A stretch of DNA of 64,000 nucleotides, taken from contig CASDUK010000002.1 in assembly GCA_949283975.1 (NCBI GenBank), forward strand, positions 161 through 64,160. Reading direction: 5' to 3'. A program made the translations under genes and the position numbers. The notes beneath the pieces are model-generated. The model had not been told where the DNA came from. It saw only the letters and a program-made list of their open reading frames with translations, and did not search any database. Shown piece by piece: positions 1 to 64,000 of this stretch. The stretch's first letter is position 1. Every line of letters starts with the position of its first letter. This DNA is from an uncultured Bacillota bacterium. GTDB taxonomy: Bacteria > Bacillota > Clostridia > Christensenellales > UBA1242.

Positions 1-25
1 AAAAAAAAGAGGCCGAAGCCTCTTT
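1..25 (-). terminator. Intrinsic terminator downstream of LRR gene 1
   Basis: Minus strand AAAGAGGC-TTCG-GCCTCTTT followed by further Ts up to the window edge. Confidence 0.8.
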
Positions 26-91
26 CTTCTCCTAATTTTAAAGCAAAATGCAAATTATTCCGCCCTTTCCCCTTAAAATGTTCCGTTTTAT

Positions 92-1909
92 TTACGCCGG
101 CTTTGTTGTTGAATATGTCCCCGCCCCGCTGAAACTTGTAACCGGGGTTGGGTCGTTGTTCTTATACCATGTTACATAACCTGGAAGCGCAATATTTTCA
201 TCAAGCTTTGACCCCTCTTCAACAACAATTTCGGTTAGGTTTGTTAAATTGTGGTCTGTAAACAAATTGGTTGGAAGGCTTTCAACCCCCGCCCCCAGTG
301 TTAACGAAGTTAACTTGTCGCATACAAAGAAAGTACTTGAACCCAAACTTGTAATATTTCCGTTGATTGTAATTTCGGTTAAACCGCTGCATACGTCGAA
401 AACACTATTGCTAATTGTAGTTAACGAGCTTGGGAGAGACACCGAAGTTAAATTGGTACACTGTCGAAAAGCATGCTCCCCAATTTCTGTTACTCCTTCT
501 GGAATTGTTATTGAGGTTAAGCCTTTGCACTCAGCGAAAGCAAACTCGCCAATTTCTGTCACTCCTTCTGGAATTGAAACTGAAGTTAAAGTTTTGCATG
601 AATAAAAACTATAGTCGCCAAGCCTGGTCACTCCCTTTGGAATTTGATAAAAAGATGCTGTGTTTCCTATTGCATACGCATAAAGGGTTTTCCCACCGTC
701 AAGAAGAAGCGCGCGGCCGCTGTTATCAATAGTGTAATTATCGTTTCCTGCTCCTTTAAATGATTTTAAATTAATGCAATAGTAAAAAGGCATCATACCA
801 AATGAAGTTAATGTGCTGGGCAATGTTACCGAAGTTAAATATATGCAAGACATAAAAGCACTATCAGCAAGTGAAGTCACTCCCTCTGGGATTGTTATGG
901 AAGTAAGACGAGTGTAAGCAAAGGCCCCCTGAGCAATTTCGGTTACGCCTTCTGGAATTTTAATTGAGGTTAAACCGCTGCAATAAAAGAAGGCCACGCT
1001 ACCAATTTCGGTTACCCCGTCTGGAATCGTTATTGAGGTTAAACTATAGCACATATAGAAAGCAGCCTCGCCAATTGAGGTCAATGTTTTTGGAAGAGAT
1101 ACCGAGGTTAAATTGCTGCAATTTTGGAATGTATTATTGCCAATTTCACTTATCCCTTCTGGAATTGAAACTGAGGTTAAGTCTTCGCAGTATCCGAACG
1201 CATAATTGCCAATTAAGGTTAATGTGCTTGGAAGAGACACTGAGGTTAAACTGCTGCAACTTTGGAAAGCATAATCGCCAATTGAGGTCACTCCTTCTGG
1301 AATTGTAATTGAGGTTAACTTGCTGCAACTAGCGAAAGCAGAACTGCCAATTGAGAAAACTTTGTAAGATTTGTTTTCGTTTTGAACTTCAGGAAGAATT
1401 TCAGCGCTTGAAAGCTCTATTGAAGTTGTGTCCGTTACTTCTGCAAGTTCTGCATCTTCATAGATTGTGTATTTTAACTCCCCAACTGTTTGCTCTGTTG
1501 TTGTTTCGTTAAAGAGAGCAAAGTAAGTTGTTGGGCTGTCTGAAGAAAGCTTAAAGGAATATGTTGGAGAGGTTGAAACAATTTTCATTTCGTTTGGGTC
1601 TGTTGATGTTGCCCAGGCGAGGAAACTGTTAGAGCCGGACGGCGTTGCGGTTAGGGTTACCGTTTCGCCAATTGTATATTCGCCAGAACCAGTTTCTGGG
1701 CCTAAGCCGGTTGATGAACCAGAGCCGGTTGTTGAGCCCAAAGTTGAAATATTTGGCGAAACCGAAATTGTTGCCTTTGCAACTTCATAACTTAAAGTTC
1801 CCTTTAAATTTAATTTTTCGCTTGGGGCGGCAAAGGCAAAGCCAACGCAAACCGCGGCAAGAAGAGCAAAGCAAATTGCAAGGATTGAAATTTTAATTTT
1901 AAGGCTCAT
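92..1909 (-). CDS. Secreted BspA-type (TpLRR/LRR_5) leucine-rich repeat surface protein, copy 1
   Basis: 605 aa. N-terminal signal peptide, InlB-B-repeat-like domain (GeYtiGETVTLTATP...FlaW), about 14 repeats of LTSITIPEGVTxIGxxAFxxCxx. No C-terminal anchor. Confidence 0.92.
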   Translation of the reverse strand: MSLKIKISILAICFALLAAVCVGFAFAAPSEKLNLKGTLSYEVAKATISVSPNISTLGSTTGSGSSTGLGPETGSGEYTIGETVTLTATPSGSNSFLAWATSTDPNEMKIVSTSPTYSFKLSSDSPTTYFALFNETTTEQTVGELKYTIYEDAELAEVTDTTSIELSSAEILPEVQNENKSYKVFSIGSSAFASCSKLTSITIPEGVTSIGDYAFQSCSSLTSVSLPSTLTLIGNYAFGYCEDLTSVSIPEGISEIGNNTFQNCSNLTSVSLPKTLTSIGEAAFYMCYSLTSITIPDGVTEIGSVAFFYCSGLTSIKIPEGVTEIAQGAFAYTRLTSITIPEGVTSLADSAFMSCIYLTSVTLPSTLTSFGMMPFYYCINLKSFKGAGNDNYTIDNSGRALLLDGGKTLYAYAIGNTASFYQIPKGVTRLGDYSFYSCKTLTSVSIPEGVTEIGEFAFAECKGLTSITIPEGVTEIGEHAFRQCTNLTSVSLPSSLTTISNSVFDVCSGLTEITINGNITSLGSSTFFVCDKLTSLTLGAGVESLPTNLFTDHNLTNLTEIVVEEGSKLDENIALPGYVTWYKNNDPTPVTSFSGAGTYSTTKPA

Positions 1910-1939
1910 GATTTTTTCTCCATTTCTCTTATATTTTGT

Positions 1940-1948
1940 ATTTTACCA
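1940..1948 (-). promoter_or_regulatory. Possible proximal extended -10 promoter element (TGGTAAAAT)
   Basis: TGnTAAAAT about 30 bp upstream of the ATG, conserved in copy 2; no clear -35. Confidence 0.4.
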
Positions 1949-2180
1949 CTAATTATTTAAAACATATTGACGGTTGCCCGTAAACAAGCGTTTTTTTGGC
2001 AGTTTTTTTGGCTAGGCAAAGCCTGTTTTGCCCGTTTTTTTAGGTTTTCTTCCGCTTTAGCCAAAGCAAATTGCTTTCCGCTTTGGTTCAAAAACCTTAA
2101 AACCAAACTAAGAGGTTGACCTCGCTTGCGACCGCCAATGGACGTTTCCACCAAAAAACTTTTCGTGGCTTTACATACCT

Positions 2181-2212
2181 ATTGTACTGCCCCCCCCCCC
2201 CCTCATTGTCAA
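2181..2212 (-). promoter_or_regulatory. Sigma70-type promoter with G13 tract in the spacer (candidate phase-variable promoter)
   Basis: Minus strand TTGACA-ATGA-G13-CAG-TACAAT; spacer 20 bp; poly-C at 2190-2202 on +. Confidence 0.7.
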
Positions 2213-2303
2213 GTGTTTTGAGGGGTGTTTTGAAAATTTTTTTAAAATTTAGCCCTTTTTTTCTTTCTCCCCCGCTTTTTTCGGGGTTGGGGGCAGAAGG
2301 AAG

Positions 2304-2331
2304 AAAAAAAAGCGGCAAAAATTGCCGCTTT
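2304..2331 (-). terminator. Intrinsic terminator of the pgk-tpiA-ABC transporter unit
   Basis: AAAGCGGCAA/TTGCCGCTTT inverted repeat with an A-run at 2304-2311 (U-tract on -). Confidence 0.75.
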
Positions 2332-2362
2332 AAATTTAACACTTCATTTATAACAAGTTTAA

Positions 2363-4153
2363 TTAATCAACCATTTTAAGCGAGGTGTTCATGTCGACCT
2401 TTTTAATCTTGTGGAGCAAAAGCAAATCGATTAGCCCTATTAACGCGATAACAACCGCTATTGTCAATAGATAGACCCACCAGCTTACATCTGAAATTAA
2501 GCCAATATCCAAATAGCCAAACAAGAACCAAACAAGGAAACATCCAACTGGAATTCCAATTAAGATTCCCATAAGTGACATAATAAAAATTTCGCGGTAG
2601 ATATACCCTGCAACTTCTGCTTGGTGGTAGCCTAAAACTTTTAAAGTTGCAATTTCTCTTGTTCTCTCGCCAATATTCATGTTTGTTAAATTATATATAA
2701 CCAAAACGCAAAGGGCGCACGCAAAAAGGACAATTACAGACGAAATTAGCGAAACGGCGTCTGCAACAGCGCCAAGTTTTTCGCTTGTTGTTGTTGCGTT
2801 ATAAAGCGCAACGCCAGCAAAAACAATTGCCGTTGAGCCCCCAACAGAAACAAGGGTCATAATTAAATGTTTTTTATATCTAAAAATGTTTCTAAAGGTG
2901 GATTTATACTTAAATTTAGTTCTGTTCCAAATAAACGGAATTTTTTCTAGAAAAATTTTCTTTCCTGGCTTTGGCGCTTTTGGCCTTAAAAGGTCGGCTG
3001 GTTTTTCTTTTAAATAATTTCCAATAATAACTCCAGTAACCCCGCAAACTGCAAGAATTATTCCAAGAGAAACAACTCCTCCAATTAAAATGTTATAGTA
3101 GCTTACCATTTCAGGGAGGAAAAGAATTGTGTTAAAGCCTGGATAGATTATGTTTGGAATTAAAAATGTTCCAGTTGCAAGCCCAAAGCCGCAACCCAAA
3201 ATGCAACTTACCGCGGAAAATATTATATATTTAAAGGAGATTTTTCCGTTTCCATAGCCAAGAGTTTTATAGCAACCAATAATTTGCCTTTCCTCTTCAA
3301 TTAACCTTGTCATTGTTGTTAAAACAACTAAAACAACAACGGCAATAAAAAACAGCGGGAAAATTAAACTAATTTTTTGAACTTTATCCGTGTAACTTTC
3401 CGTAATCATATAACTTTTGTTCTGTTCAACTGTTAAAATTTCAAAAGTGTCAAACGAAAGGGTTTCTTCAAGCTGCTGCGCCGCAGCCAATACCATTTCT
3501 TTGTAATCATCTGAAAAATAATTAATTCCCTCTTCTTTTTCCAATTTTAGATAGACATCTTTTGTTGGAAAAGGAAGGAAATTATATGTTGAATCTATGT
3601 AAACAATTAGCTCCAGCGGATTTTGATTTATAACATCTGGCTCAAAATCCTTGCTGTAAATCAACGGACTTCCAACAACGCCAACGATTTTGAAGGTAAT
3701 TCCATATAATTCAACAGTGTCGCCCTCGGAAAATTTTTGCATGTAGTCTGTTTGCCTTTCAACAACAATTTCGTTTGCCGCCTTAGGAAGCCTTCCAGAA
3801 ACAAGTTCCAAGGTGTTAACATTGTTCTCGTTAAAATTCATGTAAACAATTCTTGAATTTAATTCTCCAATTTCCATATCAATTGAAGAAACAGCTTGAA
3901 AATCAGCAACTCCTTCAAAGGAAGAAATTTCTTTAATTTGGCTTTGGGAAAAGTTTCCCGTTGTTGATTTAACAATTAAGTCTGAAAAATTATATGCTTC
4001 AAGGTTATTGCTAACAGAAACCCTTGTTATTGGCGAAAGAGCGCCAAGCCCAGAAATTATTGAAACTCCAAGCATTACAATCAATGCGATTGCAAAAAAC
4101 CTTCCCAAATTATTTCTAAATGTTCTGTTAATTGTTTTTGGATAGGATTTCAT
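2363..4153 (-). CDS. ABC transporter permease, FtsX/MacB family
   Basis: Two FtsX-type TM blocks (MTRLIEEERQIIGCYKTLGY; MNIGERTREIATLKVLGY). Start placed at the ATG at 4153 (ORF track 4168). Confidence 0.88.
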   Translation of the reverse strand: MKSYPKTINRTFRNNLGRFFAIALIVMLGVSIISGLGALSPITRVSVSNNLEAYNFSDLIVKSTTGNFSQSQIKEISSFEGVADFQAVSSIDMEIGELNSRIVYMNFNENNVNTLELVSGRLPKAANEIVVERQTDYMQKFSEGDTVELYGITFKIVGVVGSPLIYSKDFEPDVINQNPLELIVYIDSTYNFLPFPTKDVYLKLEKEEGINYFSDDYKEMVLAAAQQLEETLSFDTFEILTVEQNKSYMITESYTDKVQKISLIFPLFFIAVVVLVVLTTMTRLIEEERQIIGCYKTLGYGNGKISFKYIIFSAVSCILGCGFGLATGTFLIPNIIYPGFNTILFLPEMVSYYNILIGGVVSLGIILAVCGVTGVIIGNYLKEKPADLLRPKAPKPGKKIFLEKIPFIWNRTKFKYKSTFRNIFRYKKHLIMTLVSVGGSTAIVFAGVALYNATTTSEKLGAVADAVSLISSVIVLFACALCVLVIYNLTNMNIGERTREIATLKVLGYHQAEVAGYIYREIFIMSLMGILIGIPVGCFLVWFLFGYLDIGLISDVSWWVYLLTIAVVIALIGLIDLLLLHKIKKVDMNTSLKMVD

Positions 4154-4157
4154 CGCG

Positions 4158-4865
4158 CTACCACTCAATCTCCTCTATGTCCTTTGGTTTTTCATTTCTT
4201 TCAATTTTTTCAACTTTTCCGTTTTTAATTTGAATAACTTTGTCTGCCATGTCTTTTAAAGCAGCGTTGTGGGTTACAATTATAATTGTTTTATGTTCTT
4301 CCTTACACATGTCGTGAAGCAACTTTAAAATGCTTTTTCCTGTTAAATAATCTAGCGCTCCGGTTGGCTCATCGCACAGCAAAATTTTTGGGTTTTTTGC
4401 AATTGCCCTTGCAATTGAAACTCTTTGCTGCTCGCCGCCAGAGAGTTGGGAGGGAAAATTGTTAATTCTATCTTTAAGCCCAACTTTTTCCAAAATTTCC
4501 GCCGGTTTAAAGGCATCTTTACACAACTCAACCGCAAGTTCAACATTTTCAAGCGCTGTTAAATTTGGCATCAAATTATAAAATTGAAAGACAAATCCAA
4601 CATCATTTCTTCTGTAATCTGTTAAACTTTTTTGATTTAATTCTCTAAGGTTTGTTCCGCTAACATATAGGTCGCCAGAGGTAATGCTGTCCATTCCGCC
4701 CATAAGATTTAAAAGCGTTGTTTTTCCCGCCCCGCTTGGGCCTAAAACAACGGCAAATTCACCTTCTTCAACGTCAAAAGAAATTCCATCAACGGCGTTA
4801 ATTTCACTTGTTCCAACCTTAAATGTTTTAACAACGTTATTTGCCTCAACAATTTTATTTTTCAT
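4158..4865 (-). CDS. ABC transporter ATP-binding protein, LolD/MacB family
   Basis: [31 protein letters not shown]. Confidence 0.93.
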
Positions 4866-4889
4866 ATCTTTCTCCAAAAGTTTTAAAAA

Positions 4890-5627
4890 TTAACTAATAA
4901 TTTTAATAAACTCATTAGGGTTTAAACTTGCCCCTCCAACAAGAGCTCCGCCAATTCCACTAATTTTTAATATGCTCTTTGCCGTTTGTGAAGTTAAACT
5001 TCCGCCATACAAAATTTTTTGTTCCTGCGCCGCTTGGTTTGAATAGTGAGATGAAATTACCTTTTTAATTGTTTTAATTGCCTCTTCAATGTCTGCGTTA
5101 CTTGCAACCTTTCCAGTTCCAATTGCCCAAACAGGCTCATAGGCAATTATAATTCCCTTTAACTCGTTTTCAAAAATCCCTAAAAGCGCGCTTTCAATTT
5201 GCTCTTTTAAAACCTCTGTTGTCCTTTTAGAATTTCTTTGAACTTTTGTTTCTCCAACACATAAAATAACTTTCAAGCCATGGCGAAGGGCTGTTTTTAT
5301 TTTTTTATTTATCTTCTCGTTGGTTTCGTTAAAATGCTTCCTTCTTTCACTGTGGCCAATAATAACATATTTAACGCCAAGAGAGCAAAGCATGTCCGCT
5401 GAAATTTCGCCAGTGAAAGACCCAAAATCTTCTTCGTGCATGTTCTGAGCGCCAACTGAAATCCTCTCATCTAAAAACTTTCCCAAACAAAGCGAAGTGT
5501 ATGGAAAACACAAGCAAACATCTGAAGATAAACTTTCTGGAAGATGGTTGTTTAGTTCTTGAATATAATCCAAAACTTCGGGGTTGGTTTTATTCATTTT
5601 AAAATTTGCAATAAAAATTTTTTTCAT
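4890..5627 (-). CDS. tpiA: Triose-phosphate isomerase
   Basis: ANFKMN, GHSERR, AYEPVWAIGTG, LYGGS, LVGGASL; follows pgk. Confidence 0.96.
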   Translation of the reverse strand: MKKIFIANFKMNKTNPEVLDYIQELNNHLPESLSSDVCLCFPYTSLCLGKFLDERISVGAQNMHEEDFGSFTGEISADMLCSLGVKYVIIGHSERRKHFNETNEKINKKIKTALRHGLKVILCVGETKVQRNSKRTTEVLKEQIESALLGIFENELKGIIIAYEPVWAIGTGKVASNADIEEAIKTIKKVISSHYSNQAAQEQKILYGGSLTSQTAKSILKISGIGGALVGGASLNPNEFIKIIS

Positions 5628-5628
5628 A

Positions 5629-6822
5629 TTAATTTTCCTTAACATCTGTTAAAGCTTCAAGCCCGGGAAGCTCCGCCCCTTCCAAAAGAGCAAGCGTTGC
5701 GCCACCGCCCGTTGAAAGATGGGTAAATTTATTTTCTAAATTAAGAATTTTAACTGAGGCAACACTGTCCCCGCCACCAACGATTGAAAAGCCACCAGTT
5801 TTGGCAATTGCTTTTGCAATTGACTCTGTTCCATTTGAGAAGTTTGAAAACTCATAAACCCCCATTGGCCCGTTCCAAATAAAAGTTCTTCCTTCTTTTA
5901 TTATGCTTTTAAATAACTTAATTGTTTTTGGCCCTATGTCAAGCGCCATTAAATCGCTTGGGATATTGTCAACATCATAGAATTTTGCGCTTGCATTTGG
6001 GCTGTATGTTTCCGCCGCTGCAACATCAATTGGAAGAACAAGGTTTTTCCCCTCGGCCTCTGCCTTATCTAAAATTTCCTTTGCAACGCCAAGGCTTTCA
6101 TCGTCAACAATTGATTTTCCAACATCAAAGCCCTTTGCTTTTAAGAAGGTGTATGCCATTGCCCCGCCAATTAGAACATAATCTGCCTTTTCCATAAGGT
6201 TTTTAACAACGCCAATTTTATCCGAAACTTTTGCTCCGCCAAGAACAACAACAAGCGGCCTTTTTGGCTTTTCCATTGCTTCTGTTATCGTGTTAATTTC
6301 CTTTCCCATCAAAAAGCCCATTCCATTTTTTGGAAGAAGTTTTGCAACGCGGTAAATTGACGCATGCTTTCTGTGGATAGTTCCAAAGGCATCATTTATG
6401 TAAATATCGGCCATGCTTGCAAGTTTTTTTGCAAAATATAGGTCATTAATTTCTTCTTCTTTGTGAAAACGCAAATTTTCCAAAAGTAAAATTTCGCCAT
6501 CTTTTAAATTTTTTGCTTTTTCCATTGCGTCTGGGCCAACAACATCAACGGCAAAATAAATTCTATTAATTAAATACTTAACAAGTTGTTGAGCAACGGG
6601 AAACATTGAATATCTTTTATTAAATTCCCCTTTTGGCCTGCCAAGATGAGAACAAATTATTAACTTTGCCCCCTGCTTTAAAATATATCTAATGGTTGGA
6701 AGCTCATTGTAAATTCTTGTATCATCAATTATGTTTCCTTTTTCGTCAAGAGGAACGTTTAAGTCCGCCCTCAGCAAAACCCTTTTTCCTTTTAAATCAA
6801 GGTCTGTTAACATTCTTTTCAT
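5629..6822 (-). CDS. pgk: Phosphoglycerate kinase
   Basis: RADLNVP, SHLGRPKG, LLENLRF, WNGPMG, GGGDS, STGGGA. Confidence 0.97.
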   Translation of the reverse strand: MKRMLTDLDLKGKRVLLRADLNVPLDEKGNIIDDTRIYNELPTIRYILKQGAKLIICSHLGRPKGEFNKRYSMFPVAQQLVKYLINRIYFAVDVVGPDAMEKAKNLKDGEILLLENLRFHKEEEINDLYFAKKLASMADIYINDAFGTIHRKHASIYRVAKLLPKNGMGFLMGKEINTITEAMEKPKRPLVVVLGGAKVSDKIGVVKNLMEKADYVLIGGAMAYTFLKAKGFDVGKSIVDDESLGVAKEILDKAEAEGKNLVLPIDVAAAETYSPNASAKFYDVDNIPSDLMALDIGPKTIKLFKSIIKEGRTFIWNGPMGVYEFSNFSNGTESIAKAIAKTGGFSIVGGGDSVASVKILNLENKFTHLSTGGGATLALLEGAELPGLEALTDVKEN

Positions 6823-6952
6823 ACTCTTTCTCCCTTTGTTACAAATAGTTTAACACCTTAAAAAAAATTTAACAAATAATTTTATTAAAAATTATTGCGG
6901 AAGTTAAATTTTTGTTGTATACTTTTTTTAACTTTTATTTAGGAGAATGAGA

Positions 6953-8140
6953 ATGGATCTATTTAAAAAGTGCTATGATTACACGCGAATTGATGATTTA
7001 AAACAAGTTGGTTTATATCCATATTTCCACTATTTAACAACAGGCCAAGACACTGTTGTTCAAATGGAAGGAAAAAGAACAATCATGATTGGTTCAAACA
7101 ACTATCTTGGGTTAACTTCAAACCAAGAAGTAATTGATGCCGGCGTTGAGGCAATTAAAAAATATGGAAGCGGGTGTTCTGGCTCAAGGTTTTTGAACGG
7201 AACGCTTGACATGCACATTCAACTTGAAAAAGAACTTGCAGAATTTTTACATAAAGAAGATTGCGTAACTTTTTCAACAGGGTTTCAATCTAATCTTGGA
7301 ATTATTAGCGCTGTTGCAGGAAGAAATGATGTTATAGTTAGCGACAAGGAAAACCACGCAAGTATTTACGATGCTTGCCGCCTTTCTTTTGCAAAGCTTT
7401 TAAGATATGAACACAACAACATGGAAGATTTGGAAAGGCAACTTTCTTCAATTGACAAAGACAAGGGAATTTTAATTGTAACCGACGGCGTTTTTTCAAT
7501 GAGCGGCGAAATTTGCAACCTTCCAGAAATTGTTAGGCTTGCAAAGAAATATGGCGCAAGAGTTATGGTTGACGACGCCCATGGCCTTGGCGTAATTGGC
7601 GAAGGCGGAAGGGGAACGGCGTCCCACTTTGGCCTTGAAGATGAAGTTGATTTAATTATGGGAACTTTTAGCAAATCTCTTGCAAGTTTGGGAGGTTATG
7701 TTGTTTGCAGCGCAAAAGTTGCAAATTATATTCGACACAATTCGCGTCCGTTCATATTTAGCGCAAGCATAACCCCGGCAAGTGTTGCATGCGCAAGAAA
7801 GTCGCTTGAAATTTTAAAGCGTGAGCCAGAGCGCGTTGAAAACTTAAACAAACTGGGCGATTATTTCCGCGAAGGTTTAACAAAACGCAACATTAAATTT
7901 ATTCCAGGTAAAGCTCCAATTGTTGCAATTTGGACATACACAGACGAAAACTCCTTCCTTGCTTGCAAAATGCTTTTGGAAAGAGGCGTTTATGTAAACC
8001 CGGTTATCTCCCCCGCTGTTCCAGTTGGGCAAAGCATTTTAAGAACTTCTTTCACAGCAACCCACACAAAAGAACAGCTTGACGAAGCAATGGACAAAAT
8101 TAAGGAAGTTTTGGATATAATTTTAAAAGAAAATAATTAG
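6953..8140 (+). CDS. PLP-dependent alpha-oxoamine synthase, most similar in motifs to serine palmitoyltransferase
   Basis: YPYF, GSNNYLGL, GSRFLNGT, HASI, DDAHG, GTFSKS (PLP lysine), IFSAS; AGGAG RBS at 6941-6945. Confidence 0.85.
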   Translation: MDLFKKCYDYTRIDDLKQVGLYPYFHYLTTGQDTVVQMEGKRTIMIGSNNYLGLTSNQEVIDAGVEAIKKYGSGCSGSRFLNGTLDMHIQLEKELAEFLHKEDCVTFSTGFQSNLGIISAVAGRNDVIVSDKENHASIYDACRLSFAKLLRYEHNNMEDLERQLSSIDKDKGILIVTDGVFSMSGEICNLPEIVRLAKKYGARVMVDDAHGLGVIGEGGRGTASHFGLEDEVDLIMGTFSKSLASLGGYVVCSAKVANYIRHNSRPFIFSASITPASVACARKSLEILKREPERVENLNKLGDYFREGLTKRNIKFIPGKAPIVAIWTYTDENSFLACKMLLERGVYVNPVISPAVPVGQSILRTSFTATHTKEQLDEAMDKIKEVLDIILKENN

Positions 8141-8282
8141 TTAATTTACACATAAAAATGTTTAATTAAATATGTTCAAATTAACTAAGTTTTTTCTTTG
8201 AAAAACTAGTCAAATTGCACAAAAATATACTACAATTTTTTAGTCAAATTAAACAAAAAAACAACCGCTTTGGTTGTCTTTT

Positions 8283-9917
8283 TTATTCAACTGAAACAAT
8301 GTAATAATAAACCGGTTGGCCGCCATAAATTGCGGTTACCTCGCAATTTGGATATTTCTCTTCAAGCGAAGCACGAAGTTTTTCGGCGTCTTCTTCATTT
8401 ATGTCTTCACCATAGAAAAGAGTTATATTAACGCTTTCTTCATCAACCAACTTTTCAATCAAATTTTCTGTTGTTGTTTGAACATCGCTTCCCTTTGCCA
8501 AAATTGCCTTATCATCAAGGCCAATAATTTCGCCAACAGAAAGATCAAACCCGTCAACATGCGTTGCTCTAACGGCGTAGGTAACGCTTCCCGCCTTAAC
8601 GCTTTCAAGTGCGGCTGTCATTGCCTCCAAATTTTCTTCTGGTGAAACCTCTGGGTTAAACGCAAGTGAAGCTGAAATTCCCTCTGGAACATTCTTTGTT
8701 GGAACAACATAAATTGGCTTTTCGGCCAGCGCTTTTGCCTGTTCTGCTGCTAAAATTATGTTTTTGTTGTTAGGGAAGACAAAAACAGCTTCTGCTGGAA
8801 CTTTTGAAACAGCATTCGCAATGTCCGCTGCGCTTGGGTTCATGGTTTGGCCGCCTGCTATAATTTGGTCAACTGTTAAATCTGTAAACAAATTTGCAAG
8901 CCCTTCGCCCGGAGCAACAGAAACCATTCCAAGCGGTTTTAACTCTTCAACTTTTTTCATGTTCTTTTTAAGTTCGCGGTTCTGCTCGCGCATATTTTCA
9001 ATTTTTATATTCCAAATTTCGCCCAACCCAAGAGCATAGCCAAGCGCTCTGTTTGGTTCGTTTGTGTGAACATGAACCTTAACTAAGCTTAAATCGCCAA
9101 TGCAAAGAACAGAGTCGCCAATATCCATAAGTTTTTCGCGAAGTTTATCAATGTCCGCCTCTGTTGTCTTTTTAAGCATGTGGATAATCATAAATTCTGT
9201 GCAATATCCAAATTCAATATCCGCCAAGTTATTGATGTCCGCAATAACATCATCAACAGATTGAACTGGCTTTGCATCGTCAAAGTTAAAAGTAAGCGTT
9301 TCATCGCCGCAAAGGGCTTTGTAATAACCAGTAAAAAGAACAATAAGCCCTCTTCCACCGGCGTCAACAACGCCCGCTTTTTTCAAAACAGGCAACATTT
9401 CAGGCGTTTTTTGAAGAATTTCTTCGCCCTTGTCTAAGACAATTTCCATGAATTCTTCAAAATCTTGGTGTTTTTTAGCCGCCTCGCCAGCCGCCTCTGC
9501 CATTGTTCTAATAACAGTTAAAATTGTTCCCTCTTTGGGTTTTGTAACCGCCTTGTAGGCAATGTTTGCACCTTCTTGAATTGCCTTTGCAAAAATTTTG
9601 GTTGTAATTTCCTGGTGTTGCCCCAAAACAGAGGTTAAGCCCTTTAAAATTTGAGATGTAATAACACCGGAATTTCCCCTTGCCCCTCTTAGCGCGCCTT
9701 TTGCATACGCCTCGCAAAGAGAATCCATGCTGTTGTTGATGCAATTGTTAACCTCAGAAGAAGCTGACTTAATTGTTAGGAACATGTTTGTTCCCGTGTC
9801 CCCATCTGGAACAGGAAAAACATTTAGAGCATCAACAAGTTTTTTATTTTGTTCAAGCAAGCTAGCGCCTGCCATAATCATTTTCCTAAAAACGGAACCG
9901 TTAATCGTTTTTTGCAT
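8283..9917 (-). CDS. DAK2-domain fatty acid kinase subunit A (YloV/FakA family)
   Basis: LNVFPVPDGDTGTNM, GARGNSGVI, VVDAGG, GYCTE, KVHVHT, GGQTMNPS, GGQPVY. Confidence 0.93.
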   Translation of the reverse strand: MQKTINGSVFRKMIMAGASLLEQNKKLVDALNVFPVPDGDTGTNMFLTIKSASSEVNNCINNSMDSLCEAYAKGALRGARGNSGVITSQILKGLTSVLGQHQEITTKIFAKAIQEGANIAYKAVTKPKEGTILTVIRTMAEAAGEAAKKHQDFEEFMEIVLDKGEEILQKTPEMLPVLKKAGVVDAGGRGLIVLFTGYYKALCGDETLTFNFDDAKPVQSVDDVIADINNLADIEFGYCTEFMIIHMLKKTTEADIDKLREKLMDIGDSVLCIGDLSLVKVHVHTNEPNRALGYALGLGEIWNIKIENMREQNRELKKNMKKVEELKPLGMVSVAPGEGLANLFTDLTVDQIIAGGQTMNPSAADIANAVSKVPAEAVFVFPNNKNIILAAEQAKALAEKPIYVVPTKNVPEGISASLAFNPEVSPEENLEAMTAALESVKAGSVTYAVRATHVDGFDLSVGEIIGLDDKAILAKGSDVQTTTENLIEKLVDEESVNITLFYGEDINEEDAEKLRASLEEKYPNCEVTAIYGGQPVYYYIVSVE

Positions 9918-9934
9918 ATTTATCCACCTTATAG

Positions 9935-10285
9935 TTAAACACGGATTCCAACAACGTGGACATTAACAGTGTCCACTATCATACCCGTGAAATTTTCAAC
10001 ACTATATTTAACAGCGCTTTTTAAACTTTCTGCAACAGCGCTAACTGAAACTCCATATTTTAAAATGCAGTAGATATCAATAAAAATTCTGCTGTCAACA
10101 CTTGAAATTTTAACACCTTTTGAATAGGGCTGTTTTTTAATAAGCTCTGTTAAACTTTCTTTTAAAGAATTTGCAACAAGGTCTACAACGCCATAGCAAT
10201 CTAGCGCTGCGTAACCCGCAACGACAGCTATGCTTTCATCTGATATTGTTATTCTTCCATAATAATTTTTAGTATCAACTGTCAT
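9935..10285 (-). CDS. Asp23/Gls24 family protein (YloU-like)
   Basis: G-x-I-x-IS..IA.VAG.AA.dCYGVV; VNVHVVGI; usual position between rpmB and the DAK2 gene. Confidence 0.9.
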   Translation of the reverse strand: MTVDTKNYYGRITISDESIAVVAGYAALDCYGVVDLVANSLKESLTELIKKQPYSKGVKISSVDSRIFIDIYCILKYGVSVSAVAESLKSAVKYSVENFTGMIVDTVNVHVVGIRV

Positions 10286-10506
10286 CTAAAAACCTAAACT
10301 AAACAAATTCTTACGAATACTACTATACAACATTTTTAACTTTTATGCAACAATTTTATTGAGTTTGAATAAGTATTGCCTCTTTTTAAAAGTCTTAAAT
10401 CTAACAAATCATTATATGAAAAATATTTTTAGTTAATTATAAAATTTACTTGCAATTTTAAAATACTTGTGTTAAACTTTGCTAGTATAAAAATTCGGAG
10501 GAAATT

Positions 10507-10689
10507 ATGAGCAGAGTTTGTGAAATTTGCGGAAAGGGAAAAATGAGCGGAAAAAACGTTAGCCATAGCAATAGAAAATCTAACAGAACATGGGGCGTTA
10601 ACCTTCAACAAACAACAATTGAAGTTGACGGAAAAGAAAAATCCGTTCGCGCTTGCACAAAGTGTATTAAAACCCAAAAGAAAGCATAG
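10507..10689 (+). CDS. rpmB: 50S ribosomal protein L28
   Basis: MSRVCEICGK...GKNVSHSNRKSNRTWGVNLQ...CTKC. Confidence 0.96.
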   Translation: MSRVCEICGKGKMSGKNVSHSNRKSNRTWGVNLQQTTIEVDGKEKSVRACTKCIKTQKKA

Positions 10690-10729
10690 TTAAAGCGGCA
10701 ACAGTTGCTTTTTAAACAAAAGAGCCAAA

Positions 10730-12532
10730 TTAGTTTTGGCTCTTTTCTAATATTGCTTTAATTCTTCTAACGCCTGCGCTGCTGCTCTCTTCCTTAACTA
10801 TTTTAAATTTCCCAAGCAAACCTGTTGATTTTGCGTGTGGCCCGCCGCAAATTTCTCGGCTGACTTCGCCAATTGTATAAACAGAAACATTTTCGCCATA
10901 TTTGTCGCCAAAAACCCCTGTTGCGCCGCTTGCTTTTGCTTGATCAAGCGTCATGTTTTCGCAAACAACCGGAATGTTGCTTAAAATGTTTGCGTTAACC
11001 TCATCTTCAATTCTTCTAAGTTGCTCTTGGGTTAATTTTTCTGGGTAATTGAAATCAAAACGCAACCTTTCAGGGGTTATGTTAGACCCCTTTTGAACAA
11101 TTCCCCCGCCCAAAACTTTGTTTAAAGCGGCAAGCAAAAGATGGGTTGCCGTGTGAAGCTTTGCATTTTCTTCGGAAGAATCAATTAGCCCGCCTTTAAA
11201 TGTTCCAACAGAAATTCTGCTTTTCTCTTGGTGTTCTTTGAAAGCTGAGTTGAACCCTTCAATGTCAACATCAAAGCCGTTTTCCTTTGCCATTTCAACC
11301 GTTAGTTCAACTGGAAAACCAAAGGTGTCGAACAACTTAAAGGCTTTAGAACCAGAAATTGTCTTAACCTCTGGCGCAAACTTTTTCATATTAGAAATCA
11401 ACTTTTCAAACTCTTTGTTGCCCTGGATAAGGGTTTTTTCAAATTTTGAAAATTCGTGCTCCATTTCGGAAAGTATTTGCGCCCTTTTTTTGTTTAGGTT
11501 TGGATAAACATCTCCATAAACATCAATAAAATCCTCTGAAATTCCTTTCATAAGGTTTGAATCTGCTCCAAGCCCCATGATATATCTAATTGCTCTTCGC
11601 ATTAGCCTTCTTAAAACATATCCTGCGCCAACATTACTTGGAACAATTCCTTTCTCGTCGCCAATTAGCATAACAGCAGTTCGAACATGGTCGCAAATTA
11701 TTCTAATCTGTCGAGTTGTGTTTTCATCTTCGCCATATTTAACATTACATTCATTTTCAATTCTTTTAACCGCTTTTTCGAAAAGGTCTGTTTGATATGG
11801 ATCTGAAATTCCGTTAAGGAATGTTAACATTCTCTCAAAGCCAAAGCCCGTGTCAACATTTTTCTGAGAAAGCTCCTCAAGTTTCCCGCCGGGAAGCTGC
11901 TTATATTCCATGTAAACATCGTTTCCAATTTCAACAAATCTTCCACAAGGGCAATTTATATCACAACTAGGTGAACATTTATTATCATTTTTTGGATAGA
12001 ACCATTCGTTATCTGGCCCACAAGGCGTGTTGTCAAGACCTTCTAAATTCCACCAGTTTTCATCTGTGAAATAGATGTTTTCTTTCTTAATTCCATTTTC
12101 CAAAAGCAATTTTTCTGTTTCAACGTCTCTTGGAATTTTGCCCTTGCCGGCAAAAACTGTTGAGCAAATTAAATCCTTTTTAAGCCCAAAAACTTTTGTT
12201 AAAAGTTCAATTGAATATGCAACTTTTTCTCTTTTAAAATAATCGCCAATGCTCCAATTGCCCATCATTTCAAAAAAGGTGAAATGGCTTTCATCGCCAA
12301 CATTATCTATATCAACGGTTCTAATGCAGCCTTGAATGTTGCAAAGCCTTCTTCCCATTTCATGCTCTTTTTCGCCAAGAAGATATGGCATAAGCGGTTG
12401 CATTCCAGCAACGTTGAACATAACGCCAGTTTCACCATCTCCAATTAATGAAACGCTTCCAATGTTTTTATGGCCTTTGCTTTCATAATAGGAAAGCCAT
12501 TTTTCTCTTAACTCTTTGCTTGAAATTCTCAT
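10730..12532 (-). CDS. alaS: Alanine--tRNA ligase (short form)
   Basis: AGMQP, HFTFFEMMGNWS.GDYFK, VDTGFGFER, DHVR, HTATHLL editing motif, CGGPH, AGVRRI. Confidence 0.93.
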   Translation of the reverse strand: MRISSKELREKWLSYYESKGHKNIGSVSLIGDGETGVMFNVAGMQPLMPYLLGEKEHEMGRRLCNIQGCIRTVDIDNVGDESHFTFFEMMGNWSIGDYFKREKVAYSIELLTKVFGLKKDLICSTVFAGKGKIPRDVETEKLLLENGIKKENIYFTDENWWNLEGLDNTPCGPDNEWFYPKNDNKCSPSCDINCPCGRFVEIGNDVYMEYKQLPGGKLEELSQKNVDTGFGFERMLTFLNGISDPYQTDLFEKAVKRIENECNVKYGEDENTTRQIRIICDHVRTAVMLIGDEKGIVPSNVGAGYVLRRLMRRAIRYIMGLGADSNLMKGISEDFIDVYGDVYPNLNKKRAQILSEMEHEFSKFEKTLIQGNKEFEKLISNMKKFAPEVKTISGSKAFKLFDTFGFPVELTVEMAKENGFDVDIEGFNSAFKEHQEKSRISVGTFKGGLIDSSEENAKLHTATHLLLAALNKVLGGGIVQKGSNITPERLRFDFNYPEKLTQEQLRRIEDEVNANILSNIPVVCENMTLDQAKASGATGVFGDKYGENVSVYTIGEVSREICGGPHAKSTGLLGKFKIVKEESSSAGVRRIKAILEKSQN

Positions 12533-12548
12533 TCTTCTTATCCTTAAA

Positions 12549-13262
12549 TCAATCTCTGCTAATTATAACAAGCAGAAGAAATCTAATTAAATTTAAAACA
12601 CCCAAAACCAACGCAGCAACATATGTTAACCCCGCCGCTCTTAAAACTTTTTTGCAACCTGGAAGCTCTGTTGAATCCAAAATTTGAGTTTCTCTTAAAA
12701 TTTTAAGCGCTCGATTAGAGGCGTTATATTCAACGGGCAGCGTTATCAAATTTATTACAATTGCCAAAAAGAAAAACACAACTCCAGCCAAAATGAAAAT
12801 CATTCCCAAAAGGCCATCTAGCCAAAGAAAGTTAAACAAAATTCCAAGAATAACCATTGGCCAAAGGAGGGTTGAAACAAAATTTGTGAACCTAACTGCT
12901 CCGTTTCTTAATTTTGCAGGGAAATATTTTCTGTTATGTTGAATTGCATGGCCAACCTCGTGAAGAGCAATTCCAAGCGCGGCAATTGAATCGGATTCCG
13001 CAACCTCTTCTGAAAGCGAAACGCAATTTTTTGAAGGGCTGTAATTGTCTGTTAACTTTCCGTGGATAACATTAATTGTAACCTGTTCAAGATTGGCCCC
13101 GTCCAAAACCCGCCTTGCCGCATCTTTTGCTTTAATTCCACTCTTTGCCTTAACTTTGCTAAAATAATGATAGGCAGAGTTAACTTTTGCTTGGGCAACA
13201 GCCGCAAGAATAATTCCCGGCAAAAGAACAATTCCAAGTAAAATATACTGCCAATAAAGCAT
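12549..13262 (-). CDS. Membrane zinc metallopeptidase, YugP family
   Basis: G.LTDNY.P, ALHEVGHAIQH, TLPVEYNASNRAL, AAGLTYVAA. Confidence 0.88.
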   Translation of the reverse strand: MLYWQYILLGIVLLPGIILAAVAQAKVNSAYHYFSKVKAKSGIKAKDAARRVLDGANLEQVTINVIHGKLTDNYSPSKNCVSLSEEVAESDSIAALGIALHEVGHAIQHNRKYFPAKLRNGAVRFTNFVSTLLWPMVILGILFNFLWLDGLLGMIFILAGVVFFFLAIVINLITLPVEYNASNRALKILRETQILDSTELPGCKKVLRAAGLTYVAALVLGVLNLIRFLLLVIISRD

Positions 13263-13274
13263 AAGCTAGCCTCC

Positions 13275-13985
13275 TTAAAAGAGTTTAGATTTTCTTGTTA
13301 AAAACGTCCACCACAAAATGCTTCGCAAAAAATCTCCAACATATGTTAAAAGCGCTGCCTTCAACAACTCTTTAGCCATTGTCATCTCTTCATCATCAAA
13401 TGTATCTGTTCGCCTAAGAAGGTCAAGCCCTCTTTTAGAGGCGTCTTTTTCTAGCGGAATAAGTGAAAGCTTAACAATTAGTGCAAAAAGAAAAATTGCA
13501 AGTGCCAAAATTAAAAATGCAAGGCCAATGTAATATAAATCTGGAAAAAGCAAAAACAAAAACAAACCAACAACCGTGAACGGAAACATAAAATATCCAA
13601 TAATTTTAACAAGTTTTGACATTGTTCTGTTAATGCTAAGTTTTTTAGACGCATTTAGATGTTGGCTTGCATGGCCAAATTCATGGGCAACAACAGTAAG
13701 CGCCGCAACCGTTGCAGAATCGCACGTTGCCTCCGAAAGAACAACCATTCGAGACTTTGTGCTGTAGCCATCTGTTAAATAACCCTTTGTTCTTCCAACC
13801 ATAATTCTGCTTCCAAACACATTGTTGGTTAGAAAAAGAGCAAACTGCCCTCCCGTAATTTTTCTGTTGCAAGGAACATGGTTATACCTTTCAAAAGTGT
13901 CCTCTAATTGGGCGTTGGAATAAGTTGCTATTGCAAGCGCAAATAGCAAAAACAAAACAACAACACCAATTAAAATGTAAACCAT
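13275..13985 (-). CDS. Membrane zinc metallopeptidase, YugP family (divergent paralog)
   Basis: GYLTDGY, VAHEFGHASQH, PLEKDASKRGL, AALLTYV. Confidence 0.82.
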   Translation of the reverse strand: MVYILIGVVVLFLLFALAIATYSNAQLEDTFERYNHVPCNRKITGGQFALFLTNNVFGSRIMVGRTKGYLTDGYSTKSRMVVLSEATCDSATVAALTVVAHEFGHASQHLNASKKLSINRTMSKLVKIIGYFMFPFTVVGLFLFLLFPDLYYIGLAFLILALAIFLFALIVKLSLIPLEKDASKRGLDLLRRTDTFDDEEMTMAKELLKAALLTYVGDFLRSILWWTFLTRKSKLF

Positions 13986-14015
13986 AGAATAAATTATATA
14001 CTTAAGTTAAACAAA

Positions 14016-14327
14016 TTACAAATATTTTTTAACCGCTTCTTCAATTTGGTTTTTCTGCCTAAGGCCAATCATTTTTTCTTGCTCTTGGCCCTCCTTAAAG
14101 ACAATCATCGTTGGAACGCTCATAATTCCATATTTTCTAGCAAGATCCAAACTTTCGTCAATGTCAACCTTAACAACATTAAACTTGCCGTCGCTATCTT
14201 CTTCAACTTTCTCTAAAATTGGAGAAAGCATTTTACATGGCCCACACCATGTTGCAAAAAAATCAACAATTGTTGGCTTTTCGCCCTTAATAACCTCTTC
14301 AAATTCATTGCTTTGAACAATTTTCAT
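14016..14327 (-). CDS. trxA: Thioredoxin
   Basis: DFFATWCGPCKM, SVPT. Confidence 0.95.
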   Translation of the reverse strand: MKIVQSNEFEEVIKGEKPTIVDFFATWCGPCKMLSPILEKVEEDSDGKFNVVKVDIDESLDLARKYGIMSVPTMIVFKEGQEQEKMIGLRQKNQIEEAVKKYL

Positions 14328-14712
14328 TTTTCTCCTCCTCTATATTATTATTAACTTTTTCAACAATATATTTATTAGTTGGAATTTTAGAAAGAAAAAT
14401 TTTTATTAAAACCAAACAAATTAAACCAAAAATTGTCGTTCCTATAACCAAAAGAAAGTGATATAACTCTTCCTTAAAGAAAAACCCAAAGCCAAAGCCA
14501 AACAGAAATGTTATCATTGGAAGCATATAGATTAAAATTTCAAGCGCGCAACTCAAAAAAGGTTCTTTTAACAAATTAACCTTTTGGCCAACTTCAAGCT
14601 TTTCGTTTGACTTTGCAACAAATTTTTCTTCACCAGAAGAAACTAAAACAACTTTTTCGTTTGCCTCTAAAACCGTGCAATTTTCTTTAAAAATTTCCTT
14701 TTCTTTCATCAT
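14305..14712 (-). CDS. Small membrane protein, possibly RseC/MucC-like
   Basis: LEVGQKV..., IYMLP and two C-terminal TM helices; the usual Cys motif is absent. Confidence 0.45.
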   Translation of the reverse strand: MMKEKEIFKENCTVLEANEKVVLVSSGEEKFVAKSNEKLEVGQKVNLLKEPFLSCALEILIYMLPMITFLFGFGFGFFFKEELYHFLLVIGTTIFGLICLVLIKIFLSKIPTNKYIVEKVNNNIEEEKNENCSKQ

Positions 14713-14749
14713 TCGTATTATATCAAATTATAATCTCTAATCAAAGCGT

Positions 14750-15421
14750 TTAATCAAGTAATTTATTAATTACATAAGCGCCAATTGTAATTCCGCAAGC
14801 AGAAGGATAGAAACTTGTTGAACCAACTTTTGAACTTTTAATTGAATCATCTGGCGAATAACAAACCGTTAGGTTTTCAATTTTATTGTCTTTTGCAAGT
14901 TTTCTAAATTTTTTAGAAAGAGGGTCGTTGTGTGTTTTAAATAAATCATCTATTTTAAAGTTTGGAATTGAAATTCTGTTTCCCGCCCCCATTGAGCTTA
15001 TGATGTTAATTCCCCTTTCCTGGCAAATTTTTGCAAGCAAAATTTTTCCGTTTAAATCGTCAATTGCATCAACAACAAAGTTATAATTATCATTAAAAAT
15101 TTGACAAATTGTTTCTTTATTTACTTTAACATTATATGTAAAAACATTGCAGTTTGGGTTAATTTCAAAAATTCTTTCCTTCATAACCTCAACTTTTGGG
15201 CGGCCAATTGTTGAGGAAAGCGCAATAATTTGCCTGTTTATGTTGCTTTGGCTAACGTTGTCGAAATCTACAATTGAAAGATTTCCAACCCCGCCTCTTG
15301 CCAAAATTTCGCAAACATAGCCGCCAACTCCTCCAATTCCAACAACTAAAACATGGGCAAACTTTAATTTATCCATGTTTTCCTTCCCAAACAAAAGCTC
15401 AGACCTAGAAAATCTTTCCAT
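14750..15421 (-). CDS. tcdA: tRNA threonylcarbamoyladenosine dehydratase (ThiF family)
   Basis: RFSRSELL, GIGGVG, SNINRQ, VVDAID, ISSMGAG, THNDPL. Confidence 0.88.
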   Translation of the reverse strand: MERFSRSELLFGKENMDKLKFAHVLVVGIGGVGGYVCEILARGGVGNLSIVDFDNVSQSNINRQIIALSSTIGRPKVEVMKERIFEINPNCNVFTYNVKVNKETICQIFNDNYNFVVDAIDDLNGKILLAKICQERGINIISSMGAGNRISIPNFKIDDLFKTHNDPLSKKFRKLAKDNKIENLTVCYSPDDSIKSSKVGSTSFYPSACGITIGAYVINKLLD

Positions 15422-16728
15422 TATAAAACATACTTTTTAAGGTCATATTTCTTTCTGTTTTCGCTAAATGCGTTTTGAACATATGGCCTGTCTATTTTAA
15501 CTTTAAGCATTGGGTGGTCGCCTGTTGCGTTGAATGAAATGTCCTCCAAAACCTTTTCAATAATTGAATGAAGACGCCTTGCCCCAATGTTTTCGCTGGT
15601 TTCATTTTCAACTTCCGCCATCTCTGAAATTTCTTTAAGAGCATCATCTGTAAATTCAAGGTCAATGTTGTCAACTTTCAAAAGCTCTGCATACTGCGTT
15701 GTTACAGAAGTTTTTGTTTCGGTTAAAATTCGATAGAAATCTTCCTTGGTTAAATTTTTTAATTCAACTTTAATTGGAAATCTTCCTTGAAGTTCTGGAA
15801 TCATATCCTCAATTTTCGAAACATGAAACGCGCCAGAAGCGATGAACAAAATATAGTCTGTCTTAACATTTCCATATTTTGTTGCAACTGTTGAACCTTC
15901 AACAATCGGAAGAATGTCCCTCTGAACGCCTTCGCGTGAAACATCTGGGCCATTTGAAGCCGATTTTCCAATAATTTTATCCATCTCGTCAATGAAAATA
16001 ATTCCATCCTCTTCTGCGCGGCGAATTGCTTCGCTGTTAACGCTGTCCATGTCAATCATCTTCTCAGATTCTTCTGAAATTAAAAGTTCCCTTGCCTCTT
16101 TAATTGTAACTTTTCTTCTCTTCTTCTTCTGAGGGAAAATTCCGCCCATAATTGTTCCAATGTTAATTTCTGCAACGCCGCTTGAAAGGTCAAGCGGTTT
16201 TGGCGTGTCTTTAACTTCAATTTCAACAATTTCTTCGTCCAACTTTCCCTCGAAGTAATCAGCCTTAACTTTTTCTTTTAACTCATCTGGATTTTCTGTT
16301 GGGTTTTTTGCAAGCTGAGCCTTTGTTATTGCGTCAAGCAAAATTCTATCAACAACTTCCTTTGCTTTGGTTTCAACTTCGTGTTGCTTTTCATCTTTAA
16401 CCATTCTAACAGAAGTTTCAACAAGGTCTCTAACCATGCTTTCAACATCTCTTCCAACATAGCCAACTTCGGTGTATTTAGTTGCCTCAATTTTGATAAA
16501 TGGCGCTTTAACAAGCTTTGCAAGCCTTCTTGCAATCTCCGTTTTTCCAACGCCGGTTGGGCCTTTCATTATAATATTTTTTGGCGTAATTTCATCTTTC
16601 ATTTCTTTTGAAAGTTTGCTCCTGCGGTAGCGATTTCTAAGCGCAACAGCAACGGCCTTTTTCGCCTCGTTTTGGCCAATTATATATTGATTTAATTGTT
16701 CAACAATTTGTTTTGGCGTTAAATTCAT
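15421..16728 (-). CDS. hslU: ATP-dependent protease ATPase subunit HslU/ClpY
   Basis: GPTGVGKTEIARRLA, EVGYVGRDVESM, SREGVQRD, GARRL. Confidence 0.97.
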   Translation of the reverse strand: MNLTPKQIVEQLNQYIIGQNEAKKAVAVALRNRYRRSKLSKEMKDEITPKNIIMKGPTGVGKTEIARRLAKLVKAPFIKIEATKYTEVGYVGRDVESMVRDLVETSVRMVKDEKQHEVETKAKEVVDRILLDAITKAQLAKNPTENPDELKEKVKADYFEGKLDEEIVEIEVKDTPKPLDLSSGVAEINIGTIMGGIFPQKKKRRKVTIKEARELLISEESEKMIDMDSVNSEAIRRAEEDGIIFIDEMDKIIGKSASNGPDVSREGVQRDILPIVEGSTVATKYGNVKTDYILFIASGAFHVSKIEDMIPELQGRFPIKVELKNLTKEDFYRILTETKTSVTTQYAELLKVDNIDLEFTDDALKEISEMAEVENETSENIGARRLHSIIEKVLEDISFNATGDHPMLKVKIDRPYVQNAFSENRKKYDLKKYVL

Positions 16729-16738
16729 AATCTCTCCT

Positions 16739-17272
16739 TTAAATTTCTTCAACAGTTAGGTTGTCATTTGTAAACACGCAAATTTTGCCTGCAATTTCAA
16801 GCGCTTTTTTAGCAATTTCCCTTGCGCTTAGTTTTGTGTTCTCAATTAATGCTTTTGCTGCTGCAAGTGCATAGTTCCCGCCAGAACCAATTGCACAAAC
16901 TCCGTCTGAAGGTTCAATAACATCGCCGTTTCCAGAAAGAATTAAAACTTGGTTTGAATCTGCAACAATCATCATTGCCTCAAGTTTTCTTAAAACTTTG
17001 TCTCCCCTCCAAAGCTGGGCAAGTTCAACCGCGCTTCTCATTAAGTTTCCAGAATATTTGTTTAACATTTCTTCAAAGCGTTCGCAAAGGCTGAACGCAT
17101 CTGCAACAGAACCGGCAAAGCCAACAACAACTTTGTCGTCATAAATTCTTCTAACTTTAACTGCATTGTCTTTAAAAATAACACTATTTTGCATGGTAAC
17201 TTGGCCGTCTCCGGCAATTGCCGTTTTTCCGTTGCGCTTTACCGCGCAAATTGTTGTTCCTCTAAGTTCCAT
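16739..17272 (-). CDS. hslV: ATP-dependent protease peptidase subunit HslV/ClpQ
   Basis: [27 protein letters not shown]. Confidence 0.97.
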
Positions 17273-17322
17273 AGATCCTCCAAATAAATTATATATCTCT
17301 AAAACTTTTATTCAAAACATTT

Positions 17323-19320
17323 TTAGCTTGCTGGCGTTTCCTTTCCCTTCATTGGATTTGTGAAGGAATAGAATTTACATTTGTCACAAGCATAATAAGT
17401 TTTTCCTGCCCTACTTCGGCGAATTGAAACATTTCCCTCCTCACATTCAGGGCATTTTCCAATTATTTTCGGCTCATATTTTGGCTTGCTTGTTTCCAAT
17501 TTCATGACATTTGTGCAATTTGGATATGCGCTGCAACCAAGGAATTTTCCAAATCTGCCCTCTCTAACAACCATTGGTGCTCCGCACCTGTCGCAAACAA
17601 CATCTGTTTTCTCTGGTTGAATTTTAATTTTTTCCCTGCTTGCGCCCGCTTTAACCAAAAGCCCAGAAAAACTGTTCCAAAAACTTGTTGCAACATTTTG
17701 CCAGTTCTTGCCCTGTTCGGCAATTTCATCAAGACGGTTTTCCATGTCGGCAGTGAATTTAACATTAATAACCTGTCTAAAATTATTAGCAAGATATTGG
17801 TCAACAACTTTTCCAAGCTCTGTTGGAACAAGATATTTTCCATCGTGAACCGTGTAGCCTCTTGAATCTAGCGTTGTAATTGTCATTGCATATGTTGCTG
17901 GACGGCCAATTCCCTTTTCTTCCATTTCTTTAACAAGGCTTGCCTCGGTGTAGCGCGCAGGCGGTTTTGTAAATTTTTGTTCTGAAATTAGTTTAACAAA
18001 GTTAAGCTGCTCGCCTTCGCTCATCTTTGGAAGTTTTGAAGAGTCATCTTCCTTTTCCACATAGGATTTATAAACCGCCGTGTAACCCAAAAATTCAACA
18101 GTTTTTCCAACCGCTTTAAAACCATAGTTATTTGCAGAAACTTCAACATTTACATTATTGTAAATTGCCTCTGCCATTTGGCTTGCCAAAAATCTTTCAT
18201 AAATTAGTTTATACAACTTAAAATTATCTGGCGAAAGCGATGACATAACGCTTGATGGCGTTCTTTCAATTGAAATTGGTCTAATTGCCTCGTGGGCGTC
18301 TTGGGCTGTTTCTTTTGTTTTATAAATGTTTGGTTTAGACGGAACATATTGATCTCCAAACTCTCTTGCAATGTAGCTTAAAGCGCTTGCTTGGGCGTCT
18401 GGCGAAACCCTTGTGCTGTCTGTTCTAATATAGGTAATTAAGGCAATTTTCCCCTCGCCCTCAATTTCAACACCCTCATAAAGTTGTTGCGCGCAGAAAG
18501 AGGTTTTTTTAAGGTTCATTCCAAGTTTGTTAAGCGCATCTTGTTGCATTGTGCTTGTTGTAAAAGGCGCAGGCGCATGGCTTTTTGTTTGGGATTTTTT
18601 AATTTTAGAAACAAAGTAACTTGCGCCCTTTAAGTCGCCTTCAATTTGCTGAGCTTGCTCTTTGTTTTCAACTTTAATTTTCTTTCCGTCTTTGGTTGAA
18701 AGAGCGGCTTTAAATTTTTGTTTCTCTCCCGCCTTTTCAAGCTCTGCGCCTATGTTCCAATATTCCTCTGGAACAAAGGCCAAAATTTCTTTTTCTCTGT
18801 CAACAACAAGTTTAAGCGCAACGCTTTGAACGCGCCCAGCGCTTAACCTTGGCTTAATTCTCTTGCAAATAATTGGCGAAACTTTATATCCAACAATTCT
18901 GTCTAAAATTCGCCTTGTTTGCTGCGCGTTAACCAAGTTCATGTCAATTTCTCTTGGATTTTTTAAAGCTTCTGTAACTGCCTTTTTTGAAATTTCGTTA
19001 AAAACAATTCTACACTTTGTTTTTGGGTCTATTCCAAGAATATATGCAATGTGCCAAGCAATTGCCTCTCCCTCGCGGTCTGGGTCGGTTGCAATTAAAA
19101 CTTCATCAGCCCTTTTTGCCTTCTTTTTAAGTTCTTCAATAAGGTCTTCTTTGTCCTTCATAATTTCATATTTCGGCGTAATCGTTTTTAAATCAACGCC
19201 AAAATCTTTTTCAGGAAGATCTCTAACATGCCCCTTTGTTGCAAAAACATCAAAACCCGCCCCAAGATATTTTTTTAATGTTTCTCTTTTACCTGGCCCT
19301 TCAATAATAACTAATTTCAT
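17323..19320 (-). CDS. topA: DNA topoisomerase I
   Basis: TOPRIM (ATDPDREGEAIAWH), SAGRVQS, ITYIRTDS, GIGRPATY, C-terminal zinc ribbons. Confidence 0.97.
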   Translation of the reverse strand: MKLVIIEGPGKRETLKKYLGAGFDVFATKGHVRDLPEKDFGVDLKTITPKYEIMKDKEDLIEELKKKAKRADEVLIATDPDREGEAIAWHIAYILGIDPKTKCRIVFNEISKKAVTEALKNPREIDMNLVNAQQTRRILDRIVGYKVSPIICKRIKPRLSAGRVQSVALKLVVDREKEILAFVPEEYWNIGAELEKAGEKQKFKAALSTKDGKKIKVENKEQAQQIEGDLKGASYFVSKIKKSQTKSHAPAPFTTSTMQQDALNKLGMNLKKTSFCAQQLYEGVEIEGEGKIALITYIRTDSTRVSPDAQASALSYIAREFGDQYVPSKPNIYKTKETAQDAHEAIRPISIERTPSSVMSSLSPDNFKLYKLIYERFLASQMAEAIYNNVNVEVSANNYGFKAVGKTVEFLGYTAVYKSYVEKEDDSSKLPKMSEGEQLNFVKLISEQKFTKPPARYTEASLVKEMEEKGIGRPATYAMTITTLDSRGYTVHDGKYLVPTELGKVVDQYLANNFRQVINVKFTADMENRLDEIAEQGKNWQNVATSFWNSFSGLLVKAGASREKIKIQPEKTDVVCDRCGAPMVVREGRFGKFLGCSAYPNCTNVMKLETSKPKYEPKIIGKCPECEEGNVSIRRSRAGKTYYACDKCKFYSFTNPMKGKETPAS

Positions 19321-19329
19321 TAAATTCTC

Positions 19330-20472
19330 CTAAACTAATATATAACTGTTTCCTGGAACTTGTTTAACAATTCCCCTAATTTCAAGCATTGTTAAATTTG
19401 CGTTTAACTTTCCAATTTGAAAACCAGTTAACTCTGCAAGTTGTTCAATTGTTTTTTCTCCACTTTCAAGATGTTTTAAAATTAACTGATCGTCAAGTGA
19501 AAGTTGCAAATTTGAAACCGAAGGTGATTTTACAACATTTTCTCGAAAAGTGCAAACAATATCTTCAAAGCTTAAAACACATGCTCCCTGGGCGCTTCTA
19601 ATCAACCTGTTTGTTCCCTTGCTCATTGCGCTGTTAATGTTCCCAGGAACTGCAAAAACTTCTCGTCCAAGCTCCAAAGCAAATTCCTTTGTGTGAAGAG
19701 AACCGCTTTTCTCGCCCGCTTCGGTAAGCAAAATTCCAAGCGAAAGGCCGGCAATTATTCTGTTTCTTTGAGGAAATGTGTAAAGCGCGGGCTGCATGCT
19801 TGGCCTGTATTCTGTTATTAAAAGCCCCTCACGCGAAATTCGCTTTGCAAGTTCTGCGTTGAACGTTGGGAAAATGTGGTCAAACCCTCCTCCCAAAACC
19901 GCAATTGTTTTCCCTCCAGATTCAAGCGCTGTTTTATGGGCAACACTGTCAATTCCCGCCGCAAGGCCACTTACAATTGTAAAATTATTTTGCGAAAGAC
20001 CTTTGCAAAATTTTTCGGTTACAAGTTTCCCATAGGAAGTTGGCGTTCTTGTTCCAACAACGCCAATGCAATCTGAATTTAAAAGAGAAATATCCCCCAA
20101 ACAAAAGAGCGTTTGAGGAGGAAATTCAAGGTCTAAAAGTTTTTTAGGATAGTCCTTACTAAAAGGAGTTAGAACAACAATTTCCCTTGAATTTAAATTT
20201 TTAATATAGCTTTCCAAAAGGTTGTCTTCAATTGCCTTTTTCATTTGGGCAACTGTTTTGTGATATTTTTCAGAAATGTTTTCAGCCTGGGATTCTTTTT
20301 TCATAAGCTTTACAAACATTCTGTTAATTTCCCTTTCTCTTTCATAAAAATCTTCTAGAAGTTCGCCAGGTTCGTTAAAAAGGCTTAAAAGCTCGGCCTC
20401 CTTTTGAGGCATTAAATCAAACAAACTTAAAAATATCAAAGCTTTCTCATTTATACTATAATTTTTTTCCAT
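19330..20472 (-). CDS. dprA: DNA-processing protein DprA
   Basis: VVGTR, IVSGLAAGID, FPQRNRIIAGLS, SGSL, FAVPG; start placed at the ATG at 20472. Confidence 0.94.
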   Translation of the reverse strand: MEKNYSINEKALIFLSLFDLMPQKEAELLSLFNEPGELLEDFYEREREINRMFVKLMKKESQAENISEKYHKTVAQMKKAIEDNLLESYIKNLNSREIVVLTPFSKDYPKKLLDLEFPPQTLFCLGDISLLNSDCIGVVGTRTPTSYGKLVTEKFCKGLSQNNFTIVSGLAAGIDSVAHKTALESGGKTIAVLGGGFDHIFPTFNAELAKRISREGLLITEYRPSMQPALYTFPQRNRIIAGLSLGILLTEAGEKSGSLHTKEFALELGREVFAVPGNINSAMSKGTNRLIRSAQGACVLSFEDIVCTFRENVVKSPSVSNLQLSLDDQLILKHLESGEKTIEQLAELTGFQIGKLNANLTMLEIRGIVKQVPGNSYILV

Positions 20473-20587
20473 CAAAATTTTCCTAAACTTAAAACCAAGT
20501 TTAGCACAAATCCTAGATTTATAAAACTTTTTTAACAAAAATAAAAGTTACATAATATATTTTTGAATATGACAAATAATATTTTAG

Positions 20588-22849
20588 ATGAAAAAGGCAA
20601 AAAAGATTAGCTTAACAATTTTTTGTTGTCTTCTTGGCTTTTTGTTGATTGCAACAAGCGTTGGGCTTGGAGTTTATTTTTCAATAACAAAAAACCAGTC
20701 TTTTGAAAAAGAAAAACTTGTTGATCCAAGTTTACACATTGAGGTTTTTGATAGTGAAAATAACTTAATCTCAGATAAAAATATGTTCAACAATCAATAC
20801 ATAAACCTTTCTTCGTTAAATCAAAACACAATTGACGCCTTTATTTCAATTGAGGACAAGTCTTTTTTCAGCCACAACGGAATTAATTTAAAAAGAATGG
20901 CTAGCGCAATGCTTAAAAACCTTGGGAAGGGAAGGTTTGTTGAAGGCGCATCAACAATTAGCCAGCAGCTAATTAAAAACACCCACCTTTCAAGCGAAAA
21001 GACGCTTGAAAGAAAGATTAAAGAAATTTCTCTTGCTCTAAAAATGGAAAAGCAACTTTCCAAAGAGGAAATTTTGGAAAACTATTTAAATTTAATCTAT
21101 TTTGGAAACAACATCTATGGAATTGAAAATGCAAGCAACTTCTATTTTTCAAAGCCTTCAAGCGAGCTTTCTCTTGAAGAAAGCGCTCTTCTTGCTGGGC
21201 TTATAAAATCCCCGGCAAACTACTGTCCAATTTCAAACCCAGAGCGCGCAAAACAGCGGCGAAACCTTGTTCTTTGCGAAATGAAAAGAGATGGAAAAAT
21301 TTCAGACGAAACCTATAAAACTGCATGTGAAAGCGAAATTGTTTTGAACATAGATAAGAATTTTGATCGCGGGCAAAACAGCTATTCTCAACAAGCAATT
21401 TTTGAGGCGGAAAAGATTTTAAAAATGCCAGCAAAGCAAATTGCGCTTGGCGGATACAAAATTTACACTTTTTTAAATCAAGAAAAACAAGCAAGCCTTC
21501 AAAATGCAATCTTAAATGAGGGGCTTGGTTTTGACCAAGCAGGAATTTCAATTAACAACAAAACCCATGGAATTGAGGCGTTTTTTGGGAAGAGTCCATA
21601 TAACATTTTGAATTCAAAGCGCCAGCCAGGTTCGGCAATTAAACCAATTTTAGTTTATGGGCCAGCAATTAATGAAAACATAATTAGCCCCGCAACCAAA
21701 ATTTTAGATGACGAAATTAACATAAACGGTTACTCTCCAAAAAACTACAACAACTCATATAGCGGATATATCAGCGTTAGAGAGGCCGTTAGCAAGTCAA
21801 TTAACATTCCAGCTGTAAAAACTCTTTCCTATCTAAAAATTCCAAAAGCAAAAAGGTATGCAACGCGGCTTGGAATTGAATTTGACAGTTTAGATTGCGG
21901 CTATGCACTTGCGCTTGGCGGAATGACCTATGGAACAACGCTTAAAACACTTTGCGGGGCATACACTGTTTTTGCCTCGAGCGGAAGCTATGTTGAACCC
22001 TCGTTTATTTCGCAAATAACAGATAAAAACGGACGCGTTGTTTATAAAAAAATTTGTGTTGAGGACCAAGTTTTTAGAGAGGATTCAAACTATTTAACTC
22101 TCTCAACTCTTTTAACTTGCGCTAAAGAGGGAACGGCAAAAAAACTTTCTTCTCTTCCCTATCAAGTTGCAGCAAAAACCGGAACAGTTGGCTCAAGCCT
22201 AAACAACAGCGATGCATATTGCCTTGCCCTATCAAGCGCAGACACTGTTGGAATTTGGATTGGAGATTATTCCAATAACAACATTGGCTCTTTAACCGGA
22301 GGAAACCAACCAACAAACATTGCAAAAAACTATTTTAAATCAATTTATAAAACGGAAACTCCAAAGGATTTTGAAGTTCCGTCAAGCGTTTCAACCATTG
22401 AAATTGACGCAATTGAATATGACAAAAACAACATTGTCTTACGGGCAAACGACTACACTCCTCAAAGGTATAAAATTTGCGAAGTTTTTTCAAGGTTCAA
22501 CCTTCCAAAGGAAAAGTCAACAAACTTTTTAGAAATTGCTCCGCCAACCTTAAATGGAAAAGTTGAAAACGGAAATTGCGTGTTTAATTTTAACGCAGAA
22601 AGCTATCTTTGCTATGAACTATATCGCCAAGAGGAAGAGGAAGATGTTTTAATTAAAACCTTTGAAGGCGAAAGCGGAAACATAACCTACACTCTTCCAA
22701 AAAGCCAAAATAAAACAAAGTTCTATTTGATTACTAAAATTAAAAACCATGCAACAAAACAAGAGCTTGTAAGCGAAAAATCAAACATTGTTGAATTTGT
22801 TGGCGAAAGCTCTTCGTCAACTCAAACGAAAAAAAGTTGGTATGTTTAA
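20588..22849 (+). CDS. Class A penicillin-binding protein (transglycosylase/transpeptidase)
   Basis: EDKSFFSHNG, GASTISQQLIKN, RKIKE, PGSAIKP (SxxK), SIN, KTG. Confidence 0.93.
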   Translation: MKKAKKISLTIFCCLLGFLLIATSVGLGVYFSITKNQSFEKEKLVDPSLHIEVFDSENNLISDKNMFNNQYINLSSLNQNTIDAFISIEDKSFFSHNGINLKRMASAMLKNLGKGRFVEGASTISQQLIKNTHLSSEKTLERKIKEISLALKMEKQLSKEEILENYLNLIYFGNNIYGIENASNFYFSKPSSELSLEESALLAGLIKSPANYCPISNPERAKQRRNLVLCEMKRDGKISDETYKTACESEIVLNIDKNFDRGQNSYSQQAIFEAEKILKMPAKQIALGGYKIYTFLNQEKQASLQNAILNEGLGFDQAGISINNKTHGIEAFFGKSPYNILNSKRQPGSAIKPILVYGPAINENIISPATKILDDEININGYSPKNYNNSYSGYISVREAVSKSINIPAVKTLSYLKIPKAKRYATRLGIEFDSLDCGYALALGGMTYGTTLKTLCGAYTVFASSGSYVEPSFISQITDKNGRVVYKKICVEDQVFREDSNYLTLSTLLTCAKEGTAKKLSSLPYQVAAKTGTVGSSLNNSDAYCLALSSADTVGIWIGDYSNNNIGSLTGGNQPTNIAKNYFKSIYKTETPKDFEVPSSVSTIEIDAIEYDKNNIVLRANDYTPQRYKICEVFSRFNLPKEKSTNFLEIAPPTLNGKVENGNCVFNFNAESYLCYELYRQEEEEDVLIKTFEGESGNITYTLPKSQNKTKFYLITKIKNHATKQELVSEKSNIVEFVGESSSSTQTKKSWYV

Positions 22850-23193
22850 AACTCGCTAAGCGCCAAGCTTGCAGCCTTTGAATATGCCCTAACAAGTCCG
22901 CCTGCGCCAAGCTTAATTCCGCCAAAATATCTTACAACAACAACTAAAACATTTGACAAATTTTGTTTTTGAATTACATTTAAAATTGGTTTTCCTGCCG
23001 TTCCGCTTGGCTCGCCATCGTCAAAGGCTTTAACCAAAAATTCTGTTCCAGAAATAACATAGGCAAAGCAAACATGAGTTGCCTTTTTGTTTTTAAGTTT
23101 AATTTCCTCTAAAACATTTTTAACTTCTTCAAGTGTTTCAACCTTGAAAGAAGAGGAAATGAATTTGCTTTTTTTAATTTCAATTTCTGCCAT
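22846..23193 (-). CDS. YigZ/IMPACT family protein (N-terminal domain only)
   Basis: KKSKF, ATH.CFAY, DDGEPSGTAGKP, RYFGGIKLGAGGLVRAY. Confidence 0.92.
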   Translation of the reverse strand: MAEIEIKKSKFISSSFKVETLEEVKNVLEEIKLKNKKATHVCFAYVISGTEFLVKAFDDGEPSGTAGKPILNVIQKQNLSNVLVVVVRYFGGIKLGAGGLVRAYSKAASLALSEF

Positions 23194-23199
23194 AAAAGC

Positions 23200-24465
23200 C
23201 TAACTTAAAACAACTTTAACAAAGTTTTTCTTTCCCTTTTTCAAAAGGGCAAAACCTTCATTAAAATCAACATCAGAAAAAAATTCGTTTGGGTCTAAAA
23301 GTTTTTTGTTGTTTACAAAAAAACCTCCCTGAGAAACAAGCCTTCTTCCCTCGGAAATGCTTGAAATTAAATTTGCCCTTTGCGCAACTTCCAAAATTCT
23401 AACCTTTTCTTTAAATTCTTTCATTGTAAGATTATATGTTGGAACAGAAGAGGTGTCAAATCCGCCTTCAAAAAGCGCTGCAGCCGCGCTAACCGCCTTG
23501 TTTGCCTCCTCTTCTCCGTGAATCAATTTTGTTATCTCAAATGCCATAAGTTTTTTGGCCGCGCGAACATCTGTTTCGGCAAGGCTTTCAATTTCCGAAA
23601 TTTCATAATTTGTAAAAAGCTTTAAAAGTTTAACAACATCTCTGTCGTCAACATTTATGAAATATTGATAAAACTCATATGGCGAAGTTTTTTCCTTTGA
23701 AATCCAAAGAGCACCCTTTGAAGTTTTTCCCATCTTTTTTCCGTTTGCATCGGTTAGAAGCGGACATGTTAGCGCTTGAAAAGCCTCTGGGTCTTTCCCC
23801 TCCAAAAAGTTGAGTTTTCGGCCAAGCTCTGCCCCGGCAACAATGTTCCCCCATTGGTCGCTTCCTCCAATTTGAAGTTGGCAGCCATATTTCCTGTTTA
23901 AATACACGAAATCATATGCTTGAATGAGCATGTAGCCCATTTCCAAGAATGTTAGCCCGCCAGCAGCCAAACGGCTTGCACAAGACTCCGAGGCAAGCAT
24001 GTGGTTAACGTTAAAATGTTGGCCTATGTCCCTCATAAAATCAACATAGTCATAGCCTCTAATCCAATCCGCATTGTTAACAATTATTGCTGGGTTTTCT
24101 CCTTCTAACCTAACGGCCTTTCCAATTGTTTTTTTAATGTTTTGAAAGTTTGCTTTAATGAAGTCGTCTGTAACCATGCTTCTCATGTCGTTCCTTCCGC
24201 TTGGGTCGCCAATCATTGCCGTTGCGCCGCCAAGAAGAACAATAACCCTGTGGCCAACTTGCTGAAATTTTCTAAGCATTAAAAGCGAAAAAAAGTGGCC
24301 AATATGAAGGCTGTCTGCCGTTGGGTCAATTCCAACATAGATTGTTGTTTTTTTGCTGTTGCAAAGTTTTCTAACTTCCTCCTCATTAGTCATTTGATAA
24401 ACAAAGCCGCGCTGCTTTAGATGCTCAAAAAGATTTTCTTTTTTAATTTCAACTTCTTTCATCAC
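23200..24465 (-). CDS. tyrS: Tyrosine--tRNA ligase
   Basis: GIDPTADSLHIGH, IGDPSGR, GGSDQWGNI, KMGKT, S4 tail. Confidence 0.97.
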   Translation of the reverse strand: MMKEVEIKKENLFEHLKQRGFVYQMTNEEEVRKLCNSKKTTIYVGIDPTADSLHIGHFFSLLMLRKFQQVGHRVIVLLGGATAMIGDPSGRNDMRSMVTDDFIKANFQNIKKTIGKAVRLEGENPAIIVNNADWIRGYDYVDFMRDIGQHFNVNHMLASESCASRLAAGGLTFLEMGYMLIQAYDFVYLNRKYGCQLQIGGSDQWGNIVAGAELGRKLNFLEGKDPEAFQALTCPLLTDANGKKMGKTSKGALWISKEKTSPYEFYQYFINVDDRDVVKLLKLFTNYEISEIESLAETDVRAAKKLMAFEITKLIHGEEEANKAVSAAAALFEGGFDTSSVPTYNLTMKEFKEKVRILEVAQRANLISSISEGRRLVSQGGFFVNNKKLLDPNEFFSDVDFNEGFALLKKGKKNFVKVVLS

Positions 24466-24538
24466 TTTCTCCTATGAGGTTATAATAGTTTCTTTAAATA
24501 GATTTGTCAAATAAAAAAGAAGTGATATAATATTTTTA

Positions 24539-25165
24539 ATGCAAGAAATAACAAATTTAGTTAAAAGCGGAAAGGATAATTACAACGTTTTTTTAGACGG
24601 TGTTTTCTTTTGCAAATTAAACGCAGAAACAATTTTAAAAGAAAAATTAAAAGTTGGAATGTTTATTTCAAAAGAAAAATTGGAATCTGCCCAACTTGAA
24701 AATGAAAAAATTGTTGCCTTTGAAAAAAGCCTTAAATATCTTTCAAACCCAAAAACAAAAAAGCAGGTTTCGGATTATCTTTTTTCAAAGGGTTATGCTT
24801 CGCAAACGGTTTCACACTGTTTGGGCAAGTTAGATGAATATGGCTATTTAAACGATGAGGCCTTTGCAAGGCAATTTATTGAAAGTTATAAACACAAAAA
24901 AGGAAGGCGGCTTTTAGAATTTGAGCTAGGCTCAAAAGGTGTTAGCCCAGAAGTTTCAAAAAAGGTTTTAGAAGATTTAACAACCGATGAGGAATACATA
25001 ATTAATTTGGCAGAAAAATATTTAAAAAATAAAGAAAAAAATAGTCAAACTGCAAAAAAACTTTTTAACCATCTTTTTTCAAAAGGTTTTTCATTTGAAG
25101 AAATTAGCCCCGTTGTAAAAAAATTAATTTATGAATTTGGAGATGAAAATGAAGATTGGAATTGA
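24539..25165 (+). CDS. recX: RecX family regulatory protein
   Basis: YNVFLDG.F, GYLNDEAFA, EL..KGV, L..KGFS. Confidence 0.85.
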   Translation: MQEITNLVKSGKDNYNVFLDGVFFCKLNAETILKEKLKVGMFISKEKLESAQLENEKIVAFEKSLKYLSNPKTKKQVSDYLFSKGYASQTVSHCLGKLDEYGYLNDEAFARQFIESYKHKKGRRLLEFELGSKGVSPEVSKKVLEDLTTDEEYIINLAEKYLKNKEKNSQTAKKLFNHLFSKGFSFEEISPVVKKLIYEFGDENEDWN

Positions 25166-25496
25166 CCTATTGGAAATTGAAAGAATTAATTTGTCTAAAA
25201 ATTTTTTAAACAAAATATTAACAGAAAATGAACAAAAATTTATTGAAAAATTCCAAAATAAAAAAGAAAAAATAGGCGGGCTTTTTTGCGCAAAAGAGGC
25301 TGTTTTCAAAGCCCTTGATTTAAAAATTTTCAAGCCAAAATTAATTGAAATTTCCAAATCCTCTTCCGGCCGCCCAATTGTTAAATTGTTTGGAGAATAT
25401 TTGGAACACTTTAATTCTAACTACAAAAAAATTGACATTTCAATTACACACACCAAAACTCTTGCCCAAGCAATTTGTTTAATTGAAGAAAAATAA
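25149..25496 (+). CDS. acpS: Holo-ACP synthase
   Basis: IGIDLLEIER, FCAKEAVFKAL, GRP, ISITH. Confidence 0.9.
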   Translation: MKIGIDLLEIERINLSKNFLNKILTENEQKFIEKFQNKKEKIGGLFCAKEAVFKALDLKIFKPKLIEISKSSSGRPIVKLFGEYLEHFNSNYKKIDISITHTKTLAQAICLIEEK

Positions 25497-25504
25497 TATT
25501 TAGA

Positions 25505-25537
25505 AAAAAGGAACTTGCATTATTAAAGTTCCTTTTT
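25505..25537. terminator. Bidirectional terminator between acpS and rubrerythrin
   Basis: AAAAAGGAACTT...AAGTTCCTTTTT inverted repeat between convergent genes. Confidence 0.7.
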
Positions 25538-25562
25538 GTTTATTTATTTTTTATTTATTTAA

Positions 25563-26114
25563 TTATTTATTTTCTGGTTTAATACACTTAATTTCTTTGA
25601 AATATGATTGAGGGTGTTCGCAAACTGGGCAAACAGAAGGAGCAGCTTTTCCAAAGTGGATATGGCCGCAATTTAAACATTTCCATGCAACAATTTCGTC
25701 CTTTTTAAATGTTGAGCCAGCTTTAATTTCATCAATCAATTTTTGATATCTTTCCTCATGGTGTTTTTCAATTGCAGCAACTGCCTCAAATTGATATGCA
25801 AGCCTTTCGAAGCCCTCTTCCCTTGCTTCTTTTGCCATACGTTTATACATTTCTGTCCATTCGCCATGTTCGCCTTGTGCGGCGTCAAGCAAATTGTCAA
25901 GAGTCATTGGAATTGCGCCGCCGTGAAGAGCTTTAAACCACATTTTTGCGTGTTCTTTTTCGTTGTTTGCCGTTTCTTCAAAAATGTTTGCAATTGCCTC
26001 ATAGCCGTCCTTCTTTGCTTTGGAAGCGTAATATGTATATTTGTTTCTTGCTTGGCTTTCCCCTGCGAAAGCTTCCATTAAATTCTTTTCTGTTTTACTT
26101 CCTTTCAAATTCAT
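25563..26114 (-). CDS. rbr: Rubrerythrin
   Basis: [27 protein letters not shown]-terminal CLNCG...CPVC rubredoxin domain. Confidence 0.95.
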
Positions 26115-27550
26115 TTTCTATCTCCTTTAAATTTAATTTCATCTGAGCGGTCGAAATATTTTGTGTGAAGAAGCATTTTGCTAATGTCACTAAGCGGCCT
26201 TTCCAAAAACTCTTCATAAATTTTCTTAATTTCTGGGTTTTTGTGGGCGCTTCTAATTTCAAGCCCCTCGTCTTTTAAGTATAGCGCATCTCCTCTTTTT
26301 TTCCTAATAAAATCATCAACATTTTTAACCTTTGGCTGGCCTCCTCCGCCGGCGCAACCTCCGCGGCAGGTCATAACCTCAATAAAATCATAGTCAGCAG
26401 TTTTGTTCTTAATTTTTTTAATAAGTTCATGGGCGTTTCTAATTCCGTTAACAACCGCAACTTTAACCGTTGCCCCGCCAATGTTAACTTCGTCTTCCTT
26501 AACGCCCTCCATTCCTCTAACTTTTTCAAGTTTTAAAATGTGGTCGGTTGGTTCTTTCCCAGTTAAAATGTAATGGGCTTCGCGAAGAGCGGCTTGCATA
26601 ACGCCGCCCGTTGAGCCAAAAATTACGCCCCCTCCCGAGCCTCTTTGGCAAATTTCATCAAAATTTCCGTCATACAAATTTCCATATGGAATGTTCTGTC
26701 GCCTAATCAAATGGGCAAGTTCTCGCGTTGTTAAAACATAGTCAACATCTTTAATTCCGGGCATATACCCAAAATCGTCCGAAACCGAAAGTTCTTCTCT
26801 TGTTATCTCATATTTTTTGGAAGTGCAAGGGGTTATAACAACATGAACAATATCTTCTGGCTTTTTGCGCTTTTGTCTTGCAAAATATGTTTTTATAATT
26901 GCGCCTTGCATTGAAATTGGGCTTTTTGCCGTTGATAAATTTGGAATTAGCGAAGGCTCGAAAAGTTCAACAAACCTAACCCAAGAAGGGCAACAACTTG
27001 TAAACATCGGAAGTTTCCCCTCCTTTTTTGTAATTCTATTTACAAGTTCATTTGCCTCTTCCATAATTGTTAAATCTGCCCCAAAGGTAACGTCAAAAAC
27101 ATAGTCAAACCCAAGCATTCTAAGCGCCGTAACCATCTTTCCTTCGTCATAAAGACCAACATCAAACCCAAACTCCTCTGCAAGGGCAACTCTAACCGCC
27201 GGCGCAGTTGAAACAACTAAAACTTTGTCAAAATTGTTCAGCTCCTCTAAAACCTTTCGATAGCTTGCCTTTTCTCTAAGAGCGTTAACGCCGCAAGCAA
27301 GCGTGCACTGGCCGCAGCCAATGCAAACATCAATTGTTCCTTGTTTGTTAACGCCATAATATTCCCCAAGTCCCGTTGCCTCCTCACACATCTGCTTGCA
27401 ACGGCCGCATTTTATACACTTTGAAACATCGCGAAACAAACATGGGTTTTTTTCGTCAACAAAAACCCTAATGCTTTCATCTAACTTCTTTTTTAAATTC
27501 TCTTTAAGTTTTGCTTGTTTTAATTTTTTAACATCCACCATTCTATCCAA
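26111..27550 (-). CDS. hydA: [FeFe] hydrogenase, group A, with 2x[4Fe-4S] N-terminal domain
   Basis: CIKCGRC...C, CIGCGQC...C; H-cluster motifs [32 protein letters not shown]. Confidence 0.92.
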
Positions 27551-28295
27551 TTTCCTTTGTTTTATCTTCTTTCTTTTCTTGTTTAATTTCTTTCTTTTCT
27601 GCCTTAATATCCTCTTTTGAATAAACTTTTTTTAAGGATTTTTTTAAGTTTGCTTTATTTTCTTTTCCAACAAGTAATCTGAAAATATTTTGCCTGTGCA
27701 TGAACCAAGTTAAACAGAACATGACAAACAAAAGAATTGTTACAACAAGGTTTTTATTTTCGCCTGTATATTTAAGTGCTTCAATGAAAGTTAAAATCGA
27801 AATAAAAATAAACGATGCAACTGCTGCATAATCAAAAATGTAAAGATAGATAAAACCAAAAACAAAGCAAATTGCAACCCAAAGAGGCGAAGAAACAAGA
27901 AAAACACCAAGCATGCAAGCAACGCCCTTTCCGCCTTTAAATTTATATATAACTGGAAAATTATGGCCAAGAATTACGGAAATTCCGCCAATATAAAGCC
28001 CCATCATTGCCTCTTGAGAGGAATGGAGCCCCCAAATATCTAAACTGCTTCCATCAAGCCCGCCAAACATAAAAAAGCCCAAAAGAGCGGCAATTGCGCC
28101 TTTAAAGGCATCAAAAACCAAAGTTAAAAAACCTGCCTTAAACCCAAATGATCTTAGCATGTTCATCGTTCCGGGGTTTCCGCTTCCCTTTTTAGTTATG
28201 TCTTCCTTCATTCTTCCAGAAAGGATTCTTGCAAAGTTAATGTTGCCAAGAAAGTAGGAAACAACTATAACAACAACAAATCTCCACCATTCCAT
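27543..28295 (-). CDS. plsY: Glycerol-3-phosphate acyltransferase PlsY
   Basis: GSGNPGTMN.LR, D.FKG, GHNFP, FKGGKGVA, HRQNI.RL. Confidence 0.93.
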   Translation of the reverse strand: MEWWRFVVVIVVSYFLGNINFARILSGRMKEDITKKGSGNPGTMNMLRSFGFKAGFLTLVFDAFKGAIAALLGFFMFGGLDGSSLDIWGLHSSQEAMMGLYIGGISVILGHNFPVIYKFKGGKGVACMLGVFLVSSPLWVAICFVFGFIYLYIFDYAAVASFIFISILTFIEALKYTGENKNLVVTILLFVMFCLTWFMHRQNIFRLLVGKENKANLKKSLKKVYSKEDIKAEKKEIKQEKKEDKTKEIG

Positions 28296-28299
28296 AACG

Positions 28300-29628
28300 C
28301 TACTGCTCCTTTTCCTTTCTGCTTCTAAAAATTAGCTTTATTGGCGTTCCTTCAAAGTTTATAGAAGCTCTTAGCCTATTTTCCAAAAACCTTTCATACG
28401 AAAAGTGGACAATACTTGAATCATTGACAAAAATAACAAAAGTTGGCGGCGAAACTTCCGCCTGGGTTGCATACAAAATCTTAAGCGCTTTTCCCTTTTT
28501 TGTTGGCGGCTGCTGAGATAAAATTGCCTTTTGAATAACCTCGTTTAAAACGCCGGTTGTAATTCTTTTTGTGCTGTTGGAGTAAACTTCCAAAACGCTT
28601 GGCATAATTTTTTCAACGCGCTTACCAGAGAGCGCTGAAATAAAAACAGGCTTAAAATAGTCCATAAACGAAAGTTTTTCTTTAAGCATTGAAGCATAAT
28701 CGTTAATTGTGTTACCATTTTTTTCAATTTTGTCCCACTTGTTCATAACAATTAAACTTGGCTTTCCTTCTTCGTGAACATAGCCCGCAATTCTAACATC
28801 TTGCTCGCTAATTTCCTCGCTAGCATCAAAAACAATCAAAACAACATCTGCGCGCCCAATTGCCTCTCGCGCCCTTAGCGCGCTATAACCCTCAACGCTT
28901 TCCTTCTCAACGCTTCGCTTACGCCTTAGCCCAGCAGTATCAATTAAAACAAAATCTTTTCCGCCATATCTAAAGGGCGTGTCAATTGCGTCTCGCGTTG
29001 TTCCGGCAACATTTGAAACAACAACTCTCTCCTCGCCCAAAAGGCGGTTAACAATTGAACTTTTCCCGGCGTTTGGCCTTCCAACAACGGCAATTTTAAT
29101 TGTTGAAGTTTCCTCAAAATTTGAAATTTCTTTAAAACACGGCGCGCTTATAATCTCGTCTAAAACTTCGCCAAGCCCCTTTCCTTGTTGGCATGAAATT
29201 GGAAATGGCTCGCCAAAGCCAAGGCTGTAAAAGTCATAGGTGTTTTCAACTTCAAAGCGGTCAAGCTTGTTAACAACCAAAATAACGCGTTTTTTTGCCC
29301 GCCTTAAAAGGGCGGCAACCTCTTCATCTGCTGGCGTAACCCCCTCTCTTCCGTCAACCATAAAAATTATTACATCTGCAAGGTCAATTGCAATTTGGGC
29401 TTGGCTTCGAATTGTCTTTTGAAAAACGTCGCTGCTCTTGCTGTCCAGCCCGCCCGTGTCAACAAGCGTAAAAACCTTGCCACACCATTCGGCATCGCAA
29501 TAAATCCTGTCTCTAGTAACGCCAGGAAGGTCGTCAATTATGCTAATTCGTTTTCCACATATTTTATTAAAAAACGAACTTTTCCCCGTATTTGGCCTTC
29601 CAACAATTGCAACAAGCGGTTTTTTCAT
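28300..29628 (-). CDS. der: Ribosome biogenesis GTPase Der/EngA
   Basis: Two GTPase domains (GRPNTGKS, GRPNAGKS; DTGG/DTAG), KH-like tail. Confidence 0.97.
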   Translation of the reverse strand: MKKPLVAIVGRPNTGKSSFFNKICGKRISIIDDLPGVTRDRIYCDAEWCGKVFTLVDTGGLDSKSSDVFQKTIRSQAQIAIDLADVIIFMVDGREGVTPADEEVAALLRRAKKRVILVVNKLDRFEVENTYDFYSLGFGEPFPISCQQGKGLGEVLDEIISAPCFKEISNFEETSTIKIAVVGRPNAGKSSIVNRLLGEERVVVSNVAGTTRDAIDTPFRYGGKDFVLIDTAGLRRKRSVEKESVEGYSALRAREAIGRADVVLIVFDASEEISEQDVRIAGYVHEEGKPSLIVMNKWDKIEKNGNTINDYASMLKEKLSFMDYFKPVFISALSGKRVEKIMPSVLEVYSNSTKRITTGVLNEVIQKAILSQQPPTKKGKALKILYATQAEVSPPTFVIFVNDSSIVHFSYERFLENRLRASINFEGTPIKLIFRSRKEKEQ

Positions 29629-29683
29629 CTAAATTAATTTACCACATTATATCTAAAATAACAAATAAAATACAAAAATCCGT

Positions 29684-31765
29684 CTATTTCTTTCTGCAAT
29701 TTTTGCAAGAACTTTTATCTTTGCAATATGAACAAAAGTTTCTTTTTTTAAGTTTTAAATACAGGTAGAACAAACAAACTAAAATTAACCCTATCCCAAA
29801 GAAAATAAAAATTGAATTAACGGCGCCAACCCCTTCAACAAGCCTATAAATGTTATAAGTTAAAAGCGCAAGAATATATGCAATTGCAAATTGAATAACA
29901 ACTGAAATTGCCGTCCACCTCCCTCCTATTTCCTTTTTAAACACGGAAATGGTTGCCAAACACGGAGAATATAAAAGGCAAAAAACCATGAAAGAAAGAG
30001 CGCTTGCCGGCGTGAAGAAAACAACAGAAAGCGGGCTTGTTATTGAGCGCATTGTTTGGCTTTTTATGCTGTCGCCAAGAACATCAACGCCATTAAACAT
30101 TGCAATTGAACTGACAATAATTTCCTTTGCGGCAAGGCCCGCAACAAGCGCAGAAGCTGCCCCCCAATTTCCAAATCCAAGAGGAACAAAAATTGGCGCA
30201 ATTACTGTTCCAATTGCTTTAAGCATGCTTGTTCCGCCCTCTGTTGGAACAAATTTAAAACCAAAGGAAAAACTTTGAAGAACCCAAACAATTAAATTTA
30301 AAGAAAAAATTACCGTTCCAATTCTAATTAGAAAAAGTTTAACATTTTCCCAAAGAATTTTAAACGTTCTTTTTATTGAAGGAAGCCGGTATGCTGGAAA
30401 CTCCAAGATAAAGGATTGGGCTTTGCTTTTTAAAACCTTTTGCTCCAAAAGTAGGCTTAGCAAAATTGCAACAACAACGCCAAGCATGTATAGCCCAAAA
30501 ATAATTAAAACATTTGAAACGCCAAAAAACGCCCCTCCAATAACGGCATAGATTGGAAGCTTTGCAGAACAACTCATATATGGAGTTAAAATTGCAGTTT
30601 TAATTTTTGCGTTTTTATCCTCCATGTTTCTTGCCGTTAGCGCGGCTGTTGTTGAGCAGCCAAAGCCCATTAAAAGAGAATAAACGCTTTTTCCGCTTAG
30701 CCCAACCTTTGCAAAAATGTCTTCAAACAAAAAGGCAACTCTTGCCAAATAGCCGCTATCTTCAATTAGCGAAAGGAAGAAAAACAAAAGAATAACTTGC
30801 GGCAAAAATGAAAGAATGCTTCCAACTCCGCCAATAATTCCTGTTTCAACAAGGTCAACAACCCAAGCAACATTGCAAACAGATTTTAGCCACGAAACAA
30901 TTTGCCCCCCAATAACATTTTGAATTAAATCTCTTAAAAGGTCGGAAAGCGCCGCGCCAAGGGAAAAGAATGTTAAATAAAAAACTAAAAATAGAATTCC
31001 AAAAAAAATTGGAAGAGCAAAATATTTATTTAATAAAATACTATCCAATTTAGAATTTCCATATGCCCTTTCTTCTTTTATTTCTAAATTAAATAAAGAA
31101 TTAATTTTTAAAAATGTTTCTTTGTTTTCCTTTAAAAAATTTAAATTATTTTCTTTTTTAAATTTTTTTTCGATTTTTTTTATTTGATTATTTGAATTCA
31201 GTTTTAAATTTAATATCATTTTTTTAAATTTTTCTATATCTTTTTTATTTTCAGCATTTCCAATAAAAAATTTAACATCCAATTTTTTTAAGGCATTTTC
31301 AGATTGCTTAATTTTTCCCTTTAATTTCTTGTTGTTTTTTATGTTCTGAAAAGTATTTACAAACAAAATAATCTCGTTTGAAATTTCTTTAAGTTGAAGA
31401 GTTAGGAAAAGATTTCTTTTTAAATTATTAATGTCACATATGTTAATAATTGGGCAAGAGTTGTTTTCAAAGATATATTTGCTTGCAACTTCTTCTTCAT
31501 AGCTAAGTGGTGTTAAAGAATATAACCCAGGTAGGTCAACTAAAACAAACTTTTTTTCGGCAACAAAAAAAGGCTTTTCCTTTTCGCTAACCGTAACGCC
31601 ATGCCAGTTTCCAACATGTTCGCTAGATTTTGTAAGCGAATTGAAAAGCGTTGTTTTCCCGGTGTTTGGATTTCCAACAAGCAAAATCTTAAGCGGGCTT
31701 TCAAGCGCTTTAACCCTGCTTTTAAAAAATTTTTTAAGTGGGACATTAATTCTTCTTAAATTCAT
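29684..31765 (-). CDS. feoB: Ferrous iron transporter FeoB (divergent N-terminal part)
   Basis: GNPNTGKT, VGNWHGVTV, DLPGLYSL, LIEDSGYLAR, GFGC, MSCSAKLP, LYSPC. Confidence 0.9.
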   Translation of the reverse strand: MNLRRINVPLKKFFKSRVKALESPLKILLVGNPNTGKTTLFNSLTKSSEHVGNWHGVTVSEKEKPFFVAEKKFVLVDLPGLYSLTPLSYEEEVASKYIFENNSCPIINICDINNLKRNLFLTLQLKEISNEIILFVNTFQNIKNNKKLKGKIKQSENALKKLDVKFFIGNAENKKDIEKFKKMILNLKLNSNNQIKKIEKKFKKENNLNFLKENKETFLKINSLFNLEIKEERAYGNSKLDSILLNKYFALPIFFGILFLVFYLTFFSLGAALSDLLRDLIQNVIGGQIVSWLKSVCNVAWVVDLVETGIIGGVGSILSFLPQVILLFFFLSLIEDSGYLARVAFLFEDIFAKVGLSGKSVYSLLMGFGCSTTAALTARNMEDKNAKIKTAILTPYMSCSAKLPIYAVIGGAFFGVSNVLIIFGLYMLGVVVAILLSLLLEQKVLKSKAQSFILEFPAYRLPSIKRTFKILWENVKLFLIRIGTVIFSLNLIVWVLQSFSFGFKFVPTEGGTSMLKAIGTVIAPIFVPLGFGNWGAASALVAGLAAKEIIVSSIAMFNGVDVLGDSIKSQTMRSITSPLSVVFFTPASALSFMVFCLLYSPCLATISVFKKEIGGRWTAISVVIQFAIAYILALLTYNIYRLVEGVGAVNSIFIFFGIGLILVCLFYLYLKLKKRNFCSYCKDKSSCKNCRKK

Positions 31766-31991
31766 TTAAAAACACCAAATCGCAAACGCTTTTTCTAAGT
31801 GAAAGCGTGTAGGAGGAAATTTCAACAAGAAAGGTCTTTTTAAGCGCAGAATAGCCCAAAACAACAACTTCTGCCCCGCTATAAAAGCCAAGTTCGCTAA
31901 GTCTTCTTGCAACGGCCAAGTCTTTTAGGCTTATTTTTGAAATAGTATATTTCTTATTTTTCTCTGCACTTGAAAGCAAAATTTCTTCCAC
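31746..31991 (-). CDS. feoA: FeoA family protein
   Basis: RRLSELGF..G.EV, LSLRK; directly upstream of feoB. Confidence 0.85.
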   Translation of the reverse strand: MEEILLSSAEKNKKYTISKISLKDLAVARRLSELGFYSGAEVVVLGYSALKKTFLVEISSYTLSLRKSVCDLVFLNEFKKN

Positions 31992-32057
31992 GAAAATATC
32001 TTATGTTAAACAAACCCTCAAAATAACTTGCCAAAAACAAAAAAATGTGTTAGTCTA

Positions 32058-32073
32058 AAACAAGATGTAGTTA
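32058..32073. promoter_or_regulatory. Possible NrdR box upstream of nrdR
   Basis: AAACAAGATGTAGTTA resembles acaCwAtATaTwGtgt; lies between the promoter and the RBS. Confidence 0.3.
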
Positions 32074-32083
32074 GAGGTGGAAA

Positions 32084-32527
32084 ATGAAGTGTATATATTG
32101 TGGACATTTTGACAGCAAAGTTATAGATTCTCGTTCAACAGATGAATCAAATTCAATTAGAAGAAGGCGCGAATGTTTAAATTGTGGAAAGCGCTTTACA
32201 ACATATGAAACAGTTGAAACAACGCCAATTTTGGTAATTAAAAACGATGGTAGCCGCCAAAGTTTTGACCCAGAAAAAATAAAAAAAGGCTTAATAAAAG
32301 CCTGTGAAAAGCGCCCTGTTAGCATGAGCCAAATTGAAGAAATTGTCTTTGACATTGAAAAAACCCTTTCAAACAGCCTAAACCAAGAAGTTAAGTCCAG
32401 CGAAATTGGCGAAATGGTTATGAAAAGGCTAAAGAACATTGACGAAATTGCCTACATTCGCTTTGCCTGCGTTTACCGAAAATTTGAAGATGTTTCAAAT
32501 TTAATCAATTTTCTTAAAACGCTTTAA
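32084..32527 (+). CDS. nrdR: Transcriptional repressor NrdR
   Basis: MKC.YC, VIDSR, IRRRRECLNCGKRFTTYE, ATP cone, AYIRFA.VY. Confidence 0.97.
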   Translation: MKCIYCGHFDSKVIDSRSTDESNSIRRRRECLNCGKRFTTYETVETTPILVIKNDGSRQSFDPEKIKKGLIKACEKRPVSMSQIEEIVFDIEKTLSNSLNQEVKSSEIGEMVMKRLKNIDEIAYIRFACVYRKFEDVSNLINFLKTL

Positions 32528-32533
32528 ACCAGG

Positions 32534-33211
32534 TTAACTGGTTTTTTTTCTTTTTTCTGGTTTAACTTCTTTAACAACTTTCTTGTTTTCAACAACAACC
32601 ACATCGTTTTCTGGTGTTAACTGTTTTATAATTTTTTCCTGTTGTTTATAATTTTCGTTAATCTGATTTAAATCATATTCAATTCCCAAAAACTGTTTGC
32701 TGTTTCCAAGTTTTATTGGCTTTTTGGTTTTGCCATCTCTCAAAACTTCAACTGCTCTCTCAATTTTTCTAACTGGTTTTGCAAGGTTGGTGTAAGTTAA
32801 ATAAAGAAAAAGTGCATACGCCAAAACAATTACAATCATCCAAATATACCTTGAAGTTGGGTCAAAAATTCCAAGCCCAACTCTAACGGCGGTTACAATG
32901 TCTGTTTGCTCTCTAACATTAATTGTAAAAATAAAGAGCATTAAAAAAACAAAGGTAACAGTTGGCGGAATTGTTGAAAAAAATATTTGGCGGTTCAAAG
33001 GCTGGGTTCTAACAAATCTAACAAATATTATTGCGCCAGAAATGTTCGCTAAAATAAACATTGCAAGCCCAACATACCACTCCCAATTAATTTGCAAATA
33101 AACTCCGTTTTCGCCATATTTAATTGCGTCAATTAGCGGCCTGAAAAAATAAAACAGTCCAACGTTTGATATAATTGCCAAAACAAGCCAAATTTTTGTT
33201 GAAGTTCTCAT
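32534..33211 (-). CDS. Hypothetical 4-TM membrane protein with a C-terminal HAMP-like segment
   Basis: Four hydrophobic helices, then LAKPVRKIERAVEVLRDG...DLNQI; start placed at the ATG at 33211. Confidence 0.6.
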   Translation of the reverse strand: MRTSTKIWLVLAIISNVGLFYFFRPLIDAIKYGENGVYLQINWEWYVGLAMFILANISGAIIFVRFVRTQPLNRQIFFSTIPPTVTFVFLMLFIFTINVREQTDIVTAVRVGLGIFDPTSRYIWMIVIVLAYALFLYLTYTNLAKPVRKIERAVEVLRDGKTKKPIKLGNSKQFLGIEYDLNQINENYKQQEKIIKQLTPENDVVVVENKKVVKEVKPEKRKKTS

Positions 33212-33274
33212 AAATCTATGTTGTGCATTGAATAATAATTTATTCCCTGCAAATAATAGTTGTAAGGAGAAAAT

Positions 33275-33724
33275 ATGGAAAACGAAAATAAAGATAAAAC
33301 TCAAAATCAATTGTTGCTAACATCAATCTATCAAAATGTTCAAACTGCTCTTCAATCTCTTAACAACATTATCAAATCGGTTAAATGCGACACGCTCGCC
33401 GCAGAAATTTCAAAGCAAGAGGGAGAATATAACATAATTTCGGAAGAATGCGAGATGATTGCAAAGTCTGAGAACATTGATATAAAAGATAACAACATGT
33501 TTGAAAAAATTAGGCTTTGGGGAAGCATTAAAATGTCAACAATATCGGATAAATCAACTTCCCATATTGCTCAAATGCTTTTAATTGGAACGTTCATGGG
33601 CGTTATAACCTGCATAAAAGACCAAAGCGACCACGCCGGCGCAGACGAAGAAATTTTAAACTTGCTTTCAAAACTTTTAAAGCTTGAACAGGATAACATT
33701 GAATCGCTTAAAACATATCTTTAA
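33275..33724 (+). CDS. Conserved hypothetical helical protein (ferritin-like bundle suspected)
   Basis: AAGGAG RBS; LL..IYQN..., IAQMLLIGTFMGV, EQDNIESLKTYL pattern. Confidence 0.65.
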   Translation: MENENKDKTQNQLLLTSIYQNVQTALQSLNNIIKSVKCDTLAAEISKQEGEYNIISEECEMIAKSENIDIKDNNMFEKIRLWGSIKMSTISDKSTSHIAQMLLIGTFMGVITCIKDQSDHAGADEEILNLLSKLLKLEQDNIESLKTYL

Positions 33725-34296
33725 TTTTTCAAAGGGCGAAATTCATCTCTAACCCTCCCAATAGAAAAAGAACCGCTTGGAAGATCTTTGGTTAAAGTTG
33801 TTCCGGCGGCTATAAAACATCTATCTCCAATTTGTCTTGGCGCAACAATGTTGCAATTACAACCAATAAAGACATCGCTTCCAACTTGGGAGCGGTGTTT
33901 TTTCTTTCCATCATAATTTGCAAAAACAACGCCGCAACCAACGTTAACCCTCTCTCCAAGCGTTGCGTCGCCTATATAAGAAAGGTGGGCGCATTTTGTT
34001 TGATTTCCAATAGTTGAATTTTTAATTTCAACAAAGTTTCCAATTCTACACTTGTTTCCAATTTTCGAATTTTGCCTAATGTGGGCATATGGGCCAACGG
34101 TTGTTTGTTCTCCAATTAAACTATCAACAATATAGCTAGATTTAATTTGGCAAAAATCTCCAATTTTTGAATTTTCAATGTAGCAGTCTCCAAAAATTTC
34201 AACATTTTCGCCAATTTCACACTTTCCAACCAAAACAACATCTTTTCCAATTCTTGAAGTTTTTGGAATTTTAAATTTATAAGAAGAATTTCTCAT
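33721..34296 (-). CDS. Hexapeptide-repeat acetyltransferase matching only the C-terminal domain of GlmU
   Basis: VGPYAHIR, IGNFVEIKNS, HLSYIGDA, NYDGKKKH, AAGTT. Confidence 0.85.
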   Translation of the reverse strand: MRNSSYKFKIPKTSRIGKDVVLVGKCEIGENVEIFGDCYIENSKIGDFCQIKSSYIVDSLIGEQTTVGPYAHIRQNSKIGNKCRIGNFVEIKNSTIGNQTKCAHLSYIGDATLGERVNVGCGVVFANYDGKKKHRSQVGSDVFIGCNCNIVAPRQIGDRCFIAAGTTLTKDLPSGSFSIGRVRDEFRPLKN

Positions 34297-34339
34297 ATAA
34301 ATATTTATTCCAGTTGACTTAAGATTGTTTAAATAATCT

Positions 34340-34369
34340 TTGACAATTTGCTAATTTAAGTGGTATAAT
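34340..34369 (+). promoter_or_regulatory. Sigma70-type promoter of glyQS
   Basis: TTGACA-18 bp-TATAAT with TG extension. Confidence 0.7.
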
Positions 34370-34398
34370 TTCGCTTGAATAATTTTAAGGAGAAGTTT

Positions 34399-35769
34399 AT
34401 GGCTAAAACAATGGAAGAAATAGTTGCCCACTGCAAAAACACAGGTTTCATTTTCCCGGGAAGCGAAATTTATGGCGGCCTTGCAAACTCTTGGGACTAT
34501 GGCCCTCTTGGGGTTGAACTTAAAAACAACATTAAAAAACTTTGGTGGGAAAAATTTGTTCAAAAAAGAGAAAATTCTTTTGGAATAGATTGTGCAATTT
34601 TAATGAACCCTCGCGTTTGGGAGGCAAGCGGCCATGTTTCTTCTTTTTCAGACCCTCTTGTTGATTGCAAGGAATGCAAAGCAAGGTTCAGAGCAGACAA
34701 CTTAATTTCAGATTTTTCAAAGGGAGAAGTTAACCCAGATTTAATGACCCGCGAAGAAATGAGCAAATATCTCTCGGAAAACCATGTTCCCTGCCCTGTT
34801 TGCAAAAAAAGTAATTTTACGCCAATTCGCGAATTTAATCTTCTTTTTCAAACCCACAGAGGTGTTACAAAAGAAAGCCAGCAAGATATTTATCTTCGCC
34901 CAGAAACAGCCCAAGGCGAATATGTTAATTTTCTAAATGTTCAAAGAACAATGAGAGCAAAAGTTCCGTTTGGTATCGGCCAAATTGGAAAAGCTTTTAG
35001 AAACGAAATTACGCCGGGAAATTTCACTTTTAGACAAATTGAATTTGAACAGATGGAATATCAGTGGTTCTGCCACGAAGGCGAAGATGAAAAGTATTAC
35101 GAAGAATTTAAAAATGCGTCAAAAGATTTCTTTTTAAGCCTAGGAATAAGTGAAGACAAGTTAAGGTTTCACGACCACGACAAATTGGCTTTCTATGCAA
35201 AAGCTGCGTGCGACCTTCAGTTCCTCTTTCCCTTTGGTTGGGACGAAGTTAACGGAATTCACAACAGAACAAACTATGACCTTTCGCGCCACCAAGAGTT
35301 CAGCGGAAAGGCAATGCAATATCTAGACCCAATAACAAACGAAAAATTCATTCCGTTTGTAATTGAAAATTCCTATGGGTTAGACCGCGCAATTCTAGCT
35401 GTAATTTGCAACAGCTATGAAACAGAAAAACTTGAAGACGGCGAGGAAAGAGAAATTATGAGAATAATTCCAAAACTTGCCCCGTTTAAAGTTGCAGTTT
35501 TGCCGCTTATGAAAAAAGATTTGTCGGAAAAAGCAAAAGAACTCTTCTCAAAACTTTCTCAAAGTTTTAGAACAATTTATGACGACACTGGTTCAATTGG
35601 AAAGCGTTACCGCAGGCAAGACCAAATTGGAACGCCGCTTTGCGTAACAGTTGACTATGAAACACTTGAAAACCAAACGGTAACAGTTAGAGACCGCGAC
35701 ACAATGGCTCAAATTAGGCTTCCAATTTCAGAGCTTGAGGGCTATATTTCAAAAATTGTAAATTGCTAA
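34399..35769 (+). CDS. glyQS: Glycine--tRNA ligase (homodimeric alpha2 type)
   Basis: EIYGGLANSWDYGPLG, YLRPETAQG, QIGKAFRNEITPGNF, SIGKRYRRQD. Confidence 0.96.
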   Translation: MAKTMEEIVAHCKNTGFIFPGSEIYGGLANSWDYGPLGVELKNNIKKLWWEKFVQKRENSFGIDCAILMNPRVWEASGHVSSFSDPLVDCKECKARFRADNLISDFSKGEVNPDLMTREEMSKYLSENHVPCPVCKKSNFTPIREFNLLFQTHRGVTKESQQDIYLRPETAQGEYVNFLNVQRTMRAKVPFGIGQIGKAFRNEITPGNFTFRQIEFEQMEYQWFCHEGEDEKYYEEFKNASKDFFLSLGISEDKLRFHDHDKLAFYAKAACDLQFLFPFGWDEVNGIHNRTNYDLSRHQEFSGKAMQYLDPITNEKFIPFVIENSYGLDRAILAVICNSYETEKLEDGEEREIMRIIPKLAPFKVAVLPLMKKDLSEKAKELFSKLSQSFRTIYDDTGSIGKRYRRQDQIGTPLCVTVDYETLENQTVTVRDRDTMAQIRLPISELEGYISKIVNC

Positions 35770-36938
35770 TTAGAAACCAGTTCTAAAAAGTCATCTGCAA
35801 AGTTAACAATAATTTCATTTGCAACCAAAATCCCCTTTCCCGTTAAACGAAGAAAATTTCCTTCAAGGGAAATTAGGCCGGCTTTTAAATAGGTTGCAAT
35901 TTTTTTTGCGTGAACTTTCTCAATGTCGAAAAAATTTTCCTTAAATTCCTTTAAGTTTAGCCCTTCGCTAGTTCTAAGTGAGAGCATAAGCGTTTCTTCG
36001 GCGCACTGTTTTTTTGTTAAATTTTCTGTTTTAATAACGCCGCTTTCAATTAAATTTTTTTTGTTTGGAGCTTTTTCAAAAACCTTTAAATACAGCCTAA
36101 AATCCTCTGTGTTTGCAAATCTTTGATTTTCAACAAACGAGTGGGCAGCAAGACCAAAACCAAGGTAGTTTTGTCTTTTCCAATAGGCTTGATTGTGGCA
36201 AGATTCAAAAGACGGCTTTGCAAAGTTTGAAATTTCATAGCGCTTAAACCCAAGTTTTTTAAGCGTTTTAACGCTTGCTTCATACTGCTCTATAATTTCT
36301 TCCTCGTTCGGCTTGTAATATTGTTCAAGTTTAGTTCCCTCCGTCTCTAACATATAGCAAGAAAAATGTGTGACGAATGTTCCAAGTTTTTTAAGAGTTG
36401 AAACAAGTTGGGTTTTTGTTTGGAAGGGAAGAGCCAAAATAAAATCAACCGAAATGTTTTTAAACCCAATTTTATTTGCAAATTTTAAAAGAGAAATAAC
36501 TTTTGTTTTATAGCTTTCCGCCTCCTTTGCCGAAAGCCTTCCAACAAAAGTTAGCGATCGCTTGTTAAATGTTTGAACCCCAAAACTAATTCTGTTTATT
36601 CCAAAAGATAAATAACTTAGAAGCATTTCTTCGCTTGTTGAATTTGGATTTAGTTCAATTGTTATCTCTGCATCATCTAAAACAAAAAAATTTTGTTTAA
36701 TTTTATCCAAAATCCTTTTAATTTGTTTTGTTTCAACAATCGATGGTGTTCCTCCGCCAAGATAAATTGTTTTAACTGGTTGGTTTTTAAACTGACTTGC
36801 TCTAAATTCAATTTCTTTTTCTAGCGCGTTGAAATATTGCTCCTGTTCACTTAAATTTGCTTTAAAGGAACAGAAGTTGCAATAGTAACACTTTTTTGAG
36901 CAAAACGGAACGTGAACATAAATTGAAAGCTTTTTCAT
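35766..36938 (-). CDS. hemW: Radical SAM heme chaperone, HemW/HemN family
   Basis: YVHVPFCSKKCYYCNF, GGGTPS, YEISNFA, HN..YW; downstream of lepA. Confidence 0.9.
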   Translation of the reverse strand: MKKLSIYVHVPFCSKKCYYCNFCSFKANLSEQEQYFNALEKEIEFRASQFKNQPVKTIYLGGGTPSIVETKQIKRILDKIKQNFFVLDDAEITIELNPNSTSEEMLLSYLSFGINRISFGVQTFNKRSLTFVGRLSAKEAESYKTKVISLLKFANKIGFKNISVDFILALPFQTKTQLVSTLKKLGTFVTHFSCYMLETEGTKLEQYYKPNEEEIIEQYEASVKTLKKLGFKRYEISNFAKPSFESCHNQAYWKRQNYLGFGLAAHSFVENQRFANTEDFRLYLKVFEKAPNKKNLIESGVIKTENLTKKQCAEETLMLSLRTSEGLNLKEFKENFFDIEKVHAKKIATYLKAGLISLEGNFLRLTGKGILVANEIIVNFADDFLELVSN

Positions 36939-36978
36939 TGTTTCTCAATCCTGTCATTAATTTTCAACATTTTTCTAC

Positions 36979-38787
36979 TTAGTTTTCATCTAATTTTAAA
37001 ATGCTCATAAAAGCCTCGCTTGGAAGTTGAACAGAACCAATTTGCCTCATCTTTTTCTTCCCGGCTTTTTGCTTTTCAAGCAGCTTTCTTTTTCGCGAAA
37101 TATCTCCGCCATAACATTTTGCCAAAACATCTTTTCTCATTGCCTTAACGGTTTCTCGCGCAATAACCTTGTTTCCAATTGAAGCTTGAATTGGAATTTC
37201 AAAAAGCTGACGCGGAATTACATTTTTAAGTTTTTCCGCAATTGCCCTCCCGCGCGAATAAGCCTTATCTCTGTGAACAATTATGCTTAGTGCGTCGCAC
37301 GGCTCTCCGTTTAGAAGAATGTCAAGCTTAACCAAATCGCTTTCCTCAAAACCAATGAACTCATAGTCCAAACTCGCATATCCTCGCGTTCTAGATTTCA
37401 AACTATCAAAAAAGTCATAAATAATTTCATTTAGCGGAAGTTTGTAAACAATTTTAACTCTTGAAGCATCAAGGTATTGCATGTCTAAATATACGCCGCG
37501 CTTTTCTTGGCAGAGCTCCATAATTGCCCCAACATATTCTGACGGCGTTAAAATTTGCGCGCGAACAATTGGCTCTTCAATTTTAACAATATCTGTTGGC
37601 TTTGGAAGAAGTGAAGGATTTGAAACAGAAACAACCTCGCCATTTGTTTTATAAACATTGTAAGCAACGCCGGGGGCTGTTGTTATAAGCTCCAAGTTAA
37701 ACTCGCGCTCCAACCTTTCCGTTATGATTTCCATGTGCAAAAGCCCAAGAAAGCCGCATCTAAACCCAAATCCAAGCGCCGCAGAGTTCTCTGGGCTAAA
37801 CGAAAGCGCAGCATCGTTAAGTTTAAGTTTTTCAAGCGCATCTTTAAGGTCATTATACTTAGAGCCATCAACCAAAAAAATTCCGCTGTAAACAACAGGA
37901 ACAGCATCTTTATAGCCTGGAAGCGGAGTTGTTGCCGGGTTTTGCGCATCTGTAATTGTGTCTCCAACGCGTGTTTCGGAAACATTTTTTATGCTAGCAC
38001 AAAGATAGCCAACCTCGCCTGCCTCAAGTTTTTCACATGGTTGCATCTCTGGAACAAAACAGCCAACTTCGGTTACTTCGAAAACTTTTTTTGTTTTCAT
38101 CATTTGAATTTTGCTTCCAACCTTAACGCTTCCATCAACAATTCTAACAACGCAAATTGCGCCCTTAAAATTGTCATAAACGCTGTCAAAAATAAGCGCT
38201 TTTAGCGGCGCATTCTCATCGCCCTTTGGCGCGGGAACTTTTTCAACAATCATGTCCAAAACTTTTTCGATGTTAGTTCCCTCTTTTGCAGAAATTGCCG
38301 GCGCATCAGAAGCGGAAAGCCCAATTACATCTTCAATCTCCTTCCTAACTTTTTCAACATCTGCACTTGGAAGGTCAATTTTATTTATAACCGGCAAAAT
38401 TTCAAGGTTGTTGTCAAGCGCCAAATAGCAGTTTGCAAGCGTTTGCGCCTCAACCCCTTGGGTTGCATCAACAATTAAAAGCGCGCCTTCGCAAGCTGCA
38501 AGAGACCTAGAAACTTCATAGGTAAAATCAACATGCCCAGGCGTGTCAATTAAATTAAGCGTGTATTCAACGCCGCCCTTAACATATTTCATCTTTGTTG
38601 GGGTTAATTTAATTGTAATTCCCCTTTCGCGCTCCAAATCCATGCTGTCTAGAAGTTGATTTTCCATGTCTCTTAAAGAAACAGTGTTTGTTTTTTCTAA
38701 AAGCCTGTCTGCAAGCGTGCTCTTTCCATGGTCAATGTGGGCAACAATTGAAAAATTTCTAATTTTACTCATTCTCTCGTTCATCAA
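36979..38787 (-). CDS. lepA: Elongation factor 4
   Basis: [43 protein letters not shown]. Confidence 0.98.
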
Positions 38788-38901
38788 AAGTATTATAATT
38801 CAAACCATCAAATTCAACAAATATTTTATTATTTTTTTTAAATTTACTTTTTAAATAATGGTTTTTATGGTAACATATATATGTTAAGAAAGGTGGGAAA
38901 A

Positions 38902-39627
38902 ATGGATTTATTTAAGTCTTGGCTGGTTGAAAAATATGTTGCCCATAGGGGGCTTCATGACGAACAGAGCCCAGAAAATTCGCTTTCGGCCTTTGAAAAG
39001 GCAATTGAAAATGGATATGTAATTGAACTTGATGTTCAACAAATTTCAGACGGAACTGTAATTGTTTTTCACGATTCAACGCTCTCTCGCCTAACCGGTC
39101 ATGACGGTTATGTTAAATATCTAATTAAAGAAGATCTTTCTTCCTGCTTTCTTGGAGGAACTAAAGAAACAATTCCAACTTTTCAAGAGGCGCTGGACAA
39201 AATTGCCGGGCAAACGCCAATTATAATTGAAATTAAAAATTCAGGAAAGCCGGGAAAATTAGAGAGTCAAGTTTTGGAACACCTTAAAAATTATTCCGGA
39301 GAATATGCAATTATGTCATTCAACCCATATGTTTTAAAGTGGTTTAAAGACAATGCTCCAAACATAATTCGCGGCCAACTCTCCTCCTTTTTTAAAAATG
39401 AAAAATTAAGCTTGTTAAAAAGAGTTGTTTTAAAGAAAATGCTTTTAAACAAGGTTTGCGAGCCAAATTTTATTGCATACAACGCGCAAAACCTTCCAAA
39501 CCGTTTTGTAAGAAAATATAACACTCTTCCCCTTTTAGCCTGGACAATTAGAAGTCAAGAAGAATATATGAAAGTTGTTAAATATTGCGACAACATAATT
39601 TTTGAGGGCTTTCAGCCCAAAATTTAA
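38902..39627 (+). CDS. Glycerophosphodiester phosphodiesterase
   Basis: AHRG, PENSLSAF, IELDV, VFHD, IEIK, MSFNP, AWT. Confidence 0.92.
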   Translation: MDLFKSWLVEKYVAHRGLHDEQSPENSLSAFEKAIENGYVIELDVQQISDGTVIVFHDSTLSRLTGHDGYVKYLIKEDLSSCFLGGTKETIPTFQEALDKIAGQTPIIIEIKNSGKPGKLESQVLEHLKNYSGEYAIMSFNPYVLKWFKDNAPNIIRGQLSSFFKNEKLSLLKRVVLKKMLLNKVCEPNFIAYNAQNLPNRFVRKYNTLPLLAWTIRSQEEYMKVVKYCDNIIFEGFQPKI

Positions 39628-39646
39628 ACGGCATTGCCGTTTTTTT
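39626..39646 (+). terminator. Intrinsic terminator after the GDPD gene
   Basis: ACGGC-ATT-GCCGT followed by a T-run. Confidence 0.6.
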
Positions 39647-39652
39647 GGGGTA

Positions 39653-39682
39653 TTGACAAAATACAACATTCGATGATAAAAT
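39653..39682 (+). promoter_or_regulatory. Sigma70-type promoter of the PIN-like gene
   Basis: TTGACA-18 bp-TAAAAT with TG extension. Confidence 0.6.
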
Positions 39683-39697
39683 ATTAATGAGGGTAAC

Positions 39698-40363
39698 ATG
39701 AGAAGAATTGCGGTTGATACTAATACTTTAAGCGAACTTGTTGGAATTTACAAGTTCATAAAAAAATACCGAGCTAAAGGATACGCAATGGAGGCAATTA
39801 CAACAGCCTTAATAATGAACTTCAGCCCGCTAAAATTGCCCAACGCTGTAAGTTTGTATAATGCATATAGCCTTATTGCAATTGGCAAAATAAAGTTAAT
39901 AATTCTTCCAACTGTTTTTAAAGAAGCAACTCAATATGGAGATTTTAACCCAGAACATCCAGATTATCAAAAATATTTCGATGACAGCAAAAGTAATTTA
40001 TCAGTTTTCATTCGCGATTATTGTTCAAACGGGTGTGTAAAATTCAATAAAACAGAGAAGCGACATATCGAAGAGCTAACTAAACGTTTTATGGATGGCG
40101 AGGCCTTTCATCCAAACAAGAATCCAGAAAACGCAACAAATGATGCAAGAATTATGGCAGAAACAATGTTTGCAGGAGTTGATTATCTGTTGACACTCGA
40201 CAATCACTTCTTTAATAACGAAGACAAAATAAATATTATTGCACGTGGTCTAAATCTTGAAAACAACGGCGACATTAGAAACTTTAATCCGAGTGCTAGG
40301 CCAGTCTCCCCTGGAAAAGATTTAACAGATTTACTTGAAAAAATACAAGGGTCAGAGTTTTAA
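39698..40363 (+). CDS. PIN-domain-like protein
   Basis: IAVDTN, ILPTVFKE, NDARIMAE, LLTLDNHF give the PIN acidic residue pattern. Confidence 0.65.
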   Translation: MRRIAVDTNTLSELVGIYKFIKKYRAKGYAMEAITTALIMNFSPLKLPNAVSLYNAYSLIAIGKIKLIILPTVFKEATQYGDFNPEHPDYQKYFDDSKSNLSVFIRDYCSNGCVKFNKTEKRHIEELTKRFMDGEAFHPNKNPENATNDARIMAETMFAGVDYLLTLDNHFFNNEDKINIIARGLNLENNGDIRNFNPSARPVSPGKDLTDLLEKIQGSEF

Positions 40364-41619
40364 CTCTTGCCCTTTTTTATTACAATGTTCTTTTCCTTTC
40401 CATTTTTTGAAGGAACATAGAACACTTCGTTTTTAATCTCATCCGGAAGATATTGCTGGTCGACAAATCCTCCGTAGTCATGAGGATATTTATATTTAAT
40501 CTTCTTTGTGTCATTCGTTGACGGATGATTTCTTAAATGAAAGGGAACTTCGCTGTCTGCAAATTTTTCCGCCATGCTCCCCGCTTTGTTCATTGCAATT
40601 AGAACAGAGTTTGATTTTTCTGCAGTGCAGGCATAAATTATTGCATGAGAAAGGTTTAACAACCCTTCGGGAAGGCCAAGGTTTTTAAGCGAATAAAGCG
40701 CGCAATTTGCAAGCAGAAGCGCGTTGCTGTCCGCCATTCCAATATCCTCGCTGCAATGAGCAATTAGGCGTCTTGCAATAATCAATGGGTCGCAACCGGC
40801 TTTAATCAGCCTTTGGGCGTAAAAAAGCGCTGCGTCTGGGTCGCTTCCTCTAATGCTTTTACAAAAGGCGCTTAATATGTCATAAAATTTTGTTTCATCA
40901 ACCGAAAGCGCTTTTTTTTGAATACAGTTCTCTGCAATTTCAAGATTTATGTTTACAACTCCGTTCTTATCTGGCTGGGTTGTTAAAAAGGCAAGCTCAA
41001 GGCCGTTTAACGCCGCGCGCAAATCTCCCCCGCAAACCCATGCAAAATGTTCAAGCGCCTGCTGCGTTATGTTAACCTTGCTTTTTCCAAAGCCGCGTTC
41101 GTCTTTAATTGCTCTTTTAAGCGCAAGAACAATATCTTTTTTTTCAAGTGGCTTAAACTCAAAAACCATACATCTTGAAACAATTGCCGGCGTCATGGAA
41201 TGATATGGGCTTTCGGTTGTTGTTCCAATAAAAACAATTGTTCCATCTTCAACCGCAGGCAAAATGCTGTCGCTTTGAGCTTTGCTCCATCTGTGACATT
41301 CATCTAAAAGCAAATATGTTTGTCTTGAAAAAAGACTTTTGTCCCTTCTTGCTTCATCAATTATTTTTTTAACATCGGCAACTCCGCTTGAAACTGCATT
41401 TAATTTTTTGAAAATTCCATTATCCAAATTTGCAATTATGTTTGCAAGAGTTGACTTTCCCGTTCCGGGCGGGCCAAAGAAAATTGCGCTTCCAAGCGTT
41501 CCCGCCTCAATTGCGCGCCTAAAAAGCGAACCTTTCTTTGCAATGTGTTCTTGACCAACAAATTCCTCAAATGTTCTCGGCCTAACCCTTTGGGCAAGCG
41601 GAACTCTTTTTTCTTCCAT
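40360..41619 (-). CDS. rarA: Replication-associated recombination protein A (RarA/MgsA)
   Basis: PLAQRVRP, GPPGTGKST, DECHR, SAFCKSIRGSDPDAA, SEDIGMAD, YKYPHD. Confidence 0.95.
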   Translation of the reverse strand: MEEKRVPLAQRVRPRTFEEFVGQEHIAKKGSLFRRAIEAGTLGSAIFFGPPGTGKSTLANIIANLDNGIFKKLNAVSSGVADVKKIIDEARRDKSLFSRQTYLLLDECHRWSKAQSDSILPAVEDGTIVFIGTTTESPYHSMTPAIVSRCMVFEFKPLEKKDIVLALKRAIKDERGFGKSKVNITQQALEHFAWVCGGDLRAALNGLELAFLTTQPDKNGVVNINLEIAENCIQKKALSVDETKFYDILSAFCKSIRGSDPDAALFYAQRLIKAGCDPLIIARRLIAHCSEDIGMADSNALLLANCALYSLKNLGLPEGLLNLSHAIIYACTAEKSNSVLIAMNKAGSMAEKFADSEVPFHLRNHPSTNDTKKIKYKYPHDYGGFVDQQYLPDEIKNEVFYVPSKNGKEKNIVIKKGKS

Positions 41620-41658
41620 AAAATTATTATACCACAAACTAAAATATATTTGAAATAA

Positions 41659-43047
41659 TTAAGAGATTAAAACAACGGGTTTTTTCAAACTTTGCAAATT
41701 AATAACAGAAATGTTTTTAAGCGAAAGTGATTCAATCTTTTTCCCGCCCATAAAATTGCCACAATAAATTTGCTTGTCTTCTCCATTGTAATTAAAACAA
41801 ATTTTAAAAGGAATTTGAGTCTTTGGAGAAATTAAAAGTTTTTCTCCCATAAGATTAACTCCAAAAACCTTGTTTAAAAGAAAGCTATATAAATCTGAAT
41901 AACATTTTGAGTTTGAAACAAGGGTTTTGTAATCAAGCTTTAAAAACTCTGAAATAAATTTTCTGTTTAATTCAACCTTTTTTTGTTTTAAATAATTTAT
42001 TGAATAAAACTCATCAACAAGTTTTTTTCTAAGAAAAATATTAAAAAATTCATTAAATTTCCTATTTTTCGTATAAATTTTTAAATTATATAGTTTATTT
42101 TTATTAATTTTATCTTCAAAAATAATTTTTTTATAATTTTCGATGTGATTTGAGTTTAAAAAAAGAAATTCAAAGTTTTTTTTAACATTAAATTCAACGC
42201 ATAAAAAACTTTTTCCAAAGTTGTTAATTTTATAGGCCTTAGAGATTTTTTGATTGGAAACAAAATTGGTTTCTTCACCAAGGGGTGAAACTATTTTAAT
42301 GTTGTTTTTATTGATATAAAAATTAAAATAAAAATTTTTCTGGGCCAAAATAATTGTAAGTTTCTCGCTTGCTTTTGGAATTATCTTGTAACTTAAATTA
42401 CCTTTGGAGTAAAACCTTTTAATTTCAACTTCGCCTGAAAAGAGAAAATCTGTTTCAGTTTTTGGCGCTTCAAAAGAATAATTTGGATTATAATTCAAAT
42501 CCAGCTTGCAAAGCTCTTCATAAAGTTTTAGGTTGATATCCAAAGGCGAAATTTGTTTTAAATTAGTTTCAAGAGTTGAATCTGAAACCAAAATTGGTTG
42601 AAAACTTGTTCTTTTCATAACCTCAAAAACAGCCTCTTCCAAAACTGTTTGCGAATATCTTAAAGAATTAAAAAGCATGGTTGGTTTAGTTAAATCAAAC
42701 CCCGCATGGCAAATTTTATTAAAATCAATTTCACAGCTAAGAAGAGTTTGGTTTAAGCTAAGCCTTCTATAAATTTTGTCAATTAAAAACTTTGTTGAAA
42801 GGCTTGTTTTAAAAAATTCCTTTCCATATAAAAATTTTGCAAAAAAGGGTCGCGATTGAACCGTTCTTTTTGGAATAACCTTTAAAAGGTTATATCTCTT
42901 TTTCGCAAAAGCCTTTTTCTTTGGCGCTTTAAAAGCGTTTCGTGCCGTCTCCCTTTCCAAAATAAAGAGAACTGCCAAAAAAAGCTGTTTTAAAAAAGCA
43001 AAAACAAAAATTAATGTTAAGCATAAAAAGAAGGAAAAAATTCCCAT
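41659..43047 (-). CDS. Hypothetical, very AT-rich protein; C-terminus faintly resembles GH94/GH65 phosphorylase tails
   Basis: Long open frame with an N-terminal hydrophobic segment; LYSFLLNKVFGVNLMGEKLLISP near the C-terminus; start uncertain. Confidence 0.5.
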   Translation of the reverse strand: MGIFSFFLCLTLIFVFAFLKQLFLAVLFILERETARNAFKAPKKKAFAKKRYNLLKVIPKRTVQSRPFFAKFLYGKEFFKTSLSTKFLIDKIYRRLSLNQTLLSCEIDFNKICHAGFDLTKPTMLFNSLRYSQTVLEEAVFEVMKRTSFQPILVSDSTLETNLKQISPLDINLKLYEELCKLDLNYNPNYSFEAPKTETDFLFSGEVEIKRFYSKGNLSYKIIPKASEKLTIILAQKNFYFNFYINKNNIKIVSPLGEETNFVSNQKISKAYKINNFGKSFLCVEFNVKKNFEFLFLNSNHIENYKKIIFEDKINKNKLYNLKIYTKNRKFNEFFNIFLRKKLVDEFYSINYLKQKKVELNRKFISEFLKLDYKTLVSNSKCYSDLYSFLLNKVFGVNLMGEKLLISPKTQIPFKICFNYNGEDKQIYCGNFMGGKKIESLSLKNISVINLQSLKKPVVLIS

Positions 43048-43321
43048 AAGAAAATTTTTTCCATATGTAGAATTATTAAACCTCTTTCTTCTCTTCCACT
43101 TCTTGCTTTTTAACAAAAGGTTTTAGCAAAAAAGAAAGAAACTTTGGCGCTTTAAAACAAAAAATTTTCATCTTTCATCCCCTTTTCTAGTTTATGTTAT
43201 GCTAAACCAAGTTTTTTTGTTACGAACAAATTAGCTACTTCTTTTATAAAATGAAATAGCGGAAAATTTTTCCGCGCCAAAAGAAAAAGTTTATAAGAAA
43301 AATTTAAGATAAAAGAAAAAT

Positions 43322-44206
43322 ATGGAAAGCAAAAGAAAAGAAATTTTAAAATTTGAAAATGTTTCATTGACATACCACACAAAATCAGACGAAATTTTGG
43401 CGCTTGAAAATGTTAATTTTAGCGTTTATGAGGGAGAATTTGTTGCAATTGTTGGCCCAAGCGGCTGCGGAAAAACAACAATTTTGAGCCTAATTTCTGG
43501 AATTCTTTCGCCTAGCAGCGGAAAAATTTTTCTAGATGGACGCGATATAACAAAAAAGCCAGAGAGCGCACAAAAAAAACTTTTAAAACTTTTTAAAAAA
43601 AAGTCAAAAGAAAAAAATAAGCAAAGTGAAATTGGATATATGTTTCAAAAAGACCATCTTTTTGATTGGCGAACAATTTGGAAAAATGTAACGCTTGGCC
43701 TAGAAGTTCAAGGAAGAAAAAACGACATAGAAACAAAGGAAAAATTAGACAACTTACTTAACAAATATGGCCTTGGGCCGTTTAAAAACAAAAAACCAAC
43801 CCAACTTTCTGGCGGAATGCGTCAGCGCGTTGCGCTTATTCGAACGCTTGCAATTAACCCAAAAATTTTGCTTTTAGACGAACCCTTCTCTGCCCTAGAT
43901 TTTCAAACCCGCCTAAGCGTTTGTGACAGCGTTTCCGAAATAATTGCAAATGAGAAAAAAACAGCGGTTTTAGTTACCCATGACATTGCCGAAGCAACAA
44001 GCATGGCCGACAGAATTATAATTCTTTCCTCTCGTCCGGGAACTGTTAAACGAATTGTTGATGTCAACCTAAAACATCTTGGCCCTCCAATTGTAAGGCG
44101 CGAAAGCGAAATTGCAAGAGGATTGTTTGATGAAATTTGGAAAGATTTAATTGTTTATAACACAGAGCCATCTTCTTCAAAGGAGAAAACAGATGAAAAA
44201 ATTTAA
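43322..44206 (+). CDS. ABC transporter ATP-binding protein, NitT/TauT family
   Basis: GPSGCGKT, YMFQKDHL, LSGGMRQR, LLDEPFSALD, VTHD. Confidence 0.92.
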   Translation: MESKRKEILKFENVSLTYHTKSDEILALENVNFSVYEGEFVAIVGPSGCGKTTILSLISGILSPSSGKIFLDGRDITKKPESAQKKLLKLFKKKSKEKNKQSEIGYMFQKDHLFDWRTIWKNVTLGLEVQGRKNDIETKEKLDNLLNKYGLGPFKNKKPTQLSGGMRQRVALIRTLAINPKILLLDEPFSALDFQTRLSVCDSVSEIIANEKKTAVLVTHDIAEATSMADRIIILSSRPGTVKRIVDVNLKHLGPPIVRRESEIARGLFDEIWKDLIVYNTEPSSSKEKTDEKI

Positions 44207-45017
44207 ATTTTTTAAAAGAGAAAAAAGCGTTAATTATTCTAAAGAACACCAAATTTATGTTAGGAAATTGACAAAAGAAAAGTGGATAATTCGTTTGATT
44301 CAAGTTTTAATTCTTGTTGCTTTCTTTGTTTTGTGGGAAGTTTTAACAATGTTTGGCGTTTTAGATCCGTTTTTCATAAGCTCTCCCTCAAGAATGATTG
44401 CAACAATTGAAGACCTTTATGTTTCGGGCGAACTTTTCCTCCACATTGGAACAACGCTTTATGAAACCGTTATTGGTTTTGTTTTAGCAACGGCAATTGG
44501 ATATTTAATTGCTGTGATATTATGGTGGAGTGAAAGGCTTAGAAGAATTTTCGACCCATACATTGTTGTTTTAAACAGCCTTCCAAAAATTGCCCTTGGG
44601 CCGCTTATCATAATTTGGTTTGGCGCTGGAACAACGGCCATAATTGTAATGTGCATATTAATTTGTGTAATTATAACAACATTAAGCTTGCTTGGTTCCT
44701 TTCTTTCCTGCGACAAGGACAAAATTCTTTTAATGAAGTCAATGAATGCAAAAAAATATCAAATTTTCTTTAAATTGATTGTTCCAAATTCAATGGTCGA
44801 TTTTATTTCTGTTCTAAAAATAAATGTTGGAATGAGCTGGGTTGGCTCAATTATGGGCGAATATTTAGTTTCGAAGGCGGGTCTTGGCTATTTAATTGTC
44901 TATGGCGGAACTGTTTTCAAACTTGATTTAGTTATGACAAGCACGGTTATTCTCTGTCTTCTTGCTGGTTTGATGTATTTTATCGTTGCCCGAATTGAAG
45001 CCCATTTTAAAAGATAA
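44193..45017 (+). CDS. ABC transporter permease, NitT/TauT family
   Basis: SSPS, LNSLPKIALGPL, MGEYL...GLGYLI. Confidence 0.9.
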   Translation: MKKFKFFKREKSVNYSKEHQIYVRKLTKEKWIIRLIQVLILVAFFVLWEVLTMFGVLDPFFISSPSRMIATIEDLYVSGELFLHIGTTLYETVIGFVLATAIGYLIAVILWWSERLRRIFDPYIVVLNSLPKIALGPLIIIWFGAGTTAIIVMCILICVIITTLSLLGSFLSCDKDKILLMKSMNAKKYQIFFKLIVPNSMVDFISVLKINVGMSWVGSIMGEYLVSKAGLGYLIVYGGTVFKLDLVMTSTVILCLLAGLMYFIVARIEAHFKR

Positions 45018-46019
45018 ATCTTTTAAATAGAACATCATAACAAAGCCAAATGCGCCAATTATTGGATAGAAATATTTTACAATATCTCCAAAGCCAATTA
45101 AACTAATTAAAAAGAAAAGCAGTCCACTCGAAAGTGTTATAAGAGCCTTTTTTGTTTTGCCAAACCGTGAAAAAGCAATCTCAACAAAGGAATATTGCGT
45201 TGTTAGAAGCGTTGTTACAATGCTTAAAATCATTACAAAAGAAAAACAAATTCCCGCCGGATTTCCAATTAAATAGGCCATGTAAACAAGCGGAAGGTCT
45301 GCATATAAAATTGCCTCGTCAATTACAAGAATTGATGCAATAATTAGGCCAATTATAATTGTTAAAATTCCTCCAACAACAAAGGAAACAATTTTTGTTT
45401 GCCTTTTGTTTAATTTAAATCCAACATCAAACAAAATTCTGTTTGATGTAACTAAATTACAACAGCAATAGCTAACACAACTTAAACCTAAAAGGCCAAC
45501 TGTTGGAAGATCTGTTGAAAGCGCGGGCGCGGAGAGAGGGGAAATTGTTAAACATTTTATGCAAATATAAATAATTCCAACAACTATAAACGGAACAAGG
45601 TATATGCTTAAATTTAAAAGTGCTCTAAGGCCAAAGAAAATAACAACCGTTGAAACAAAAACCAAAACAAGGCTGTAAATTGGAAAATTAAACTGGTGGA
45701 AATGGGCGTTGCAAAGTTGGTTAACGCCGGCTAACATTGCAGAACCAATTATTGCTAAAAACAAAATTGAACAATAATCAAAAACTTTAATTGCTCTTGG
45801 GCTATTTTTAAAATCTGGACTGTAATAAACCTTTCCAAAACTTAAAAACTGGTTAGCCCCAAGGAAAAAAAGCAGAAACAAAGCAATTAAAAAGAACATG
45901 CTAACAAAGCCATATTGCGCAAAAAAAACAACAATTTCTTGGCCAGAGGCAAGACCTGCCCCAACAATTGCCCCAACAACTAAAAGCGAAAATTTTAGGG
46001 CAACAAAAAATTCTTTCAT
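44928..46019 (-). CDS. YkvI-family membrane protein
   Basis: GAIVGAGLASGQEI..FF, about 10 TM helices, GF..IV..FYPIIG. Confidence 0.82.
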   Translation of the reverse strand: MKEFFVALKFSLLVVGAIVGAGLASGQEIVVFFAQYGFVSMFFLIALFLLFFLGANQFLSFGKVYYSPDFKNSPRAIKVFDYCSILFLAIIGSAMLAGVNQLCNAHFHQFNFPIYSLVLVFVSTVVIFFGLRALLNLSIYLVPFIVVGIIYICIKCLTISPLSAPALSTDLPTVGLLGLSCVSYCCCNLVTSNRILFDVGFKLNKRQTKIVSFVVGGILTIIIGLIIASILVIDEAILYADLPLVYMAYLIGNPAGICFSFVMILSIVTTLLTTQYSFVEIAFSRFGKTKKALITLSSGLLFFLISLIGFGDIVKYFYPIIGAFGFVMMFYLKDLSFKMGFNSGNDKIHQTSKKTENNRACHN

Positions 46020-46094
46020 CTAAATATTTTACGATTGTGAAATTCAACATATGTTAATTTAAATAATTTTTCAAAATAAAAGCAAACTAAACCT

Positions 46095-46733
46095 ATGAGC
46101 CTAAAATTTGTTTATTATTTCGTTCTTATTCTATTGTTTGCTGGGTTTGCAGTTTGCGTAATTCCAATTCCAACCCATCAAATTGGATATGATGCTCTTT
46201 CTGAAACAGAAAAAGAACTTTACAATGATGCATACGAAACCGAAAACTCGCCTTTTTATGACGCAGAATCTAACGGCCAAGTTATAAGCGAAATTGGAAA
46301 TGTTGTAAATTTAGATTGGTTTGATGTTGTTGACAACTTTTTTACCAAATACACTCTTGTTGCAAGAGTTATTGATGTTGAAACAAAGAAATCATATTAT
46401 GTTAAAAGGGTTGGAGGCTACAACCACGCAGACGTTCAACCAATTGATTCCAAAAACACAGAAATTATGAAAAGCCTTTACAACGGTGTTTGGAGTTGGG
46501 CTCGCCGCGCGGTTTGGGTTGAAATTAACGGAACATATGTTGCCGCTTCTATAAACGGAATGCCCCACGGTTACACGCTTATTGAGGGCAACAACATGGA
46601 CGGCCACACTTGCATCCACTTTCTAAACAGCAAAACCCATGGAACAAAGCGCGTTGATGAAGCCCATCAAAACGCAGTTGCAACAGCATATGCACGAAAA
46701 GACGAGCTTTACAAGTTTTTGTTAAATAATTAA
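46095..46733 (+). CDS. Exported hypothetical protein (cell-wall-enzyme-like C-terminal domain)
   Basis: N-terminal TM; HADVQP, WSWARR, AASINGMPHG, GHTCIHF..SKTHGT. Confidence 0.65.
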   Translation: MSLKFVYYFVLILLFAGFAVCVIPIPTHQIGYDALSETEKELYNDAYETENSPFYDAESNGQVISEIGNVVNLDWFDVVDNFFTKYTLVARVIDVETKKSYYVKRVGGYNHADVQPIDSKNTEIMKSLYNGVWSWARRAVWVEINGTYVAASINGMPHGYTLIEGNNMDGHTCIHFLNSKTHGTKRVDEAHQNAVATAYARKDELYKFLLNN

Positions 46734-46751
46734 AGCCACAAAATTGTGGCC

Positions 46752-47750
46752 TTAAAAATTATCAATAATTTCTAAAAGTAATTTTTTGTTTGAAAGAAGT
46801 TTTCCCGCCGCAATCAGCGGCGCGTTGTCGCCGTCTGGAATTACATTAACTTTAATTTGAAGTTTCTTTGCCAAAAACTTTGAAAGCCCCAAAATTGATG
46901 AAAGCCCGCCCGAAACAAAAATTCCCTCCTGTGCAACATCGCCCGAAACTTCTGGCGGACAAACATTTAATGTTGTTTCAATTGCCGAAATAATGTTATC
47001 CATAAAAGTTTGTAGCATTGGAAAGATTTCTTCGCTTGAAACAACAATTTGTTTTGGCTTTCCGCTCGCCTCGTCAATTCCAATTACACTTGAGGTTCTA
47101 ACATCTCCCTCAACCAACGTTGCAATTTCTTCTTTAAGCCGCTTTGCGCTTGCAATGCTAATTTCAACCTTGTGTTTCTTTGAAATGTATTGCGCAATTT
47201 CAATATCTAAATATCTTCCGCCAAGTTCAATTGAACAGCCCTTTAAAATTGAATTCATGTTAATTGCTGCAACATCTGTTAGCGTTCCGCCAATGTGGAC
47301 GCAAAGCTTTGTTTTGCTCTGCTCAACTTCGCCCGTTGCATATGCGCTGCAAACAACAGTTGGAATTAAGCAAACTTTTCCAATTCCGGCAATTTTTGCT
47401 GCGCGAGCATAGTCTTTTTTTGCCTCATCTGAAATTCCTGTTGGAACTAAAATAATTGCACTTTCCTTTGGAAATTTCCTTAGTTCAACTTTTCTAAAAA
47501 AATATTTAAGCATTTCCGCCGTGTAATCAAGGCTTTTAACTTCTCCGCAAACAACAGGGCTAAAAATGTAAGTTGAATCGTTTGTTTTTCCCTGAAGTTT
47601 TTCTGCGTCAAACCCAATTGCTTTAATTTCATATTGCTGGCCAACATTCGCTGCGCAAACCAGGCTTGGCTCTTTTAAAACAAGCCCTTGCCCTCTTCTG
47701 TAAATAAGCGTGTTAACTCCGCCAAATTCAATTGCTAAATTAAAAGCCAT
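46752..47750 (-). CDS. Divergent MreB/Mbl-like actin-fold protein
   Basis: LVLKEPS.V, VPTG, GG..LD..I, A.RLK.EI, PPEVSGD...GIFVSGG. Confidence 0.82.
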   Translation of the reverse strand: MAFNLAIEFGGVNTLIYRRGQGLVLKEPSLVCAANVGQQYEIKAIGFDAEKLQGKTNDSTYIFSPVVCGEVKSLDYTAEMLKYFFRKVELRKFPKESAIILVPTGISDEAKKDYARAAKIAGIGKVCLIPTVVCSAYATGEVEQSKTKLCVHIGGTLTDVAAINMNSILKGCSIELGGRYLDIEIAQYISKKHKVEISIASAKRLKEEIATLVEGDVRTSSVIGIDEASGKPKQIVVSSEEIFPMLQTFMDNIISAIETTLNVCPPEVSGDVAQEGIFVSGGLSSILGLSKFLAKKLQIKVNVIPDGDNAPLIAAGKLLSNKKLLLEIIDNF

Positions 47751-47751
47751 G

Positions 47752-48927
47752 TTAATTTATTATTGCCAGTTCGACAATATTTCCTCCTCTGTTAACTTTA
47801 AATATTGCGTTTTGAGCGTAAAGCAAGTTTAGTCTTGCATATCTAAACGAATTATTATCCCAAACTTCAAAGGTTTCTGTTCCATCGGCAGTTTGAATTT
47901 TAACTTCAACTATAACATCTCCAACTTGAAGGCCGCTGATAAGACACGAATTTTCAATTCCAGTTACATAAAGCCCTTCTTCTTCAAAACCAACAGAGGT
48001 TTGAGACATGCTATCTAAAACAGAGTCCGTTCCGGTGAACCCAAGAACAATTTCCTCTGTTTTTGAGCCTGATTCATAGTAATTTTCAACAACTTTGTCC
48101 AAAACGGCAATTGCCGGATAGATTGAAACAGCAAAGAAAAGAGAGTTTGCATCGTCATCTCCAAGCGTGTTTAACCCAATTACATTTCCGTCCATGTCAA
48201 TTAGCGCCCCGCCGCTGTTGCCGTGGTTAATTGATGCATTGTGTTGAATTAGATGTTCATACACATTAGTTTCCGAAGTTGCAACTCTCAATATAGTTGA
48301 AGAAATGTCTCCAATTGTTGCTGAGGCATGATAGGATTTTTGATTTCCAACAGTTATAACCTGCTCTAAAACCCCAATCCTCTCCTCATCGCTGCAATAA
48401 ATTGTTCTATCTTTAAGTTTTGCAGCCGGAAGAGAGGCAAATTCCTCGCAAATTATAATTGCCATGTCGAAAACAGAGTTTTCCCACAAAATTTCAGCTG
48501 GATAATATGTTTCACCTCCATCTTGGCTAACATAGCATTGATAATAAACATTTGTTGCGCCATAGGAAACAGGGTCTGCCAAAACATCTTCAATAACATG
48601 ATAGTTCGTTAAAATAAAACCGCCGGTGTGAACAACAAATCCACTTCCATAGCTTGATAGTTCCATAGATTTAGAACTTCCATCATTTATTTCCGTTACT
48701 TGATATATTAAAACAGTAAAAGAAATATCAATATATTTTTGTGCAATTTCAGAAGCAGTGCTCCCCTCTTCAACCGTTATTGGCGTGTTTTCTTGATATT
48801 GCGAAACATGCTGAGAATTTCCGCCTGTTATTGTTGAAGAAACAGGGCCAAATATTTCGCATCCGCTAAAAGCAAAAACGCAACAAATTAAAAATGCAAA
48901 AACACTTAAAATTCTGGCCTTTTCCAT
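47752..48927 (-). CDS. Trypsin-like S1C (HtrA-like) serine protease, probable lipoprotein
   Basis: Lipobox FSGC; GSGF, TNYHV, DMA, INHGNSGGAL; degenerate PDZ-like tail. Confidence 0.88.
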   Translation of the reverse strand: MEKARILSVFAFLICCVFAFSGCEIFGPVSSTITGGNSQHVSQYQENTPITVEEGSTASEIAQKYIDISFTVLIYQVTEINDGSSKSMELSSYGSGFVVHTGGFILTNYHVIEDVLADPVSYGATNVYYQCYVSQDGGETYYPAEILWENSVFDMAIIICEEFASLPAAKLKDRTIYCSDEERIGVLEQVITVGNQKSYHASATIGDISSTILRVATSETNVYEHLIQHNASINHGNSGGALIDMDGNVIGLNTLGDDDANSLFFAVSIYPAIAVLDKVVENYYESGSKTEEIVLGFTGTDSVLDSMSQTSVGFEEEGLYVTGIENSCLISGLQVGDVIVEVKIQTADGTETFEVWDNNSFRYARLNLLYAQNAIFKVNRGGNIVELAIIN

Positions 48928-50441
48928 TAAATAACCTCAATAAACTTGGTGAAAACCTTTTTAAAGTTTTTGTTAACTTTCATTGCTTCTTTAATCTCAA
49001 AATCTGCATCTTTGTTAACAATTGTTTTAACAATTATTGAGTCTCCCAAAATGTCGCAATTAAGGTCATCAACAGCCCCGCTCTTGCTTGCATCAAGAGC
49101 CGCGGAAAGTTGGATTAAAACACCAACCTTTTTAACAGCAACAGAATCTTCTTCTGTTACCAAACTTGAATATCTAATCCACTCTGAAAGATTGAAATTG
49201 TCAAGGTCTTGAAGTTTGCATGCAAATGCTCCAAGCAAAATTTCTTTCTGAGAAGCCCCTTTAATTTTTGAATTTAAAATAACTTCAAAAGAATTTTTAA
49301 CCGCGTTGTCAAAGTTAATTCTCTTTCCGCAGTCATATAAATAACCTGCAATTCTAAGAGGTTTAATATAGTTCCTTGGAAGTTTGTGAACAACTTTAAG
49401 TTGTTTAAAAACATTAATTGAAAGCTCATAAACTTTGTCGTTGTTTGAATTTGGGCCAGAGAAAAACGCGCTTATGTTTTCCAAACTGTAAATAAACATA
49501 TCGCTAAGCGGACGCTCGTTAATTGCAGGAACTACCGATGTTGAAATCAAACCATCTAAAATTTTGTCTGCACTAATTGAAACTTGTTTTGCGCCAAGGC
49601 TGTCAATAAACAATTTGGCCAAAATTGCCCCTGCAAAAACCCTGTCTGCGCTTTCAGAACTAATTCCCTTAATTTTTTTTGTGCTATCAAGCCCAAGACC
49701 TTCAACCAAAGAATAGACGCTATTAAAATTTTCAAGTGAAAGAACATAGTTGTTTTCCATTTCAAGCGGATATCTTGTTGCCTTTCTTGCAATTTTCCCA
49801 ATTGAAAGCATTGTGCTTCCGCTTGTTAAAATTTCCGTTTCCGCGTCAATTGATTTTACAAAATCTGCTTTGGAAAAATATGAATTAAACAGGTTTGAAA
49901 TTTCCTGTTTTTTTTCTTGAATGTTGCCCTCTGAATTCAAAATTTTTGCAACTTGAAAAACCCCAAATGGGAAAATAACAGAATTTAAAATGTTCCTCCT
50001 GTTAAAGCTTAAAAGATAGCAAAACCTTGAACCAACATAGAAATAAACGCCCTTTTGAACATCGCTTGAGTTAACCGCGCCAATAAAAGTGTTTTTCATT
50101 TCATCTTCACGGGTTAAAATGTTTAGCAAAAAGCCGCAAGTGTTATATATTTCTTCAGAAATGCTCTTGTTGTTTTTTGCCTCAGCAAAAAAACTTCCCG
50201 AATAGGAATAGATTTCTGTTATGGAATTATTATCGCAAATTCTGCGATACATTTTTAAAATCTTCAAAAGATCTTTTATTAAAACTGGCCTTAAAATTCC
50301 GTTCTTGTCAATGTCTTCAACAAGCGGAATTGAATCTGAAAAAACATCAACAATGTTGAAATATAAGTTATCTTTACATTCAATCAAAACTAAATTAACA
50401 TTTTCATGATCAATTTGAATAATTGCCTTCTTTGTCGTCAT
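48927..50441 (-). CDS. Ppx/GppA family protein (divergent)
   Basis: About 500 aa; RYPL..NY, GISSESAD...AG, HD-like C-terminal domain (LYDCGKRIN); start placed at the ATG at 50441. Confidence 0.78.
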   Translation of the reverse strand: MTTKKAIIQIDHENVNLVLIECKDNLYFNIVDVFSDSIPLVEDIDKNGILRPVLIKDLLKILKMYRRICDNNSITEIYSYSGSFFAEAKNNKSISEEIYNTCGFLLNILTREDEMKNTFIGAVNSSDVQKGVYFYVGSRFCYLLSFNRRNILNSVIFPFGVFQVAKILNSEGNIQEKKQEISNLFNSYFSKADFVKSIDAETEILTSGSTMLSIGKIARKATRYPLEMENNYVLSLENFNSVYSLVEGLGLDSTKKIKGISSESADRVFAGAILAKLFIDSLGAKQVSISADKILDGLISTSVVPAINERPLSDMFIYSLENISAFFSGPNSNNDKVYELSINVFKQLKVVHKLPRNYIKPLRIAGYLYDCGKRINFDNAVKNSFEVILNSKIKGASQKEILLGAFACKLQDLDNFNLSEWIRYSSLVTEEDSVAVKKVGVLIQLSAALDASKSGAVDDLNCDILGDSIIVKTIVNKDADFEIKEAMKVNKNFKKVFTKFIEVI

Positions 50442-50448
50442 ATTTCTC

Positions 50449-50619
50449 CTAATCCTCAATTTTAATTGCGCCAACTGGGCACATTCCCTCGCAAGAATGA
50501 CACTTAATACACTTGTTAGGATCTATGTGGGCCTTTCCGTCATTACCCCAAGAAATTGCGTTAACTGGGCAAATATCGATGCATGTTCCACAAGATATAC
50601 ACTTATTTTTATCTACCAT
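50449..50619 (-). CDS. 2x[4Fe-4S] ferredoxin (56 aa, absent from the ORF track)
   Basis: Translated by hand: MVDKNKCISCGTCIDICPVNAISWGNDGKAHIDPNKCIKCHSCEGMCPVGAIKIED; AGGAG RBS. Confidence 0.93.
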   Translation of the reverse strand: MVDKNKCISCGTCIDICPVNAISWGNDGKAHIDPNKCIKCHSCEGMCPVGAIKIED

Positions 50620-50689
50620 AAATTTCTCCTATGCTACGCTTGAATTTTAGCATAGAATAAAAATTTTGTAAAGCAAACTGAGGGCTATT

Positions 50690-51058
50690 TTAGTTTTTTT
50701 CAAAAATTAAACAGCAAATTTCATAAACTGCAATCAAAATTAGATATGAACCAAAAAGCATTCTTAAAATTTCGTTGTCAAGCGTGCTTGCCAGAAAAGC
50801 AAAGCCAACAGAAGAGGCAACTCCTGGAATAATAATCCAAAGAATTCCCTTTGTTTCAACCATCTTGTTTTTAAAATGGATAATAAGCGCAACAATTGCC
50901 ATTGGCAAGAAGGCAAGAAGGTTAATTCCTTGGGCAACCTTTTGTTCAACGGCCAAAAAAATTGTTAAAAGCGGAATTAAAAGCGTTCCCCCGCCCATTC
51001 CCATTCCGCCGAGGATTCCGCCAATAATTCCAAAAACTATATAAAGAGCAATTTCCAT
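50690..51058 (-). CDS. TauE/SafE (TSUP) family half-size membrane protein
   Basis: GGMGMGGGTLLIP, QKVAQGINL. Confidence 0.87.
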   Translation of the reverse strand: MEIALYIVFGIIGGILGGMGMGGGTLLIPLLTIFLAVEQKVAQGINLLAFLPMAIVALIIHFKNKMVETKGILWIIIPGVASSVGFAFLASTLDNEILRMLFGSYLILIAVYEICCLIFEKN

Positions 51059-51067
51059 AAACCCACC

Positions 51068-51436
51068 TTAAATTAAAAGCCTAACGCCGGCGGCAAGAAC
51101 AACAAGAATGAAAACAATTCTAACAATTTTCCCGTTGAGTTTTGAAAGCAGAAATGCGCCAAGTGCTCCGCCCAAAACAAACCCTCCGCCAACAAATCCA
51201 AACATTGGCCAATCTATTCTAACTTTTATTACATAGACAATAATTGAAAAGAGTGCAATTGGAAGCATAACGGCAAGCGCAGTTGAATGGGATTTTTTAT
51301 TATCGACATTTAAAACCTTTTCAAGAAGTGGAACGCAAATCATTCCACCTCCGCCCCCGAAAAAACCATTTGCAATTCCAATTGCAAATCCGCTTAAAAT
51401 TAAAACAACTTTATCCTTAAACTTTTTCATAATCAA
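51068..51436 (-). CDS. TauE/SafE (TSUP) family half-size membrane protein
   Basis: NGFFGGGGGMICVP, SHSTALAVMLP. Confidence 0.87.
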   Translation of the reverse strand: MIMKKFKDKVVLILSGFAIGIANGFFGGGGGMICVPLLEKVLNVDNKKSHSTALAVMLPIALFSIIVYVIKVRIDWPMFGFVGGGFVLGGALGAFLLSKLNGKIVRIVFILVVLAAGVRLLI

Positions 51437-51532
51437 AACTTATTATCTTGAATTTTTAAATTTTTATTAAATTGCTTTGTAATTTTTTAAAAGTTAAGTA
51501 TACTAATTTGGAATTATTTAAAAAGGTGGAAT

Positions 51533-53572
51533 ATGACAACAAAAAAATCTTTTACAAAACTTATAATTTGCTTGCTTTTGATCCTTGCGCTTTTTCCAAT
51601 TGGATATGCAACAACACTTTATGCAGCAGATGATGACAAAGAGAAAATTGAATTTTCAATTGAGGATTTAATCAATCAAAACGGAGAAGGCTCTGAAAAC
51701 AGCCAAGAACTAACCTCTGGCCTTGGGCTAAACCTAAACTTTGAAAGCAATTCAAAAGATGGCTGGACAATTCCAAATTTTGCTGGAACAGAAATTGTTC
51801 AAGCTGGTGTTGGAGATTTTACTAGCGAAGACGGAATTTTTACTTATGGAGGAGAAAGCATAACCGGAGTTTCAATTGGAACAGACGGAACTGAAGGAAA
51901 CAAATTTGGCCTTGTTTTCTATTTAAACGATAAGGGAATTGCTGGAATTGAAAGCCCAGAGTTAACAATCCCCGCCCATGCATACTATGTTTTAACTTTC
52001 AATGTTAAAGTTGCAGAGCTTGGAAACAGCGGAACAAACTATGGAATAAACGCAAAGCTGGTCAACCAAGCAACCGGCGATGTTATAGCCATGAATGCAA
52101 TTAAAACAGAATCTGAAGATTATGTAACCTATGCTTTCTTAATTCAAGGAAACGAGTTTAGCGAAACAAAAGTTAAACTCCAACTTCTCTTCGGAAACGC
52201 AGTTGAAACAGACGGCGTAACAACGAAAAGCGAACAAATTGGCTATGCTGCGGTTGATACAATTAGGCTTTTCAGCGTAACATATGAACAATTTATCAAC
52301 TTAACAGAAGACGACAACGCCAAACAAGTTTCCTATCTAACCCAAAACAGCAACTATGTTTTTATTGATAACGGATATTTTAACATAACAGAAAACCAAA
52401 ATTGGAACATAGATAACTACACTACTCTTTCCGACCTTCGCCCACTTAACTGGGCTCAAAGCCAAGCCGGCGGCGAAACAGATTGGGGAATTATCAACAC
52501 AAATAAAACAATTTTTGAAACAATAATAAAAAATCTTGGGCTTTCTGCAACAAACCCAAAGAATGCAGACGGCTCGAGCATAGAAAATTCAAACAACAAT
52601 GTTTTAATGTTAACCAATCTAAACGGCCATCAAACAATTACAAGTTCTGAAATTGTTCTAACAAAAAACAAATATTACGAAATTCAATTTAAATTTAACA
52701 CCCAAGCAACAAAGGATCAAACAAACCCATTAAGCTTTTATATAGTTGATTCCAATGACAGAACAATCTATTCAAAAGAAAACGTCTTTTCCTATGTTGA
52801 ATACAGCGAGAACAGCAACGAATGGGCAACCTTCCACGCCTTTATAAAAATTGACGGAACGGACAAAAAAGTTAACTTTATAATTGAATTTGGAACGGAA
52901 GAAAATCCAACAACCGGTGTTGTGTTTATTGACGATGTCCGTTTGATAACAAAATCAAGCGCCTCAGCTGTTTTTGTTAACAACGAAGAAAACAAATATT
53001 TGTTAAAGGCAGAAGAAGGCCAAACAGAGGCCGAATATCTTCCAACCGGCGCAATAACTTTTGACGATCTTTTAAATTTAGATCAAACTTCTGAAACAAA
53101 CAGAAACCTTGTTGCTTTTACTTATGATGTTCCAGAAGAAACGCCAACCGATGACCCAGAGGAAGATAAAGACGATGACGAAACGCCGGCGGCCGACCCC
53201 TCAATTGCATGGTATATTGTCCCCTCAATATTGCTTGCTGTTGCTTTAATTGCCGGAATTGTGTTATATTATGTTAAGAAAATTAAAATTAAAAAGCCAA
53301 GAAAAAAATCTAAAAACCAATATGACCGAAACAAAACTTTAAACAAACAAGTTGAAAAGCGCGAGCGCGAACAAAAGGCGCTTGAAAAACAAAATCTTGA
53401 TGCCCAGCTTGAGCAAGTTAGAAGTGAAATTAAATCTCTTGAAGAAAAATATGAAAGTTCTAAAAAAGCAAAAACCAACATGAAAGATTTAAAAGCATAT
53501 CTTGCAAAGCGCCAAAAACTTCAAAACAAAGAGGCAACGCTTTTAGAGCAAATTGAAAAATTGTCTAAATAA
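51533..53572 (+). CDS. Large exported beta-rich protein with a C-terminal TM anchor and cytoplasmic coiled coil
   Basis: Signal peptide, two jelly-roll-like segments ending AVDTIRL / FIDDVRL, acidic linker, TM (WYIVPSILLAVALIAGIVLYY), K/E-rich tail. Confidence 0.75.
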   Translation: MTTKKSFTKLIICLLLILALFPIGYATTLYAADDDKEKIEFSIEDLINQNGEGSENSQELTSGLGLNLNFESNSKDGWTIPNFAGTEIVQAGVGDFTSEDGIFTYGGESITGVSIGTDGTEGNKFGLVFYLNDKGIAGIESPELTIPAHAYYVLTFNVKVAELGNSGTNYGINAKLVNQATGDVIAMNAIKTESEDYVTYAFLIQGNEFSETKVKLQLLFGNAVETDGVTTKSEQIGYAAVDTIRLFSVTYEQFINLTEDDNAKQVSYLTQNSNYVFIDNGYFNITENQNWNIDNYTTLSDLRPLNWAQSQAGGETDWGIINTNKTIFETIIKNLGLSATNPKNADGSSIENSNNNVLMLTNLNGHQTITSSEIVLTKNKYYEIQFKFNTQATKDQTNPLSFYIVDSNDRTIYSKENVFSYVEYSENSNEWATFHAFIKIDGTDKKVNFIIEFGTEENPTTGVVFIDDVRLITKSSASAVFVNNEENKYLLKAEEGQTEAEYLPTGAITFDDLLNLDQTSETNRNLVAFTYDVPEETPTDDPEEDKDDDETPAADPSIAWYIVPSILLAVALIAGIVLYYVKKIKIKKPRKKSKNQYDRNKTLNKQVEKREREQKALEKQNLDAQLEQVRSEIKSLEEKYESSKKAKTNMKDLKAYLAKRQKLQNKEATLLEQIEKLSK

Positions 53573-53581
53573 TCTAAATGA

Positions 53582-53610
53582 AACCCGCCAGCACTGCTGG
53601 CGGGTTCTTT
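53582..53610 (+). terminator. Intrinsic terminator
   Basis: AACCCGCCAGCA-C-TGCTGGCGGGTT followed by CTTT. Confidence 0.75.
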
Positions 53611-53935
53611 AAATAAAAATTTATTATGTTGCAAAAAATTAAAAAGAAATTTTGCCGCTAACAGTTTTTCTTGTTTATTTATAAAATTTTTTATGAAAAA
53701 TTAAACATTTTCTTTGCCTCGTTAATTTGGCAAGATTGTTATTTTGGAAATTTTATTTAATTTGTTGCCGCAAAATAAAAAGAATTCCGATAAAATTTTG
53801 TTCTTTGCTCTACGCCTCTTTATTCTAACAATCTTTTGTTTTATTGAGCAAAACCTTCCTGTTATCATAAAAATTATCTATATCGCAAAGAAAAAGAGCA
53901 TCCCTGCCCTTTCCCCTTAAAATGTTCCGTTTTAT

Positions 53936-56125
53936 TTACGCCGGCTTTGTTGTTGAATATGTCCCCGCCCCGCTGAAACTTGTAACTGGGGTTGGGTCGT
54001 TGTTCTTATACCATGTTCCGCTTGGGAAAGTTGTTGAGGTTAAATCCCCAAGAACTTCAATTTCGGTTAGGTGTGTTAACCTGTCAAACAGATCGCTTGG
54101 AAGGGTTGAAACATCTTTTCCCAGCGTTAGTTTTGTTAGATTATCGCAACCAACAAAAATACCCCCATACCAATCAAGATTTGTAATATTTCCGTTGATT
54201 GTTATTTCGGTTAAACTGCTACAATTTTGAAAAGCCGCAAAGCCAATTGAGGTAACTCCTTCCGGAATTGTTATTGAGGTTAAACTATCGCAACCATAGA
54301 AAACATAATCGCCAATTTCTGTCACTCCTTCTGGGATTGAGATTGAGGTTAAACTATCGCAACCATAGAAAGCAGAATTGCCAATTTCTGTCACTCCTTC
54401 TGGGATTGTTATTTCGGTTAAACTGCTGCAATTTTGGAAAGCCCCATAGCCAATTGATGTTACTCCTTCTGGGATTTTTATTGAGGTTAAACCTCTGCAA
54501 CTAGAGAAAGCACTATCGCCAATTTCTGTTGTTCCATCTCTAATTGTTACGCTTGTTAAGGAATCTCTAGAAACTGAAAGCGCTATGGCGATGTTTTCTC
54601 CTGTTTGCCCATTTACATAGTATTGAACATCATCTACAATTTCAATTCTTACAACCGCCTCTTCTCCGCTTGAAACTACTTCTTTTGCATAATATCCAAC
54701 TTTGCCATAATCAGAAGAACCTGCCGTTATGTTTAAACTTGAATTGTTATAAACTATTGCTAATTTAGAACAATTTTGAAAAGCAGAACTGCCAATTGAG
54801 GTCAACGTGGTTGGAAGGGTTACTGAGGTTAAAATGTAGCATTGAAGAAAAGCATCCTTGCCAATTGAAGTCACTCCTTCTGGAATTGTTATTGAAGTTA
54901 AACTGGTGCAGTCTCCGAAAGCCCTTTCGCCAATTGAAGTTAAAGTGCTTGGAAGAGACACTGAGGTTAAACGGCTGCAACCAGAGAAAACATAATCGCC
55001 AATTGAGGTCACTCCTACTGGGATTGTGTATGAAGTTGCTGTGTTTGCTACCGCATATGCCAAAAGAGTTTTTCCGCCGTCTACAAGAAGCGCGCGGCTC
55101 TTGTCAATTGTGTAATAGTCGTTGCCTTCTCCATAGAAAGCCTCTAAACTGCTGCAACCATAGAAAGCATTATAGCCAATTGAGGTCACGCCTTCTGGAA
55201 TTGTTATTGAAGTTAAAGCGGTGCAATGAGCGAAAGCCCATTCGCCAATTGAGGTCACACTTTCTGGGATTGTTATTTCAATTAATTTCCCGCAAAGATT
55301 GAAAGCATAATCACCAATTGAAGTCACTCCTTCTGGGATTGTTATTGTGGTTAAACTGCCGCATTGAGCGAAAGCCCATTCACTAATTAAGGTCACTCCT
55401 TCTGGGATTATTATTGAGGTTATGCCGCAACTAAGGAAAGCATGACTGCCAATTGATGTCAATGTGCTTGGAAGAGAAACTGAGGTTAAACTGGTGCAAT
55501 AATAGAAAGCAGAATTGCCAATTTTTGTCACTCCTTCTGGAATGGTTATTGAGGTTAAACTGGTGCAGTCTCGGAAAGCAAAATCACCAATTGAGAAAAC
55601 CTTGTAAGAGTTTCCCTTGCTTTCAACAACGGAAGAAATTTCCAGCGCGCCGGAAAGATCGGTTGAAGTTGTGTCTGTTACGCTTGCAAGTTTTGCGTCG
55701 CTATAGAAGATGTAAGTTAAATCTCCAACTGTTTGGTAGGTTAAGGTTGATTTGTTAAAGAGGGCGTAATAGTCTTTTGGAGAACTCTCCAAAAACTCAA
55801 AGGAATATGTTGCGGAAGTTGAAACAATTTCCATTTCCTTTGGGTCGGTTGAGGTTGCCCAGGCGATGAACGTGCTATTAGAGCTGGACGACGGCGTTGC
55901 GGTTAGGGTTACCGTTTCTCCAATTGTGTAATCCCCAGAGCCGGTTGTTGAGCCCAAATCTGAATCGTTTGGCGAAACCATAACAACTGGCCTAGGAACG
56001 TCATAACTCAAAGTTCCCTTTAAGTTTAATTTTTCGCTTGGGGCGGCAAAGGCAAAGCCAACGCAAACCGCGGCAAGAAGAGCAAAGCAAATTGCAAGAA
56101 TTGAAATTTTAATTTTAAGGCTCAT
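53936..56125 (-). CDS. Secreted BspA-type leucine-rich repeat surface protein, copy 2
   Basis: 729 aa. First 41 and last 26 residues identical to copy 1. About 17 LRR units in three blocks separated by two non-LRR inserts. Confidence 0.92.
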   Translation of the reverse strand: MSLKIKISILAICFALLAAVCVGFAFAAPSEKLNLKGTLSYDVPRPVVMVSPNDSDLGSTTGSGDYTIGETVTLTATPSSSSNSTFIAWATSTDPKEMEIVSTSATYSFEFLESSPKDYYALFNKSTLTYQTVGDLTYIFYSDAKLASVTDTTSTDLSGALEISSVVESKGNSYKVFSIGDFAFRDCTSLTSITIPEGVTKIGNSAFYYCTSLTSVSLPSTLTSIGSHAFLSCGITSIIIPEGVTLISEWAFAQCGSLTTITIPEGVTSIGDYAFNLCGKLIEITIPESVTSIGEWAFAHCTALTSITIPEGVTSIGYNAFYGCSSLEAFYGEGNDYYTIDKSRALLVDGGKTLLAYAVANTATSYTIPVGVTSIGDYVFSGCSRLTSVSLPSTLTSIGERAFGDCTSLTSITIPEGVTSIGKDAFLQCYILTSVTLPTTLTSIGSSAFQNCSKLAIVYNNSSLNITAGSSDYGKVGYYAKEVVSSGEEAVVRIEIVDDVQYYVNGQTGENIAIALSVSRDSLTSVTIRDGTTEIGDSAFSSCRGLTSIKIPEGVTSIGYGAFQNCSSLTEITIPEGVTEIGNSAFYGCDSLTSISIPEGVTEIGDYVFYGCDSLTSITIPEGVTSIGFAAFQNCSSLTEITINGNITNLDWYGGIFVGCDNLTKLTLGKDVSTLPSDLFDRLTHLTEIEVLGDLTSTTFPSGTWYKNNDPTPVTSFSGAGTYSTTKPA

Positions 56126-56244
56126 AATTTTTTCTCCCTTTCTCTTATATTTTGTATTTTACCACTTATTATTTAAAACATATTGACGGTTGCCCGTAAA
56201 CAAGCGTTTTTTTGCTAGGCAAAGCCTGTTTTGCCCGTTTTTTT

Positions 56245-56410
56245 AGGTTTTCTCCCGCTTTAGCCGTAACAAATTGCTTTCCGCTTTGAGGTTTATAAAC
56301 CCAAAACCAAACAATTTAGGCCGCCTGCTAAAGCCAAGTTTTCTCTTCCGTTTTAGCCAAAGCAAATTGCTTTCTGCTTTAAGGTTTGAAAACCTTAAAT
56401 CAACCTAAGG
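56245..56410. repeat. Imperfect tandem duplication (about 90 bp period) in the copy 2 leader
   Basis: Unit gttttct..ccg.tttagcc..a.caaattgctttc.gcttt.aggttt..aaacc starts at about 56245 and about 56336; single unit in copy 1 (about 2042-2110). Confidence 0.8.
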
Positions 56411-56480
56411 GGTTTAGCCTCGCCAGCGACCGCCAAAGGGCGTTTCCACCCAAAAAAACTTTTCGTGGCTTTACATACCT

Positions 56481-56502
56481 ATTGTACCCCCCACCCTGTC
56501 AA
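56481..56502 (-). promoter_or_regulatory. Homolog of the G-tract promoter with the spacer collapsed to 10 bp
   Basis: Minus strand TTGACA-GGGTGGGGGG-TACAAT. Confidence 0.6.
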
Positions 56503-56632
56503 GTTTTTTGAGGCATTTTTTGAATTTTTTTTAAAATTTAGCCCTTTTTTTCCTTTCTCCCCCGCTTTTTTCGGGGTTGGGGGCAGAAGGAAGGGAATTT
56601 TTTATTATAACCGTTGTAAAAAAAGCGCTATT

Positions 56633-56658
56633 AAAAAATCCGCCAAAATGGCGGATTT
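56633..56658 (-). terminator. Intrinsic terminator of ftsA-ftsZ
   Basis: AAATCCGCCA-AAA-TGGCGGATTT with an adjacent A-run. Confidence 0.75.
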
Positions 56659-56679
56659 AATTTCTTAATTTTTATGTAA

Positions 56680-57873
56680 CTATCTATCTCTTTTAATTTT
56701 CCTAAGGAATGGCGGAATGTCTGCCTCCTTGATTGAAATTCTTGATGTTGGAGCTTCAACAGGCCTCTCTGGCGCTCTTTCAACCGGGGTTTCAACTTGC
56801 CTTCTAACACCCAAATCAATTGCCTCGCTTTGAGCATATTGGTCATACTTCTTCTTGTCAAACCCGCCATATGCTTCAACTTCTTCGCGCGCCTTCTCAA
56901 CCTCTTCTGGTTCTTCTTCTGGAAGGGCTTTAAAGCCGGTTGCAATAATTGTTATTTCAACCTCGTCGCTCATTGCTTCATCAATTGCAGCGCCGAAAAT
57001 TATGTTACTTTCTTGGTCAACAACTTCTTTAACAAGGTCAACCGCTTCATAAACTTCGTCAAGCGGCAAATCGTTTCCGCCTTTAACATTGATTAAAACA
57101 CCTGTTGCGCCCTCAATTGTTGTTTCCAAAAGCGGGCTTGAAACAGCCTGTCTAACAGCTTCAATTGTTTTATTTTCGCCCGTTCCGCGGCCAATTCCCA
57201 TGTGGGCAAGCCCCTTGTTTTTCATAATTGATCTAACATCTGCAAAATCCAAATTGATTAAACTTGGGGTAACAATCAAATCTGAAATCCCTTGAATTCC
57301 CTGACGCAAAACATCGTCTGCATATCTAAACGCCTCAACAATTGGCGTTCCTTTTGGAACAAGCTTTAAAAGCTTGTCGTTTGGAATTACAACAAGTGTG
57401 TCAACATATTTGCTAAGATTTTCAAGGCCAAGCTCTGCATTTTCCATTCTCTTTCTTCCCTCGAAATTGAACGGTTTTGTTACAACGGCAATTGTTAAAA
57501 TTCCCATTTCCTTTGCAATTTGAGCAACAACTGGCGCAGCGCCTGTTCCTGTTCCTCCGCCCATTCCCGCGGTTATGAAAACAAGGTCGGAATCCTTTAA
57601 CATTTCTGTTATGCTTGCCTTAGATTCTTCAGCAGCTTTTTGGCCAACTTCTGGGTCTGCGCCCGCTCCAAGCCCACGCGTTAATTTTTCGCCAATTTGA
57701 AGGCGCAAGTCTGCCTTGCTCATTAAAAGAGCTTGTTTATCCGTGTTAATTGCAACAAACTGGGCGCTTGTTATGTTTGCGTTAATCATTCTGTTAACTG
57801 CGTTATTTCCGCCTCCGCCAATTCCAACAACTTTAATGTTTGCAACTGGTCCAATGCTGCTTTCTGAATACAT
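56680..57873 (-). CDS. ftsZ: Cell division protein FtsZ
   Basis: [29 protein letters not shown]-terminal DIPPFLRK. Confidence 0.98.
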
Positions 57874-57884
57874 ATTACTTCTCC

Positions 57885-59039
57885 TTATTTAAAAAATTTA
57901 GTAAACCAATTTTTTGCTTGATTCTGTTTTTTTAGCGCTTCGCTTAAAACGCTTATTGAACTTGAGAAATGTGGTTTAGCAAAGGCAGGAATATTGGGGG
58001 CAAGAATTTTAATTTCTTTTCCCAAACATTCTTCAAGATATTCTCTACCTCCAGTTATATACGAAAGTCCGCCTCCTGTCAAGTAAACTTGGGCATTTTC
58101 CAAATTTTGTTCCGAAATTTTCTGAAAGCACCTTTTTATTAAAGATGCAAACATTTCAATTCTTTCTCTAACTATTTCATTTGCAGAAACAATTGGCACA
58201 AGCAAAACTTGATTTTCAACATTAACTTCATAATTTCCCACCTTTTTTGAATTCACACTTAAAACTATTTCATTTTTTAATTTTTCTGCTTCAGAAAAAC
58301 TAATGTCAAACGCCTCGCAAAAATCTCCGCTTATGTGCGCGCCGCCCAGCGAAAATGAATTTAAGCCCGCTAGCCCCTCGCCCAAAACGCCGCTTACGCT
58401 TGTTGTTATGTAACCAACATCAACAACAACCGCGCCCCTTTGCCTTTCAACTTGGTCAAGCAAAAAATCTGACTGAGCAAGCGGAGCTGAAATGTATTCA
58501 ACAGAAACAATTCCTGCCTCTCCCAAAACCTGATTAAAAGTTGAAATAAAAGAATTTTCAACATAAATCAAACTAACTTTTGCGCGAAGTTTGTTGCTCT
58601 TTTGTTTTTCAACATCAAAAATCTTTCGCCCATCGTCAAGTTTAAACCAAAGTGTTCTGCAAGAGAGCAATGTTTTTGTTTTCATAAGCTCTTTGTTTAG
58701 CGCTTTTGAATATAGATAGGAAACATCTTCTTCTCCAATCGTAACCCGTTTTTTAAAGTTTGTTTCAACTTCTGTGCAATCACAAAAAGAAAACTCAGCC
58801 GGAACACCAACAAAAATTGCCTCAATTTTCATGCCCGCCTGTTTCTCTGCATTTGAAATTGCAAGCGCAGCAGCATATTTTAGGTTTTCTGGCTCTAAAA
58901 ATTCGCCCTCAGCAAAACCGGCATATTCGCTTTCGCCAACGCCTTTAATGATAAAGGAATTGTTAACGCCGCTTTGGCCAATTAAAACGCTTATTTTAGA
59001 CGAACCAACATCCATTATTGCTGCGCATTTCTTTGGCAT
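57885..59039 (-). CDS. ftsA: Cell division protein FtsA
   Basis: [34 protein letters not shown]; directly upstream of ftsZ. Confidence 0.88.
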
Positions 59040-59114
59040 TTCTAACTTTTTCTCCTTAGTTACTCAAAGAAAAATTGATTCTATGTAAATGCATAAATAA
59101 CCAATTTTTTTATA

Positions 59115-64000: not shown

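Follow-up and report, generated by a model that had tools for sequence, protein, structure and literature searches.

Based on the analysis of a 64-kb window, that is, the whole stretch of DNA under study (64,000 nt), from an uncultured, reduced-genome Clostridia bacterium of the chicken gut, we favour with moderate confidence the reading that two LRR genes, A and B, are contingency (phase-variable) surface genes that are reshuffled by homologous recombination. The 5′ arm shared by the two genes is a full expression module, consisting of TTGACA, a poly-G tract, TACAAT, a leader of 200–370 nt, a ribosome-binding site and a signal peptide. Nine such modules occur in the 893-kb genome (36% G+C), each preceding a gene with a related signal peptide. 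The variable poly-G tract inside the promoter, the main feature, was overlooked in the earlier note on this DNA.

Genes A and B and their family

Gene A (92–1909, minus strand) encodes a protein of 605 aa composed of a signal peptide, an N-terminal domain of ~150 aa and a BspA-type LRR solenoid; gene B (53936–56125, minus strand) encodes a BspA-type LRR protein of 729 aa with the same signal peptide. Together with gene C, located on another contig, they belong to the BspA type, with LRR_5 (PF13306) scores of 353.7 bits (A, E = 3.8e-107), 506.5 bits (B, E = 2e-154) and 535.2 bits (C) at a gathering cut-off of 27.7. A weak Flg_new_2 match covers residues 66–134 of A. Matches to the HupY/LrrG adhesin (NF047961, 159–186 bits) and to Gli349 (NF045861, 107–150 bits) were confined to the LRR part and fell below the curated cut-offs of 1250 and 1750, respectively. 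The conserved signal peptide of the family ends in AFA followed by AP or LP, as read from the sequence, and then comes an NL.G.LSY motif. Reading the sequences by eye, we saw no lipobox in the signal peptides of A and B, with Cys21 lying outside a lipobox context, and no LPXTG motif in the family proteins. BLASTP over the ORFs of the whole genome returned ~15 ORFs similar to A or B, and we regard both as belonging to a multigene family that is specific to this lineage and encodes secreted proteins, probably exposed on the surface.

The earlier note had described two copies of one cassette and proposed a genome-wide BLASTN count, which proved this number wrong. Gene C (contig C3:99898–102150) brings the number of complete 5′ arms with signal peptide to three, the 5′ arm is partially present at three more loci, and the 3′ arm recurs at 88–92% identity in the genes C7:224–1738 and C2:145572–146480. 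The N-terminal 41 aa are identical in A, B and C. Most of what had been read from the two copies themselves was reproduced: the same orientation (both on the minus strand), a 112-bp direct repeat at the 3′ end (62–173 versus 53906–54017, one mismatch, 99%), and 41 shared codons with three synonymous changes, the first 123 coding nucleotides being identical at 120 positions and the protein through residue 41. The claimed upstream similarity over ~400–470 bp reaches 2303 in A and 56593 in B, in blocks at 85–97%. The sharp end of homology was found on the 5′ side, directly after the terminator of the upstream gene, and the neighbours are indeed unrelated housekeeping genes (genes for glycolysis together with an ABC transporter, and ftsA/ftsZ). 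As stated, the two cores are unlike in sequence and in repeat number, but our motif counts of ~12–13 units in A and 14–15 in B are slightly lower than the 14 and 17 given there.

The poly-G promoter module

The distal sigma-70-type promoter of A (2181–2212, minus strand) contains TTGACA at 2207–2212 and TACAAT at 2181–2186, separated by a 20-nt spacer made up of ATGA, G13 (2190–2202) and CAG. At B (56481–56502, minus strand), TTGACA and TACAAT enclose the interrupted tract GGGTGGGGGG, with a spacer of 10 nt; the interruption would stabilise the tract, which counts against switching. The 20 public runs listed are all DNA in contig form, none of them RNA; among the pieces listed for four of these runs, from four studies, none extends across 2183–2275 of the window, which includes the G13 tract. 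Upstream of the promoter, alignment of A, B and C revealed a stretch rich in A and an element resembling a hairpin, CCCC..GGGG (2213–2303, minus strand). The homology of the A module ends at 2303, and the module is bounded by unique sequence, in which the upstream gene, for an ABC-transporter permease, has its terminator (2309–2331, minus strand).

Across the genome, 942 TTGACA sites were found; a run of G6 or longer follows nine of them at a distance of no more than 6 nt, and all nine lie upstream of family genes. Five G/C runs of at least 12 nt were observed (0.002 expected), and eight of at least 8 nt, six of them in the poly-G promoter context. With the hexamers kept, the spacers of modules A to F are 20, 10, 17, 15, 11 and 17 nt long, and those of the remaining three, read by eye, 28, 17 and 11 nt, so that the –35/–10 spacing spans 10–28 nt and takes the optimal value of 17 in three of nine modules. 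As expected of a contingency promoter, recognisable –35 and –10 hexamers enclose a homopolymeric tract at nine loci, and paralogous and orthologous copies differ in its length but keep the hexamers. A promoter scan called copy C at spacer 17 (11/12 matches) and gave no call for A at spacer 20. Three of the nine module genes (A, B and C) encode LRR proteins; the other six have bodies other than the LRR type of A, B and C. A profile scan of proteins D to G gave no match to a Pfam or NCBIfam family that exceeded the cut-off. The last two non-LRR module proteins have N-termini similar to those of G and E.

It is established knowledge that tract length sets hexamer spacing and, through it, promoter strength. 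Slipped-strand mispairing would alter how long the poly-G tract is, and the altered spacing of the hexamers would change the strength of the promoter. Since promoter strength depends on spacing, each family gene may be switched or tuned independently, and different cells would display different surface proteins. With a spacer of 20 nt in A and one of 10 nt in B, the latter with a tract interrupted by T, both genes are predicted to be weak or off from the distal promoter.

The leader that separates the start codon of A from its distal promoter (1910–2180, minus strand, by alignment) contains one copy of a ~93-nt unit, and the leaders of B and C contain two each. The 5′ module of B (56126–56593, minus strand) comprises this leader and the upstream element; its two units were seen only as repeat family D7 and when A, B and C were aligned; Tandem Repeats Finder returned no rows for this leader. 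A conserved GTTTACGG..CCGT inverted repeat is present in the leader. Rfam gave no match at the gathering score in the window, and the leader reached only chance level (E ≥ 0.07). We do not claim a conserved RNA element in the leader, whose first 60 nt fold weakly (–5.6 kcal/mol) with 1 of 13 pairs compensatory. Closer to the gene, A has a candidate proximal extended –10, TGGTAAAAT (1940–1948, minus strand), and a GGAG ribosome-binding site (1918–1921, minus strand). This candidate second promoter lies ~35 nt upstream of the start codon in A, B and C, and family genes without the poly-G module have a similar proximal extended –10. Expression may therefore not depend on the distal promoter.

Mosaic genes and competing explanations

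The 3′ arm is the C-terminal tail of the family plus the left half of an old intrinsic terminator. The 112-nt direct repeat is made up of the last 82 coding nucleotides of A and B and 30 nt of flank. In A, these are the last 27 codons and stop, starting from a WYK motif (92–173, minus strand, one mismatch to B), and a 30-nt non-coding flank in common with B that forms the left arm of the ancestral terminator (62–91, minus strand). In B, the common flank (53906–53935, minus strand) is followed by a degenerate terminator arm. The two paralogs on contigs C7 and C2 keep the full hairpin and T-run after the same sequence; the right arm is degenerate in B and lost in A, and A has an alternative hairpin with T8 ~50 nt further downstream. 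The final 84 nt of A and B are identical at 82 positions and the preceding 84 nt at 19 (ungapped), and we read the tail of A as a putative recent recombination tract.

Comparison of the three genes revealed a mosaic. A and C have 709 bp in common at 92% identity (–87 to +618), B and C have 125 bp at 94% directly before the tail, and A and B have the final 112 bp at 99%; B is similar to C up to the WYK motif and then equal to A. A set of 32 proteins, made up of A, B, C and 29 relatives, contains each of the four possible pairings of N-terminal type with C-terminal tail type. The mosaics and the four combinations support DNA-level exchange between paralogs, as the earlier note had suggested. Its further idea that the arms exist to serve exchange found no support: the 5′ arm consists of promoter, leader and signal peptide and also stands before unrelated bodies, and the 3′ arm is a tail with half a terminator. 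As to mechanism and timing, we infer that RecA-type homologous recombination or gene conversion between paralogs would keep the ends alike, and the same recombination would shuffle N-terminal domains, LRR blocks and tails. RecA is encoded in the genome. The tpr genes of Treponema pallidum also have conserved ends, variable centres and gene conversion; their conversion uses silent donor cassettes, whereas the partners here all look like complete genes, and the protein fold is unrelated.

Related genomes were used to place the modules and genes in context. In the sister species G011 (FtsZ 98% identical), we found three promoters of the same poly-G type, with tracts G7, G8 and G7AAG6. At one orthologous locus with the same flanks, the spacer is 28 nt here and 18 nt in G011; a second orthologous gene has a poly-G module in G011 and a plain promoter in this genome. 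The exact promoter pattern was present in 1 of 40 other genomes searched, namely G011, and a scan of a genome collection gave a single record (L047), whose promoter region reads the same as in G011. Scans of metagenome contigs with a degenerate promoter-plus-leader pattern and with the leader inverted-repeat pattern gave no matches. A looser spaced promoter pattern gave two matches, both at unrelated sites without G tracts, and was rejected. Gene B is missing between ftsZ and a 679-aa gene in three of six related genomes (G011, G001 and G006); the other three are not comparable at this locus because their stretches did not yield the 679-aa gene. Gene A is missing after the permease gene in G011. 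Beyond the ftsH-like gene that neighbours C, synteny is not preserved in the four genomes examined.

Three explanations compete with paralog exchange for the origin of the shared ends. Under simple duplication of whole units, the ends would stay alike solely through selection on promoter, signal peptide and tail, with no ongoing exchange. The ends are functional elements, and many relatives keep the signal peptide and the tail at the protein level; however, synonymous and non-coding sites are kept as well (120/123 nt, and 111/112 nt including the 30-nt flank), the closest relative shifts along the gene from A–C to B–C to A–B, and the end types combine freely in all four ways, which makes duplication alone improbable. 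We give still less weight to a mobile, non-autonomous cassette, a unit proposed previously, that would place promoter-to-terminator units at intergenic sites. Sharp homology boundaries, copies scattered between housekeeping genes, and the absence of B at the ftsZ locus of three relatives and of A after the permease gene in G011 are in its favour. Yet the boundaries are also those of a transcription unit, no target duplication was seen, and terminal inverted repeats at the unit ends do not exceed chance (best local score 13 against shuffle means of 12.2–12.6, with 176 and 216 of 500 shuffles as high). In a search for tyrosine recombinases, none was found beside the family genes, unlike the dedicated recombinase of site-specific inversion or shufflon systems (vsa/Vpma type); the one Phage_integrase-family gene of the genome is on another contig (C1:273640–274188). 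The comparison of empty sites proposed earlier showed that A and B are missing from matching loci, but between the genes the DNA of the sister species does not align, which leaves junctions undefined and no clean empty site. An assembly artefact, in which the shared ends stem from repeat collapse or a chimera, has a negligible probability in our view. Contig C2 starts ~250 nt beyond A, within another family gene, and contig C7 begins mid-gene, which indicates that the assembler broke at family repeats. Against an artefact, B is located 54 kb into a contig of 230 kb and C within one of 262 kb, the copies differ at scattered positions, and the same promoter is present in an independent assembly of another species. 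In addition, a 23.7-kb contig of run X1 reaches the module from the unique flank without differences (2276–4400), ending at 2276, and two contigs match the core of A exactly.

The switch itself can also be doubted. The poly-G tract may be no working switch, with the proximal extended –10 driving the genes and the distal pair being a decaying remnant or a fixed tuning element; we consider this unlikely, yet worth weighing. Most spacers are far from 17 nt (10, 11, 11, 15, 20 and 28), so that a single-base slip would not activate them, the tract of B is interrupted, and the proximal element is conserved in A, B, C and family genes without the module. Moreover, mismatch repair genes are present (MutS and MutL), so slippage would receive no boost from missing mismatch repair. 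A remnant, however, would decay in its hexamers too, and these are intact in all nine copies and in three of another species, with variation confined to the tract between them; runs of G12 to G17 are also unlikely to persist by chance at 36% G+C. We retain the view that A and B are phase-variable genes reshuffled by recombination. A tentative extension of it, which we consider possible, is that the 5′ arm acts as a portable 'contingency cassette', homologous recombination in the conserved leader and signal-peptide sequence moving a hypermutable poly-G promoter on and off unrelated secreted-protein genes. The orthologous gene with a poly-G module in the sister species and a plain promoter here fits this idea, as does one module type standing before LRR genes and four non-LRR body types. 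If true, the gene set under stochastic control would itself be reshuffled.

Relation to known phase-variable systems

Phase variation by simple repeats is textbook knowledge in Neisseria, Treponema, Campylobacter and mycoplasmas; to our knowledge, descriptions are scarce for uncultured Clostridia with reduced genomes, which are frequent in the guts of animals. The vlp genes of Mycoplasma hyorhinis also have a common conserved 5′ region and signal peptide. The family with its putative poly-G switch represents a kind of system already known, here in a new lineage. A literature search, incomplete and confined to texts without supplements, returned no report that BspA-like genes of Clostridia have poly-G tracts in their promoter spacers.

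The closest parallels are T. pallidum tp0126 and Neisseria meningitidis porA, where, in the part of the source considered, poly-G between –35 and –10 switches a surface-protein gene with an optimum of 17 nt (PMC7864442). Both have a homopolymeric G tract in the spacer of a surface-protein gene, as found here, but there is no sequence relationship, and the organism here is an uncultured Clostridia bacterium. Furthermore, the module here is ninefold, has a long conserved leader and may have a second promoter as backup. The same portion of that source describes several paralogous tpr surface-protein genes with poly-G promoter tracts (PMC7864442), a likeness to the present family. In M. hyorhinis, a poly-A promoter tract switches the vlp genes, which according to the excerpt used form a variable surface multigene family with an own homopolymer promoter per gene and repetitive, size-variable bodies (PMC10502178). 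These features resemble ours, but vlp genes combine poly-A with lipoproteins in that excerpt (PMC10502178), whereas poly-G is used here, and assignment to a Mycoplasma-type Vlp/Vsp lipoprotein family is contradicted by the lack of a visible lipobox in A and B. Candidatus Mycoplasma girerdii is likewise host-associated, with a small genome and, in the section of the report compared, at least 28 BspA-like LRR genes, of which eight have simple repeats of variable length that were interpreted as phase variation (PMC5476646). Those repeats are mostly dinucleotides within or near genes and read as frameshifts, in contrast to a homopolymer in the promoter spacer, although the supplementary tables of that report, which lie outside this comparison, might list promoter cases (PMC5476646).

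Surface variation of this type is familiar among host-associated bacteria. Nine poly-G promoters on secreted-protein genes, together with reshuffled ends, point to strong pressure on the surface of this bacterium, whether host immunity, phages or attachment niches are its source. The promoters with poly-G also offer a simple sequence marker for candidate surface proteins of this bacterium, and their tract lengths could be followed in metagenomic raw reads, so that surface switching might be observed in vivo.

The shared ends of A and B and the size of their family

The genome that holds the window comprises 893 kb in 7 contigs (C1-C7; 36% G+C, completeness rated 98%), and the window corresponds to C2:161-64160. 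Two genes of the window, A (92-1909, minus strand, 605 aa, Pfam LRR_5 E = 3.8e-107) and B (53936-56125, minus strand, 729 aa, LRR_5 E = 2e-154), encode BspA-type LRR proteins, each with a weak InlB-B-repeat-like match close to its N-terminus. The arms that the earlier note had described as common to both genes were confirmed: the repeat finder and BLASTN recovered a 112-nt 3' block (62-173 and 53906-54017, 1 mismatch), a 280-nt block in the start-codon region with 92% identity, and blocks further upstream with 85-94% identity, limited at 2303 for A and 56593 for B. Its reading that the first 41 codons are shared, with three synonymous changes, also held; the initial 123 coding nt differ at 3 sites, each synonymous, and residues 1-41 are identical in the protein alignment. 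Because the repeat finder, BLASTN, and the coding-start and protein comparisons agree, the shared ends are real.

The arms exceed the two copies first described. In whole-genome BLASTN of both arms, gene C (C3:99898-102150, 750 aa, LRR_5) proved to have the complete 5' arm and the same signal peptide, the third such copy. The 5' arm recurs in part at C3:199166, C3:45618 and C4:32765, while C7:224-1738 and C2:145572-146480 also carry the 3' arm, at 88-92% identity. When the ORFs of the genome were searched by BLASTP, ~15 matched A or B. A 189-aa ORF in the window (62896-63465, minus strand), with a family-like N-terminus (MKIKAKLATT...), a signal peptide and then a GGGVGY motif, may be an extra short family member. 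Just outside the window, another family gene (MSLKAKL...) starts ~150 nt past the end of A and is interrupted where the contig stops (C2:1-21; L056:1-21); the two may be tandem neighbours. Contig C7 starts mid-gene in such a family gene (C7:1-223), and the 3' end of this gene has 92% identity to that of A.

The poly-G promoter module and its leader

When A, B and C are aligned, homology begins abruptly right behind the terminator of the preceding gene, and the 5' arm contains, in this order, CTTGACA, a G run and GTACAAT. A homopolymer census found 8 G/C runs of at least 8 nt genome-wide, six of them in exactly this promoter context; runs of at least 12 nt number 5, against 0.002 expected. Nine of the 942 TTGACA sites in the genome have G6 or longer starting no more than 6 nt later, and each of the nine precedes, by 90-370 nt, a gene encoding a protein that opens with a related signal peptide and an NL.G.LSY-type motif. 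The spacer measures 20 nt in A, 10 nt in B (where a T breaks the tract), 17 nt in C, and 15, 11 and 17 nt in the further genes D, E and F; counted by eye, it is 28 nt at C2:182277 (gene G), 17 nt at C1:42983 and 11 nt at C3:129769. The promoter scan detected copy C (TTGACA, 17 nt, TACAAT, 11/12 matches) and did not call the distal, poly-G promoter of A. The A/B/C LRR type accounts for just three of the nine downstream genes, four others gave no above-cut-off hit to any Pfam or NCBIfam family in profile scans, and the last two are similar to these four; the module is therefore common to unrelated protein bodies.

The leader had no Rfam match and its consensus fold is weak. A leader unit of ~93 nt occurs once in A (region 2045-2084), twice in B (56248-56287 and 56341-56380), C and F, and is absent from D and E. 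A short conserved inverted repeat stands immediately ahead of a candidate second promoter with an extended -10 (TGGTAAAAT), and a similar proximal promoter precedes the sister subfamily (signal peptide MSLKAKLIS...), whose genes here have no poly-G module. The terminator scan also marked, in the leaders of A (2015-2032, plus strand) and B (56218-56235), a terminator-like hairpin with a T-run behind it, in antisense orientation relative to the LRR gene; it may end antisense transcription or be left over from something else.

Mosaic ends and dispersal

The final 24 residues (NNDPTPVTSFSGAGTYSTTKPA) are one tail type among several of a family-wide C-terminal motif, and the shared 30-nt flank corresponds to a terminator hairpin's left arm; two paralogs retain the complete hairpin, B a degenerate version and A a truncated one. 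High-stringency BLASTN of the sense-oriented loci, with protein alignment, gave 92% identity between A and C over -87 to +618, followed by unrelated tails. B is 94% identical to C across the 125 nt directly preceding the WYK motif and equals A from that motif onward (111/112 nt), while the paralogs at C3:27427 and C2:118645 have a 99-nt 3' block in common at 100% identity. When A, B, C and 29 relatives in other assemblies were typed, the N-terminal type PRPVV was joined to the tails TRTD (n=5), STTKPA (n=2) and TKS (n=1), and AKAT to STTKPA (n=3) and TRTD (n=1), so that two N-terminal and two tail types occur in 4/4 combinations. Recombination leaves such a pattern, and descent alone does not. 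The genome has a RecA gene. Taken together, a multigene family and recombination among its members are very probable.

In two members of the MSLKAKLIS subfamily (L045, C3:27427-30667; L043, C2:145572-147136), the reading frame shifts at a common position behind NLTKSVM, ~140 codons from the start, where their local sequences differ. The tail at C3:27427 lies in another reading frame, and a third paralog, C2:118645, has a stop just ahead of the usual tail. Pseudogenes, errors of assembly and programmed shifts are candidate explanations.

The suggestion that the cassette is a mobile unit was not supported. B is not between ftsZ and the gene for a 679-aa protein in G011 (a sister species), G001 and G006, the genomes to which this comparison applies, as the sequence stretch from three others did not yield the 679-aa flank; A is not present after the permease gene in G011. 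The relatives' intergenic DNA is unalignable and gave no clean junctions, inverted repeats at the ends of the units do not exceed chance, and the single tyrosine recombinase gene of the genome lies away from the family units. In our reading, whole transcription units became dispersed by being duplicated and recombined, not by transposition. An assembly collapse, also raised earlier, would make the shared ends artificial. Contig C2 starts inside another family gene, which shows that family repeats did interrupt the assembly, but A and B themselves are unaffected. B and C lie deep within long contigs, and independent contigs of the public run X1 matched the core of A and its flank/module junction without differences, which argues against collapse.

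Tract variation and possible switching

Among 40 related genomes, the poly-G promoter was found only in G011, which is of the same genus (FtsZ 98% identical), in three copies with tracts G7, G8 and G7AAG6. One copy is orthologous to the C2:182277 locus, with a spacer of 18 nt in G011 vs 28 nt here; the UvrB-like neighbour has 97% identity but the variable protein just 72%. This small secreted protein behind a G17 promoter (C2:181322-182227; G011 ortholog in L028) is fast-evolving, as an exposed antigen would be. Another G011 module precedes the ortholog of the C3:139667 gene, which here has a plain promoter only. Tract length thus changes, and the module is gained or lost, on a speciation time scale.

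Long G tracts are prone to slippage, and sigma-70 promoters are most active at 17-nt spacing. The tracts would accordingly switch in living populations, with the distal poly-G promoter as the presumed main driver of family-gene expression. Against this reading, many spacers are several bases off 17, a possible second promoter is present, and the genome has mismatch repair genes. Tract length does vary between paralogs and between species, and on balance we lean modestly towards functional phase or volume variation by the poly-G tracts. According to PMC7864442, the same promoter layout switches porA and tp0126, whereas here we infer switching; two further reports describe vlp genes switched by a poly-A tract (PMC10502178) and BspA-like families with repeat-mediated phase variation in Candidatus Mycoplasma girerdii (PMC5476646). 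Separately, a G10 tract (C3:158031-158040; L046:11032-11041) lies within the coding sequence of a giant LRR-bearing gene of 4397 aa (C3:147105-160298), where a one-base slip would remove approximately the last 750 residues, including the LRR part, making it a candidate translational phase switch. What is particular to this case is that one promoter module has been multiplied ninefold in a 0.9-Mb genome and exchanged between unrelated genes.
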